The translations under genes and the position numbers were made by a program. From assembly GCF_001997385.1 (NCBI RefSeq), contig NZ_CP019633.1, positions 1,650,001-1,682,000 of the forward strand: a stretch of 32,000 nt of DNA, read 5' to 3'. The notes below the pieces were generated by a model, which worked only from the letters and a program-made list of their open reading frames with translations, was not told the DNA's origin and ran no database searches. Shown in pieces: positions 1 to 32,000 of the stretch. Position 1 is the stretch's first letter, and each line of letters opens with the position of its first letter. This DNA is from Sedimentisphaera cyanobacteriorum (GTDB lineage: Bacteria; Planctomycetota; Phycisphaerae; Sedimentisphaerales; Sedimentisphaeraceae).

Positions 1-1689
1 CTTCGGATTTACGAAGAGCGGCATTGCCAAACCGGCGTTGCCCTTGCCCTTGCCGACCGGAACAAAGGAGCAGATCGTAAGGAAACGGTCGTTCGGGTTT
101 AGTTTTATATCAAAATCTACCGGCTTATCTACCGGCGTTTGATTATTCACCTCAAATCGAAGCTTGCCGTCCACTATAACCTGCATATCGCATACAATCG
201 AAGAGAAGCTGGATTTGTCAGCCCATTTTTCAGGTTTCTCGAATATTTGATCATTAAAAATGCTGTCTGAAAGGCCGAATCTCGCAGTAAACCTGGATAT
301 ACGAGAATACGGCGCAATTTCTCTAATCTTTTTAAGGTCAAAGGTAACACCCTGCTCGGGGTGCAAATATATAGCGGAGGTCTGCGGGTATGTTTGCCTG
401 ACGCCTTTCAGAGTCATCACATGAGGCAAAACAGGGCCTACCCGCGGATGAAAGGCCCCGTTTATTACCCCTGTCCTGTACTTTACGTTAGTGTCGGGAA
501 GTCCGTTGGATTTATGACCCTTGCTGGACACCTTAACAGGCCCCTTGCCTCCGTCCGGCATAAAGACACCATCGATAAGGGGAAGGGAATCCACTGTCTG
601 ATAATCAGAGTACTCATGGAAAACTAATTCAAAGTCTTTTATATTATCCGAATATTTTCCTTTTATCGTCATTAATCCGCTTTTGTATTTGCCTGTTCCA
701 AGGCCGTTTCCCCCGCCTACCATATCCGCAAGGTCAAGGGTTTTCTGCCCTCTCCAAACAGCCTTGAATTGAGATTCTATAGAGCGTGCAAATTTGTCGG
801 TTTCCGAGTTTATCTCTACCGCATCGGAGTTTCCGCCTGAGATTCCGAGAGCTTTTCCCTTTGTCAGCTCTTTTTTAGTCTTTTTAAGCCAGGAATTACC
901 GCTTATAAAGGCTGCCTTGCCCTTTATCATGTGCGCTTCAGTCCAGCCTTTTTTGTCTTTATAAATTCCGAATTCAGTACCGAGGTCTATAAGGCGCATA
1001 TTATCGGAATGAACGGTAAATCCGATTCCCTGTTCGCCTACGTTTGCATAAATGCTGCCGAAATTCAGCTGTATATCGCTCTGCTTGGTAAGTTCAAACT
1101 CTGCAGGAGCCTCAATCGTTATATGGACATCGCTGGGCGTTTTAAGCTCAAGGAAGCCCTCGGAAAGTTCTACCTTTTTATTCGCCCAGATTATATCACC
1201 GCTTGAGAGAGCGGCTGATGAATCGGAAAATTCTGCGTTTAATGAATCCTCAACATAACCCGCCTTAATCGACTGATCAGTTCTTTGTGCAAATGTAAGA
1301 ATCAATGCAATCGCAATCATTGCAGCAACAGAAACCGCAAATGCTGCCACTGAAGACTTGCTGTAATGCCGCTTGGGGATATCGTAGTGCACATCTTCAA
1401 TAAGACATGGCTGCTTCTTCTCATGCCTGCATTTTCTAATTGCAGGCGCACGCTTTTCAGCTTCGATAATTTTCTTGGCAAGCTCATCGTCTATGTTTGG
1501 AACAGAAGAGATGTTTACTTCTTTGAGGGTCCCGTAAACATTTATATATTTTTTGTAGAGTGCTCTGGCCTCAGGACTTTTTCTTAATAGCTCCTGAACT
1601 GAATCGAATTCCTCTCTGCTCGCAGTTCCTTCCAGGAGCTTTAATACTTTAAGGCCGAACTGTTTTTTTTCATTCTTAGAATTAAACAT
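1..1689 (-). CDS. FecR-family anti-sigma factor; N-terminus complete, C-terminus beyond the window edge (563 codons visible)
   Basis: It is absent from the ORF track because it has no stop inside the window. My reverse-complement translation from the ATG at 1689-1687 (MFNSKNEKKQFGLKVLKLLEGTASREEFDSVQELLRKSPEARALYKKYINVYGTLKEV...) stays open down to base 1. It has one TM segment (SSVAAFAVSVAAMIAIALILTFA) and then a FecR-type domain (GSIYANVGEQGIGFTVHSDNMRLIDLGTEFGIY). The start directly abuts the sigma-factor stop (ATG-TAA-ATG). Confidence 0.75.
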   Translation of the reverse strand, partial: MFNSKNEKKQFGLKVLKLLEGTASREEFDSVQELLRKSPEARALYKKYINVYGTLKEVNISSVPNIDDELAKKIIEAEKRAPAIRKCRHEKKQPCLIEDVHYDIPKRHYSKSSVAAFAVSVAAMIAIALILTFAQRTDQSIKAGYVEDSLNAEFSDSSAALSSGDIIWANKKVELSEGFLELKTPSDVHITIEAPAEFELTKQSDIQLNFGSIYANVGEQGIGFTVHSDNMRLIDLGTEFGIYKDKKGWTEAHMIKGKAAFISGNSWLKKTKKELTKGKALGISGGNSDAVEINSETDKFARSIESQFKAVWRGQKTLDLADMVGGGNGLGTGKYKSGLMTIKGKYSDNIKDFELVFHEYSDYQTVDSLPLIDGVFMPDGGKGPVKVSSKGHKSNGLPDTNVKYRTGVINGAFHPRVGPVLPHVMTLKGVRQTYPQTSAIYLHPEQGVTFDLKKIREIAPYSRISRFTARFGLSDSIFNDQIFEKPEKWADKSSFSSIVCDMQVIVDGKLRFEVNNQTPVDKPVDFDIKLNPNDRFLTICSFVPVGKGKGNAGLAMPLFVNPK

Positions 1690-2202
1690 TTACATCTTCC
1701 TCTCGATACAGCTCAGCAAAACAAGATGTATATTGTTCAGTCTTCGGTAAATGGTATGTATGCTTTTGTCGTAAAAGGTTGCGATTTTCTTTACTGTCCA
1801 TCCCTTTTGATATCTCATTTCTATTATTTGGGCAAAGCCGTACTGGAGCTGGTCTATACATTCTTTAAGTATTCCGTTTATCCTTACTAATTCAGGGCTG
1901 TCCTGCTCTCCGCTAAGCAGCTCTAATATATCATCATCAAAAACCATTTTCGATTCCCTGCTCTTCCTTATAAACTGAAGGGCCTTGTATTTTGCTGTTA
2001 CGCATGCCCATGCAGTGAAGCTGGAATCTCTTTCGAATTTGTCAAATTTCTCCCAGAGCGAGGTTACCGTATCCTGATAAATATCCTCAGCATCAGAATA
2101 GTTTGGTACAATCGAAAGTATGTACCTGAAAACCAGCCTCTGGTTTTGGGTAACCAGATTCAGGAATAATTTCGTATCGGAATCTTCTGATTTTCGTTTC
2201 AT
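1690..2202 (-). CDS. ECF-type RNA polymerase sigma-70 family factor
   Basis: 170 aa. It has a region-2-like segment (RYILSIVPNYSDAEDIYQDTVTSLWEKFDKF...FTAWACVTAKYKALQFIRK) and a region-4 HTH (MRYQKGWTVKKIATFYDKSIHTIYRRL). An anti-sigma gene lies immediately downstream. Confidence 0.9.
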   Translation of the reverse strand: MKRKSEDSDTKLFLNLVTQNQRLVFRYILSIVPNYSDAEDIYQDTVTSLWEKFDKFERDSSFTAWACVTAKYKALQFIRKSRESKMVFDDDILELLSGEQDSPELVRINGILKECIDQLQYGFAQIIEMRYQKGWTVKKIATFYDKSIHTIYRRLNNIHLVLLSCIERKM

Positions 2203-2430
2203 ATTTCTATCCCCTGAATATCATTTCAACTGTTTATCCGCTTAAGCCCTGTTTTTTTGCAAAATAACAAAATTTTTATTTTGACTGTTTATTACAGCTC
2301 CGCCTAAAACTATAATGGCTGGGCAGACACAAAAAAACATAGAAAAATTCAAAGCTGTATATATAATGCAAAACTTAAGGTTTTATCCGGATTATTATAA
2401 AGAATAACAAATAAACAAGAAGGCGAATAT

Positions 2431-3039
2431 ATGAACGAAACAATCAGAGACAGAATGCTCTACGGGGCATCAGCTTACAGCCCTCCTTATCAGCGTACTC
2501 GGGAAATGACTCTCGACGAGATGCTTCTGGATAACCGAATTCTGTTTATGATAGGCGAAATCAATTACAGGATGTCCACAGAAGTGATTATGAAGCTTCT
2601 GCACCTTGAGAATAATAAGCCCGGGGCGGAGATAAGCATGTATATAAATTCTCCCGGAGGCAGCGTGGATGATACGATGGCAATCTACGATACAATGCGA
2701 TTTATCAGCTCGCCTGTTTCAACATACTGCATCGGAAGGGCTCAGTCCGGAGGGGCTATAATACTTGCCTCCGGAGCGGAAGGTAAACGCTTCGCACTGC
2801 CTCACGCAAAAGTGATGATCCATCAGCCTTGGGGCGGCGTAACAGGCCAGGCAGAAGACGTGCATATTCAGGCCGAAGAGATTATTAGAAGCAAAAATAT
2901 AATCAACGGAATCCTCGCTAAGCATACGAATAAAACCGTTGAGCAGCTTCAGGAAGACACCGAAAGAGATAAGTATATGACGGCAGAAGAAGCGAAGAAA
3001 TACGGCATTATCGACGACGTTCTTGAAACGCCGGAATGA
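2431..3039 (+). CDS. clpP: ATP-dependent Clp protease proteolytic subunit, divergent paralog with N-terminal extension
   Basis: 202 aa. ClpP motifs are present: YINSPGGSV, catalytic Ser context GRAQSGG, His in MIHQP, Asp in ERDKYMTAEEAKKYGIIDDV. Confidence 0.9.
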   Translation: MNETIRDRMLYGASAYSPPYQRTREMTLDEMLLDNRILFMIGEINYRMSTEVIMKLLHLENNKPGAEISMYINSPGGSVDDTMAIYDTMRFISSPVSTYCIGRAQSGGAIILASGAEGKRFALPHAKVMIHQPWGGVTGQAEDVHIQAEEIIRSKNIINGILAKHTNKTVEQLQEDTERDKYMTAEEAKKYGIIDDVLETPE

Positions 3040-3087
3040 TAGTCAGTTATCTTGATTAGATTGCAAATAACTTTATAAGGAAAAATA

Positions 3088-3693
3088 ATGGTATCGAATC
3101 AGTTAATACCGATGGTAATAGAAAAGGAAGGACGCGGAGAAAGAGCTTACGACATCTATTCGCGTCTTTTGAAAGACCGTATCGTTTTTCTCGGCGGCGG
3201 AGTTGACGACAACATAGCAAATTTGGTGATAGCTCAGCTGCTCTTTTTAAGCAATGAAGACAGCGAGGCAGATATCCATTTCTACATAAACTCTCCCGGC
3301 GGTTCAGTAAGCGCGGGGCTGGCTGTTTATGATACAATGCGCTTTCTCCGGTGCGACGTTGCAACATACTGCATCGGGCAGGCAGCCAGTATGGGGGCGG
3401 TTCTCTTCGCCGGCGGAACAGAAGGCAAGAGATGTATGCTGCCAAACAGCAGGATACTGCTGCATCAGCCTCTGATATCCGGCGTAATGCAGGGGCCAGC
3501 AACCGACCTTGAGATTGAGGCGAAGGAGATTATCCGTCTTCGCAAGAGACTATACAGCATCCTCTCATTCCACACAGGAAAAAGCGAGGAGCAGGTTGTA
3601 AAAGACTGCGACAGAAACCTTTGGCTTGAAGCTCAGGAATCAATAGATTACGGGCTTGCTGATAAGATCCTCGAAAAAGAGCCTGCAAAATAA
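3088..3693 (+). CDS. clpP: ATP-dependent Clp protease proteolytic subunit, canonical paralog
   Basis: 201 aa. It shows [38 protein letters not shown], catalytic Ser in [13 protein letters not shown], and [20 protein letters not shown]. Confidence 0.93.
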
Positions 3694-3720
3694 TGCAGGT
3701 TGAGTTTGACATTAAAAAGT

Positions 3721-3756
3721 AATCTGCTTGAATTACTGCAGATTGCTTTTCTTTTT
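3721..3756 (+). terminator. Weak intrinsic terminator candidate after the second clpP
   Basis: Stem aatctgc (3721-3727) / gcagatt (3738-3744), 10-nt loop, then the T-rich gcttttcttttt. Confidence 0.35.
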
Positions 3757-3785
3757 GGTAATTAGCTGTATTTAAGGAACTGCTT

Positions 3786-4628
3786 ATGGCACACAAAATT
3801 GTTGACAAAGAAAAATTAAGTGAAAATGTTTACAGAATGGAAATTGAAGCGAAATACGTTGCCGAGGCAAGAGAGCCCGGGCAGTTCGTATTAATCGCTT
3901 ACGATAACGACAGGAGCGAGAGGATCCCGCTTACGATTGCTGATGTTGATCTTGATAAGGGAACGATAACAGTTATATTCCAGGCAGTAGGCAAATCAAC
4001 TCTCGAATTTGCCTCGCTGAACATTGGAGACAGCTTTGATGCTGTAGCCGGACCTCTTGGAAACCCGACAGATATTGAAAAATACGGCAGGGTTGTCTGC
4101 GTAGGCGGCGGGATCGGCAATGCCCCGCTTTACCCAATCGCTAAGGCTTTGAAGCAGGCTGGCAACGAGGTTATCTCCATTCTCGGTGCAAGAACAAAGG
4201 AGCTTCTCATCCTCGAAGAGCAGTTCAAAGAGATTAGCGATAAAACTATCGCCGTAACAGACGACGGCTCCTACGGAAGAAAGGCTCTGGTAACCGAGCC
4301 CCTCGAAGAGCTGTGCTCAGGCGGAGATGTTGATCTCTGCTGTGCTATTGGACCTGCAGTAATGATGAAATTCTGCTGCCAGACGACAAAAAAATATAAC
4401 ATCCCGACGATAGTATCTCTCAACAGCATAATGGTTGACGGAACAGGGATGTGCGGAGGCTGCAGAGTAGAAGTTGGCGGGGAAACGAAATTCACCTGCG
4501 TTGACGGGCCGGAATTCGACGGACACAAGGTTGATTTCGACCAGCTGATCAAAAGACTCGGTTCGTACAAGAAATATGAGCAGCAGGCCGTTGCTGAGCA
4601 TAACTGCAAACTGGAGGGCAAACTGTAA
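3786..4628 (+). CDS. nfnA: NfnA/SudB-type FAD/NAD-binding small subunit with C-terminal 2Fe-2S Cys motif (ferredoxin-NADP+ oxidoreductase / sulfide dehydrogenase-like)
   Basis: 280 aa. Family-typical strings are ERIPLTIADVDLDKGTITVIFQAVGKST, GGGIGNAPLYPIAKALKQAGNEV and SLNSIMVDGTGMCGGCRVEVGGETKFTCVDGPEFDGHKVDFDQL. The stop overlaps the next start (TAATG). Confidence 0.85.
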   Translation: MAHKIVDKEKLSENVYRMEIEAKYVAEAREPGQFVLIAYDNDRSERIPLTIADVDLDKGTITVIFQAVGKSTLEFASLNIGDSFDAVAGPLGNPTDIEKYGRVVCVGGGIGNAPLYPIAKALKQAGNEVISILGARTKELLILEEQFKEISDKTIAVTDDGSYGRKALVTEPLEELCSGGDVDLCCAIGPAVMMKFCCQTTKKYNIPTIVSLNSIMVDGTGMCGGCRVEVGGETKFTCVDGPEFDGHKVDFDQLIKRLGSYKKYEQQAVAEHNCKLEGKL

Positions 4629-6103
4629 TGAAAAGCAATATGGAACTTCTCAAAGAGCTGATGGAGAAAGAGGCTGCCGGCGAGCTTACAAATAAAGAAC
4701 GTATGAAGATTCCCCAGCAGCCGATGCCCGAACAGGATCCCGATGAAAGGCGAAGCAACATAAACGAAGTTGCCCAAGGATACACCGAGCAGCAGGCGAG
4801 AATTGAAGCGATGCGATGCCTAGACTGCAAAAACGCCCCCTGCATTGACGGCTGCCCTGTGCGGATTGATATACGAAGCTTCGTAAAGCAGATAGCAAAC
4901 GGGAAATTCACCGAGGCCCTTGACACAATAAAGCAAACTTCGCTTCTGCCTGCGGTTTGCGGAAGGGTATGCCCGCAGGAAACGCAGTGTCAGGAAACCT
5001 GCACTCTGGGCAAGGTGATGAAAGATCCGATGAAGTCTGTCTCTATCGGCAGACTGGAAAGATACGTGGCAGACCGCTGCGCAAGTGATTCCGAATCACC
5101 CAAGGTTGCTCCGGATACCGGAAAAAAGGTAGCTATTGTAGGCTCTGGGCCGGGCGGGCTCGTTGCCGCTGCGGACTGCAGAAGAGCTGGCCATAAGGTT
5201 GCTGTATTCGAGGCATTCCACAAGCCCGGAGGCGTACTTATGTACGGTATTCCGGAATTCAGGCTGCCCAAGGAGCTTGTAGCAAAAGAGATCGAAACGC
5301 TCCAGCAGATGGATGTTGAGATAATCTGCAATTTCATTATCGGCAAAACTCGCTCAATCAGCCAGCTTATGAATGAAGACGGCTACGATGCAATGTTTCT
5401 CGCTGTGGGGGCGGGTCTGCCCAGATTTATGAATATACCGGGCGAGAATCTCATAGGCGTTTACAGCGCTAATGAATACCTCACACGAGCCAACCTTATG
5501 AACGCCTACAAATTCGGCAGTGAATCTGATACGCCGATAATCAGGGGCGGAAAGGTTGCCGTTATTGGCGGGGGCAATGTAGCGATGGATGCTGCAAGAA
5601 CCGCCCTTAGGCTCGGCGCTGAAAGCGTGAAGCTTGTTTACAGACGTACAGAGCAGGAAATGCCGGCAAGGATTGAAGAAATTCACCACGCAAAAGAAGA
5701 AGGCGTTGAAGTGAATATCCTCAAGAGCCCGATTGAATACAAAGGCGATGATGAAGGCTGGGTGAAGTCTATGGTGTGTCAGAGCTTTGAGCTCGGCGAA
5801 CCGGACGATTCCGGCAGAAGAAGACCTGTTCCGATAGAAGGCTCGGAAGAGGAATTCGAGATTGACACTGTAATCGTGGCTATTGGAAACAAGGCCAACC
5901 CCCTGCTCAGAAGAGCCACCCCTGAGCTTGAATACAACAAATGGGGAAATATAAACATTGGCGATAATTGCGAAACGAACCTCCCGGGAGTTTATGCGGG
6001 AGGAGACGCCGCACTCGGCGCGGCTACTGTAATACTTGCAATGGGGCACGGAAGAACGGCAGCAAAAGAAATTAACGATTACCTCTCAAACGAAAAAATC
6101 TGA
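4628..6103 (+). CDS. nfnB: NfnB/SudA-type subunit (GltD-like NADPH-dependent glutamate-synthase beta-chain homolog with Fe-S Cys motifs and two Rossmann folds)
   Basis: 491 aa. It has RCLDCKNAPCIDGCPVRIDI and CGRVCPQETQCQETC cluster motifs, dinucleotide folds VAIVGSGPGGLVAA and VAVIGGGNVAMDAAR, and a C-terminal GVYAGGD. Confidence 0.85.
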   Translation: MKSNMELLKELMEKEAAGELTNKERMKIPQQPMPEQDPDERRSNINEVAQGYTEQQARIEAMRCLDCKNAPCIDGCPVRIDIRSFVKQIANGKFTEALDTIKQTSLLPAVCGRVCPQETQCQETCTLGKVMKDPMKSVSIGRLERYVADRCASDSESPKVAPDTGKKVAIVGSGPGGLVAAADCRRAGHKVAVFEAFHKPGGVLMYGIPEFRLPKELVAKEIETLQQMDVEIICNFIIGKTRSISQLMNEDGYDAMFLAVGAGLPRFMNIPGENLIGVYSANEYLTRANLMNAYKFGSESDTPIIRGGKVAVIGGGNVAMDAARTALRLGAESVKLVYRRTEQEMPARIEEIHHAKEEGVEVNILKSPIEYKGDDEGWVKSMVCQSFELGEPDDSGRRRPVPIEGSEEEFEIDTVIVAIGNKANPLLRRATPELEYNKWGNINIGDNCETNLPGVYAGGDAALGAATVILAMGHGRTAAKEINDYLSNEKI

Positions 6104-6131
6104 TTTACAAAATTCAATTTACAACACAAGC

Positions 6132-6163
6132 AAACTGCCTCTGATTTGCAGGGGCAGTTTTTT
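6132..6163 (+). terminator. Intrinsic terminator after nfnB
   Basis: 12-bp stem aaactgcctctg / caggggcagttt with one G-U pair, 5-nt loop, then a run of six T. Confidence 0.7.
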
Positions 6164-6378
6164 AATTATTAATAAAAACCTCGCATACATCTCTTTTATG
6201 CAGCTGATTAACCCGAGCAATAAAAACATTAAAGACAGGATAATATTTAACACTCTGTCAATTCCTATACTAATGCCCGTCTGACATAAGGCTTGCCAAA
6301 CTGTCATATTGACACCTTGAAAAGGTTATATAACCGTTCCGGCCTCTGTTTCACTGCCTGACACACGCAAAATGCTTG

Positions 6379-6394
6379 TGGCACGGGGATTGCT
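6379..6394 (+). promoter_or_regulatory. Sigma-54 (-24/-12) type promoter candidate upstream of dnaK
   Basis: TGGCACGGGGATTGCT matches the TGGCACG-N4-TTGCW consensus at every specified position. It ends 57 nt before the dnaK ATG. The overlapping TGcTATATT could instead be an extended -10 sigma-70 element. Confidence 0.4.
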
Positions 6395-6450
6395 ATATTG
6401 CCCAGTGAACGATTTTTTGAAATTTAAACTTTGAATATAGGAGTTTTAAA

Positions 6451-8382
6451 ATGGGCAAAGTTATAGGAATAGATCTTGGTACAACCAATTCGGTTGTGGC
6501 TCTTATGGAAGGGTCTAACCCGAAGGTTCTTGTAAACTCTTCAGGTTCAAGACTTACCCCGTCAGTTGTCGGGTTTACAGATAAGGGTGAAAGGCTTGTA
6601 GGCCAGACAGCAAGACACCAGCAGGTTACAAACCCCGAAAATACCGTATTCTCGGTAAAGCGTTTCATGGGACGCAAACACGGCGAAGTGAGCTCTGAAG
6701 AGAAAACCGTACCCTACAAGGTAAGCGGGGGAACAGATGAGCTTGTGAAGATACATGCGGGCGGGGAGGATTACACCCCTCCGGAGATATCCGCTATGAT
6801 TCTTCAAGACCTGAGGAAAACAGCAGAAGACTACCTTGGGGAGACAGTAGATCAGGCAGTGATCACTGTGCCTGCATACTTTAACGATTCTCAGAGGCAG
6901 GCAACTAAAGATGCCGGCAAGATTGCAGGGCTCAAAGTTGAAAGAATTATCAACGAGCCTACCGCAGCTGCCCTGGCATACGGGCTCGAGAAAAAGAAAG
7001 ACGAAAAGATAGCAGTTTTCGACTTCGGCGGCGGTACATTCGACATATCAATCCTTGATATCGGCGAGAACGTTGTAGAAGTTCTCAGCACAAACGGCGA
7101 CGGGCACCTCGGCGGCGACGACCTCGATGAAGTTCTTATGAATCACCTTGCAGACGAATTCCGCAAGGAAAACGGCATAGACTTGAGAGAAGACCCAATG
7201 GCTCATCAGAGGCTCAAGGAAGCCGCTGAAAAGGCCAAATGCGAACTCTCAACCCAGCTTGAGGCAAACATCAACCTGCCGTTTATCACAGCAGATTCTT
7301 CAGGACCAAAACACCTTCAGATGAATGTTTCAAGAAGCAAATTCGAGGCTCTTGCAGAAGATGTATTTGAAAAGCTCAAAGGCCCCTGCAAACAGGCATT
7401 AAAAGATGCCGGTCTTGAATCTAAAGATATTGCTGAGGTTCTTCTTGTAGGCGGTTCTACAAGGGTTCCGAAGGTGCAGGAAATCACCAAGTCCATATTC
7501 GGCAAAGACCCGAACAAGAGCATCAACCCTGATGAGGTAGTATCTCTCGGCGCTGCTGTGCAGGGAGCAATTCTCTCAGGCGATGAAGGCGTTAAGGATA
7601 TTCTGCTTCTGGATGTTACCCCGCTTTCTCTGGGTATTGAAACACTCGGCGGAGTAATGACCAAGCTTATAGAAAAAAATACTACAATCCCGACCAGCAA
7701 GAAGGAAGTATTCTCAACAGCAGCAGACAATCAAACTGCCGTGGATGTTCATGTTCTTCAGGGTGAGCGTGAATTCGCCAAGGACAACAGAACGCTTGGA
7801 AGATTCCAGCTCAGCGATATTCCGCCAGCCCCGAGAGGTGTGCCGCAGATTGAGGTGTCTTTCGATATAGACGCAAACGGAATTCTTCACGTAAGCGCAA
7901 AAGACACTGCCACCGGGAAAGAGCAGTCTATCGAAATTAAGAGCAGCTCCGGGCTTACCGAAGAAGAAGTTGAAAAGATGAAGAAAGATGCCGAGGAGCA
8001 CGCTGAAGAAGACAAGAAACGCAAAGAGCTTATTGAGGTTAGGAATCAGGCAGACCAGCTTGTTTACTCAACTGAGAAAACGCTCAAGGAACACGGCGAT
8101 AAAGTTTCCGCAGAGGCAAAGAGCAATATAGAAAACGCTCTTAACAACCTCAAGGAAGCTCAGAAAGGTGAGGATAAAGACGCTATACAGAAAGCTATCG
8201 AAAAGCTCAGCGAAGCCTCGCAGGAGCTTGGAAAAGTACTTTATGAAGAAGCGGCTCAAAATCAGCAGGCTGAAGGCGGACAGCAGCAGGCCGGCGAGCA
8301 GACAGAACAACAGGGAACCGATGATTCAAAGAAGAAAAAAGACGATGACGTAATAGATGCTGAATTTGAGAGCAGCGAATAA
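6451..8382 (+). CDS. dnaK: Molecular chaperone DnaK (Hsp70)
   Basis: 643 aa. Hsp70 signatures are present: [36 protein letters not shown] and a C-terminal DVIDAEFE. The SD is taggag. Confidence 0.97.
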
Positions 8383-8411
8383 AAGCTTTCAGTATTGAGA
8401 CAATTTCTTTG

Positions 8412-8444
8412 GGGCTGTTTCTATTTGAGAAGCAGCCCTTTTTT
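8412..8444 (+). terminator. Intrinsic terminator after dnaK
   Basis: 10-bp stem gggctgtttc / gaagcagccc with one G-U pair, 7-nt loop, then TTTTTT. The T-run overlaps the stop codon of the convergent gene. Confidence 0.7.
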
Positions 8445-9969
8445 ATTTGCCCAGAAGCGGGCTGTCCGAACGCACTTTATATCGAGGGTTAAGATCTGGG
8501 ATGCCCTTTTGAGAAGAAGGACTGAATGCGATCTTTACTAAGCTGTTCAAAGCAGTATCGGTTGAATTCTGCTCAGCTCCATTGAACCAGCGTACTTTAA
8601 GATCCACAGCTTTCTGCCTTTTGCCCAATCCGAAATGAAGCGTCTTCTCATTCTGATTGCCCTGCCCGGTTCCGATCTCAACCTGCCTTACTAAAGTTTT
8701 ATCCCCGGTTTCAATCAAAACCTGCGTTCCTGCTGCATCTCTTGGAATTTGCTCTCCATCGCCAGCCAACCCCACTTTCAGCCATGAATTTTTATTGCCC
8801 TGATTGATGAATACTTTGCGATTCGTTACCAAATCAAGAAAGCCGTCGTTGTTGAAATCCGCCCATGCCGCCTGATACGTTGGCCCCAAACCGGAAAGCC
8901 CTGCCTGTTTTGTAACATTTGTGAATTGCCAGCTGCCTTCGTTTTTGTAAAGAACAGGATGATCCTGTCGGCCGAAAGATGCGTTCTTGTATACAGTGGT
9001 GAAAAACAAATCCAGATCCCCGTCGTTATCGTAATCACCCGCCGCAGGAGATGCATAAGACTCCTGATAATGCAGGCCGCACTGCCCCATATTTTCGAAT
9101 CGGAAATCATTCTGCAAGCCATTATTCCTCAAAAAAACCGACTCGGGCTGCCTTCCCCTTGAATCCTTATGGGCGAAATTTCCTGCGAATATATCAAACA
9201 GCCCATCGTTATCAAAATCCGCCCACACTGCACCTATCGAATGCCCCCCGCTGATTTTTCTGCTCCCTGCCTCTGCTTTGTAAAATTTCGCCTTGTTCTC
9301 AAATTTACCGCTGCCCTTGTTAATCAGCAGCAGATTCGGCTGGAGCCTGTAATTTGACACATAAATATCAGCATCTGAATCTCGGTCGAAATCGCAGGCA
9401 GACGCCCCTCTGGCTCGATATTTCTTCTCAGTCCAAAGCTTCTTCCAGCCTTTGCCCTTCTGATTTACAACCAGCGCATCAGGATATGTGATCCCTTTCT
9501 TCCAGTTCTCATAGCCGGCAACATAAACATCCGTAAAACCGTCTGAATTGAAATCTGCGCAGCAGGCCGCAAGGCTTGAATCAATCTCAAGGTCAGGAAA
9601 TTCTGCTTCTTCAAATCCCTCTCCGCTCTGATTTATCAGCAGTTTATGCTTATTGTAAACGAACATATCCGGGAAGCTGTCGTTGTTGAAATCTGCAAAT
9701 ACCGCCCTGCCTCGGCTTTGAAAAACCTTTTCGAAATTTCTGCCTTCATTGTTTCGCCAAAGCTCGCCGCTGCTGCATATATCTGTCCAGCCGTCGCGGT
9801 TATAGTCTGCGCAGGCTGTTTGCCCCCTTCTAAGCTTCAGACCGAGCTGAGAAGTTTTGTTTTCAAACCTGACTTCTGCGAATAATGCAGAAACAGCAAA
9901 AATAATAATTACAGCATTAGTTTTCAATCTAATCTCTCTCTGAAAGCCAAGTAAGCTATACTCCCCCAT
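8443..9969 (-). CDS. Secreted FG-GAP/VCBS-repeat protein with ASPIC/UnbV-like C-terminal domain (CRTAC1-family-like)
   Basis: 508 aa with an N-terminal hydrophobic signal (AVIIIFAVSALFA). D-x-N/D-x-DG-x-x-D repeats recur (ADYNRDGWTDI, ADFNNDSFPDM, ADFNSDGFTDV, CDFDRDSDADI, ADFDNDGLFDI, GDYDNDGDLDL, ADFNNDGFLDL). The C-terminus has NSWLKVGL...GTGQGNQNEKTLHFGLG. Confidence 0.8.
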   Translation of the reverse strand: MGEYSLLGFQREIRLKTNAVIIIFAVSALFAEVRFENKTSQLGLKLRRGQTACADYNRDGWTDICSSGELWRNNEGRNFEKVFQSRGRAVFADFNNDSFPDMFVYNKHKLLINQSGEGFEEAEFPDLEIDSSLAACCADFNSDGFTDVYVAGYENWKKGITYPDALVVNQKGKGWKKLWTEKKYRARGASACDFDRDSDADIYVSNYRLQPNLLLINKGSGKFENKAKFYKAEAGSRKISGGHSIGAVWADFDNDGLFDIFAGNFAHKDSRGRQPESVFLRNNGLQNDFRFENMGQCGLHYQESYASPAAGDYDNDGDLDLFFTTVYKNASFGRQDHPVLYKNEGSWQFTNVTKQAGLSGLGPTYQAAWADFNNDGFLDLVTNRKVFINQGNKNSWLKVGLAGDGEQIPRDAAGTQVLIETGDKTLVRQVEIGTGQGNQNEKTLHFGLGKRQKAVDLKVRWFNGAEQNSTDTALNSLVKIAFSPSSQKGIPDLNPRYKVRSDSPLLGK

Positions 9970-10054
9970 TACTCTTTTCGGGCATTATTTTAATCCTTCA
10001 CAGCCAATAGAACATAAAAAAATTAATCTTTTCATAATTTTATTTAGAATTGGT

Positions 10055-10082
10055 TTGACTTAGCTTCTCAATTCTATAGAAT
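10055..10082 (+). promoter_or_regulatory. Candidate rRNA promoter (TTGACT-N16-TAGAAT) with AT-rich upstream tract
   Basis: -35 at 10055-10060 and -10 at 10077-10082. An A/T-rich UP-like tract lies upstream (10016-10050). The site is about 235 nt before the mature 16S 5' end and upstream of the boxA element. Confidence 0.4.
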
Positions 10083-10115
10083 TCCACGTTCCTTGTCAGC
10101 GAAGGCTGTCGAGGA

Positions 10116-10127
10116 GTTCTTTAACAA
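10116..10127 (+). promoter_or_regulatory. rrn leader boxA-like antitermination element
   Basis: GTTCTTTAACAA versus the E. coli rrn boxA core GCTCTTTAACAA (11 of 12). An imperfect hairpin precedes it (ccttgtcagc...gctgtcgagg, boxB-like position). Confidence 0.55.
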
Positions 10128-10317
10128 CTTAACAGGGTACAGACCAGAATCGTTAGGAGTGCTTTAATTTTTGCGGCTCGCACCGCATAATTAAGGCTTA
10201 AATAATAACACAGGTGTGTTATAAATCATACTCCTTGCGAGAAACTGGAGTGTGAAGCATCCGTAAAAAAGAAATCACACAAATCGCTTAAACAGTAGAT
10301 TTATGAGATAAGGATTT

Positions 10318-11861
<1,544 letters not shown>

Positions 11862-11959
11862 GATGAAAAACTAAGCAGTAAGGCAATTAGGCCAAAATTT
11901 TAGCTGCTTAGCCTTTTACGTCAGACTCCTTAACGATTCAGTGCCCTGATAAGAAATTT

Positions 11960-11993
11960 AAAGCTCGGTGAGTAATATCGCCGAGCTTTTTTT
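11960..11993 (+). terminator. Intrinsic terminator about 100 nt after the 16S 3' end
   Basis: 11-bp stem aaagctcggtg / cgccgagcttt with one G-U pair, 8-nt loop, then a T-run of seven (three of them within the 3' stem arm). Confidence 0.7.
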
Positions 11994-12244
11994 AATGCCC
12001 ACAGGCTTGGCCGCATTATAAACGCAGCTCGGAAAAAAAATCTCGCAGATTTATGCCGCATCAAAGTTTATTATCCACAGATGACACGGATCGCACAGAT
12101 AATTTTATGAATGTAAATCATTGCTATAAAATATCTTACAAAAATCTTCGTGTCCTTCGCTCCCTTCTTGGTTTAAAAACACTCTGTCAATCCTGTCTAA
12201 AAAATATTGCCCATCGCCGGCAACCTCCTGGAGCTATTATTTAC

Positions 12245-12272
12245 TTGACTGCTGCACCACTTTAAATATACT
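12245..12272 (+). promoter_or_regulatory. Candidate sigma-70 promoter for gap (TTGACT-N16-TATACT)
   Basis: -35 at 12245-12250 and -10 at 12267-12272, about 80 nt upstream of the gap ATG. Confidence 0.3.
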
Positions 12273-12351
12273 TGCCTGAGTTTGTAGTACGTTCATCAAA
12301 AGTGCGTATATACGTATATATTTAACGTTTAATATTATAGGAGATTGAACT

Positions 12352-13374
12352 ATGGCAACAAAGGTTGCGATCAATGGTTTCGGTCGAATCGGTAGAGCTG
12401 TAGCTCGTGTTATCCTCCAGAACAAAGGCCTCGGCCTTGATCTGGTAGCTATCAACGATCTTGCAGACCCAAAAGCTCTTGCTCACCTGTTCAAGTATGA
12501 CACAGTTATGGGCAAATGGGACGGGGAAGTATCCGTAAGCGGAGACGGTCTTGTTGTAAACGGCAAGGACATTAAGGTTACTGCTGTTAAGAGTCCTGCA
12601 GAGCTTCCTTGGAAAGAGATGGGCGTTGATATCGTTCTCGAGTCAACCGGTATCTTCCGTACAAAAGAAGGCCCGAAAGGCGGCTACGGCGATCACATCA
12701 AGGCGGGCGCTAAGAAAGTTGTTCTTTCTGTTCCGGCAAAGGATGAGATCGACGGCACAATCGTTCTGGGCGTAAACGACTCAGACCTGACAAAAGACAT
12801 CGACTGCGCATCAAACGCAAGCTGCACAACAAACTGCCTTGCTCCGGTAGCGAAGATTCTCAACGACAGCTTCGGCATCAAGAGAGGCCTTATGACAACT
12901 ATCCACGCATACACCAACGACCAGAACGTTGGCGATATGATCCACAAGGACCTCCGCAGGGCACGTGCTGCTGCTGACAACATCATCCCGACCACCACAG
13001 GAGCTGCTGCTGCAGTAGGGAAGGTTATTCCTGACCTTAACGGCAAGCTCAACGGCGGTGCTATGCGTGTTCCGGTAATTGACGGCTCATGCGTTGACCT
13101 CACAGCAGAGCTGGGCAAAGACGTTACTGCTGAAGACGTGAATGCTGCTGTTAAAGCGGCCGCTGAAGGCCCGATGAAGGGCATTATGTCTTACTGCGAG
13201 GACCCGATCGTATCAAGCGATATCGTTGGCGATCCGCACTCAAGCATCTTCGATGCACTCAGCACGATGGTTATCGACGGGAATATGGTTAAGGTAATCT
13301 CATGGTACGACAACGAATGGGGCTACTCAAACCGCGCAGCAGACCTTATGAGCAAAATGGCTGCTATGCTGTAA
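12352..13374 (+). CDS. gap: Type I glyceraldehyde-3-phosphate dehydrogenase
   Basis: 340 aa. It shows INGFGRIGR, the active-site motif [12 protein letters not shown], and [11 protein letters not shown]. The SD is taggag. Confidence 0.95.
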
Positions 13375-13408
13375 ATCAGGCTTAATGCTTGAATAACCAG
13401 AATACAGA

Positions 13409-13438
13409 AGCGGGCAGTTTTAAATTGCCCGCTTTTTT
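13409..13438 (+). terminator. Intrinsic terminator after gap
   Basis: 8-bp stem agcgggca / tgcccgct, 9-nt loop, then TTTTTT. Confidence 0.75.
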
Positions 13439-13654
13439 AATGCGCACGTTTTAAACAGGCTTTCAGCTGGGTAAAGACAACCAAACAAACCCAGCTTCAG
13501 CACCAAAACCATACCGCTCTATCACGACATACAACCCTTATTACGTGGTTAAAACGTGCTTTCATCAGCTCTAGTGAGAAGCTCCTGCAAGGCTGGTTCG
13601 GAAAAGATACAACAAAATTATCAAGCTGTAATCGGCATTAGAGGCAGATTAGAA

Positions 13655-13684
13655 AAATATTTGATAACGTCCCAAAGTTTGTGG
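13655..13684. repeat. IS left terminal inverted repeat
   Basis: See the mobile_element entry. The inner 20 nt (taacgtcccaaagtttgtgg) are a perfect inverted match to 15095-15114. Confidence 0.8.
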
Positions 13685-13697
13685 ATAAATTGCAAAA

Positions 13698-13759
13698 GGC
13701 TTGAGAAGTGATATAGTGTTATAGATAAGATAATACTTTTATCACAGGAGTCTCAAGCC
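13698..13759 (+). promoter_or_regulatory. Hairpin occluding the transposase RBS and start codon
   Basis: Outer stem ggcttgaga (13698-13706) / tctcaagcc (13751-13759). Inner stem gtgata (13708-13713) / tatcac (13740-13745). The SD caggag (13745-13750) sits between the 3' arms and the ATG at 13760 directly follows the stem. Confidence 0.45.
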
Positions 13760-15115
13760 ATGCAGAACATTATATCATTAGAACTGATAAGTGCCACATC
13801 AGAAAATGGATTTTCTTTAGATGAATTGGTTTTCAGGACCAAAGAGTTATTTGAAACTGAGGCTATGGCAGGTTTTGTAAGCCTGATTCTTCAGTTGATT
13901 GATGAGCGAATATGTATGAACATTGTTCAAGGTAAATCGGATAATACCGGCCAATCATGCTGCTGCAATGAGCGGTTTGAATATCATGACAGGTCTCTTC
14001 GCCAGTTCAGGACTTCTGTCGGCACAGTCAAGATTAGCTGGCGTCGCTTAAAGTGCGTTAAATGCGGCAAGACAATAACTCCTTTGAGAGATTTTTTAGG
14101 CCTTGCACCCTACCAGTCAAAGACATTGGAGTTGGAAAAGCTGGTTACAGAAATTGTAAGCGAACAAAGTTATCGCCGAAGCAGCACTCATCTTGAATCT
14201 ATCGGCAGCATACCTGTTCCAAAGAGCACTGCCCATCGCTGGGTTGTACAGACCGAGTGCGATCAGATTGATACCGGCACAGATACATTCAGTCTTCTTT
14301 TTGCTGACGGCACCGGCTTTAAGCGTCGGCCCGATAAGGACAAACGCATAAGTAATCGCGGTGAGCTCAGAGTTGCCTTAGGAGTCACCAGAAGTAGTTC
14401 TGTGGTGCCTTTAGGGGCATTCAGCGGTAAAAGCTGGGACGAGATATCCTCGCTGGTCAAGGGCGAACGTAAGAACAAAGAGCTTGTTGCCGATATGCTT
14501 GTAAGCGAGGGCGAAACAGGTCTGGTTAAGAGTCTGGCCAAACTTTGCAATGATAGCCAAAGAAGCCATTGGCACCTGGTTCGGGATCTGGATTATACGA
14601 TGTGGAAGGATGATGCCGGCAAACTTGAACGTAAGCAAAAGCAGAAAGAATTGAATGCCGTAATTGGTATTGAAATTCCCGAGGAAGATTTTGAAAAGGT
14701 CTGTGATGATGACAAGAAAGATTTGCAAGATGCTGTCAATAGTGCCGAAAGTGATCTTCATAAGCTGATAGGCAAACTGCTGGAGAAGGAATATAAAATA
14801 GCAGCCGATTACCTGAACCGTTCAGCTAAAAATATGTTCAGCTATGCTCGCCGCTGGCTGGAGACAGGTATTGTAACTCCGCGGGTTTCCAGCATGATAG
14901 AACGGATGATGCGAGAGCTTGGTCGACGCCTTAAACGCATCGCATTTGGCTGGAGCGAAGAAGGAGCGGCAAAGATGGCCAGAATTATCATTAAAAGATT
15001 TACTTCAGAAAATCAATGGGAAAAATACTGGCACGAAAAACTGAGGTTATTGGACAATGTAATGCTTGCTCTAAAGACTATAAAAGTACAGAACCCACAA
15101 ACTTTGGGACGTTAA
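13760..15115 (+). CDS. IS transposase (ISLre2/UPF0236-like; family assignment tentative)
   Basis: 451 aa bounded by the IS inverted repeats. It has an N-terminal CxxC motif (LKCVKCGK), LLFADGTGFKRR and QRSHWHLVRDL segments resembling the DDE and downstream H-containing motifs of ISLre2/UPF0236-type transposases, and a basic C-terminus. No alignment was run. Confidence 0.65.
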   Translation: MQNIISLELISATSENGFSLDELVFRTKELFETEAMAGFVSLILQLIDERICMNIVQGKSDNTGQSCCCNERFEYHDRSLRQFRTSVGTVKISWRRLKCVKCGKTITPLRDFLGLAPYQSKTLELEKLVTEIVSEQSYRRSSTHLESIGSIPVPKSTAHRWVVQTECDQIDTGTDTFSLLFADGTGFKRRPDKDKRISNRGELRVALGVTRSSSVVPLGAFSGKSWDEISSLVKGERKNKELVADMLVSEGETGLVKSLAKLCNDSQRSHWHLVRDLDYTMWKDDAGKLERKQKQKELNAVIGIEIPEEDFEKVCDDDKKDLQDAVNSAESDLHKLIGKLLEKEYKIAADYLNRSAKNMFSYARRWLETGIVTPRVSSMIERMMRELGRRLKRIAFGWSEEGAAKMARIIIKRFTSENQWEKYWHEKLRLLDNVMLALKTIKVQNPQTLGR

Positions 15116-15124
15116 TAAATATTT
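15095..15124. repeat. IS right terminal inverted repeat
   Basis: ccacaaactttgggacgttaataaatattt is the reverse complement of 13655-13684 with 2 mismatches. Confidence 0.8.
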
Positions 15125-15231
15125 GCGTTTCTAACCAACTGCTAACAATTAGCAAATTTCGGCCTAACAATCTGCAATTATAAACCTAATAATTTCCTAA
15201 TTCCATATTAATGTTAGAAAGGTTTAACGAA

Positions 15232-16443
15232 ATGCAGATTAAGACTAAGCTGATTGCAGCGGCCATTTGCGGTGTGATAGCGAGCGGTACTTTCGCTTCA
15301 GGCAGCGCAAGCGCAGAAGAGATCGAGATGCTCCGCGAGGAGATAGCAAGCCTCAAGTCCAGACTCAGCAAAATCGAAAGCGAACAGCAGCTCCAGCAGG
15401 AAAAGACTGCAGAGATCGAAGAGGGCTTCGGCTGGACGAAAGATATGCAGGTCAGCGGGGATTTTCGCTATCGCTATGAGAGCATTGATCAGGAAGGCGA
15501 AGATTCAAGACACCGCAACAGAATAAGGGCGAGAATCAGCCTGAAGGCGATAATTACCAATCAGATAAGCTATCATCTGCGTCTTGCAAGCGGCAATGAT
15601 GATCCCGTATCAGCGAATCAGTCTTTAGACGGCGGCTTTGCGAGCAAGGATTTCTGGCTGGACAGGGCATATATGAAATGGCGGCCTGCAGAAGGCTGGC
15701 AGCTTAATCTGGGTAAAACATCGAATCCGTTTTTCTGTCCGGGAGGCAGCCAGCTGCTCTGGGACAGCGATGTAAATCCCGAAGGTGCTGCGCTGCAATA
15801 CAGCGGCAAGCTCGGCGAGGCGAACATCTTCGCAAATGCCGGCGGGATGTGGGTTGAGGAAAACAGCAGCGATGTTGACCAAGACCTCTTCGGCCTTCAG
15901 GGCGGTATCGAAATGAAGCTTGGCGAAACAGAGGTTTTAGTTGGTGCCGGCTATTTCGACTACGGAAATGTGCAGGACTCGCGAACAATCTACGAAGTTA
16001 ATGAAAGCGGCGGAAACTCCACCTACTCAGACGCAGGCATCGAGAAATACATCTACGACTACAACCTCTTCGAAGCGTTTGGGGAGATTAGCCTGCCGAC
16101 AGAATTCCCGATAACCCTTTTCGGCGACTACGTTCTCAACACCGCCTCGGGCGTGCAGGAAGATACAGGCTGGCTTGCTGGAATCGAGCTGGGCAGCGCG
16201 AAGAAGAAAGGTGATATGGCCTTCTGCTACAACTACCGTGATGTTGAATCTGATTCAGCTATGAGCGCATTTACCGATTCAGACTTCCTCGGCGGCAGAT
16301 TAGGCGGCGACGGCCACAAAATACAGGCCAAATACGCCCTTAACAAAAATGTTTCGCTGGGTGCAGCATTTATTACAGGTGAAATTTCAGAGCCTCAGCT
16401 CAGCTACGACCGCTTCCAGCTGGATTTGAAGCTTAAATTCTGA
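15232..16443 (+). CDS. Outer-membrane porin-like beta-barrel protein with N-terminal coiled coil
   Basis: The track ORF starts at 15211, but the ATG at 15232 has an SD (gaaagg) and gives a classic signal peptide (MQIKTKLIAAAICGVIASGTFASGSASA). A coiled-coil heptad segment (EEIEMLREEIASLKSRLSKIESEQ) follows, then alternating beta-strand-like sequence ending in the OMP-typical C-terminal LKF. Confidence 0.65.
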   Translation: MQIKTKLIAAAICGVIASGTFASGSASAEEIEMLREEIASLKSRLSKIESEQQLQQEKTAEIEEGFGWTKDMQVSGDFRYRYESIDQEGEDSRHRNRIRARISLKAIITNQISYHLRLASGNDDPVSANQSLDGGFASKDFWLDRAYMKWRPAEGWQLNLGKTSNPFFCPGGSQLLWDSDVNPEGAALQYSGKLGEANIFANAGGMWVEENSSDVDQDLFGLQGGIEMKLGETEVLVGAGYFDYGNVQDSRTIYEVNESGGNSTYSDAGIEKYIYDYNLFEAFGEISLPTEFPITLFGDYVLNTASGVQEDTGWLAGIELGSAKKKGDMAFCYNYRDVESDSAMSAFTDSDFLGGRLGGDGHKIQAKYALNKNVSLGAAFITGEISEPQLSYDRFQLDLKLKF

Positions 16444-16497
16444 AAGATTTGACGCTCCGGCCGGCATCTGTTTTGTTCTCTAAAGCTTTCACACTGC

Positions 16498-16525
16498 TTG
16501 CATTAAATAAGAGCTGAAATATAAT
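16498..16525 (+). promoter_or_regulatory. Candidate sigma-70 promoter for the moxR operon (TTGCAT-N16-TATAAT)
   Basis: -35 at 16498-16503 and a perfect -10 at 16520-16525, about 50 nt upstream of the moxR ATG. Confidence 0.4.
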
Positions 16526-16573
16526 TCTGCCCGTGCTTTCAGCTCAAAAATTATTTCTAACGGAGATTTACAG

Positions 16574-17563
16574 ATGCCGGTTGATATTGACAGAATAAAT
16601 GCTCAAATTGAGGAAAAAAGCAGTATAATAGAGCCTCTTCTTTCAGAGGCCTCAAAAGCTGTTATCGGGCAGCGTTATATGCTTGAGAGGATGCTGATTG
16701 CGATCCTCTGCGACGGGCATATCCTGCTTGAAGGTGTGCCCGGGCTTGCGAAAACCACCGCTGTTACTGCACTTTCGCAGGCGATTAAGGCAGATTTCCG
16801 CAGGATTCAGTTCACTCCCGACCTGCTGCCTGCCGACCTCACGGGAACGCAGATCTACAGACAGTCTGACGGGGAGTTTTACACGAGAAAGGGACCGGTT
16901 TTCGCAAATATAATCCTTGCAGACGAGATCAACAGGGCTCCTGCCAAGGTGCAAAGCGCCCTTCTGGAGGCGATGCAGGAAAAGCAGGTTACTATTGGAG
17001 ATGAATCTTTCCAGCTACCTCAGCCGTTTCTGGTTCTTGCAACGCAGAATCCTATCGAGCAGGAAGGCACATATCCGCTGCCCGAGGCTCAGCTGGACAG
17101 ATTTATGCTTAAGATAAGCGTGGGATATCCAACAAAAGAAGAGGAGAGGCAGATCCTTGAGCTCAAAACAAATCCCAAGACAGCCGAGGCGATAAATTCG
17201 GTTATCTCGCCGGATTCTATATTTGAGCTTAGAGAGGTGATCTCGCAGATCTACATAGACCAGAAGGTGAAGGATTATATCGTTGAGGTTGTGCATACAA
17301 CCCGCCATCCATCGGTTATCAATGCAGACCTTGCCTCGCTTATCAATTTCGGTTCCTCCCCGAGAGCTACAATCGCCCTTGCACTCGCTGCAAGAGCTCA
17401 GGCATTCCTCAAGGGAAGAGGATACGTAACCCCGCAGGACGTGAAGACTATCGGAATGGATGTGCTCCGGCACAGGATTATCGTTAGCTATGAGGCCGAG
17501 GCGCAGGAGATCACCAGCGAGGATGTGGTGAAGATGATATTCGACAATGTGGAAGTGCCGTAG
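16574..17563 (+). CDS. MoxR-family AAA+ ATPase
   Basis: 329 aa. It has Walker A GVPGLAKT, Walker B ILADEINRAPAKVQSALLEAMQE, QVTIGDESFQLPQPFLVLATQNPIEQEGTYPLPEAQLDRF, and C-terminal GSSPRA. Confidence 0.92.
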   Translation: MPVDIDRINAQIEEKSSIIEPLLSEASKAVIGQRYMLERMLIAILCDGHILLEGVPGLAKTTAVTALSQAIKADFRRIQFTPDLLPADLTGTQIYRQSDGEFYTRKGPVFANIILADEINRAPAKVQSALLEAMQEKQVTIGDESFQLPQPFLVLATQNPIEQEGTYPLPEAQLDRFMLKISVGYPTKEEERQILELKTNPKTAEAINSVISPDSIFELREVISQIYIDQKVKDYIVEVVHTTRHPSVINADLASLINFGSSPRATIALALAARAQAFLKGRGYVTPQDVKTIGMDVLRHRIIVSYEAEAQEITSEDVVKMIFDNVEVP

Positions 17564-17597
17564 CGAGCACGCAGATGGCTTTTGAGCGGTTTTAGGT

Positions 17598-18485
17598 ATG
17601 TTAGATAAAGACCTCACAGCAAAGATAAAGCGAATTCAGTTTTACACCTCCCACCTTGTCAGTGCGAGCTTCGCCGGCGAATATGAGAGCGTTTTCAAGG
17701 GGCGGGGGATTCAGTTTGAAGACGTGCGTGAATACGTTCCGGGCGATGACGTGCGTGATATAGACTGGAACGTAACTGCCCGAGAGTCCAAGCCTTATGT
17801 GAAGCGGTTTGTGGAGGAGCGTGAGAACACGGTTATCCTCGCTGTGGACGTGAGCGCATCGGGCGAGTTCGGCACAAAAGACCGCCGGAAAAATGAGCTT
17901 TCAGCAGAGATCTCAGCTGTGCTTGCCTTCGCTGCCACCAGAAACAACGATAAGGTGGGGCTTTTGATGTTCTCAGACAAAATCGAGCTTTTTGTCCCGC
18001 CGAGGAAAGGCAGGAAGCACGTTCTCAGGATAATACGAGAAATCCTGAGCTTTTCAGGCCAAGGAGTGGGAACGGATATTTCCTCGGCTTTGGACTATTT
18101 AGGAAAGATTGCCAAAAAACGCTCTACAGTTTTCCTTATATCAGACTTCCCTCTGCCCTCAGCGAAAGACAGCTACATCAGACCGCTGAGCCTGCTTAGA
18201 AGAAGGCATGATGTTGTGGGTATATGCGTTCAGGACAGGATGGAAAAGAGGCTCCCCGCAGCGGGGCTTATAGACCTGAAAGACCTCGAAACAGGCGAGA
18301 CAATCACCGTTGACTGTTCGGATAAGGGACTTCGCAGAAGGTTCGAAGAAATGTCCCGCAGGTGGAAGGAAGAGCTTCAGACAGAGCTTAGAGGGGCAAA
18401 AATCGACTTTATAGACGTGGAAACGGGCGAGCCTTATATCAATGATTTTATTAAGTTCTTTCATATGCGGAGAAAACGCAGATGA
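17598..18485 (+). CDS. DUF58 domain protein (MoxR-associated, VWA-like fold)
   Basis: 295 aa. The typical DUF58 string FAGEYESVFKGRGIQFEDVREYVPGDDVRDIDWNVTAR is present. The stop overlaps the next start (ATGA). Confidence 0.88.
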   Translation: MLDKDLTAKIKRIQFYTSHLVSASFAGEYESVFKGRGIQFEDVREYVPGDDVRDIDWNVTARESKPYVKRFVEERENTVILAVDVSASGEFGTKDRRKNELSAEISAVLAFAATRNNDKVGLLMFSDKIELFVPPRKGRKHVLRIIREILSFSGQGVGTDISSALDYLGKIAKKRSTVFLISDFPLPSAKDSYIRPLSLLRRRHDVVGICVQDRMEKRLPAAGLIDLKDLETGETITVDCSDKGLRRRFEEMSRRWKEELQTELRGAKIDFIDVETGEPYINDFIKFFHMRRKRR

Positions 18486-19465
18486 TCAGAAGGGCTTTTT
18501 TATTAATACTTTCTGCGGGGCTGGTATGCCTTGCGGCAAATCTGAAGCTCTCAAACGAGGATATAGAAGCCTCGCTCACTATTGAGACCACCCAAATCAC
18601 CTTCGGCAGCACTTCAGAAGCTGTTGTGCAGTATTCCGGCAAGGGTGAAATGGTTATAAGCAGGGCAAAGCTCGAGGCGGGCAGTGATAAGATAACGCTG
18701 AGCGAGAAAAGCAGAGCCAGCTCAGAGCTCGTTTACGAGATCGAGCCCGAACAGATGGGCAGCTTTGAGGTTCTGTTCAAATTTGTTTACACCGATTTTG
18801 AAGACAAGGAGGTGGTGCAGCCTTTCGGCAAGATTGAGCTTAAAGCGGTATCCGCCCTTACAAGCGAAGAAAAAAAGACGCTCGAAAACGAAGGCGCAGA
18901 GAAGCTCGTTGAAAGAATAAGCCCTGAGCCTGAACCTGCTGAGGTGCCGATAAACAAGCTTGCTGTTGCCGCTTGGGCTGCCGGGCTGATTCTGGCAGCA
19001 GCAGGAATATGGCTCTTCATCTCAAAACGCAGGAAGAAGGCTCGGGAAGAGGTAAAATACGCCCTGCCCCATAAATCCGCTTACAGATTCCTCGAAGCGC
19101 TCAAATTCCGCAACCAGCCTCAAAACGGGCAGATGAAGGAATACGTGTTTATCCTCAGCAGTCTTTTACGAAGCTATATTCAGGTTCGTTTCAGTCTGCC
19201 TGCAACGGATATGACAACGGAGGAATTCCTCGAAGACGCTTCCGGCAGAGGCATATTTACCGACGAGCAGAGGAAAACGCTTCAAAGTTTTCTTGAAAAG
19301 GCCGATCTTGTGAAGTTTGCGGGATTCTCTCCCTCTCAGCAGCAGGCTCTGGATATGATGGTATCTGCGAAGGAATTTATCAGAACCACCGAGGACTATA
19401 ACTTCCTTGTACCGGAGGATGAGGCCAAATCTATAGGGAAAGCCCTGGAGGCCGAAGATGTTTGA
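18482..19465 (+). CDS. Membrane protein: N-terminal secreted domain, one TM, C-terminal DUF4381-like region (Bat-operon-associated)
   Basis: 327 aa with a signal-like N-terminus (AFLLILSAGLVCLAA) and a central TM (LAVAAWAAGLILAAAGIWLFI) followed by KRRKK. The C-terminal half (AYRFLEAL...YVFILSSLLRSYIQVRFSLPATDMTTEEFLE...FLEKADLVKFAGFSP) resembles DUF4381. It is translationally coupled on both sides. Confidence 0.6.
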   Translation: MIRRAFLLILSAGLVCLAANLKLSNEDIEASLTIETTQITFGSTSEAVVQYSGKGEMVISRAKLEAGSDKITLSEKSRASSELVYEIEPEQMGSFEVLFKFVYTDFEDKEVVQPFGKIELKAVSALTSEEKKTLENEGAEKLVERISPEPEPAEVPINKLAVAAWAAGLILAAAGIWLFISKRRKKAREEVKYALPHKSAYRFLEALKFRNQPQNGQMKEYVFILSSLLRSYIQVRFSLPATDMTTEEFLEDASGRGIFTDEQRKTLQSFLEKADLVKFAGFSPSQQQALDMMVSAKEFIRTTEDYNFLVPEDEAKSIGKALEAEDV

Positions 19466-20519
19466 GTTTCACAGCCCGCTTGCGTTTCTTCTTCTGGCTG
19501 CTGTTTTTCTTCTGCTGGTCTGGAAGAGGCTCAGGGGCAGAAAGCAGAAAAGCTTTTTAAGGTATTCGGATTTGAGTGTTTTCGCAAACTGCGGGACAGG
19601 CTGGCGAAGCAGGCTTATATGGCTGCCGGATTTTCTGCGATGGGTATGCCTTGTTTTGCTTGTGTTTGCAGCTGCAAGGCCGAGGGAAGGCACAGAGCTT
19701 TCAAACGTATCAACTGAAGGCGTTGCTATGCAGCTGGTTGTGGACCGTTCGAGCAGTATGAATGAGCCGATGGTGTATAAGGGGCAGAAGATAAGCCGAT
19801 TCGATGCTGTGAAGATGGTAATTGAAGATTTCATCAAAGGCGGCAAGGGAAACCTTAAAGGCAGAAGCGGCGATATGATCGGGCTTGTGTCTTTCGCCCG
19901 CTACCCCGACACGCTCTGCCCGCTCGTGCTAACTCACAGCATCCTGATAGATTTTCTCAAACAGTCTGAAACGGTGAAATACAAGCAGGAAGACGGCACA
20001 GCAATCGGCGATGCGATAGCCCTCGCAGCAGCGCGTCTGCAGGAGGCGGAAAAGCAGATTTCACAAACCTCTGAAAAGCTCACCGGCGAAGAGCTCAGCA
20101 ATGATTTCAAAATCAAGAGCAAGGCTGTTATACTGCTTACTGACGGGATGAACAATGCAGGCGAGAGAACACCCGAGAAGGCTGCCCAGCTCGCTGAAGA
20201 GTGGGGAATTAAGATTTACGCTGTGGGGATAGGCTCTAATATGCCTCAAAGGTCGTTCTTTAATATAGGCAGAGCCCAGATAAACGAAAGGCTTTTGAAT
20301 TCAATTGCCGAAAAAACAGGCGGATTCTATGCACGGGCAGACAGCCCAAAACAGCTGCGGGAAATATACGAAAAAATAGACCGCTTAGAGAAAACCGAAA
20401 TCAAATCCGTTGCCTACTACAACTATGCAGAGAAGTTTGAGCCCTTCGCAATGGCTGCTTTCGCTGCTCTTCTGCTGGAAATTATCCTGAGAACAACCCT
20501 CCTGAGAAAACTGCCTTAA
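19458..20519 (+). CDS. VWA-domain membrane protein (BatA-like)
   Basis: 353 aa with N-terminal TM helices. VWA MIDAS-type motifs are present (VVDRSSSM, ...GTAIGDAI, ILLTDGMNNAG), followed by a C-terminal TM (FAMAAFAALLLEIIL). Confidence 0.85.
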   Translation: MFEFHSPLAFLLLAAVFLLLVWKRLRGRKQKSFLRYSDLSVFANCGTGWRSRLIWLPDFLRWVCLVLLVFAAARPREGTELSNVSTEGVAMQLVVDRSSSMNEPMVYKGQKISRFDAVKMVIEDFIKGGKGNLKGRSGDMIGLVSFARYPDTLCPLVLTHSILIDFLKQSETVKYKQEDGTAIGDAIALAAARLQEAEKQISQTSEKLTGEELSNDFKIKSKAVILLTDGMNNAGERTPEKAAQLAEEWGIKIYAVGIGSNMPQRSFFNIGRAQINERLLNSIAEKTGGFYARADSPKQLREIYEKIDRLEKTEIKSVAYYNYAEKFEPFAMAAFAALLLEIILRTTLLRKLP

Positions 20520-20549
20520 GCTATTTTACGAGAAATTTTCTCTTTCACT

Positions 20550-20577
20550 TTGATTTTTTGTCTTATAAGCGTATAAT
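20550..20577 (+). promoter_or_regulatory. Candidate sigma-70 promoter for the ATPase/RloB-like pair (TTGATT-N16-TATAAT)
   Basis: -35 at 20550-20555 and a perfect -10 at 20572-20577, about 40 nt upstream of the ATG at 20617 (SD aaggga). Confidence 0.4.
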
Positions 20578-20616
20578 ATCAAAGCTAAATAAGAAATTTT
20601 AAGCGAAAGGGACAAA

Positions 20617-21930
20617 ATGCTGCTGAATTTTTCCTTAAAAAACTGGATGTCATTTCGTGATGAAGCAAATTTTTCCATGATTGCTTCAAGAGAAAAACAG
20701 CACAGAGAAAGGCTTGCAAAACTTGAGACAGTAAAGAAAAATGTGCTTCCAATTTCTGCTGTTTACGGCGGGAATGCCTCGGGCAAGACGAACTTTTTCA
20801 AGGCCTTCCGATTTCTCAAGAGATTTATTGTGGAAGGCACAAGACCAGAAACATCAATCCCTGTTCAAAATTTTTGCTTAGACCAAGAGTCTGCGGAAAG
20901 TCCAAGCTGGTTTAATATTGCTGTTTTTTCTGAAGGTAAAGTTTATGAGCTGGAATTTTCTGTTAATTCAGAAAAGGTTTTAACGGAAAAACTAACCCAG
21001 ATAAAGCCCTCATCTGAGAAGCTTCTATATGAAAGAATAAACGGCGAGCTTAAGCTGGGCAGTTCTCTCTCAGCAAATCAGCATCTAAAATTTGCTTTTG
21101 AAGGGACAAGAGAAAACCAGCTTTTTCTTACCAATTCAGTTTCTCAGAGAATAGAAATTTTCAAGCCTGTTTACGACTGGTTCAAGGATAAACTTATGCT
21201 TATCGCACCTGACACAAGATTCGGATCCTTTGAGCAGATGATGAATGAGGAAAGCCAAATTTATGACAGCATAAACGAGATTATTTCCGGCCTTGACACA
21301 GGCATCGACCATATAGGCGGGGAAACAGTGGCTGTAGATAATCTGCCGCTGCCGGAGGGCAAAAAAGATAATCTTCTCGAGGAGATACCTGAAGGAAAGG
21401 CTGCGAAAATTATTATTGCAGGACTCGAGGACGAGAGGATTATTGTAACAAAAAACAAGGGCAGGCTGTCTGCCAAAAAGCTCGTTACATACCACAAAAA
21501 CAAGAACGGCACAGAGCATAAATTTGAACTCAATCAGGAATCAGACGGTTCTAAAAGGGCTGTAGAGCTTTTGCCTGCATTCCTTGATCTCTCAAGCAGA
21601 AAATCAGCAAGGGTTTACATTATCGATGAGCTCAACAGGAGCCTTCATTCACTGCTTTCAAGGAATATGATTTCTTTTTTCCTTTCGGCCTTTGGAAAGG
21701 ATTCAAGATCTCAGCTTTTGTTTACAACGCACGATTTAACTCTTTTCGACCAAAGCATATTCAGGCGTGATGAAATGTGGCTTACTGAGAGGAATAAAGA
21801 AGGCGTTTCTAAGCTTTATTCAATAAGCGATTTTGAGGATGTCAGATACGACAAGGATATCAGAAAGAGCTATCTGCAGGGGCGTATGGGCGGCGTGCCG
21901 AATATAGGTCCTTTGGTTTCTGCGCGATGA
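20617..21930 (+). CDS. ABC-type AAA_21/AAA_15-like ATPase (AbiLi / RloA / AriA-like)
   Basis: 437 aa. It has Walker A GGNASGKT near the N-terminus, the ABC-signature-like QESDGSKR, Walker B VYIIDELNRSLH, H-loop FTTHD, and the family-typical C-terminal YLQGRMGGVPNI. Confidence 0.85.
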   Translation: MLLNFSLKNWMSFRDEANFSMIASREKQHRERLAKLETVKKNVLPISAVYGGNASGKTNFFKAFRFLKRFIVEGTRPETSIPVQNFCLDQESAESPSWFNIAVFSEGKVYELEFSVNSEKVLTEKLTQIKPSSEKLLYERINGELKLGSSLSANQHLKFAFEGTRENQLFLTNSVSQRIEIFKPVYDWFKDKLMLIAPDTRFGSFEQMMNEESQIYDSINEIISGLDTGIDHIGGETVAVDNLPLPEGKKDNLLEEIPEGKAAKIIIAGLEDERIIVTKNKGRLSAKKLVTYHKNKNGTEHKFELNQESDGSKRAVELLPAFLDLSSRKSARVYIIDELNRSLHSLLSRNMISFFLSAFGKDSRSQLLFTTHDLTLFDQSIFRRDEMWLTERNKEGVSKLYSISDFEDVRYDKDIRKSYLQGRMGGVPNIGPLVSAR

Positions 21931-21943
21931 AAGGGGAAAGTCT

Positions 21944-22539
21944 ATGGCTGGTAAACTCTCAAGGCCAACCAAAAGAAGAAGATACAAAAAGCTTTTCCTG
22001 CTGTCGGTTGAAGGCCAGAAAACTGAGCCGCAGTATTTCAGTTTATTTAACAGCGATGCCTCAGCTATTTCAATACGCTCAATCAAAGCGAAAAGCAAAA
22101 GTGCGCCTCAGAAAGTTTTGAAACGAATGAAAGACGCTCTGAAAGAAGAAAACTTAAAAAAACTGACGAGGCGTGGTTAGTAGTAGATAAGGACAATTGG
22201 CAAGATGCCCAGCTGCTTTCGCTTTTAAAATGGGCAGATCAAAGACAAAATTATGGGCTCGCTGTGAGCAATCCCAAATTTGAATATTGGCTGCTGCTTC
22301 ATTTCGAAGACGGAAAAAAAGCTTCCGATTCTAAAACCTGCACCAAAAGGCTGAAGAAATATCTTGTTGATGGAAAAAATATCAACCCAGCAAAAATTAA
22401 CCGCAAAATGATATTGAAAGCTGTAGAAAGGGCTAAAAGACAAAACAGCAATCCTGCCGGCTGGCCAAAACAGAAGGGCACAACTGTTTACCGATTGATT
22501 GAAAATATATTTAAGGCTGAAAAAGATTATAAAGCTTAG
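21944..22539 (+). pseudogene. RloB-like (Toprim-like) protein gene split by a 1-nt frameshift in an A7 run
   Basis: The N-terminal ORF (21944-22180) carries the RloB-type FLLSVEGQKTEPQYF motif. The C-terminal frame, open from 22051, reads TDEAWLVVDKDNWQDAQLLSLLKWADQRQNYGLAVSNPKFEYWLLLHFE and ends at 22539. Adding one A to the run at 22156-22162 joins the two frames into one ~198-aa protein (...ENLKKTDEAWLVVD...). Confidence 0.75.
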
Positions 22540-22581
22540 GTTTGAAGGAAAAAATAGAGCTTTCTGGCGCTGGTTTAATAT

Positions 22582-24621
22582 TCATTCTCTCTGATTTATA
22601 TTGAGCGGGTGGAGCTGGCCTTGGGATTTTGCAAACATACTGCACTCAGGGAGGACTTCGAGAAATTTCTTTCCGTAGAATTTTTTCATCACTCTGCTGT
22701 CTAAAATCACTACAGAGCCGGAATCGGTTTTTCTGCGTATCAGCCTTCCGAAGCCCTGTTTGAAGCGTATTATCGCAGAGGGCAGCTGAAAGCTTATGAA
22801 TGGATTCTGGCCGTTAGCTTTGATCTGTTCGATTTTTCCCTGCGTGAGCGGGTGGTTCGGGACGGAAAATGGAAGCCTCATTATCGCAACGCATTTGAGT
22901 GCATCGCCGGGCAGGTCAACCCCCTGCCAAAAGCTCTCAGTGCCGAGGAGAATGCCGCTGTCGCTGTTTTTGAAATTTTCAACGAGCCTCGTGCGCGAAA
23001 TCCCCTTCTGCTGCATAAATATTTCTCTGCTGTTTTCGAATGCCCAGTATTCAAGCTCCTCTGCAAAATTTTTCAGCATATAATAGCTTGTAAAGAGTAC
23101 AAGCGTTCCGCCGCCTGCATTTGCAATCCAGCCTTTGAGCGCTTGGGCAGCTGCGGGCACGAAATCCGGGCTTGAGGGCTCTGGCAGGTCTGCCTCCGCT
23201 ACCACCTTCACATTTTTCTTATAGTCGAAAAAACTCCCGAGCATAAGCGAATCGTATTCTTCCAGCCCAACGTTTCCGGCGAAGAACGAGAATCCCTTTT
23301 TTCCAGATGAGCAGCTCAGCGTAGCGCTTGTAAGGGCAACAGACTCGAATTTGTCAAACAAACACTCCTTGAGGTCTTTGCCTGCATTTATCGGGGCGCT
23401 TCTGAGGCTGTATCTTGGGAACTGCTTCTTTCCGCCTTTTTCAATCCAGTAAATATGGCGATTTTCGTCGTCAGCGGCTTTGGGCTGCTGAACGAATGAG
23501 CTTATATCACTCTCAAACGCGCTGAGCCTCTCAACTGCTCTTCTCAGCTCCTCGGCAGTATCTGATTTCTTTTCTTCCTCGCTGAATTTTTCTCTGATAT
23601 TAGAGAGAGCGAGCCTTAGCTCTTTGAGCTCGACGGAGAGGTTGTCGGTTAAATCTTCAGGTCCGCATTTTCCATTGTTTTCCCGGCAGGTATGTTCGTA
23701 ATAGGATTCCACCTGCTTAAAGAAAACCTCGCAGGCCTTTCTGGAATTTTTCAGCTTTGTTTTGAGCTTCTCATCATCGAATTGGGCAAGAAGGCCTTTT
23801 CGTTTTTTACTGTCATAAAGCCCGCGGAGAGTAAAATCTACTGCATTGTTTGATATATTGATTCCGAAGTGGTCTTCAGCAGCTTTCTGGAGGTTGTGAG
23901 CTTCGTCTATTACAACGGCCTCGTATGAAGGGAGAATGCTTGCGCCTCTGCTTCTGAGCATAAGATCGCTGAGCAGGAGAGAATGATTCAAAACGATCAG
24001 CTCACACTGCTCGAGCTCTTTTCTTGCCTTTGAGTAGAAACACTCTTTCCTGTGCGGGCATTTCCTGCCCTTGCAGTTGCCGTGTTCGCTTTTTACCGCG
24101 TCCCAAACCGAGGGAGACGGATTAAAGGGAATCGTGCTGAGCGAGCCGTCATTGGTTGTCTCCGCCCACTGCTTCAGCTCGGCAAGCTCGCCGGGAGGGG
24201 CATCGAAAAGGGTTTTTTTGTTTTCGAGGGCATAATGCAGCCTTCGCTTGCAGATATAGTTGTTTCTTCCCTTTGCGATCCCTGCCTTGAATTCAAAATC
24301 CACCGCTCTTGCTGTGAACGGTATATCCTGATTTATCAGCTGTTCCTGAAGGTTGATTGTGTATGTGCTGATAACAGCCTTCACCCCGCTTTTTACCGCA
24401 TATTTCACGGCAGGGACGATATAAGCGAGGCTCTTGCCGGTACCTGTGCCGGCTTCGATAACTGTATGCCTGCCCTGCTCAAAACACTGCTCCAGCTTTA
24501 GAGCCATCTCCTTCTGACCTGGGCGCTGTTCATATCCGGGCAGTAAACGGGCTATCCTTCCGCTGTCGCTGAAAAAGGATTCGAGGTCTAAGTCTGGTTC
24601 TGTTTCAAAAGGAACTTTCAA
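22582..24621 (-). CDS. dinG: DinG/XPD-family ATP-dependent DNA helicase with Fe-S domain
   Basis: 679 aa. It has Walker A EAGTGTGKS, DEAH box VIDEAHNL, four Cys in the Fe-S insertion (NYICKRR...HGNCKGRKCPHRKECFY), and C-terminal FWQGVDLPG and QGFGRLIRRKTDSG. The start is TTG at 24621, directly after an in-frame stop, with SD ggtga 5 nt upstream. Confidence 0.9.
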   Translation of the reverse strand: MKVPFETEPDLDLESFFSDSGRIARLLPGYEQRPGQKEMALKLEQCFEQGRHTVIEAGTGTGKSLAYIVPAVKYAVKSGVKAVISTYTINLQEQLINQDIPFTARAVDFEFKAGIAKGRNNYICKRRLHYALENKKTLFDAPPGELAELKQWAETTNDGSLSTIPFNPSPSVWDAVKSEHGNCKGRKCPHRKECFYSKARKELEQCELIVLNHSLLLSDLMLRSRGASILPSYEAVVIDEAHNLQKAAEDHFGINISNNAVDFTLRGLYDSKKRKGLLAQFDDEKLKTKLKNSRKACEVFFKQVESYYEHTCRENNGKCGPEDLTDNLSVELKELRLALSNIREKFSEEEKKSDTAEELRRAVERLSAFESDISSFVQQPKAADDENRHIYWIEKGGKKQFPRYSLRSAPINAGKDLKECLFDKFESVALTSATLSCSSGKKGFSFFAGNVGLEEYDSLMLGSFFDYKKNVKVVAEADLPEPSSPDFVPAAAQALKGWIANAGGGTLVLFTSYYMLKNFAEELEYWAFENSREIFMQQKGISRTRLVENFKNSDSGILLGTESFWQGVDLPGDALKCVAIMRLPFSVPNHPLTQGKIEQIKANGQNPFISFQLPSAIIRFKQGFGRLIRRKTDSGSVVILDSRVMKKFYGKKFLEVLPECSMFAKSQGQLHPLNINQRE

Positions 24622-24644
24622 TTATTTCACCAACTTTGCGCAAG

Positions 24645-24676
24645 AAAAAAGGCTGGTATCAGAAGAAACCAGCCTT
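24645..24676 (-). terminator. Intrinsic terminator on the minus strand, 24 nt upstream of the dinG start
   Basis: Minus-strand read: aaggctggt-ttcttctgat-accagcc followed by TTTTTT, the first two T of which close the stem against the leading aa (9-bp stem, 10-nt loop). There is no T-run in the plus orientation. Confidence 0.55.
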
Positions 24677-24829
24677 CGTCGAGACAATTCAAAAATAAGA
24701 TAAAAATACTAGATATATAAACCTGTCTCAACTACTAAAACTTTATTTTATTTGGAAAAAAGAATTACACGCATCTCTGCGTAAACCCAAACTTTATAGC
24801 ACTGTTAATGAACTATCAAATCTGATGTC

Positions 24830-24858
24830 ATATTAGCATTTCTCAAGGTCGGTGTCAA
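24830..24858 (-). promoter_or_regulatory. Consensus-like sigma-70 promoter (TTGACA-N17-TAATAT) on the minus strand with an A/T UP-like tract
   Basis: Minus-strand read: ttgacaccgaccttgagaaatgctaatat. The -35 is at 24858-24853 and the -10 at 24835-24830. It is preceded by aaaaaaaaattaaaaaatttttatttttt. Confidence 0.45.
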
Positions 24859-24931
24859 ACAAAAAATAAAAATTTTTTAATTTTTTTTTACAACGCTCCT
24901 CATCGCCAGAAACAATCGGTCATTTCGCTAT

Positions 24932-26458
24932 TCAGAACATCTTATCAAGCCTTCTGTAACTCACGGCCTCACCAATATGTTCAGGTCTTATTTCCTCGCT
25001 TCCTGCAAGGTCTGCAATGGTTCTTGCGAGTTTGCATATCTTATCGTGCGCCCTTGCACTTAGGGAAAGGTCTTTCATTGCGCTTTTGAGCATAATCTCT
25101 GATTTTGGCTCGAGCTCGCAGAAAACTTCTATCTCCCTGTGAGACATGCCCGCATTAACCCGCCTTGAATCGCCTCTGAAGCGGATGTTCTGTACTTTCC
25201 TTGCGCAGTTAACCTGCTCTCTCATATTTGCTGAGCTCTGCCCCTTGGCCTTGTTCCTGAGTGCACGATAATCCACAGCAGGCACTTCGATCTGTATATC
25301 GATTCTGTCCAAAAGCGGCCCGGAGAGCTTTGAGAGATACTTCTCAATCTGGGCGGGCGTGCAGCGGCATTCTTTCTGGGTGGAGCCGTAATACCCGCAG
25401 GGGCACGGATTGGCCGAAGCTATAAGCATAAAATCTGCGGGGAATGTAACCGTGGCCTGCGCTCGGGCTATGGTAACCTGACTGTCCTCCAAGGGCTGGC
25501 GAATCGTTTCCAGCACAGTGCGTGAGAATTCGGGAAACTCATCGAGAAACAGAATTCCGTGATGAGCGAGGCTCAGCTCTCCCGGCCTTGGATGGGCAGA
25601 CCCTCCAATAAGAGCGGGCGCACTTGCGGAATGGTGCGGACTGCGAAAAGGCCTCGTTGCAATCAGAGCCTGCTGCCTCTCGAGAAGGCCTACAGATGAA
25701 TAGATTCGAGTTGTCTCAAGGGATTCTTCAAGGGAGAGCTCTGGGAGAATGCTTGCTACGCGTTTGCTGAGCATAGTTTTCCCGGAGCCCGGAGGCCCCA
25801 TCATCATCACGTTATGCCCGCCGGCAGCAGCTATCGTAAGGGCACGCTTAACCGTTTCCTGCCCCTTCACGTCTTCGAAATCAATGTCGTATTTTCGTTT
25901 TATCTCAAAGAGCCTGTCTATATCTGTGTATGTCGGCTCTATGGGCAGATTCCCGGAGAGAAACCCAACTGTCTCGGTCAGCGAGCCAACTCCGAAGATA
26001 TCTATTCCCTGCACAACTGCTGCTTCAGGGGCGTTCTCTATCGGCACTATCATCCTCTCAAAGCCAGCTGCCTTTGCGCTCATCGCCAAACTCAAAACGC
26101 CGTTGACGGGACGAACCCTGCCGTCGAGGGCGAGTTCGCCTACCATTATCTCATTTTTAAGCCCTTCCAGCTGCACTGCTCCGCTTGCGCTTAGAATCCC
26201 AACTCCAATCGAAAGGTCGAAGGCTGGGCCTTCCTTCTTGAGGTCTGCGGGTGCGAGATTAACTGTAATCTGTTCAAAAGGATACTTGAATCCGCTGTTG
26301 ATTAAAGCGCTTCTAACCCTCTCGCAGCTCTCCTTAATAGCTGCATCCGGAAGCCCCACAATAAGAAGGCGGGTATCATCTCCGCTTATGTGCACCTCCA
26401 CCTCGCAGATATGCCCTTCAATCCCCGAAAGTGTAAGGCTGTTCAGTCTGGCAAGCAT
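24932..26458 (-). CDS. comM: YifB/ComM-family Mg-chelatase-like ATPase
   Basis: 508 aa. It has an N-terminal Lon-protease-like domain (LDGRVRPVNGVLSLA), Walker A MMGPPGSGKTM, Walker B ILFLDEFPEF, and CPCGYYGSTQKECRCTPAQIEKYLSKLSGPLLDRIDI. Confidence 0.92.
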   Translation of the reverse strand: MLARLNSLTLSGIEGHICEVEVHISGDDTRLLIVGLPDAAIKESCERVRSALINSGFKYPFEQITVNLAPADLKKEGPAFDLSIGVGILSASGAVQLEGLKNEIMVGELALDGRVRPVNGVLSLAMSAKAAGFERMIVPIENAPEAAVVQGIDIFGVGSLTETVGFLSGNLPIEPTYTDIDRLFEIKRKYDIDFEDVKGQETVKRALTIAAAGGHNVMMMGPPGSGKTMLSKRVASILPELSLEESLETTRIYSSVGLLERQQALIATRPFRSPHHSASAPALIGGSAHPRPGELSLAHHGILFLDEFPEFSRTVLETIRQPLEDSQVTIARAQATVTFPADFMLIASANPCPCGYYGSTQKECRCTPAQIEKYLSKLSGPLLDRIDIQIEVPAVDYRALRNKAKGQSSANMREQVNCARKVQNIRFRGDSRRVNAGMSHREIEVFCELEPKSEIMLKSAMKDLSLSARAHDKICKLARTIADLAGSEEIRPEHIGEAVSYRRLDKMF

Positions 26459-26496
26459 ATAGCCTCCTGTGCGAATTAAATCAACATTTTGAAGTA

Positions 26497-26525
26497 ATTC
26501 TATTCGTAAACAACCTAAATTACAA
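26497..26525 (-). promoter_or_regulatory. Candidate sigma-70 promoter for comM (TTGTAA-N17-TAGAAT)
   Basis: Minus-strand read: ttgtaatttaggttgtttacgaatagaat, about 40 nt upstream of the comM ATG (SD aggagg). Confidence 0.35.
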
Positions 26526-26581
26526 CCTTTTTTCTAAGAAGCCGCGATAAATACAAGAACGGATTGGTTAAAAATCTGGCC

Positions 26582-26614
26582 AAAAAAAAGGGAACGCTTG
26601 TTTTTCGCGTTCCC
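26582..26614 (-). terminator. Intrinsic terminator after clpC
   Basis: Minus-strand read: gggaacgc-gaaaaacaa-gcgttccc followed by TTTTTTTT, 27 nt after the clpC stop. Confidence 0.75.
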
Positions 26615-26640
26615 TTATGCGTTTTCTTTTTCAGCTTTTA

Positions 26641-29145
26641 TCAGCTGCTCACCGGCTGAGCAGAATACTCGAACTTGAGGCTGTCTTCGTCTTTCACCGT
26701 AATGGTAATATGCTCAGACTTATCAAACTCGTTCCTGAGAAGCGCTTCTGAGAGCGGATCTTCGATATACTTCTCGATAGCCCTTCTCAGCGGCCTTGCA
26801 CCGTGTTCAGGATTATAACCCTTATCTATAAGGAAATCCTTAGCGCTTTCGTCCACGTCAATTTTGATTCCCTTCTCTCTTATCCTGTTCAGCACCTTAT
26901 CCAGTTCATACTGAATAATAACGGTAAGGTCTTCCTTGGTCAGGCCGCGGAATACAATATTATCGTCGAGACGATTCATAAACTCCGGCCTGAAATGTTT
27001 TTCTATTTCTTTCTCCAAGAGAGAAGACATCTTTTCGTAGTTGTCCTGCTCTGTTCTTTTACCAAAGCCGAAGCCTGTCTGATTTCTGATCATATCAGCG
27101 CCGATGTTGCTGGTCATAATCAAAATTACGTTCCTGAAATCCACCTTGCGTCCGTAGCTGTCTGTGAGCCGGCCTTCTTCCATTATCTGAAGCAGCATAT
27201 TGGACACATCCGGATGCGCCTTCTCGATCTCATCAAGAAGCAGAACAGCGTAAGGCCTTCTGCGGATTCTCTCGGTGAGCTGGCCGCCTTCTTCGTATCC
27301 AACGTATCCAGGAGGAGCGCCTATGAGCTTGCTCACATTGTACTTCTCCATATATTCGCTCATATCCAGCTGTATCAGGGCGCTTTCATCGCCGAACATA
27401 AATTCGGCAAGAGCCCTTGCAAGAAGCGTTTTACCAACACCGCTCGGACCAATAAACAGGAAGCTCGCGATAGGCCTGTTAGGGTCTTTTATACCTGAAC
27501 GGCTCCGCCTTACCGCCTTTGCCACAGCAGTGATGGCCTGATCCTGAGACACGACAGTTTTGTGCAGTTCAGATTCAATTTCAAGCAGTTTTTCGGCATC
27601 GTCTTTTTCCACTCTCGTAAGAGGGACGCCAGTTATCTTGCTCACGATTTCGGCGATAACATCCTCATCGATCTCGCCTACAAAGCTCTCGTTTTCCTTT
27701 TCCCAGTCTTCCTGCTTCTGCTTTTTCTCTTCGTTGAGCTTCTGGGCTTCATCTCTCAGCGCTGCTGCCTGCTCGTAATTAGCATTTCGCACCGCCTCTT
27801 CCTTCTGGGCATTGAGCTCTTCGATACGGCTGTTTATATCTGTAAAGTCCGGCGGAGGGGTAAGGTTTCTAAGCCTCATACTCGAGCCGGCTTCATCAAG
27901 AATATCGATCGCCTTGTCCGGCAGACACCTGCCTGTAATATAACGCGAAGAAAGTTCCACAGCGGAATTGAGGGCGTTTTCGGTGTATGTAACTTTGTGA
28001 TGCGTTTCATACTTTTCTCTGAGCCCGTGGAGAATTTCGAGGGTATCGTTTTTTGAAGGCGGGTCCACCTGTATCGTCTGAAATCTGCGTTCAAGTGCAG
28101 AGTCCTTCTCAATGTGCTTGCGGTATTCATCGAGCGTTGTAGCCCCGATACACTGGAGCTCGCCTCTTGCTAAGGCAGGCTTTAGAACATTTGAGGCATC
28201 TATAGCCCCTTCAGCACCCCCTGCCCCTACAAGCGTATGGAGCTCATCGATAAAGAGGATCACGTTCTTTTCACGCTTTACCTCATTGATAACTGCCTTT
28301 ATCCTCTCTTCAAACTGGCCGCGGTATTTTGTTCCTGCTACCATCATCGCAAGGTCTAGGATTATCAGCCTCTTATTGTACAGCAGAGGCGGGATAGACT
28401 TTTCTACAATCCGCTGCGCCATACCTTCTACTATTGCAGTTTTTCCTACGCCTGCCTCTCCAAGAAGTACGGGGTTGTTCTTCGTTCTTCTGCAGAGTAT
28501 CTGCAAGAGGCGTTCAATTTCGTTGGATCTGCCTATAACCGGATCCAGCTCGTTGTTTTTGGCGAGAGTTGTAAGGTCTCTTCCGAAGTTGTCTAATGCC
28601 GGCGTTTTGGATTTCGGCCTGCCCTGCCTTCTCTGCTGGGGGCCTTGCCCCATTCCGGGAGGCGTCTGCTGTGACATCTCATCAACATCCATGCCCTCCT
28701 GCTCCATACCCGAGCCGAGAAGATTAAGCACTTCATCTCGGACAGTGTCTAGCTTGAGCCCGAGGTTCATCAGAATCTGAGCCGCTATACCGTCTGTAAC
28801 TCTCAAAAGCCCGAGAAGAAGGTGTTCAGTACCAACGTAATTGTGGTTGAGGCTTCTCGCCTCTTCGATTGCGTATTCTATCACCCTCTTTGATTTGGGC
28901 GTTTGAGGAAGCTTGCCCGCTGAGATAACGTTCGGTCCGCTTTTGACGTACTTCTCAACCTCAATCCTGAGCTTGTTTACATCAACACCGAGATTCTTGA
29001 GCACGTTCGCTCCTACCCCGCTGCCTTCTTTGGAAAGACCGAGAAGTATATGCTCTGTACCAAGAGACTCATGGTTAAACCTTAGAGCCTCCTGATTGGC
29101 AAGCGCCATCACCTTTCTTGCGCGGTCTGTAAATCTTTCAAACAT
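26641..29145 (-). CDS. clpC: ATP-dependent Clp protease ATP-binding subunit ClpC (class I Hsp100)
   Basis: 834 aa. It has two Clp_N repeats (LGTEHILLGL, VGTEHLLLGL), D1 Walker A GEAGVGKT, a UVR-like middle motif (VRNANYEQAAALRDEAQKL), D2 Walker A GPSGVGKT and GARPLRRAIE. Confidence 0.93.
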   Translation of the reverse strand: MFERFTDRARKVMALANQEALRFNHESLGTEHILLGLSKEGSGVGANVLKNLGVDVNKLRIEVEKYVKSGPNVISAGKLPQTPKSKRVIEYAIEEARSLNHNYVGTEHLLLGLLRVTDGIAAQILMNLGLKLDTVRDEVLNLLGSGMEQEGMDVDEMSQQTPPGMGQGPQQRRQGRPKSKTPALDNFGRDLTTLAKNNELDPVIGRSNEIERLLQILCRRTKNNPVLLGEAGVGKTAIVEGMAQRIVEKSIPPLLYNKRLIILDLAMMVAGTKYRGQFEERIKAVINEVKREKNVILFIDELHTLVGAGGAEGAIDASNVLKPALARGELQCIGATTLDEYRKHIEKDSALERRFQTIQVDPPSKNDTLEILHGLREKYETHHKVTYTENALNSAVELSSRYITGRCLPDKAIDILDEAGSSMRLRNLTPPPDFTDINSRIEELNAQKEEAVRNANYEQAAALRDEAQKLNEEKKQKQEDWEKENESFVGEIDEDVIAEIVSKITGVPLTRVEKDDAEKLLEIESELHKTVVSQDQAITAVAKAVRRSRSGIKDPNRPIASFLFIGPSGVGKTLLARALAEFMFGDESALIQLDMSEYMEKYNVSKLIGAPPGYVGYEEGGQLTERIRRRPYAVLLLDEIEKAHPDVSNMLLQIMEEGRLTDSYGRKVDFRNVILIMTSNIGADMIRNQTGFGFGKRTEQDNYEKMSSLLEKEIEKHFRPEFMNRLDDNIVFRGLTKEDLTVIIQYELDKVLNRIREKGIKIDVDESAKDFLIDKGYNPEHGARPLRRAIEKYIEDPLSEALLRNEFDKSEHITITVKDEDSLKFEYSAQPVSS

Positions 29146-29232
29146 AATTTTAATCCTATTTCGGCTAAAGCCGTTTATTCTTAATATTGATTTATCGGTA
29201 AACCCGTATCATTAAAGACAAAACAAACAGTG

Positions 29233-29260
29233 ATTATAAATCAAAGCTGATTTTTGTAAA
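29233..29260 (-). promoter_or_regulatory. Candidate sigma-70 promoter for clpC (TTTACA-N16-TATAAT)
   Basis: Minus-strand read: tttacaaaaatcagctttgatttataat. The -35 is at 29260-29255 and the -10 at 29238-29233, about 85 nt upstream of the clpC ATG. Confidence 0.4.
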
Positions 29261-29360
29261 CTCTTATGAAGGCTGTTAAAGAATTTTTCGAAAAACAAAA
29301 TTCAAGTTTCCATACTTATTTTAGCGTGTGCCTGTTCGAAATGTTTACTTTGAACCCATC

Positions 29361-29410
29361 AGCGCTAACTTTACTGCGCAACTGTAAACTATTGTTAGCG
29401 CTAACATTTA
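29361..29410. promoter_or_regulatory. Repeated AGCGCTAAC motif, including a perfect 12-bp palindrome GTTAGCGCTAAC; candidate operator or enhancer
   Basis: AGCGCTAAC occurs at 29361-29369 and 29397-29405, 36 nt apart. The second copy lies in the perfect palindrome 29394-29405, which is itself flanked by the inverted GTAAACT (29384-29390) / AGTTTAC (29418-29424). Confidence 0.3.
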
Positions 29411-29485
29411 ACTGAACAGTTTACGTACTTGCCTCAAACCCGCCATCAAAGCTGTAAGAGCCCTGTTTGCAATTTCCAAAAACAT

Positions 29486-29500
29486 TGGCACGAATTTTGT
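29486..29500 (+). promoter_or_regulatory. Sigma-54-like -24/-12 promoter candidate upstream of the lipoprotein/DUF302/MMPL operon
   Basis: TGGCACGAATTTTGT versus TGGCACG-N4-TTGC has one mismatch in the -12 GC. It ends 43 nt before the ATG at 29543. Confidence 0.3.
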
Positions 29501-29542
29501 GTGTTAGGCAGGAAAAACATTTTCTAACTGAAAGGGAATAAA

Positions 29543-29707
29543 ATGAAAAAGATTAGAAAAACAATGAACGTTTTAGCAGTTGCAGCAATGCTTTTTGCAG
29601 CAGGCTGCAGTACGAATCTAAGCGGCAGCGGCTGTGCAGAACCAGACAATGCGTGCAGCTCGCAGGAAGAAATCAACGATTACACTGGCGAACAGCCTGA
29701 AAACTGA
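29543..29707 (+). CDS. Small (54-aa) putative lipoprotein
   Basis: It is below the ORF-track length cutoff. My translation is MKKIRKTMNVLAVAAMLFAAGCSTNLSGSGCAEPDNACSSQEEINDYTGEQPEN. It has a basic N-terminus, a hydrophobic core, a lipobox-like AAGC, and SD aaggga upstream. The next gene follows 27 nt later. Confidence 0.5.
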   Translation: MKKIRKTMNVLAVAAMLFAAGCSTNLSGSGCAEPDNACSSQEEINDYTGEQPEN

Positions 29708-29734
29708 AAACAGAAATCATAATAGGAGCAAGAA

Positions 29735-30277
29735 ATGTCTGAAGAAATGAATCAGGAGTCTCAGCAGAATCAGGAACAGCAAAACGGCGTAAAGAAAGGT
29801 TTCGACTGGAAATCCGGCATCATAGGAGCGGTAGTCGCAGCTGCAGCTGTCGTAATTTTGATGGTGCAGGTAATGCCGTCTATGATGATTACCACAAGAG
29901 AATGCAAGATGGGCGTAGAAGAAACCGTGGCAGCTCTGGAGGAAAGAATCCCCGAACACGGCTGGAGCATCTCGCACGGCAAGCCAATAAATATGAATGC
30001 AGCTATGGCCAAACGGGGTGTAGATTTCGAGCCCAAAGTTCGTCTGGTTAAGCTGTGCAAGGCGCCTTACGCCAAGAGCGTGCTCACCAGCGACCGCTGG
30101 GTCTCCTGTATGATGCCCTGCACGATGGCTGTATGGGAGGGAGATAACGGTAAGGCATATCTCTCCGAAATGAACCTTTCACTGATGTCCAAGCTTTTCG
30201 GCGGCAATATCAAAAAGGTTATGGGCGGTAAAGTAGTAGAAGAAGAAGAAAAGATACTTGAGGGTTTGCTGAAGTAA
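29735..30277 (+). CDS. Membrane-anchored DUF302-domain protein
   Basis: 180 aa with SD aggag. It has a Q/E-rich N-terminus, one TM (GIIGAVVAAAAVVILMV), then a DUF302-like core (VEETVAALEERIPEHGWSISHGKPINMN...VRLVKLCKAPYAKSVL...MMPCTMAVWEGDNGKAYLSEMN). Confidence 0.7.
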   Translation: MSEEMNQESQQNQEQQNGVKKGFDWKSGIIGAVVAAAAVVILMVQVMPSMMITTRECKMGVEETVAALEERIPEHGWSISHGKPINMNAAMAKRGVDFEPKVRLVKLCKAPYAKSVLTSDRWVSCMMPCTMAVWEGDNGKAYLSEMNLSLMSKLFGGNIKKVMGGKVVEEEEKILEGLLK

Positions 30278-30343
30278 TCATTGAACAGCCAAAATTCAAT
30301 GTTACAATCAACCCATTACAATTATTAAGCTGAGGGATTTTAT

Positions 30344-32000
30344 ATGAACTTTCGTGAAAAGCTGACAGAGTTTTCCCTTCACAGGCACAAAGCGGTAACC
30401 GCAATTGTTACAGCAGTTACCCTGCTTGCAATTATATTTGCTGGCGGTCCGTCTTTATTTCCCAACGCCTTAAGCGGGCTCAACAAGGTAGAGATCGATA
30501 CAGATCCTGAAAATATGCTCCCCGACGATGAGCCGGTGCGCGTTTTTCACAATGAGATGAAAGATGAATTCACGCTGCACGATATGGTAGTTGTGGGCGT
30601 GGTTAATGAAGAGCACCCCGAAGGCGTTTTCAATGTTGAAACGCTGAAAAACGTTTACGAGCTCACCGAATACATTAAGACGCTCACTTGGACAGAAGAC
30701 GGCGAGCAGGAAGGCGTGGTAAAGGCAGACCTTATCGCCCCTTCCACTGTTGACAATATAGAGCAGGGAGGGCTCGGAACGGTTCACTTTGAGTGGCTTA
30801 TGCCGGCCCCGCCGGAAACGCCTGAAGAGGCTCAGGCAATCAGAGACAACGCCTCAGACATACCGTTTCTTGAGGGGACTCTTGTTTCCGAAGACGGGAA
30901 GGCTCTGGGAATATACATACCAATCACAAAGAAAGACCTCAGCTATAAGGTTTACAGCTCGCTGAAGGATAAGATCGAGACCTTCAGCGGCTCTGAGAAA
31001 TATCACATTACAGGTCTTCCTGTGGCTGAAGATACATTCGGCGTTGAAATGTTCAAGCAGATGGCAATCTCCGCCCCCACTGCTATGGTTATAATCTTTA
31101 TCATAATGCTGATTTTCTTCAGGAAACTGCATGTGATAATCTCGCCGATGATTGTGGCTCTTGTCTCGGTTATAGTAACTATGGGAGCTCTTATAATCTC
31201 GGGATTCCCCGTGCATATAATGAGCAGTATGATTCCCATATTCATAATGCCTATAGCGGTTCTCGATTCGATCCACATCATCAGCGAGTTCTTCGAGATA
31301 TACCAGAAACACAAAGACCGCAAGAAAACCATGCACAAGGTGATGGAAGACTTGTTCGTGCCAATGCTCTACACATCGCTGACATCCGCAGCGGGCTTTG
31401 CCTCCCTTGCGCTTACCCCGATACCTCCTGTACAGGTGTTCGGTGTGTTCGTAGCACTGGGAATTATGGTAGCGTGGTTTCTCACAATCACGTTTATCCC
31501 CGCATACGTTATGCACCTCAAACCCGAGACGCTTCATAAATTCGGGCGTGAACACGATGAGAACGGCTTCAAGAAAGACGATGATTCTGTTCTTGGCAGA
31601 TGGCTCGGGAAACACGGCATCTGGACGTACAACAGGACAAAGCTCATACTCACTGCTGCGGCTGTAGTTATTGCGATAAGCATCTACGGAATCAGCAAGA
31701 TTGAGATAAACGACAACCCCGTGAAGTGGTTCGAAAAGGACCACCCGATCCGTGAGGCGGACAGAGTGCTCAACGAGCACTTCGGCGGGACGTATATGGC
31801 CTACCTAGCCCTTGAAAGCCAAGAGGACAGCCCGAAAGAGTCTGCTAAGAAGCTCGCTGAAACATTAACAGAAAAAGCCGATGCCAAGATTAAACAGTAT
31901 CAGCAGGAAAGCTGGCCTGAAGCAGTGGAAGTGTTTGAGAATCTCAAAGAGAGCATTTCCGAAATGAACAAAACAGCTTCCAGCCCGGCCGGCCTGCTTG
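30344..32000 (+). CDS. MMPL/RND-superfamily transporter (HpnN-like); N-terminal ~552 codons, continues past the window
   Basis: It is absent from the ORF track because it has no stop in the window. My translation from the ATG at 30344 (MNFREKLTEFSLHRHKAVTAIVTAVTLLAIIFAG...) is open to base 32000. It has an N-terminal TM, a large periplasmic loop, then a five-TM block (FKQMAISAPTAMVIIFIIMLIFF...MIPIFIMPIAVLDSIHIISEF...LYTSLTSAAGFASLALTPIPPVQVFGVFVALGIMVAWFLTITFIPA) typical of MMPL/SSD transporters. Confidence 0.85.
   Translation, partial: MNFREKLTEFSLHRHKAVTAIVTAVTLLAIIFAGGPSLFPNALSGLNKVEIDTDPENMLPDDEPVRVFHNEMKDEFTLHDMVVVGVVNEEHPEGVFNVETLKNVYELTEYIKTLTWTEDGEQEGVVKADLIAPSTVDNIEQGGLGTVHFEWLMPAPPETPEEAQAIRDNASDIPFLEGTLVSEDGKALGIYIPITKKDLSYKVYSSLKDKIETFSGSEKYHITGLPVAEDTFGVEMFKQMAISAPTAMVIIFIIMLIFFRKLHVIISPMIVALVSVIVTMGALIISGFPVHIMSSMIPIFIMPIAVLDSIHIISEFFEIYQKHKDRKKTMHKVMEDLFVPMLYTSLTSAAGFASLALTPIPPVQVFGVFVALGIMVAWFLTITFIPAYVMHLKPETLHKFGREHDENGFKKDDDSVLGRWLGKHGIWTYNRTKLILTAAAVVIAISIYGISKIEINDNPVKWFEKDHPIREADRVLNEHFGGTYMAYLALESQEDSPKESAKKLAETLTEKADAKIKQYQQESWPEAVEVFENLKESISEMNKTASSPAGLL

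Follow-up and report, generated by a model that had tools for sequence, protein, structure and literature searches.

Two adjacent genes of Sedimentisphaera cyanobacteriorum raise the question of whether they form an accessory anti-phage system and, if so, of which family and in what state. They were analyzed within a 32,000-nucleotide stretch of the genome, called the window below. The original prediction saw in them an accessory ATPase + RloB-like pair with an AbiL/PARIS-like defence architecture. We consider it fairly probable that they are a horizontally acquired, self-contained two-gene AbiL-type anti-phage module (AbiLi/AbiLii, i.e. RloA/RloB) with a frameshifted effector and probably switched off. 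The features are as follows.

20550..20577, + strand: candidate sigma-70-like promoter TTGATT-16-TATAAT, agreeing with 10 of 12 consensus positions (consensus match only)
20617..21930, + strand: gene A, AbiLi/RloA-type ABC (Rad50/SMC-like, AAA_15/21) ATPase, 437 aa, intact (ORF, HMMs, fold)
21944..22180, + strand: gene B 5' part, 78-aa ORF comprising RloB/AbiLii residues 1-72, then 6 out-of-frame codons and TAG (ORFs)
22156..22162, + strand: A7 tract (TTA AAA AAA CTG), site of a one-base deletion (frame comparison)
22163..22539, + strand: gene B 3' part, RloB residues 73-198, in the -1 frame, stop at 22537-22539 (ORFs, alignment)

Organization of the cassette

The features and coordinates originally quoted for 20550-22539 were all found in the sequence. 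The cassette lies, as predicted, between a housekeeping operon (MoxR-DUF58-BatA) and a convergent DinG-like helicase gene; ComM and ClpC also belong to the flanks. Gene A is separated from the BatA-like gene by a spacer of 97 nt (27% G+C), which holds the candidate promoter. The near-consensus match claimed for this promoter was recovered, and promoter-type sites in the region number 8, against 3.5 expected. The AT-rich 5' end was likewise confirmed (20 G+C in the 60 nt at 20617-20676). Gene B starts with the ATG at 21944, 13 nt past the gene A stop, which agrees with the predicted spacing. The two genes are adjacent and both on the + strand, as in AbiL.

Gene A encodes an ABC ATPase

The motifs GGNASGKT, ESDGSKR, IIDELNRSLH, TTHD and YLQGRMGGVP are all present in gene A. 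Comparison of 32 homologues showed that G51-T58 (GGNASGKT), E308-G311 (ESDG), I336-D337-E338 and H372 are invariant, and gene A keeps every invariant column of this alignment, residues 1-13 included. Gene A matches Pfam AAA_21 at 1.8e-28 and the PADLOC model PDLC02335 AbiLi at 1.9e-77, the latter over residues 1-432. Its AF2 model (pLDDT 78.9) was matched by Foldseek to Rad50 (6.6e-10), PtuA (1.1e-9), OLD of T. scotoductus (6p74, 1.5e-8) and also SMC, in the range 1e-8 to 1e-10. Walker A, signature, Walker B, H-loop and fold are all present, and gene A is an ABC ATPase of the Rad50/SMC, AAA_15/21 class. Database records differ in length: GenBank AQQ09529.1 has 437 aa versus 417 aa for the RefSeq call. 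The correct start is that of the 437-aa form.

Gene B is frameshifted

The original prediction spoke of one RloB-like gene in need of repair. Assignment to the RloB family held, an intact ORF did not: gene B occupies two frames, frame 2 between 21944 and the stop at 22178-22180, and frame 1 for the remaining family match, up to 22537-22539. VEGQKTEPQYF and AVSNPKFEYWLLLHFE are thus in different reading frames. The 5' part has the VEG...TE motif (E23, E28) and lacks the DxD motif; the 3' part carries DEAWLVVDKDNW (D82-x-D84) and NPKFEYWLLLHFE, and its start codon, a GTG at 22264, covers the last 91 codons only. The reading frame is disrupted by a one-base deletion at the A7 tract, and as sequenced gene B yields nothing beyond a 78-aa N-terminal fragment without DxD.

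The frame is restored either by one more A (A8, giving K-K-T) or by a T placed behind the tract (K-K-S). The repaired protein has 198 aa, with ENLKKTDEAWLVVDK as the K72/T73 junction peptide, and aligns to its homologues without gaps across the break. It matches Pfam RloB at 5.5e-36 over profile positions 1-195 of 195 and PADLOC AbiLii at 1.5e-26, and keeps all family-invariant residues. With the AAA_21 match of gene A, the RloB match bears out the predicted ATPase + RloB-like pair; the Pfam and PADLOC matches of both genes greatly exceed what chance would give. Over 1800 homologues consist of one uninterrupted ORF of about 200 aa, and in 140 intact homologues the A-runs at the homologous site are at most 7 nt long. 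Two more frameshifted copies (L017 and L042) are broken at other places, so the break does not represent a conserved recoding site.

In the deposited record the halves are annotated apart as RloB-like proteins of 78 aa (AQQ09530.1 / WP_161488128.1, "RloB domain-containing protein") and 91 aa (AQQ09531.1, "RloB-like protein" in UniRef). L21SP3_01336 and L21SP3_01337 should be annotated as the halves of a single frameshifted RloB gene. Of the two ORFs of an AbiL system, A is thus intact while B is split at 22156-22162. With its effector gene frameshifted as deposited, the system is probably non-functional here, and the locus is best recorded as a probably inactive AbiL system.

Toprim-type features of gene B

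A Toprim-like effector had also been proposed. The AF2 model of repaired gene B is a confident one (pLDDT 80.7, pTM 0.79) and predicts an N-terminal half alternating strand and helix, with four strands at 16-22, 42-47, 76-82 and 104-110. In this model E23 comes after the first strand and the third ends with D82-x-D84; none of E23, D82 and D84 varies among 52 homologues. The predicted structure agrees with the Toprim-type pattern (Glu after strand 1, DxD after strand 3, alternating core). On the side of the residues the proposal held, E23, D82-x-D84 and E114 all being kept. On the side of the fold, no match to a solved Toprim was obtained: a Foldseek search of the PDB returned unrelated folds (best E 0.015, not significant), sequence and profile searches of the PDB gave no matches, and hhalign against P2 Old gave a probability of 0.3%. 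A BFVD search found only another RloB-like phage protein, and a Pfam scan of 52 family members at E up to 10 only faint DUF4276 matches. In the literature, RloB has been linked to OLD-type Toprim by HHpred (PMC10440598) and AbiL placed among ABC ATPase + TOPRIM systems (PMC11464382, PMC13064643). The term "Toprim-like" may be applied to gene B on the basis of motif, predicted secondary-structure order and literature, no fold match having been obtained.

Comparison with known systems

The correspondence with AbiL of Lactococcus lactis concerns both organization and sequence: in each case a same-strand operon encodes an AAA_15/21 ABC ATPase, then an RloB-family protein. The cassette proteins score best against the two PADLOC AbiL models, in line with the proposed defence assignment, and the match to Pfam RloB extends over the full profile. 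The cassette belongs to a distant subfamily found in Planctomycetota, Chlamydiota, Desulfobacterota, Latescibacterota and other phyla, and no Lactococcus record is among the plasmid matches listed for it. It differs from lactococcal AbiL in being chromosomal with a frameshifted effector gene, and from its relatives in the 13-nt gap at its junction, where 42 of 53 have a 1-nt overlap. RloA/RloB of the type I R-M loci of Campylobacter jejuni are of the same protein families (a plasmid homologue of gene A, H18, is annotated RloA). Unlike in the Campylobacter setting, there is no hsd, methylase or other restriction gene among the annotated or scanned ORFs of the window.

The AbiL half of the "AbiL/PARIS-like" description therefore stood, on the AbiLi and AbiLii matches, whereas membership in PARIS did not. 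PARIS likewise combines a sensor ATPase with a small nuclease-like effector; the Rad50-like fold of gene A is another point in common, and the AAA15/21 tree of PMC11464382 places PARIS and AbiL in one group. Gene A does match PADLOC AriA (5e-26), but 50 orders of magnitude more weakly than AbiLi. Where AriA has a helical coiled-coil extension (PMC11464382), residues about 195-305 of gene A are predicted by AF2 to be mostly beta strand. No AriB/DUF4435 match was found in 52 members of the gene B family at E up to 10, and PARIS identity was rejected on this ground. The target of PARIS is tRNA. The ATPase head of gene A also resembles those of OLD and PtuA; the cassette is however unlike OLD and Gabija GajA, where ATPase and Toprim are fused in a single chain, and unlike Septu, where the partner of PtuA is an HNH protein.

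The cassette is accessory

The cassette has a G+C content of 40.7%, compared to 47.3% in the remainder of the window, and the GC3 values of gene A (0.416) and gene B (0.392) are the two lowest among the 21 genes of the window. The corresponding locus of S. salicampi, reached by protein search and contig look-up, has ComM-DinG (DinG 92% identical) followed by other genes, and AbiL is absent there. Among 5.8 billion proteins nothing lies between the cassette's own copy and 56% identity. This nearest homologue belongs to another phylum and is flanked by pglX and pglZ in a BREX operon; the closest relatives (about 55% identity) occur in other phyla, on a plasmid, on predicted viral contigs and in the BREX operon. 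Homologous pairs are present on a cyanobacterial plasmid and in 19 IMG/VR contigs. The cassette is accessory, not core, as the original prediction had it: it is absent beside the S. salicampi DinG, low in G+C, lowest in GC3, and has homologues in mobile contexts.

The same subfamily, with members about 55% identical to the cassette, is present in at least 500 genomes of many phyla, Planctomycetota MAGs included. Examination of related genomes thus supported the accessory status through S. salicampi, and showed that the cassette is neither special to planctomycetes nor new, its fragments being already named RloB in the public record. The neighbours of homologous pairs are varied (integrases, PrimPol, other defence ATPases). 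They were surveyed as the nearest upstream and downstream ORFs (136 ORFs) of 80 A-anchored genome loci, and their heterogeneity led us to reject a fixed partner system, i.e. a general link to R-M or BREX. It counts against an acquired module that no convincing direct or inverted repeats and no integrase mark an insertion beside the cassette itself; no tRNA was found in the window.

Alternative readings

The frameshift might be an assembly or sequencing error, the living strain having A8 (or A7 then T), an intact gene B and a fully functional AbiL; we regard this as rather unlikely. Among the errors that remain in long-read assemblies, a base lost from a homopolymer is the most common. The lesion is precisely one base missing at a 7-nt run, the deposited record is a single 2.95-Mb contig, and apart from the lesion both halves of gene B are undamaged, with all invariant residues kept, beside an intact gene A. 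Against an error, the five other 7-nt runs that lie inside long ORFs of the window keep the frame, no other gene is visibly broken in the 32 kb, and genuine loss of B beside an intact A is common (13 of 72 loci, mostly deletion or replacement). Against an AbiL-type module with its effector switched off, it may be noted that the assembly was probably built from long reads, in which case a single base missing from a homopolymer may be a sequencing error. The A tract might also be a functional switch keeping a toxic effector scarce, either by phase variation through slipped-strand mispairing or by -1 ribosomal or transcriptional slippage on A_AAA_AAA. Read in the zero frame, TTA AAA AAA C indeed qualifies formally as an X_XXY_YYZ heptamer, slippage by -1 restores the exact family-consensus sequence LKKTDEAWLVVDKD, and the zero-frame stop comes 5 codons later. 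An A7 tract is short for efficient slippage. No stimulatory RNA structure was found downstream (z = +1.48; 190 of 200 shuffles fold at least equally well), and no Shine-Dalgarno-like element is evident just upstream of the tract. The effector family is toxic (PMC3985639), as a switch would suppose, but the single-ORF state of the homologues, the in-frame A-runs of the 140 intact genes and the different break sites of the other frameshifted copies all speak against a switch, which we judge highly improbable. Programmed frameshifting was rejected as the main reading on the lack of downstream RNA structure and of conservation of the break in relatives.

The pair might finally be no autonomous defence, being either a toxin-antitoxin-like selfish module or a stranded restriction or BREX accessory. 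The name RloA/RloB stands for restriction-linked ORFs (PMC13064643, PMC10440598), the nearest homologue is part of a BREX operon, and one-sided loss, described below, is the pattern expected of an addiction module. The neighbours in 80 genomes show however no recurrent partner, and we therefore conclude that the AbiL-type pair travels as a unit. Moreover, lactococcal AbiL alone gives phage resistance according to Deng et al. 1999, as cited in PMC13064643, and toxin-antitoxin-like behaviour is compatible with defence, PARIS having both (PMC13064643). A non-autonomous pair is in our opinion very improbable. The AbiL-type module with a disrupted effector remains our preferred explanation, and the cassette, probably inactive, is an ordinary and unsurprising representative of a known defence family.

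Proposed mechanism and possible one-sided loss

By analogy with the family and with PARIS, an ATPase oligomer would, in the intact state, hold and monitor the RloB effector, and a phage cue sensed by the ATPase would release or activate it. The effector would be a Toprim-like metal-dependent nuclease using E23 and D82-x-D84, whose cutting of nucleic acid would arrest growth of the infected cell (abortive infection). In this genome the lesion would leave the system off and the ATPase orphaned. As neither gene A nor gene B shows any other decay, the lesion appears recent.

The orphan-ATPase state recurs in the family. Among 72 loci with an intact A, gene B is degraded or missing in 13, while gene A is degraded in none of 55 loci with an intact B (Fisher p = 5e-4, in a contrast of two different collections, each comprising the 80 best-scoring matches only). 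Most of the 13 losses are deletions or replacements, impossible as base-calling errors. The ATPase has a dN/dS of 0.05-0.18 when two copies without RloB are compared, and of 0.04-0.20 between intact pairs. We tentatively suggest that decay in the AbiL subfamily may be one-sided, RloB being repeatedly frameshifted, truncated or replaced and the ATPase always kept under strong purifying selection. The recurrence is probably explained by toxicity of the effector, the loss of which is tolerated: AbiLii of F. nucleatum is toxic in E. coli (PMC3985639). Against the proposed mechanism, AbiLi of F. nucleatum failed to neutralise AbiLii in the only published test (PMC3985639). If the suggestion is true, either AbiL is an addiction (toxin-antitoxin-like) module whose ATPase cannot be lost first, or AbiLi has an effector-independent function, and the copy in Sedimentisphaera would show an orphan ATPase caught soon after the loss. 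Phylum-hopping, very conserved and with one-sided effector loss, the subfamily would be a convenient entry for testing a PARIS-like scheme in which the ATPase is both sensor and antitoxin and RloB the toxic nuclease. The order A then B is found in 59 of 72 genomic loci, in 55 of 55 metagenomic loci and in 18 of 18 loci on viral contigs.

The cassette and its two genes

The cassette, which lies between the MoxR-DUF58-BatA operon and the convergent DinG-like helicase gene, comprises the following features:

20550-20577, + strand: TTGATT-16-TATAAT, promoter-like site (consensus match only)
20617-21930, + strand: gene A, ATG-initiated ORF of 437 aa
21944, + strand: ATG start of gene B, 13 bases past the stop of gene A
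22156-22162, + strand: A7 tract (TTA AAA AAA CTG), junction of the two frames of gene B

The promoter announced by the original prediction is thus present as a consensus match, in a 97-nt spacer of 27% G+C, and the motifs quoted for the ATPase were all found in the translation of the 20617-21930 ORF. Gene A encodes an intact Rad50-like ABC ATPase. It matches Pfam AAA_21 (1.8e-28), and its best PADLOC model is AbiLi (1.9e-77), the second being AriA of PARIS (5e-26). All invariant columns of an alignment of 32 homologues are kept: Walker A, signature motif, Walker B, H-loop and residues 1-13. The AlphaFold model (pLDDT 78.9) resembles the ATPase heads of Rad50, SMC, Septu PtuA and Thermus OLD (1e-8 to 1e-10). 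Annotations differ on the start (GenBank AQQ09529.1, 437 aa from 20617; RefSeq WP_227806744.1, 417 aa from 20677). Since the first 13 residues carry positions invariant in the 32 homologues (M1, N9, W10, S12 and F13), the GenBank start is correct and the RefSeq protein too short.

Gene B is split. Its zero frame opens as an RloB-like protein (...LLSVEGQKTEPQYF...) and stops after 78 codons (22178-22180); the remaining RloB-like part (...TDEAWLVVDKDNW...AVSNPKFEYWLLLHFE...) is read in the -1 frame, to the stop at 22537-22539. One inserted base, either A (A8, K-K-T) or equally T after the tract (K-K-S), restores a protein of 198 aa, and both repairs agree with the family consensus LKK[ST]DEAW. 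The RloB family and the close spacing proposed for the second gene were therefore right; it is not a single ORF, as the original prediction had implied only by the word "repaired".

The repaired protein is covered by Pfam RloB across the full model (1-195 of 195, 5.5e-36), matches PADLOC AbiLii (1.5e-26) and aligns to homologues with no gap at the frameshift point. It retains every residue invariant in 52 homologues (E23, G24, E28, D75, W78, D82, D84, W86, P111, F113, E114, W116 and others). Its predicted model is confident (pLDDT 80.7, pTM 0.79). Strands and helices alternate in the N-terminal half, which has four strands, with E23 after strand 1 and D82-x-D84 at the end of strand 3. As modelled, this order is a Toprim signature, and the acidic residues that the original prediction wished to see are present. 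The only significant viral structural neighbour of the RloB model in BFVD was the RloB-like protein A0A8S5LTA7 of Myoviridae sp. ct25F5 (E 1.8e-7, TM 0.68, 18% identity); because this protein is phage-encoded, phages also carry RloB proteins.

Classification and proposed function

By all sequence criteria save an intact effector ORF, the cassette is an AbiL/RloAB-type module. The earlier AbiL/PARIS-like reading holds for AbiL, to which both genes match. PARIS itself was rejected because gene B has no DUF4435/AriB match. Unlike RloAB as restriction-linked ORFs, the cassette is not restriction-linked in the window. Judged by sequence, Planctomycetota already have other modules of this kind. It is a further AbiL-type system, probably inactive, and half-recognised already in public annotation: the GenBank/RefSeq record has the same frameshift and gives the halves of gene B as separate proteins, AQQ09530.1 (78 aa), named 'RloB domain-containing protein' by RefSeq, and AQQ09531.1 (91 aa).

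The RloB protein is tightly linked to the ATPase and bears an invariant E...DxD acidic set. In 42/53 relatives the two genes overlap by 1 nt (stop/start), which suggests coupled translation. By analogy with PARIS and related systems (PMC11464382, PMC13064643), an ATPase oligomer would bind and restrain the effector and sense a phage cue; once activated, the Toprim-like nuclease would cleave nucleic acid and abort the infection. From the sequence as deposited only a 78-aa fragment of B lacking the DxD motif can be produced, and the DxD segment lacks a start codon, so the system should be off in this genome.

Meaning of the frameshift

The frameshift is, in our judgement, probably a real and recent inactivating mutation. 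If real, the lesion is young, since neither gene shows other decay. Relatives have often lost B beside an intact A, which counts for a real mutation. A homopolymer error of assembly at the A7 tract is a less likely explanation; where long ORFs of the window contain further 7-nt homopolymers (five cases), the frame is kept, and no other visibly broken gene was found there. That the tract serves as a programmed or phase-variable switch is very improbable, even though A_AAA_AAA has the form of a -1 slippery heptamer and slippage on it by -1 would yield the exact consensus protein: no RNA structure was found downstream of it (z = +1.48), more than 1800 homologues of B are single ORFs, in-frame A-runs at the homologous site do not exceed 7 in 140 intact genes, and L017 and L042, the remaining two frameshifted copies, are disrupted at different places. 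The RloB pseudogene at L042:7329-7935 carries two lesions: it reads WLVVGKD for WLVVDKD, so that the DxD motif is without its first Asp, and one base has been inserted within the NPKFE codons.

A possible one-sided loss of the effector

Loci were sampled as the 80 best matches to A in genome_contigs (72 evaluable, with enough downstream sequence) and the 80 best matches to B in metagenome_contigs (55 evaluable, with enough upstream sequence).

State of the partner gene in A- and B-anchored loci
Anchor; partner intact; partner degraded or absent
Intact A (L010-L089, best 80); B 59/72; B 13/72
Intact B (L090-L169, best 80); A 55/55; A 0/55

B-deficient loci among the A-anchored sample
Frameshifted (2): L017, L042
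Truncated, remnant only (6): L022, L043, L049, L059, L062, L083
Absent, replaced (5): L019, L054, L070, L081, L087

Loss differs between the samples (Fisher p = 5e-4), which come from different collections, as the best 80 of each, and in which loss times are undated. Where B is absent, other genes occupy its position, among them an IS transposase, a HipA-like gene and another ATPase. Gene A is intact in 20/20 A-anchored loci without a full-length RloB match among the best 80, and its pairwise dN/dS is 0.05-0.18 between copies both without B and 0.04-0.20 between intact pairs. Viral-contig copies are intact pairs in 18/18 evaluable cases. Such a pattern agrees with a toxic effector, AbiLii of F. 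nucleatum being toxic to E. coli (PMC3985639), and with an ATPase that either cannot be lost first or is still useful. The window copy is one more case of effector loss beside an intact ATPase; this family-wide tendency alone might merit further study.

Accessory status and distribution

The cassette has 40.7% G+C, against 47.3% elsewhere in the window, and of the 21 window genes A (0.416) and B (0.392) rank lowest in GC3 (others 0.44-0.59). The remainder is housekeeping: two ClpP genes, DnaK, 16S rRNA, GAPDH, a porin, MoxR-DUF58-BatA, DinG, ComM and ClpC. S. salicampi (L006) has a DinG 92% identical to that of the window (22582-26458 region), and ComM-DinG is the only syntenic pair. It is flanked in the window by ClpC and by AbiL with the Bat operon; in S. 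salicampi the flanks are NikR/ZnuABC and, after DinG, a glycoside hydrolase gene and PriA, with neither AbiL nor the Bat operon. Because of these other genes beside DinG, the cassette stands at a synteny break. No flanking repeats marking an insertion were found around it.

A is 100% identical to a protein of Sedimentisphaera cyanobacteriorum, its own copy; among 5.8 billion proteins, no homologue falls between this and 56% identity. The closest homologue, in Candidatus Tritonobacter, is paired with an intact 197-aa RloB inside a BREX operon, with pglX on one side and pglZ on the other. Homologous pairs are also borne by a Geminocystis plasmid (50% and 49% identity) and 19 IMG/VR contigs. Composition, absence from the S. 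salicampi locus, distant homologues and plasmid, viral and BREX copies all bear out the predicted accessory character, including the comparison with a related genome that had been called for. A pattern scan found the subfamily in at least 500 genomes, from phyla including Chlamydiota, Desulfobacterota, Latescibacterota, Chlorobiota, Pseudomonadota, Verrucomicrobiota and Planctomycetota. A and B are transferred together; the immediate neighbours of relatives are heterogeneous (integrases, PrimPol, ResIII helicases, other defence ATPases), and therefore the pair travels as a self-contained unit.

In Candidatus Tritonobacter lacicola (L001-L005, L010) the pair sits within a type 1 BREX operon on at least 24 contigs, a defence system nested in a defence system.

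Other features of the window

A complete 16S rRNA gene (10318-11855; Rfam 1457 bits) is solitary, with no 23S, 5S or tRNA gene after it and GAPDH next at 12352; the rRNA genes look unlinked. A 451-aa ORF between the GAPDH and porin genes (13760-15115), with DUF6431 as sole match (2.5e-7) and low G+C (0.444) and GC3 (0.440), is possibly another foreign or mobile gene. At 1690-2202 and 2431-3693, an ECF-type sigma factor gene of low G+C (0.394) adjoins two tandem ClpP paralogues.
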